Source: Candidatus Thorarchaeota archaeon (GTDB lineage: Archaea; Asgardarchaeota; Thorarchaeia; Thorarchaeales; Thorarchaeaceae). From it: a stretch of DNA of 15,137 nt. Below are positions 1 to 15,137 of this stretch, one piece after another. The notes beneath the pieces are model-generated. The model was not told where the DNA came from, made no database searches, and was given only the letters and a program-made list of their open reading frames with translations. Position 1 is the first letter of the stretch; each line of letters starts with the position of its first letter. The stretch is taken from the NCBI GenBank assembly GCA_016839605.1, contig JAEOTX010000117.1, positions 1-15,137 of the forward strand, written 5' to 3'. A program made the position numbers and the translations under genes.

Positions 1-411
1 GACCATCTAGAGAAGGGAAGATATAGTGCTCTAATAGTATCACCATTGACAAGAACAAAGATTGTACCGGACGTTATTCTTGTGTATGGAAATCCTGCTC
101 AGATGATGCGTCTCCTGCAAGGGGCCATGAACAAAGATGGAAAGAGATTGAAAGCTGAATTAGCAGGAATCATGGCCTCTTGTACTAGTGGAGTTCTTCG
201 CACTTTCAATACTCAAGACTATCAAATAGTAATACCTGGAAATGGAGACCGAGTATTTGCAGGTGCAAATGATGATGAAATGCTCTTTGCAATACCAGCC
301 GCAAAAGCTGAGGAAGTAGTGAATAGGATGAGACAACAGCGTTTCGCTAAATATCCAATTCCAATCTCGATGAAAATGCCGCCTCCTTTTCCAGGACTTG
401 AAGCGACTTGA
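1..411 (+). CDS. DUF169-family protein, C-terminal part (5' truncated by window edge)
   Basis: Frame 1 is open from base 1 (DHLEKGRYSALIVSPLTRTK...), so the TTG at 46 is probably internal. Motifs 'SPL...PDVILVYGNPAQMMRL', 'ASC', 'PGNGDRVFAG..DDEMLFAIP' match DUF169. Confidence 0.8.
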   Translation, partial: DHLEKGRYSALIVSPLTRTKIVPDVILVYGNPAQMMRLLQGAMNKDGKRLKAELAGIMASCTSGVLRTFNTQDYQIVIPGNGDRVFAGANDDEMLFAIPAAKAEEVVNRMRQQRFAKYPIPISMKMPPPFPGLEAT

Positions 412-440
412 CTAAATGGACCACCTTCCCCATGAAATTG

Positions 441-461
441 AAGCGGCAGGAGTTCATTGAC
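441..461 (+). repeat. 21-bp direct repeat, copy 1 (AAGCGGCAGGAGTTCATTGAC); right arm of an imperfect palindrome at 415-458
   Basis: Exact match to 2022-2042. The left arm AATGGACCACCTTCCCCAT (415-433) aligns with one gap to AATGAACTCCTGCCGCTT, the reverse complement of the right arm. Confidence 0.9.
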
Positions 462-570
462 AGACAAAGGACTGTGAATGAAGCAGTTGAAACTCCAAGC
501 ATCACAACAACATCCACTAATCCCTGTATAATCGAGCCATCTCTCAATCATACCCCAGCGCTTAAGAACG

Positions 571-1008
571 ATGAAGATGTCTGGTTCTATGTGTCGCAAA
601 ATGAGCGGAATGGGGAGAGAAAATCAATTTAGACTTAAGGATCGAAAACTTGAGAGCAGATTGCGTGATATGCCAGTATGGAGGTACATCCAGAAGAATC
701 AACCCATGCTTGAAGCTATTGATCATCTCTATGGCCTCCTCAACACAGTCTTACTAGAATATCCCACTGCACAATTGAAACTCCATTCTCGAAGTGAGCC
801 AGGACTGAGAGCCGTAGTCTTTGTCTTTCTCACCAATCTCTCCCAGCCTGAATCTATTGACCTATGGCGGAACCTCAATCGCTCGTTTGAAAACGCAGTG
901 CAGCACAAATGGCCCAAAAAGGCCCGGCAAATCTTGTGGCAACTCCAAGTTGAGGTTCGAAATCAGAATAATAGCGAATTAAGAATGAAGCGGGGGGATC
1001 TGTATTGA
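571..1008 (+). CDS. Hypothetical protein, putative antitoxin-like partner of the downstream HEPN-like protein
   Basis: 145-aa ORF; the true start may be a later ATG (601, 610 or 670). Its stop overlaps the next start (TTGA, 1005-1008). The helix-strand-'SEP'-strand-helix pattern resembles small alpha/beta proteins found beside HEPN genes. No GS..DxD nucleotidyltransferase motif is present. Confidence 0.6.
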   Translation: MKMSGSMCRKMSGMGRENQFRLKDRKLESRLRDMPVWRYIQKNQPMLEAIDHLYGLLNTVLLEYPTAQLKLHSRSEPGLRAVVFVFLTNLSQPESIDLWRNLNRSFENAVQHKWPKKARQILWQLQVEVRNQNNSELRMKRGDLY

Positions 1009-1460
1009 GCGGTATCCCATCTTCTTGGCGTGATTACCTCACGTTCATTGATACCCTCTTACAAGAATACAGGCATGGTGGTACTGTTCCAGACTATCCA
1101 GATGCAACAAAGAATGAGGATGTTGTTTCTAGACTGATAGTAGGCAGAGCATTCCTTTCAGTCTATTTGCACATCAAGCTGGATCTATTGAGAAGAAGTT
1201 GTACATTACCCAAAAGACCAGCTAATTCCTACCTCAAAGTTGCCAAAAAAGTGACTAGCGCACTTCAGGGATATAGCGGCAATAATCTGTCACAACGACT
1301 ACTGAGTCTAAAATCTGACTGGCTGGATGCTGACTACGAATACAATACAATTTACAATTTTCAAAATGCTCAAGATGCAATTGACAGTGCGCGAAGTATC
1401 ATTAATGATTTTGACCTTGAAGTTCAAAGAAAGCTGAATGATGGCCATGCTTTGTGCTAG
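1005..1460 (+). CDS. HEPN-domain-like protein (UPF0332/DUF86-like), divergent
   Basis: Pattern 'W.DYL...LL', 'RLIVGRAFLSVYLH' (cf. RxAISRAYYAxFH), 'LLSLKSDWLDADY' (cf. LxxLxxxRxxADY), 'AQDAIDSARSII'. TTG start follows a G-rich SD-like run (GGGGGGAT). Confidence 0.7.
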   Translation: MSGIPSSWRDYLTFIDTLLQEYRHGGTVPDYPDATKNEDVVSRLIVGRAFLSVYLHIKLDLLRRSCTLPKRPANSYLKVAKKVTSALQGYSGNNLSQRLLSLKSDWLDADYEYNTIYNFQNAQDAIDSARSIINDFDLEVQRKLNDGHALC

Positions 1461-1474
1461 CTACGACTATTCAT

Positions 1475-1514
1475 CCGGAATTTCGATTACTTCCAGAGAT
1501 ACGGAAATTCCAGG
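1475..1514. terminator. Imperfect hairpin between convergent genes (possible terminator or processing site)
   Basis: GGAATTTC (1477-1484) and GAAATTCC (1504-1511) are a perfect 8-bp inverted repeat, extendable with single-base bulges. Confidence 0.35.
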
Positions 1515-1573
1515 TCCCAATGATGCCCCTCTCCTAGCCAACTCCACCGGATTCTGTCATCCTATTCACACAG

Positions 1574-1933
1574 TTACATTGTAGGTGCAGTTTGAACTTT
1601 CTGTTCTTCGGGACTAGAGTGCTTTGGGGGATTTGAAATTACAAAATACACAGCTAGAAGAAAAACGGCAGATACGAGAACAAGCATGGATATCAGAATC
1701 ACAAATTCATTCAGAATCAAAAAATATCCCAAAAGAATCACGAGTAAAAGTACATAGAAGGCACAGATAACGAGTGTGAGCTTGATGAAGTAATTCCTTC
1801 TATGACGGTTCCAGTTTCGAAAGAATTCCGCATCGCGTGCTGTTCTGGGCATTGCTGCATCATGACTGATAAGGCTTGAAATCTCTTGAGGTTTTGCAAT
1901 ACTGAGGATTGAAAGATTTGAATTGGTCAGCAT
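1574..1933 (-). CDS. Small hypothetical membrane protein (2 TM helices)
   Basis: Basic stretch RNWNRHRRN followed by two hydrophobic segments (LTLVICAFYVLLLVILLGYFLIL; FVILISMLVLVSAVFLLAVYFVI). Alternative start ATG at 1852 (MPRTARD...). Confidence 0.6.
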   Translation of the reverse strand: MLTNSNLSILSIAKPQEISSLISHDAAMPRTARDAEFFRNWNRHRRNYFIKLTLVICAFYVLLLVILLGYFLILNEFVILISMLVLVSAVFLLAVYFVISNPPKHSSPEEQKVQTAPTM

Positions 1934-2021
1934 AAACTCGCGCTAGAGATTAGCGAGTTTGCTCTCTCAATCCCGAATCATGTACAAATATTTGCAAAAT
2001 CTTCAGTCTTGGAACTCCTCA

Positions 2022-2042
2022 AAGCGGCAGGAGTTCATTGAC
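2022..2042 (+). repeat. 21-bp direct repeat, copy 2; part of hairpin GAACTCCT-9nt-AGGAGTTC (2012-2036)
   Basis: Exact match to 441-461. Perfect 8-bp inverted repeat at 2012-2019 / 2029-2036. Confidence 0.9.
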
Positions 2043-2083
2043 GCACACAGATATACTGCATGAAAGGGCAATGCTATGCTGAC

Positions 2084-2824
2084 TCATTTCTGAATGATAT
2101 AGAAGACTGAGCCGTAGAATTCTGAGTCGTACTTCCTTACTATATCAATCTCTTCCTGATTCAAGTCAAGAAATGCATTGAACTCGCTGTTTGCTCCATG
2201 AATCTCTCGAAGTTCTCTGATCCTCTTCTCAAGAGGTAAGTAGCAATACTCCATAGTTTCTGAAGTTGGAATGAGGAGAGAGTCAACGAGTCGATAGTCT
2301 TGATTCTCAATCGCCTCCTCAATCTTCGCGTGTGTCGTCACACCAGGGTAGCTCCGCTCCCAGTAATTTCTAGCTTCATCAGGGACTATGCCTTTCAGCT
2401 TGACAACGGTTGAAATCACGATGTATCCCCTCGTCTTAAGGAAACGTTTCCATGATTTGAGAGCTCCCATGACGCCAATCCTGAAAATTACATTTTCAGC
2501 CCATATCACATCAAAGGCTCCATCTTCGAAGTCCATGGTGAACATGTCTTGCTTGAGAGTACGAATTCTATGTGAGAGATTCTGTGCTTCTGCTTTCGCC
2601 TCTAGCATGTCTAGATATGTTTGATTGATGTCTAGAGATACAATGCTGCCATCAGAGATCTTAGCGAGTTCGATTGAGCTCAAGCCGGTTGCACAACCGA
2701 CATCCAGAATACTCGGCTTTGGCGGGAGCTGAAGCATTTCGAATACTTTTCGGATAATCTTGGGCGAACCTGTACCAAGCTTGGGGATATCTTTGTATAG
2801 ATCAGTCAGAAATGCATCATCCAT
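2084..2824 (-). CDS. Class I SAM-dependent methyltransferase
   Basis: Motif I 'ILDVGCATG', acidic 'SLDIN', 'QDMFTMDFEDGAFDVIWAE', 'WKRFLKTRGYIVIS'. Confidence 0.9.
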   Translation of the reverse strand: MDDAFLTDLYKDIPKLGTGSPKIIRKVFEMLQLPPKPSILDVGCATGLSSIELAKISDGSIVSLDINQTYLDMLEAKAEAQNLSHRIRTLKQDMFTMDFEDGAFDVIWAENVIFRIGVMGALKSWKRFLKTRGYIVISTVVKLKGIVPDEARNYWERSYPGVTTHAKIEEAIENQDYRLVDSLLIPTSETMEYCYLPLEKRIRELREIHGANSEFNAFLDLNQEEIDIVRKYDSEFYGSVFYIIQK

Positions 2825-2903
2825 GTCCCTGCATCCTCATATGACATGATGTAAGATTTTCGATGCAGGGCTCATCACGCGCATATAGGCGAGTGCTAGA
2901 CCT

Positions 2904-3590
2904 TCAACCGAACTGTTCGAAGATTTGCTGACGCGGAATAAGTTCTCTTGATATTTTACTCAATGTGTCGTCCGCTATTCTTCCATTGCTGACAATCTGA
3001 TGACCGGCATCTCGAAGAGATTCTATGACATCTTCAAAGGAAGCACCTCTCTCCTCAGCTACAGGAATGACCCATGCGCATGGTCGGAGAACGGCACCAA
3101 CGAATTCTCGCTTCATATTCAATGCCGCTGCCTTCATATGAACTACAAGTGGGTCGAAATTATCAAGCTCTGTAAAGCCGCTGACTGAAACAAGTGCAAT
3201 CTTGCCTGCCTTAGTTCCTTCTCTCAATGGATGCCGGCAATGATCATCCCTTATTTCCCACTTCCCCTCTAGAAGAGGAATTGACCTGTCCATGAATATC
3301 TTCATTGGTCCTGTCATGCCATCGACATAGACGGGTGTAGCATACACTACGAGGTCTGCGTCTGCGAGTTTCGGGAGCATATTCTTCATATCATCATCCT
3401 GGATGCACACTCCGGGAGTCTTCCACCAGCAGTCAAAGCAACCGCGACAAGGATTAATCTTCAGCTTTGGTATATTGACGAGCTCGACATTAGCTCCAGC
3501 ACTCTCCATGCCTTCAATGAATGGCTTGAGAATGCCTGCAGTTGCTCCTCGATCTCCTCTAGGGCTACCATTGATGACTAGGACTTTCAT
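2904..3590 (-). CDS. Flavodoxin-family / iron-sulfur flavoprotein (NADPH-dependent FMN reductase fold)
   Basis: 'KVLVINGSPR...T', Fe-S motif C-x2-C-x2-C-x7-C (CRGCFDCWWKTPGVC), 'DDM', 'ADLVVYATPVY', 'MKIFMDR'. Confidence 0.9.
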   Translation of the reverse strand: MKVLVINGSPRGDRGATAGILKPFIEGMESAGANVELVNIPKLKINPCRGCFDCWWKTPGVCIQDDDMKNMLPKLADADLVVYATPVYVDGMTGPMKIFMDRSIPLLEGKWEIRDDHCRHPLREGTKAGKIALVSVSGFTELDNFDPLVVHMKAAALNMKREFVGAVLRPCAWVIPVAEERGASFEDVIESLRDAGHQIVSNGRIADDTLSKISRELIPRQQIFEQFG

Positions 3591-3780
3591 AAGAGATTCG
3601 GAAATTTGGGGTCCTATTGAACATGTCGGCAGGCATCCTGCTCTGATTAATAAGTAAACGAAGCTATAGTTGGGATATTGCGGGAGATTGAGTATGCATT
3701 TGAACGATGACTCCTAATCAATGACTAACTTATGCAAACCTGGACTTCATTCTCGCTTCAAAGGGAGATTGTTGATTTCG

Positions 3781-5607
3781 ATGAAAGTCAGAGTCAGTTT
3801 GGCTGTTGTGTTGTTGGTGTCTTCACTTTTTTTTGGGGCACTCACACCAACTACAGGTTCGGCTGTTTCAATAATCAAAGGAAACTCATCATTCACTGCA
3901 ACAATACCGCATGATCCAATAGTTATCATAGGAGATGCCAACTTCAGCGACACAGCGCTAGTAGAAGGTTGGTCGGGTGATGGTTCATCAGGTTTGCCAT
4001 ATATCATTGAGAACCTCGACATAGATCTAGGGTTTACTCCAACTGCTGCTATTAGCATCACAGGCACGCAGGCGCACTTCGTTATTCGACAATGTTACCT
4101 TACGGGTCCATTAGCTACACCTTCCTATGGGGTACACCTCGAAAACGTTGCTAATGGTATAATTGATAATACAGACTGTAGTGGTTTCTCGACTGGAATC
4201 AACATCACCGGATGCGATAGCATAACCGTTTCAGACAATAATTGCAGTGACAACCCCAATGGCATCTATATTATATCCTCAAACTCTAGCACAGTCATCA
4301 ATAACATTTGCAGTAACACAATGTTCATTGGGATTCGAATTGAAAGCTCAAATTCAAGCATTGTGAGTGGCAATATATGCAATGATGGCGATATCAATGG
4401 ACTCTACATGAATAATTGCAACTCAACCATTGCGAATGATAATGTGTGCAACAATAACAACTATGGCCTTTTCCTACATACATGCAATTTTAGTACTGTA
4501 AACCGTAACACCTGCAATGAGAACGCCTTATCTGGCATCTACCTATTCCGGTGCCATTCCAGTTCTGCGGCTGACAACACATGCAACTACAACAGAGAAG
4601 GCATGTATATCCAAGAGATGGACCATAACAATGTGACTCGGAACTCGTGCACACTCAATACACTTCGGGGTATTGTACTCCAAGAATGTGATTTCAATAA
4701 CTTGACCTTCAATATCATTGCAAACACCACGACAGATTTCGGACTCCTTCTTCCTGGGCAGTCAGACAACAATGATCTCACTTGGAATGTCCTCGTTCAT
4801 AATGTGTTTAACTGCATAGACGATGGAATAGGCAATACATTCGACAATAACTATTGGTCCGATTACGGTGGTGTTGACAATGATGAAGATGGAATTGGTG
4901 ATACAACATACCTCTTCGATACCACGAATTCCGATTCTAATCCGTTGATGTATTATCCATTTCCGCCGGAATTCGCGCAGACTCCCGTTGACCAGGTCAT
5001 TGAGTTTGGAACTGTCTTCTCGTATACACTCGAGTTTACAGTCACAGCTACAACTGCACCCTATCAGCTGTCTGTCGATGACGTAGCGAACTTCGCAGTT
5101 GATACTGGTGACACAATTATCAGTAGAACAACCCCGGAAGTGGGGATCTACCCTGTACAGACAGTCGCAACAAACATCTATGGATTTGCAACCGTAAGTG
5201 CCTTCACTCTAACTGTTGCAGACACGACACCCCCAACCGTTACTGATGCAGAAGACATCGAATTTCTTGAAGGCGAGGGTGGTGATTATGAGCTACAGTG
5301 GACACTCTCGGACCTCAGCCCTCTCAACTTTGTGCTCCTCAGAAACGGAACTGAGGTCATTTCAAGTAGTGAGCCTACGACTGCTGTATATTACTCAACA
5401 GCCGTTGAAGACCTTCCGCCAGGCGTGTACAACTACACTATCGTGGCAACAGACATCTGGGACAACGTAGCATTTGACACAGCCCTTGTCACAATTCTTC
5501 CCGTCCCGGTCCTCGATGCACTTCTTCCATGGCTGATTGTCGGTGCGGCTGCTGTTGTAGTTGTTATCGTGTCATTTGCTGTCTTCAGGAAACGAAAGGC
5601 CTCGTAA
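3781..5607 (+). CDS. Secreted, C-terminally membrane-anchored NosD/CASH right-handed parallel beta-helix protein with Ig-like C-terminal domains
   Basis: Signal-peptide-like N-terminus from ATG 3781 (MKVRVSLAVVLLVSSLFFGAL; ORF track starts at 3721). 'HDPIVIIGD', 'GDGSSGLPYIIEN', ~22-aa repeats 'NxCxxNxxGIxL', 'NYWSDY.G.D.DEDGIGDT.Y', 'DTTPPTV', 'GVYNYTIVATD..DN', and a C-terminal TM helix plus RKRK tail. Confidence 0.88.
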   Translation: MKVRVSLAVVLLVSSLFFGALTPTTGSAVSIIKGNSSFTATIPHDPIVIIGDANFSDTALVEGWSGDGSSGLPYIIENLDIDLGFTPTAAISITGTQAHFVIRQCYLTGPLATPSYGVHLENVANGIIDNTDCSGFSTGINITGCDSITVSDNNCSDNPNGIYIISSNSSTVINNICSNTMFIGIRIESSNSSIVSGNICNDGDINGLYMNNCNSTIANDNVCNNNNYGLFLHTCNFSTVNRNTCNENALSGIYLFRCHSSSAADNTCNYNREGMYIQEMDHNNVTRNSCTLNTLRGIVLQECDFNNLTFNIIANTTTDFGLLLPGQSDNNDLTWNVLVHNVFNCIDDGIGNTFDNNYWSDYGGVDNDEDGIGDTTYLFDTTNSDSNPLMYYPFPPEFAQTPVDQVIEFGTVFSYTLEFTVTATTAPYQLSVDDVANFAVDTGDTIISRTTPEVGIYPVQTVATNIYGFATVSAFTLTVADTTPPTVTDAEDIEFLEGEGGDYELQWTLSDLSPLNFVLLRNGTEVISSSEPTTAVYYSTAVEDLPPGVYNYTIVATDIWDNVAFDTALVTILPVPVLDALLPWLIVGAAAVVVVIVSFAVFRKRKAS

Positions 5608-5611
5608 TGGA

Positions 5612-6322
5612 TTAGCTAGATGCTTTCTTGGCTCTCTCATAGTTCCTGTTGTACCTCTCTCTGAGGTCTGCCTCAGCAATCAGAGGTTGACTGATAGATT
5701 CGAGGACATCAGTGTTCATCTTGCCTTGTTTGATTAGTTGCTTTCCTGCCATCTTTATTGCGTCAACAACAGCAAGAGCTTTCTCCTCGAATTCATTCAT
5801 CAGGAATGCATGGGGACGGAGTAATGCACCTGCAAACTCTACGCCGCCATTCTCAGCGATCTCTTTTGCTATGTGAAGCACTGTGTCTAGGTTGCCTTTC
5901 TCCCACCAGCCTCCTGTAGCTACAAGTACAATCTTTGAGATGTTGACATCATCATGGAATTTTGCTCGGGTTCGGCCATTTCGAAACTCCAAAATTGGCT
6001 CACAAATAGGCATTAATCGGTTTAGGAGATTCTGAAACTCACCAGGCAATGGAAGGTAGACTGGTGTAGCAAGGACCAGGATATCTGCCTCTTTCATTTT
6101 TGGAAACAGGATCTGCATATCGTCTGTGTGAATGCATTCGCCAACTTTATCAAACCAGCATTGGAAATCTCCCATGCACGGTCGGATTTTGAGCTTCTTA
6201 GCATACACCACTTCAACTGTGGCTCCTTCCTTTTCCATGCTCTGTAAGAATGGAGTCAACACCATAGCCGTGTTTCCTTTCTCCATACGTGCACTGCCAT
6301 TAATTGCGAGTACTTTCGTCAT
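5612..6322 (-). CDS. Flavodoxin-family / iron-sulfur flavoprotein, paralogue of 2904..3590
   Basis: 'KVLAINGSAR..GNT', C-x2-D-x2-C-x7-C (CMGDFQCWFDKVGEC), 'DDM', 'ADILVLATPVY', 'FAGALLRPH'. Confidence 0.9.
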   Translation of the reverse strand: MTKVLAINGSARMEKGNTAMVLTPFLQSMEKEGATVEVVYAKKLKIRPCMGDFQCWFDKVGECIHTDDMQILFPKMKEADILVLATPVYLPLPGEFQNLLNRLMPICEPILEFRNGRTRAKFHDDVNISKIVLVATGGWWEKGNLDTVLHIAKEIAENGGVEFAGALLRPHAFLMNEFEEKALAVVDAIKMAGKQLIKQGKMNTDVLESISQPLIAEADLRERYNRNYERAKKASS

Positions 6323-6500
6323 TGTGAATCCCTTTCATCCACATGCCATTAGATGCTTAGGCTGTATAGTCACGCTATAAATGCCACTCATGCTGATGAG
6401 GCAGCCTGCATCGAAGTATTGATGTACACGCACCAGAATTCCCTTCTTAATATATGACTACTTCAAGCTTTTTGGATGAGCAGGCCAAAGGGAGATTGAT

Positions 6501-7121
6501 ATGACGAATATATTTTCAACCAAGGTTCTGAACACATTTGGAGCTCAAGTACCTGAACTCAAGAGCACATTAGCGGCAGTTGAGATGAAGCTGGAGCCAA
6601 CACTGACACCTCCCTTCGAGATGCTTGTAAGGTCAATAGTATACCAACAGCTCGCCTACAAAGCTGCCAAGACCATTCACGATCGAATGCTTGCACTCGT
6701 AGGAAAGCTGACTCCTTCATCTGTGCTGAAAAAGAGCCAAGAGGAGCTTCGAATGGTTGGACTCTCACGTCAGAAGGCATCTTACCTTCACAATGTTGCT
6801 GAGTCCTTCAAGAGAGGAGGGCCGCTCTGGAAATATAGGAAGGTCGAGTCGTTAGAGAGCTTGTCGTCTGAAGAGATTACTACAATCTTCACAGCCATAA
6901 AGGGTGTTGGAGAATGGACTGTGCAGATGTATCTGATTTTTTCATTGGGTCGCCTAGATGTTCTATCTTCAGGAGACCTCGGCGTTCGTAAGGGAGTGCA
7001 AAAGATGTATGACCTTGACGAAATGCCTACACCAAAGCAGGTCAAATCAATTGCTGAGAAATGGCATCCTTTGGAGACCGTGGGAACCTACCTGGCTTGG
7101 CGTGTCCTTGAAAGTGAGTGA
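6501..7121 (+). CDS. alkA: DNA-3-methyladenine glycosylase II (AlkA/HhH-GPD family)
   Basis: 'FEMLVRSIVYQQL...AA.TI..R', 'LRMVGLSRQKASYL', HhH motif 'IKGVGEWTVQMYLIFSLGRLDV...GDLGVRKG', 'AEKWHP....TYLAWR'. GGGAG SD upstream. Confidence 0.9.
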   Translation: MTNIFSTKVLNTFGAQVPELKSTLAAVEMKLEPTLTPPFEMLVRSIVYQQLAYKAAKTIHDRMLALVGKLTPSSVLKKSQEELRMVGLSRQKASYLHNVAESFKRGGPLWKYRKVESLESLSSEEITTIFTAIKGVGEWTVQMYLIFSLGRLDVLSSGDLGVRKGVQKMYDLDEMPTPKQVKSIAEKWHPLETVGTYLAWRVLESE

Positions 7122-7191
7122 TGAGCCGCACCGCTACTAGGATTTAAGATGCGGTTCCTTCTGTTCCTGTCTATCATAATTGGTGATATGC

Positions 7192-7866
7192 ATGACTGAG
7201 AATAGCATTCGACTCAAGATGGCTTCAGTCTTTGTCTTCATTGGATTCTTGATGACACTGGGCTTGACCGCTGTTACTCTCCTGTCGCCAGGAGGATCAC
7301 AGCTGCACGAGGCGATGGATCCACAGGTCATCATTAATGACCTTGCAAGTACTACTGCAGCTGACATCGACATTCGTCTTGCTGGTATCGTGTTCGACAC
7401 GTTTTTCATGATAGGCTACATGGCTGTCTTCTACGGTCTCTTTGTACTGACAAAGGACAAGGAGTCTTTCTTCCCAAAACTAGCACTCGTACTTGGTCTG
7501 ACAACTGGATTCTGCGACCTCGTTGAGAACGCAATACAGGTTGCTCTATTCAATGGAATTCCTGCAGGATGGAGTCCTGATAGTCTTTATTTCGCTACTC
7601 TTTGGTCATTCACATTTGTAAAGGATTTGACAAGCTACATGGCTGGTATGATGTTCATAGTTCTGCTAATGCTCACACTGAGTCATCCACCAAATCTGAG
7701 ATCAAGCAAGCTGCTATTGGCCATACTAGTTGGACTCTACGTAGTAATTGGCTCGATTGCGATTGTCGAGAGCTCTTTCCTGATGGTGAGAAACCTAAGT
7801 TTCATGATGGACATGCTTTTGGGATCGCTGATTCTGTATCGTATCTCAAAGACTATCGCTCAATGA
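7192..7866 (+). CDS. Hypothetical multi-pass membrane protein (~6 TM)
   Basis: Several hydrophobic helices containing charged motifs 'FDTFFMIGY', 'CDLVENA' and 'FVKD'. GGTGA SD at 7182 favours ATG 7192 over TTG 7180. Confidence 0.75.
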   Translation: MTENSIRLKMASVFVFIGFLMTLGLTAVTLLSPGGSQLHEAMDPQVIINDLASTTAADIDIRLAGIVFDTFFMIGYMAVFYGLFVLTKDKESFFPKLALVLGLTTGFCDLVENAIQVALFNGIPAGWSPDSLYFATLWSFTFVKDLTSYMAGMMFIVLLMLTLSHPPNLRSSKLLLAILVGLYVVIGSIAIVESSFLMVRNLSFMMDMLLGSLILYRISKTIAQ

Positions 7867-7976
7867 TTGAAAGATGAGGAAGTCTTGCTGACGACCATTT
7901 GCAGTCATCTATAAGTCGGGGTACTCACTATCAAAATCAATATCCCAATCTTTTAGTCTAGTTGGGAGTGACAATT

Positions 7977-9155
7977 ATGAATGGCAAGAAGCGTAGCCCT
8001 TCGACATTATGCGTTCAGGGTACAGAAGCACAGAAAGCTGGACCTGCAGTTGTACCAATCGTTCAGACATCTACATTCGTCTTTGAAGACCAAATGGATA
8101 TGCTTGATTCTGTTACTGGCAAGTCCGGGAAACATGTCTATACACGTTGGAGTAATCCGACCACACGAAGTGTTGAAGCAAAGATTAGCTCACTTGAAGG
8201 CACTGATGACACTCTAGCCCTTTCCTCAGGCATGGCAGCTATCTCCACAGCAATTATTGGTTTGGTAAAGGGCGGTGAGCGAATCCTAGCTAGTGAGTCG
8301 ATCTATGGTGGTACAGTCCACTTTTTTGATGAGGTGCTTCCAAAATATGGGGTTCAGGTCGATTATGCTGACACAGATGACTTCCATGATCATGTGATGG
8401 CTTCAGGCGCGAAGTACAAGCTATGCTTCTTTGAAACACCAACTAATCCCACCCTCAAGATAGTTGACATCGAGAAGGTCGCAGATGCAGCCCGGGCTAC
8501 AGGGACTATTAGCATGATTGACAGTACCTTCGGGACTCCAATCAATCAGAAACCTCACGATCTCGGTGTCGACATTGTGATGCACAGTGCCACGAAATAC
8601 TTGGGAGGTCATAGTGATATAATCGCTGGAACCCTCTCGGGCTCGAAAGAGATCATGAGCAAGATTCGAAGTGCGGCAAAGCTGCTGGGCGGAACAATGG
8701 ATCCCTTTGCTGCGTTCCTATTAGACAGGGGAATTAAGACTCTGTCAGTCCGAGTTGAGCAACATAACCTCAATGCGTCTTACTTGGCTGAAAAGATGGT
8801 GAAAGACTCAAGAGTCAGGCGTGTTCATTACCCTGGGCTTCCGGAGCATCCTAATCATTCTGTGGCCAAGAAACAGATGCGCGGATTTGGTGGAATGTTA
8901 TCTGTTGAATTGGACTGTGACCTCGAGGCCGCCAAGTCATTTGTTGATTCACTGGACATATTCCTCAATGCTGTTTCACTTGGTGGTGTGGAGAGCCTTG
9001 CGAGCATCCCTGCTTTAACAACTCACTATGGTCTTGAGCCTGAGGTCCTCACGGAGATGGGAATCTCAGAATCCACAATCCGCTTGTCTGTTGGAATCGA
9101 AGACCCAAGTGATTTACTCCTTGACCTTATGACCGCCCTTGACAAGACGTGTTGA
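7977..9155 (+). CDS. Cys/Met metabolism PLP-dependent enzyme (methionine gamma-lyase / cystathionine gamma-synthase or lyase family)
   Basis: 'YTRWSNPT', 'SSGMAAI', 'YGGT', 'ETPTNP', 'DSTF.TP', PLP lysine motif 'HSATKYLGGHSD', 'SLGGVESL', 'IRLSVGIED'. GGAGTG SD before ATG 7977. Confidence 0.93.
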   Translation: MNGKKRSPSTLCVQGTEAQKAGPAVVPIVQTSTFVFEDQMDMLDSVTGKSGKHVYTRWSNPTTRSVEAKISSLEGTDDTLALSSGMAAISTAIIGLVKGGERILASESIYGGTVHFFDEVLPKYGVQVDYADTDDFHDHVMASGAKYKLCFFETPTNPTLKIVDIEKVADAARATGTISMIDSTFGTPINQKPHDLGVDIVMHSATKYLGGHSDIIAGTLSGSKEIMSKIRSAAKLLGGTMDPFAAFLLDRGIKTLSVRVEQHNLNASYLAEKMVKDSRVRRVHYPGLPEHPNHSVAKKQMRGFGGMLSVELDCDLEAAKSFVDSLDIFLNAVSLGGVESLASIPALTTHYGLEPEVLTEMGISESTIRLSVGIEDPSDLLLDLMTALDKTC

Positions 9156-9185
9156 AACGGTCTAATGGCCATTTGTTAAGTTGCG

Positions 9186-9262
9186 GCAGGGTGCTAGGAC
9201 GCCTCCGAATCTCCAATGGAAGAGAACCCGAGTAAAAATGCTTCAGTCCTAGGACACCTTGC
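9186..9262. other. Long intergenic inverted-repeat element (candidate structured RNA or MITE-like remnant)
   Basis: GCAGGGTG-CTAGGAC (9186-9200) pairs with GTCCTAG-ga-CACCTTGC (9246-9262), giving 15 bp with one G-U and a 2-nt bulge. An additional inner stem is possible. Confidence 0.5.
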
Positions 9263-9356
9263 ATAGAGCTTAGCTAGACGCTGAATCTCGCAAGATTAAA
9301 ACTGGATAGTTTACCTACAATCGCCTATATACTCAATCCCTACTGGATTTCTTGCA

Positions 9357-9695
9357 ATGACCGTCTGGACTCATCAACCCCTATACGATTTCGCTGAATG
9401 CAAGGCACCATGCGGCAAGGCTGGCTGCATAACACTTTACACTGGAGATGGCTGCTTCTTCTGCAATACAGCCTGGGAGATTCTAAAAGAGGTCGTTACT
9501 GACTTCAATCTTTCATACGAAGCGATATCCCTTGTTGATGCTGATACTGTCAATCCGGACAAGCTAGATCTTATGGGGCCGTTAGGTCTGCCAACAATAC
9601 AGATTTGTGAGGAAGTGATCGTAGGCGTTCCGGATGTTGATCACATAAGAGGCTTGGTCATGCATGCGGTCCTAAGGCGATGCTTCACTGAATGA
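9357..9695 (+). CDS. Thioredoxin/glutaredoxin-fold protein (CFFC)
   Basis: 'ITLYTGDGCFFC' CxxC after the first beta strand, cis-Pro motif 'GLPTI', then 'VIVGVP'. Confidence 0.8.
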   Translation: MTVWTHQPLYDFAECKAPCGKAGCITLYTGDGCFFCNTAWEILKEVVTDFNLSYEAISLVDADTVNPDKLDLMGPLGLPTIQICEEVIVGVPDVDHIRGLVMHAVLRRCFTE

Positions 9696-9696
9696 G

Positions 9697-10719
9697 TCAT
9701 GACGTTCCTGAAATTCCGTTGTATGATTCTTCAACCTCAAGAAGCATGGTTTCTTTCTTCGTTTCAGATACAAAAGCCGATTTGATTCCATTTTGTGTAA
9801 TCGAGTAGAGGTCCGTGAGCGAGAATCCAAGCTTATCATGCAGGTGTGTGTACTCAAATGAAATATTGGTGTCAAAGAATGCAGGGTCGTCGCTATTCAC
9901 GGTAACTAGCAGGCCTCGATCGTAGAATTCTCTGATTGGATGCTCTGATATTGAAGCAACCACTCCCGTTCTAACATTGCTCATTGGACATGACTCGATC
10001 GCTATTCCTCTTTCCTTGATATGCTCCATTAATTTTGGGTCATTGATGGCTGATGTACCGTGCCCAATACGTTCTACTTCTAGAAACCTTATCACATCCC
10101 AAATTGACTCGGGTCCTTCTGCTTCGCCTGCATGTGCAACAAGATGCAGTCCCAGCTTTCTGGCCTCTTTATACACAGGACCAAATGGTTTTGCAGGAAA
10201 TTCATGTTCGCTTCCTCCAATGTCCACGGAAACAATACTATCAAGTCTCTCTCGAATCCAGTCTAAAACCTCCATTGCAGATTCGGCCCCGTAATTTCTC
10301 ACTAGATCAATTCTCACATCCGCGTCAATCCCAGTTTTCCGATGAGCGCGACGTATACCTCTATCTATTGCGTCAACCATTGCACAAAATTCCAGCCCTC
10401 TTCTCATATGATCTGGAGCTGAGAAACTAATCTCAGCATAGCGGACATTGTTGGCAGAAAGGTCTTCAAGCATCTCAAAGGCCAAGCGCTCGAACTGCCT
10501 TTCATTGGTGATATAACTCACCACTTCTGAATAGACTGAGATAAAGTGGCCAAAGTCTTGGAATTGAAACAGCTGAGCCAAATCTGCTTCTGATTTGTAC
10601 GAGGTCTCGAACCCACCTTCATCAATATAATGAAGCAAAGTCCGCGGTCTTATGGTGCCAAGGATATGAATGTGGAGCTCCACCTTCGGGAGCGCTATGA
10701 TGGCTTCGTGAGTGTTCAT
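9697..10719 (-). CDS. add: Adenosine/adenine deaminase family protein
   Basis: 'LPKVELHIH..G', 'NVRYAEI', 'DIGGSE', 'AHAGE..GPESI', 'ERIGHG', 'ESCPMSN', 'VTVNSDDP'. ATG at 10719 (TTG at 10722 is the alternative). Confidence 0.92.
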   Translation of the reverse strand: MNTHEAIIALPKVELHIHILGTIRPRTLLHYIDEGGFETSYKSEADLAQLFQFQDFGHFISVYSEVVSYITNERQFERLAFEMLEDLSANNVRYAEISFSAPDHMRRGLEFCAMVDAIDRGIRRAHRKTGIDADVRIDLVRNYGAESAMEVLDWIRERLDSIVSVDIGGSEHEFPAKPFGPVYKEARKLGLHLVAHAGEAEGPESIWDVIRFLEVERIGHGTSAINDPKLMEHIKERGIAIESCPMSNVRTGVVASISEHPIREFYDRGLLVTVNSDDPAFFDTNISFEYTHLHDKLGFSLTDLYSITQNGIKSAFVSETKKETMLLEVEESYNGISGTS

Positions 10720-10783
10720 CAATCTCGGTGATTCAGAGCCATCGATAAGTCATTCTATCATCTAGCTCTTTGGAAGAAGTGAG

Positions 10784-10817
10784 GCCCTCTTGTTCGCTAT
10801 GTTTGGAGCAAGAGGGC
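10784..10817 (-). terminator. 12-bp stem hairpin between the wHTH gene and adenosine deaminase
   Basis: GCCCTCTTGTTC (10784-10795) / GAGCAAGAGGGC (10806-10817) give 11 Watson-Crick pairs plus one imperfect position. Followed on the minus strand by pyrimidine-rich CTCACTTCTTCC. Confidence 0.5.
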
Positions 10818-10851
10818 TATTGAGGAGTGCAAATTGTATCGTAATGAAAGC

Positions 10852-11136
10852 CTACACTCGGAGGTGCAGTGAGGCAATTGACTTCCAGATTTCAATTTCC
10901 TTTCTAAGCTTCTGGACTCTGGCTATGTCTGCATGATAAAGCGGTTTACGCATGTCTTGGAAATTCGCAACCTTATGGCACAGGTCCTGTTTCAAGAGAT
11001 TACGCAGTGCCAGTGTTACGGTTCTTGGAGCGAGTCCCACCTTAGTTGCGATCTCTTGTGGATACATTGGACCATCTGCAGCCAGTGTGTCCAGAATAAC
11101 AATTGAGCTTCTGGTTAGTTTGAAAGGCAGGCGCAT
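10852..11136 (-). CDS. Small winged helix-turn-helix transcriptional regulator (MarR/ArsR-like)
   Basis: 'LTRSSIVILDTL...GPM.PQEIATKVGLAPRTVTLALRNL' HTH, wing 'NFQDMRKPLY'. GGTGA SD upstream on the minus strand. Confidence 0.85.
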   Translation of the reverse strand: MRLPFKLTRSSIVILDTLAADGPMYPQEIATKVGLAPRTVTLALRNLLKQDLCHKVANFQDMRKPLYHADIARVQKLRKEIEIWKSIASLHLRV

Positions 11137-11192
11137 TTGCTATCACCATCAGGTGTCTTTCAGCAACTTTCGGCCATATTAAGACCATCGTG

Positions 11193-11251
11193 TTGCCACA
11201 AACACTTGCTCAACCTCAGTAGTGGCAATCTATTTTTTATAAGCGTTGCCA
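11193..11251. promoter_or_regulatory. Putative promoter/operator: TATA-like box flanked by TGGCAA/TTGCCA half-sites
   Basis: TTGCCAC 11193-11199, GTGGCAA 11222-11228, TTTTTTATAA 11233-11242 and TTGCCA 11246-11251, all in the spacer between divergent regulators. Confidence 0.45.
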
Positions 11252-11339
11252 ATAACGTAATCTTTTGGTGCTCAGAAACACATCGTTAAATGAGGAACTC
11301 ATTTGATGGTCCGTCGGATGTGATTTTCTGACGCAAGAG

Positions 11340-12422
11340 ATGGCATTGGATAGCAAGGATCTTGCCATCATGGGAGCCCTTGACAAAGTCGGTGCAAAAG
11401 CATCAGCGGAGCATCTAGGTGAGGTCTTGGGCATCCCATCCCGAACGGTCAGATATCGTCTGTCTCGATTAAGAAAGAAAGGTTTCCTATACCCTCCAAG
11501 GGTTATGACCCATGAGAGGAAACTTGGCCTCGGTGAGTCATCAATCTGCATGAAAGCCACAAGACTAGGCATAACACACCTTCCCAGCATTCTTGATGCA
11601 CTACCGTCCGTCTATTGGATCACGGAGTCCTATGGCACCTACGATGGGTACATGGCGCATTGTGTCTATCCTCTTGAATCGCCTAATAACATCCCTTCTC
11701 TGATGACCGTGCTAAAGAAAGAAGGACTCATTCAGGACTATCACATCTTCGATGTGGTGGACTACGAACATAAGCAGCCAAATTATGAACACCTCACTAC
11801 AGACATTTGTTGGGAGTGGGACTGGAGCCAGTGGTATAAGTCAGTCGGGAGGAACTTAGAAAGAAGATCCAGTTTCACCCTTCAGATGGAAGAGCATCCT
11901 CAATTGGTCGAATTTGATTCCAAGGACATTGCTCTGCTGCGGCATCTAGGAGAGGATGGAGAGTCGACCCAGCGCCATCTTGCTGATACACTCTCTCTTT
12001 CCGAAAAACTAGCTAACAAGAGACTCCAACGGCTGGAATCAACAGGAATCATCAAGGGGTACCGATCCGCATGCATTCCAGTAAATAACTACTTCTCACT
12101 TAGTTTCTTTCTTGAACTTGAGGAACCTGCAGAACCTGTATTAGCAAGTTTCTACGAAATGCCTTTTCCGTTTTACATCATGATGGAATCAAGGTCGCGT
12201 TTCTGCATTCAGCTTGGGTTCTCTGCATTAGACTATACTGGTTTCCTCAAGGGCGTCGATATTCTGAGACCATTCATGGTTTCTTACTTCTTCCAGACAA
12301 TGCATAATCCTCGACGGACGAAATCTGGGCATCCTCTGGATTTCTTCAATGATGAAAGCGGTTCGTGGGAATTCCCCAAAGATTCAACTAGCATCATACG
12401 GGCGCATTTAGAGAGCGGTTGA
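11340..12422 (+). CDS. Tandem (duplicated) Lrp/AsnC-type wHTH transcriptional regulator
   Basis: Two AsnC-type HTH units, 'LDSKDLAIMGAL...LGIPSRTVRYRLSRLRKKG' and 'FDSKDIALLRHL...LSLSEKLANKRLQRLESTGIIKGY', each followed by a RAM-like alpha/beta region. Confidence 0.82.
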   Translation: MALDSKDLAIMGALDKVGAKASAEHLGEVLGIPSRTVRYRLSRLRKKGFLYPPRVMTHERKLGLGESSICMKATRLGITHLPSILDALPSVYWITESYGTYDGYMAHCVYPLESPNNIPSLMTVLKKEGLIQDYHIFDVVDYEHKQPNYEHLTTDICWEWDWSQWYKSVGRNLERRSSFTLQMEEHPQLVEFDSKDIALLRHLGEDGESTQRHLADTLSLSEKLANKRLQRLESTGIIKGYRSACIPVNNYFSLSFFLELEEPAEPVLASFYEMPFPFYIMMESRSRFCIQLGFSALDYTGFLKGVDILRPFMVSYFFQTMHNPRRTKSGHPLDFFNDESGSWEFPKDSTSIIRAHLESG

Positions 12423-12489
12423 CAATACTGAAATATGAGGTCATTACGAGCATCATCGTCTATACCTCTGAACGCCCGGAGGACAATTC

Positions 12490-13737
12490 TTGACGAATGA
12501 AATAAGCGGTTGCACATTCACATGGGCCGGAAAAGAAGAAGCTAGAAGTGCAGCTAGCGGGCGCTCACAATACAAACTAAGGCATCTGAAAATGCAATCT
12601 GTTTCATCTGATACTACTGAGAACATGTTTATTGAAGGTGACAATCTCGAAGCCCTCAAGATATTGCGTGAGAGCTATTTAGGAAAAGTAAGAGTGATCT
12701 ACATTGATCCTCCGTATAACAAGGGCGGCAGGTTTGTGTATAGTGACAAATTTGCTGAAACACACGATGAATGGCTCTCCATGATGTATCCCCGTCTCCT
12801 GATATCAAAAGAACTTCTATCTGAAGACGGAGCTATCTTTGTTTCAATAGATGATAATGAGGTTCACAACCTACGCATGCTGATGAATGAGGCATTTGGT
12901 GAGGAGAATTACATCGCGACGATAATCTGGGAGAAGAAATTCTCGCCCCAAAACGATGCTAGATGGTTTTCAGATAACCATGATTACATTCTGATATATG
13001 CGCGGAAAAAGGAAACTTGGAGACCCCGGCTTCTCCCACGAACTGATGAGACTGATGCACGCTACAAGAATCTTGATGATGACCCAAGGGGAGCGTGGAC
13101 ATCAAGCGATATGACCGTGAAGACATACAACAGGGATTATGATTATGAGATCACTGCTCCATCAGGCCGAAAGGTCCTTCCACCACGAGGAAGATGCTGG
13201 GGGATGTCTATCGATACTTTCCAAGACCTAGTGAAAGACAATCGTGTCTGGTTTGGTGGTGAAGGAAACAATGTCCCACGGCTCAAACGATTTCTCTCTG
13301 AAGTGAAGCAAGGGTTGACTCCTTGCACGATATGGAAACGAACCGAGGTTGGCGATAATCAGGAAGCCCGACGTACAATCCGAGAGCTATTTGGTGATGT
13401 AGGCATTTTTGAAACACCAAAGCCAATTAGACTCATGAAGCAGATATTGCACCTTGGCACGGAGCCAAATCGTGAGGATATCGTGCTGGACTTCTTCGCT
13501 GGATCATGTACCACTGCTCATGCAGTGCTGGAACAAAACGAAGATGATGGTGGAAACAGGAGATTCATTGTTGTTCAACTGGCAGAGCAAGTACCAGCTG
13601 ATTCTCGCGCGTTTGAGGCAGGGTTCACCACAGTTTCTGAGATAGGTGCTGAGCGAATTAGGCGAGTCATCGAGAATATGAGAATGACTTCAGAGGGAAA
13701 CAATCAACTCGGATTCAAATATCATAAGATGGAATGA
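12490..13737 (+). CDS. Site-specific DNA methyltransferase, N6-A/N4-C beta class, Type III Mod-like
   Basis: 'FTWAGK', 'NMFIEGDNLEALK', motif IV 'IYIDPPYN', 'WLSMMYPRL', 'IFVSIDDNE', 'FETPKP', motif I 'VLDFFAGSCTTAHAV', end 'GFKYHK'. GGAGGA SD before the TTG start. Confidence 0.92.
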   Translation: MTNEISGCTFTWAGKEEARSAASGRSQYKLRHLKMQSVSSDTTENMFIEGDNLEALKILRESYLGKVRVIYIDPPYNKGGRFVYSDKFAETHDEWLSMMYPRLLISKELLSEDGAIFVSIDDNEVHNLRMLMNEAFGEENYIATIIWEKKFSPQNDARWFSDNHDYILIYARKKETWRPRLLPRTDETDARYKNLDDDPRGAWTSSDMTVKTYNRDYDYEITAPSGRKVLPPRGRCWGMSIDTFQDLVKDNRVWFGGEGNNVPRLKRFLSEVKQGLTPCTIWKRTEVGDNQEARRTIRELFGDVGIFETPKPIRLMKQILHLGTEPNREDIVLDFFAGSCTTAHAVLEQNEDDGGNRRFIVVQLAEQVPADSRAFEAGFTTVSEIGAERIRRVIENMRMTSEGNNQLGFKYHKME

Positions 13738-13751
13738 AAGTGTCACTAGGT

Positions 13752-15137
13752 TCATTTTGACTTCAGAATTACGTCGCTCACAAACGATTCGAAATCCTCA
13801 ACGCACTCTGCTATTGCCATCCCTTCCTCCAGACAGGAATGTTCAGTATATGCCTGCAGAGCCTTCCCCAATTCAAGTATGAGAGAGGGGCTCTCTTTCT
13901 GATTGAAATAGATTTCACGGACAGACTGAATCCCAGTGAGTGCAGCTTCTCTAGGTGTCATTTCTGAAACCGCTGTCGCTACTGGCTTCTTCTTACTGCA
14001 GACTAGAATTACATTCTGGTTGATGCCGTGTGCTCTGACGCCGCTGGGTGTTTCACCATGTGTTGGATAAGCGGCTTCGACATAGAATCCTGCATTCATG
14101 AGAATTCGTAGGATAGCCGTCCATGCTTTGAGCCGTTTATGCTGATAGACAAAGACAAGCTTTGCCTCATCCTTTAGCACCCTATGGATCTCTTCATAGA
14201 CACGGGTCATCGACTCTACAAAGAAATCAGCATCTTTGCCAGTCTTGTTGTGTACAAGAATCTCCTCTTCGCTGTTGCTGGATTTCCTGCTGAATGGAAA
14301 TGGGTATGACTCCCGTAGTTGTTCACGCAGCCATACATAGAAGAAATCCGAGAGTTCAGAGTACATGATGTTATCATAATAGGGAGGATCAGTGATTACT
14401 GCATCAACGGTCTTGTCAGGAATGAAAGACAAGTCCTCTGACGATTGGCATTTCAGTAGCGTGTTTTCTCTCTGTTTAAGGTCCTTGAAGTCATCAACAA
14501 ACTCGGCTCTGATCTTGCCGCCAACGTTCACTCTTTCTCTGATTCTGATTTGTTTGCCTTCTTCAATTCCTCCATCTGTGAATCGAATTTCGTAAGGTAA
14601 TCGCTGATATTTGAGGGCTCTAATGCCTTTCGCGACATATCTGCTAAAGGAGCCTCTTCCCACCTTAGTTCCCCATACATTGTTCTCAACTGGAGTAGTC
14701 GGTGGGGAAAAGTAGTGTCCGCCAAAGAGAGGCTCAAGCTTTGATGCATGAGTATTATAGATGCAGAACATGTTGTTGGCATTGAGAGAGTCTGAGAATG
14801 TGAGGAGGAGAAATTCTCTAACAGCCTTCTCTCGCACTTTCAGAATCTGCTCCAAAATCATGGAGAGAGCGAGCAACTGACGTGAATTGAAGAAATCACA
14901 AAATCTCTTGTATACAACACATCGTGGTCGCATCGTGGCCATTTTGGTCCAAGGAACCTCATCATCCGGAATCAGTGTGCCTGTTAGATTGTCCTTTCTC
15001 AGATTATACTCTCTTTCTGCATCAGCGACTCGTTTGAGGTCGGTTTTGCTCGGGGTCTTGTATTCTCTCCCGCATTCCTTACAGTAAATTTCAAGCGCGT
15101 AGGGCCTTTCAACAGGCGGTGTATTTCTAGCTAGCCA
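13752..15137 (-). CDS. Adenine-specific DNA methyltransferase, DUF1156/COG1743-like (Zn-ribbon containing), 5' truncated by window edge
   Basis: The frame stays open from 14942 to the window end (WLARNTPPVERPYALEIYCKECGREYKTP...). Motifs 'DFFNSRQLLAL', 'PVENNVWG', 'VITDPPYYDNIMYSELSDFFYVWLR', 'RVLK....VFVYQH....AW'. Confidence 0.88.
   Translation of the reverse strand, partial: WLARNTPPVERPYALEIYCKECGREYKTPSKTDLKRVADAEREYNLRKDNLTGTLIPDDEVPWTKMATMRPRCVVYKRFCDFFNSRQLLALSMILEQILKVREKAVREFLLLTFSDSLNANNMFCIYNTHASKLEPLFGGHYFSPPTTPVENNVWGTKVGRGSFSRYVAKGIRALKYQRLPYEIRFTDGGIEEGKQIRIRERVNVGGKIRAEFVDDFKDLKQRENTLLKCQSSEDLSFIPDKTVDAVITDPPYYDNIMYSELSDFFYVWLREQLRESYPFPFSRKSSNSEEEILVHNKTGKDADFFVESMTRVYEEIHRVLKDEAKLVFVYQHKRLKAWTAILRILMNAGFYVEAAYPTHGETPSGVRAHGINQNVILVCSKKKPVATAVSEMTPREAALTGIQSVREIYFNQKESPSLILELGKALQAYTEHSCLEEGMAIAECVEDFESFVSDVILKSK

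Follow-up and report, generated by a model that had tools for sequence, protein, structure and literature searches.

Copies of the nrdD 3' end separate gene cassettes between nrdD and an HhH-GPD gene in Thorarchaeaceae

The space between nrdD, the anaerobic ribonucleotide reductase gene, and an HhH-GPD DNA glycosylase gene is probably a gene-collecting site, at which each incoming block arrives with an nrdD tail of its own and displaces the old one downstream, with no integrase in sight. We studied a window of 15,137 nucleotides, the whole of contig JAEOTX010000117.1 of a Candidatus Thorarchaeota archaeon, in which an earlier, sequence-only reading had proposed a 1.6-kb cargo cassette between two short direct repeats. 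The identity of the repeat, the array, its borders, its empty state and the turnover of its contents among relatives were all observed directly; the direction of array growth is one that we infer.

The 21-mer AAGCGGCAGGAGTTCATTGAC occurs exactly at 441-461 and at 2022-2042, both copies on the plus strand, as had been reported, and two such matches were reproduced in 0 of 200 dinucleotide-preserving shuffles. It is not an abundant dispersed repeat, since a search of the assembly (259 contigs, 3.08 Mb) that allowed up to 2 mismatches gave no further copies. Similarity between the two copies continues to 29 nt at 90%. They had been called intergenic, and they do lie outside called open reading frames, but they are relic nrdD coding sequence, reading KRQEFID in frame. 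A long open reading frame on contig C163 ends with a version of the 21-mer carrying 3 synonymous changes, and this frame is NrdD (PF13597, E 1.4e-123, with the alignment reaching the last profile position). In a congener (G012), the functional nrdD contains the exact 21-mer. When tail copies were compared more widely, 15 of them from 7 genomes aligned across 76 to 78 nt. The 21-mers are the best-kept core of a repeat of about 76 nt that is copied from the last 24 to 25 codons of nrdD, and nrdD itself lies just upstream, on the adjoining contig C163. The last 127 nt of C163 are the first 127 nt of the window, an overlap that is unique in the assembly.

Chance similarity, or a chimeric join at a shared k-mer, might be suspected in a bin of 259 contigs with a contig break inside the DUF169 gene, 21 nt being a common assembler k-mer. 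However, we regard the probability of either as negligible, given the outcome of the shuffles, homology that spans 76 nt with a codon pattern, and the presence of the same arrays in closed genomes and long contigs as well as in independent assemblies (L052 to L056).

This genome holds four same-strand nrdD tail copies, in the order nrdD, TPR gene, tail, DUF169, cut tail (432-472), two unknown genes and a membrane gene, tail (1987-2062), methyltransferase, further genes, and HhH-GPD gene. The assembly's contig break lies within this array, inside DUF169. The features of the window are as follows.

1-411, plus strand: 3' part of the DUF169 gene (PF02596, E 1.4e-30), whose start is on C163 (L019:3475-3937); cargo.
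432-472, plus strand: relic r', an nrdD tail truncated on both sides (model positions ~24-66), reading KLKRQEFIDRQR and holding the 441-461 21-mer; nhmmer E 2e-5, model R1 E 2.7e-7.
571-1008, plus strand: 145-aa gene, first of an overlapping pair, with no Pfam or PADLOC family; cargo.
1005-1460, plus strand: 151-aa gene, second of the pair, with no Pfam match at E<=5; cargo.
1574-1933, minus strand: gene for a small membrane protein of 119 aa, with weak membrane-protein Pfam matches only.
1987-2062, plus strand: relic R, a full-length displaced nrdD tail YLQNLQSWNSSKRQEFIDAHRYTA with its stop at 2060-2062, holding the 2022-2042 21-mer; model R1 E 4.3e-17, tblastn to NrdD residues 690-712 at 91% identity.
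2084-2824, minus strand: SAM-dependent methyltransferase gene (Methyltransf_25/11/31, E ~1e-14); cargo.
2904-6322, mixed strands: rest of the variable region, with Pfam matches to an FMN reductase (minus), a NosD/beta-helix protein (plus) and an FMN reductase (minus).
6501-7121, plus strand: HhH-GPD DNA glycosylase gene (PF00730, E 3e-16), the conserved right border of the array.

From the order of the four same-strand tails, DUF169 and the methyltransferase are cargo and not the conserved flanks for which they had been taken; both belong to a larger array bordered by nrdD on C163 and by the HhH-GPD gene at 6501-7121. The DUF169 gene sits in other contexts in relatives. The 1.6 kb between the 21-mers is one block of this array, made up of the cut tail r', the two unknown genes and the membrane gene, with the older tail R next to it. 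The region 2904-6322 is partly syntenic with contigs L053 to L056 and genome G002 at 77 to 79% and holds no detectable tail copy, and no relic lies directly upstream of HhH-GPD in this window or genome.

Tail matches were found in 46 of 61 family genomes, many of which have 2 to 8 clustered same-strand copies, and nrdD lies directly upstream of the tails in at least 10 genomes. The left flank consists of conserved housekeeping genes, encoding an EF-2-like GTPase, a hexapeptide transferase, an AsnC HTH protein, ThyA, a thioredoxin-like protein and then NrdD. HhH-GPD orthologs close the arrays of four genomes (G011, G020, G051 and G076) and of contig L053. The empty state was observed in G042, where nrdD is followed by 177 nt and then HhH-GPD; the empty site that the sequence-only reading led one to look for, with DUF169 and the methyltransferase separated by one repeat, was not found. 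The last relic lies 81 nt (G051) and 46 nt (G076) before HhH-GPD; thus, the oldest tail stays with its original neighbor. Cassettes measure 0.5 to 4.7 kb and contain 1 to 3 or more genes, often just one, with genes on both strands, and the same cargo families occupy different slots in different genomes. The first-slot genes in the approximately 15 mapped arrays are of ordinary or defensive kinds, encoding TPR proteins, zinc-ribbon membrane proteins, an ABC transporter, a NERD protein and a restriction-modification pair. In one closed genome (G056), two relics lie 2.1 Mb from nrdD. Outside the family, single matches only were obtained with a nucleotide tail model of limited sensitivity. We found no published description of such tail arrays in the literature.

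The relics are probably former functional nrdD ends. There are two tail types (A and B; SKRQEFI and AKKQEFL), both of which are functional within one genus and both of which are present as relics in this genome, and relic columns vary at third codon positions as functional tails do. Stops are present in about 8 of 49 relics. The functional tail outscored the relics in 23 of 25 comparisons, and the relic nearer to nrdD outscored the farther one in 14 of 19 pairs (p 0.06). The left edge of the relic falls at model positions 1 to 10, (G)Y/LQ, in 39 of 61 relics and at positions 28 to 34 in another 11, and 48 of the 61 extend to the stop codon. Longer relics were considered and rejected, as apparent extensions of 38 to 67 codons were alignment spill-over; a true 96-codon relic is present in G044 only. 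When the divergence of the tail was set beside that of the gene body, with one genome per species available, third positions were saturated in both parts.

These patterns are what one would expect if an incoming DNA block carried a copy of the last 24 to 25 nrdD codons, beginning right after the radical-glycine codon. The imported copy would become the new functional nrdD end, and the previous end would move downstream and persist there as a nonfunctional relic that slowly decays. Repeated rounds, together with recombination between tail copies, would produce a series of cassettes with tails between them. The process may be recombination in which the nrdD body and tail copies supply the homology, with a crossover with imported DNA or a nuclease cut as candidate triggers. 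Two observations argue that the tail travels with the cargo behind it. The tails upstream of the TPR cassettes of G015 and G002 are 0.90 to 0.95 identical, whereas the downstream tails are 0.68 identical (background, 0.68 +/- 0.07), and the junction between r' and the gene pair, CACAGG/ACTGTG, recurs unchanged in five haplotypes with four different downstream neighbors. The rule is not universal, however: the tail upstream of DUF169 is of type B in this genome (G000) and of type A in contig L054, with the downstream relic r' common to both.

The interior genes are accessory and turn over among close haplotypes. They are absent from 60 family genomes, among which the 151-aa gene has no homolog; four homologs of its protein, at 77 to 88% identity, are all from Thorarchaeota or unnamed metagenome proteins. 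The pair at 571-1460 recurs at about 87 to 92% nucleotide identity in the Thorarchaeota metagenome contigs L052 to L056, and the membrane gene is present in L052 and absent from L053 to L055 and from L056, an indel among close haplotypes. Break points among these close relatives coincide with tail edges. In L055, a NosD gene and a tail occupy the methyltransferase position, and in G009 a methyltransferase homolog is followed by another nrdD tail. Cargo that is delimited by repeats and is missing or recombined in relatives fits an insertion origin, and so this part of the proposed cassette stands: the interior is accessory cargo. It is not a discrete unit, though, as the membrane gene varies apart from the pair. 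Relatives with the interior genes also have tail copies, so these genes are not simply syntenic without the repeats; with this, and with a 21-mer that is not dispersed, the core of the earlier idea survives in altered form.

In its original form, that idea was of a discrete 1.6-kb element at a palindromic site between conserved convergent genes, with either an HUH/Y1 transposase or a tyrosine recombinase to move it and a toxin-antitoxin pair, including a HEPN-like protein, to stabilize it. The exact 21-nt direct repeats around nonhousekeeping genes, and the lack of those genes in the family genomes, speak for it. The hairpins do not: an 8-bp stem, GAACTCCT/AGGAGTTC, is present at the second 21-mer copy only, the folds do not surpass those of shuffled sequences (z -0.4 to -1.4), that of the functional nrdD tail is poorer than in shuffled sequences (z +1.7), and the sites are displaced nrdD 3' ends. 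Neither PF01797 (Y1/HUH transposase) nor PF00589 (tyrosine recombinase) is detectable in this assembly, which is 80% complete. The 151-aa protein has no PADLOC match to set beside its lack of a Pfam match, and neither database lends support to a HEPN assignment or to a toxin-antitoxin pair at 571-1460. With its flanking genes being cargo and its interior not one unit, such an element is highly improbable.

A different kind of site-specific capture was weighed against the recombination scheme. A recombinase of an unrecognized family, encoded elsewhere, might act on the tail core (AAG NNN CAG GAG TT) in the manner of an integron, with the nrdD end as attI, the relics as attC, and circular cassettes that are inserted, excised and reshuffled. 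The small cassettes in same-strand arrays with sharp repeat edges, the occurrence of the same cargo families in different slots and the two distant relics of G056 agree with this. So does the indel in L056, which corresponds to window positions 1553-2063: the cargo and the downstream tail are gone, and the right edge falls exactly after the stop codon of relic R. This is the outcome expected of a unit of cargo plus downstream site, and it counts against our preferred explanation. However, as the earlier reading had noted for the repeats, no recombinase gene lies near them, and none adjoins nrdD. PF00589 gave no match in four genomes with tail copies (G000, G060, G056 and G020). No attC-like fold or shared stem was seen in single-stranded DNA folds of six tail copies (window copies on both strands; z -1.4 to +1.7). 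A nucleotide-level recombination core was looked for and rejected, as relic conservation equals that of functional tails with no extra signal; relics without conservation beyond codons that decay with distance from nrdD argue against maintained sites. Cargo orientation is mixed, and the junctions within tails vary, r' being cut at model position 66 and other tails having 5' cuts at positions 28 to 34. We thus consider an integron-like mechanism rather unlikely.

Displacement of nrdD ends by incoming tails could also have been driven in cis by a homing endonuclease, which would be a special case of our preferred explanation. In that scenario, the endonuclease cut the resident tail, brought a resistant tail and was later lost, and the cargo hitch-hiked. 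The architecture matches that of WHO clusters behind yeast FBA1 and of fungal mitochondrial mORFs, there are two preferred relic start points, and the tail types are recoded. A LAGLIDADG intein is present within nrdD of G012, G061 and G017; therefore, homing elements do attack nrdD in this family. Nevertheless, no homing-type endonuclease was found between the functional tail and the first relic in approximately 15 arrays, and the mapped arrays contain no free-standing LAGLIDADG genes. Individual candidates fell away as well. A 302-aa open reading frame abutting nrdD in G063 is PD-(D/E)xK-like and resembles EcoRII-C by Atlas features. A model from 3 sequences was too poor (pLDDT 51.5), and one with 56 homologs (pLDDT 89.5) matches PspGI/Ecl18kI/EcoRII-C. 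N6/N4 DNA methylases accompany the nuclease and its homologs, which are also found close to nrdD tails in G044 and G070; on the basis of the fold match and this pairing, the nuclease is a type II restriction enzyme carried as restriction-modification cargo. A NERD and zinc-ribbon gene behind nrdD in G064 was rejected as a driver, since the family has few NERD genes and no other one sits at nrdD. The TPR cassette gene was likewise set aside, its N-terminal 280 residues looking like more TPR or helical repeat. A homing drive is decidedly unlikely.

The capture of blocks with their own nrdD tails, if it operates as proposed, would turn the last 25 codons of a housekeeping gene into the landing pad for a locus that collects genes, in the archaeal lineage nearest to eukaryotes. 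Such a design is otherwise known only in a few yeasts and in fungal mitochondria, where it carries nothing except a selfish endonuclease; here, the locus would store surface proteins, enzymes and defense systems and shuffle them among species, providing a concrete, testable way for Asgard archaea to gain genes horizontally without an integrase. A broader proposition, that Asgard archaea have a general integrase-free gene capture in which the ends of conserved genes serve as portable recombination sites, every imported block renewing the end and stacking the former one, integron-like but with another enzyme or host recombination alone, is more tentative, and we lean somewhat against it. On the practical side, relic tails are easily taken for intergenic repeats, att sites or small open reading frames in annotation, and the arrays break metagenome assemblies, as in this one.

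Tandem integrative elements and cis-mobilizable remnants, which depend on tyrosine integrases and lie at tRNA or gene 3' ends, restore the target 3' end, leave the displaced end as a distal repeat and can build arrays by serial integration. The arrays described here differ in that no integrase gene was found in any of the approximately 15 examined, and several genomes have no detectable PF00589. IS200/IS605-type (HUH/Y1) elements are recognized by a Y1 transposase and subterminal hairpins, and neither PF01797 in this genome nor a conserved hairpin was found. Integrons, among them CALINs and the archaeal integrons described by Ghaly et al. (2022, PMC9668308), share with the present arrays a same-strand arrangement of small cassettes split by a repeat family and a cargo that is shared and reshuffled among genomes. 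Here, however, there is no IntI, the left flank where an attI-side IntI gene would be expected being housekeeping genes and nrdD. The repeats derive from the coding end of a housekeeping gene and are not attC-type imperfect palindromes, and instead of mostly single promoterless open reading frames in one orientation, there are cassettes of 1 to 3 or more genes on both strands.

Insertion with long target duplication is known from bacteria (Nobusato et al. 2000; Furuta et al. 2010, PMC2853133). Its blocks, often restriction-modification systems, have no mobility gene and lie between direct repeats of >30 bp, and these repeats often span the stop site of a gene (PMC2853133). The 76-nt repeats, the lack of mobility genes and the empty site in G042 are similar, and a restriction-modification pair forms a cassette in G063. 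However, those duplications are of variable length, each from a single event at one of various scattered loci, whereas here one fixed site is reused to give an array, with a common left edge in 39 and a common right edge in 48 of 61 relics.

Two further likenesses are eukaryotic. Mobile open reading frames (mORFs) that carry a C-terminal duplication occur in fungal mitochondria, in Allomyces atp6 and in Glomus atp6, atp9, cox2 and nad3 (Beaudet et al. 2013, PMC3630166). There, too, a foreign C terminus replaces the native one, which stays downstream, and the differences are largely synonymous. The mORFs are single insertions with a LAGLIDADG or GIY-YIG gene, however, and form no multicassette arrays and carry no cargo. 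In the yeasts Torulaspora and Lachancea, WHO elements occupy the aldolase locus FBA1 (Coughlan et al. 2020, PMC7282813). Their clusters consist of the intact gene followed by tandem displaced 3' fragments, with the newest unit adjoining the gene, and the fragments may leave the reading frame and can act as recombination homology (PMC7282813). The genes between FBA1 fragments are endonuclease genes and pseudogenes of these, whereas accessory and defense genes lie between the nrdD tails, with no such endonuclease found between new and displaced tail; the duplicated piece is 24 to 25 codons here versus about 140 in FBA1, and the host here is an archaeon. As in WHO clusters, an intact host gene, here nrdD, has displaced copies of its 3' end behind it, and each unit would consist of a new 3' end and what follows it. 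Recoded, largely synonymous tails with alternative alleles in close relatives, as in the WHO and mORF systems, are represented here by types A and B.

The 21-nucleotide sequence AAGCGGCAGGAGTTCATTGAC occurs exactly at window positions 441 to 461 and 2022 to 2042, both on the + strand, with surrounding similarity reaching 29 nucleotides at 90%. Two matches arose in 0 of 200 dinucleotide-preserving shuffles, and a search of all 259 contigs of the assembly (3.08 Mb; the window is contig C42) allowing up to 2 mismatches found no further copy; the repeat described in the sequence-only reading is therefore real and not a dispersed element. The only match with 3 mismatches, all synonymous, lies on contig C163 (1585 to 1605). 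All three copies read in frame as KRQEFID, and on C163 the motif stands 7 codons ahead of the stop codon of a long ORF, which ends in ISRITGYLQNLQSWNHSKRQEFIDRHRYTL and encodes NrdD, the anaerobic ribonucleotide reductase (PF13597, E value of 1.4e-123, match through the last profile position). In the window, 1987 to 2062 translates as YLQNLQSWNSSKRQEFIDAHRYTA followed by a stop, and 432 to 472 as KLKRQEFIDRQR; these are a full and a cut copy of the nrdD 3' end, or tail. The functional nrdD of a congener, G012, contains the identical 21-mer; the exact identity of the window copies is therefore inheritance from one tail allele rather than a recombination footprint. The copies had also been taken for a hairpin-associated site, a description that did not survive: single-strand folds of tail copies were no better than those of shuffles, and an 8-bp stem is private to the second copy (2022 to 2042).

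The last 127 nucleotides of C163 are the first 127 of the window, an overlap unique in the assembly, and the joined order runs as follows (L019 is the C163 locus).

Gene order from nrdD to HhH-GPD in the window's genome
L019:1550-1625, nrdD strand: functional tail of nrdD
between nrdD and the type-B tail: TPR gene, 499 aa, first slot
L019:3266-3341, nrdD strand: type-B tail copy
L019:3475 to window 411: DUF169 gene, cargo
window 432-472, nrdD strand: cut tail
window 571-1460: two overlapping genes of no named family (145 and 151 aa)
window 1574-1933, -: membrane protein gene
window 1987-2062, nrdD strand: full tail
after the full tail, in order: methyltransferase (-), FMN reductase (-), NosD-like (+), FMN reductase (-)
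window 6501-7121: HhH-GPD glycosylase gene, closing the joined order

All four tail copies of this genome lie on the nrdD strand. A 74-codon ORF at 408 to 632 (+; 66 aa from its ATG) begins in the cut tail and runs into the beginning of the 571-1008 gene; it is probably an incidental reading frame of the relic rather than a true gene. In reverse complement, the last 127 nucleotides of the window (15011 to 15137) are identical to the end of contig C219, probably the next chromosome piece.

Such arrays exist in many genomes of the family. A nucleotide profile model (R1), built after alignment of 15 tail copies from 7 genomes over 76 to 78 nucleotides, found a tail match in 46 of 61 family genomes, many with 2 to 8 clustered same-strand copies (7 on one contig in G068; 4 each in G060, G020, G079, and G081). 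Outside the family this nucleotide model gave single hits at most, from which absence of arrays there does not follow. The borders are conserved. In at least 10 genomes nrdD lies directly upstream of the tail row. The left side is a conserved housekeeping flank (EF-2-like GTPase, hexapeptide transferase, AsnC regulator, thymidylate synthase, and thioredoxin-like protein); on the right come an HhH-GPD gene and then a Cys/Met PLP enzyme gene. G042 presents the empty state, nrdD and HhH-GPD separated by 177 nucleotides. The last relic, as we call a displaced nonfunctional tail, lies 81 nucleotides from HhH-GPD in G051 and 46 in G076, and thus the oldest tail has kept its original neighbor. The cargo between tails varies by genome (NosD/beta-helix, hemerythrin, PEMT, luciferase-like oxidoreductase, ABC transporter, MoxR-VWA, restriction-modification, TPR, and DUF169), and the same cargo families turn up in different slots from one genome to another. 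The DUF169 and methyltransferase genes, previously regarded as conserved anchors, are therefore cargo.

The commonest cargo is NosD/right-handed beta-helix surface-protein genes, with 15 members of 600 to 1700 aa in 23 loci (e.g., window 3721-5607). Behind nrdD in two genera, the first or an early slot repeatedly holds a protein of 170 to 185 aa that has zinc ribbons at both termini and two membrane helices.

Zinc-ribbon membrane protein genes
L021:10360-10869
L028:2280-2819 (-)
L032:7542-8084 (-)
L054:123-680

In the closed genome G056 (L023; C1, about 400.2 to 401.9 kb), two tail copies lie 2.1 Mb from nrdD, one overlapping the end of a sulfatase ORF; this array piece either moved or was built elsewhere. 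G044 (L043:5305-5592) has a single long relic, the last ~96 nrdD codons versus the usual 24 to 25, upstream of a restriction enzyme homolog with an in-frame TGA.

Turnover was seen among close haplotypes. A search for the 151-aa interior gene found no homolog among 60 family genomes and four in metagenomes (77 to 88% identity). Over the region of the gene pair, the contigs of these four are 87 to 92% identical to the window in nucleotides, and four arrangements were found. Close homologs of a window gene carry the label Candidatus Thorarchaeota.

Arrangements around the gene pair
window: DUF169, cut tail, pair, membrane gene, full tail, methyltransferase, FMN reductase, and onward
L053 to L055: tail, DUF169, cut tail, pair, full tail, NosD830, tail, FMN reductase, NosD, 162 aa, HhH-GPD
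L056: longer cut tail, pair, methyltransferase, FMN reductase; window 1553-2063 missing
L052: pair, membrane gene, full tail, 454-aa gene, tail piece, NosD782, tail

The break points lie either at the edges of tails or inside them, and the right edge of the L056 deletion lies exactly after the tail stop codon. All five haplotypes share one junction of cut tail and pair, the tail being cut at model position 66, and show four different sequels after the pair. The empty site expected earlier, DUF169 and methyltransferase around one repeat, occurred in none of the relatives compared.

Each of the tail types SKRQEFI and AKKQEFL is a functional end within one genus, and both are also relics in the window's genome. 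Third-codon-position variation of relic columns is the same as in functional tails, and stops occur in about 8 of 49 relics; the relics appear to have once been functional nrdD ends. Relic scores fall with distance from nrdD: the functional tail outscores relics in 23 of 25 cases, and the nearer relic outscores the farther in 14 of 19 pairs (P = 0.06; pairs not independent). Relics start at model positions 1 to 10, immediately past the radical-glycine codon, (G)Y|LQ, in 39 of 61 cases and at positions 28 to 34 in 11, and 48 of the 61 reach the stop codon; the two preferred left edges hint at site-specific cutting. Tails upstream of TPR cassettes in G015 and G002 share 0.90 to 0.95 identity, with downstream tails at the background of 0.68, and luciferase-like cassettes give 0.73 to 0.79 upstream versus 0.60 to 0.66 downstream; other cargo families gave a mixed outcome. 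Two counterexamples to a unit of tail plus following cargo are DUF169, whose upstream tail is type B in the window's genome and type A in L054 with the same cut tail downstream, and the L056 indel, which resembles cargo plus downstream tail.

These data establish what the repeats are, and that the array exists, where it is bordered, and that it turns over. We propose that arrays grow by tail replacement. An incoming block carrying its own nrdD tail would recombine with the resident gene, the imported tail would become the functional end of nrdD, and the old tail would be displaced downstream, the copies then serving as homology for more exchange. An integron-like recombinase acting in trans is an unlikely source of the same pattern: PF00589 tyrosine recombinases were not found in the window's genome, G060, G056, or G020. 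PF01797 was likewise not found in the window's genome, which is 80% complete, so both results there read as "not found" rather than "absent"; the tyrosine recombinase or Y1 transposase earlier invoked as mover thus lacks a candidate in that genome.

First-slot genes are varied and mostly ordinary. In G063, nrdD is abutted by an ORF whose family has no Pfam model. The AlphaFold prediction for this ORF (pLDDT of 89.5) gives a structural match to PspGI/Ecl18kI/EcoRII-C (Foldseek probability 1.0, TM about 0.6), and its homologs pair convergently with N6/N4 methylases. Given this restriction-enzyme fold and methylase partner, we set it aside as a homing nuclease candidate; it is restriction-modification cargo. 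The family (~235 aa; homologs P0002 to P0060) is found in Thorarchaeota, Thermoplasmatales, and Nitrososphaerales and appears to be a type II restriction-modification family that annotation has missed.

Genes of the ~235-aa restriction-fold family
L036:1588-2406
L038:706-1422
L039:1519-2229

In G063 (L025; C7, about 9800 to 10030), nrdD changes frame ~70 codons short of its end and immediately upstream of the restriction-modification cassette; a sequencing error, a pseudogene, and a recombination scar are all possible explanations. The NERD plus zinc-ribbon gene of G064 was also dropped as a nuclease candidate, having no counterpart at nrdD elsewhere. Free-standing LAGLIDADG genes were absent from the mapped arrays. 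A homing-endonuclease reading, when tested for nrdD, found no confirmation in cis. The nrdD products of G012 (L018:2472-6209, -), G061 (C5), and G017 (C20) are 1245 to 1248 aa because they contain an intein that includes a LAGLIDADG endonuclease domain (Intein_splicing, E value of 4e-26; LAGLIDADG_3, 6e-14); a classical homing element thus also attacks nrdD in this family.

Full-text literature searches returned no paper on such arrays in archaea. Tail-replacement logic has been put forward for the WHO elements downstream of yeast FBA1 (PMC7282813) and for fungal mitochondrial mORFs (PMC3630166). The nrdD arrays would share that logic; unlike those elements, they carry ordinary cargo, and no endonuclease gene was seen in cis. 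They are also similar to bacterial "insertion with long target duplication" (PMC2853133), but the nrdD arrays reuse one fixed site many times.
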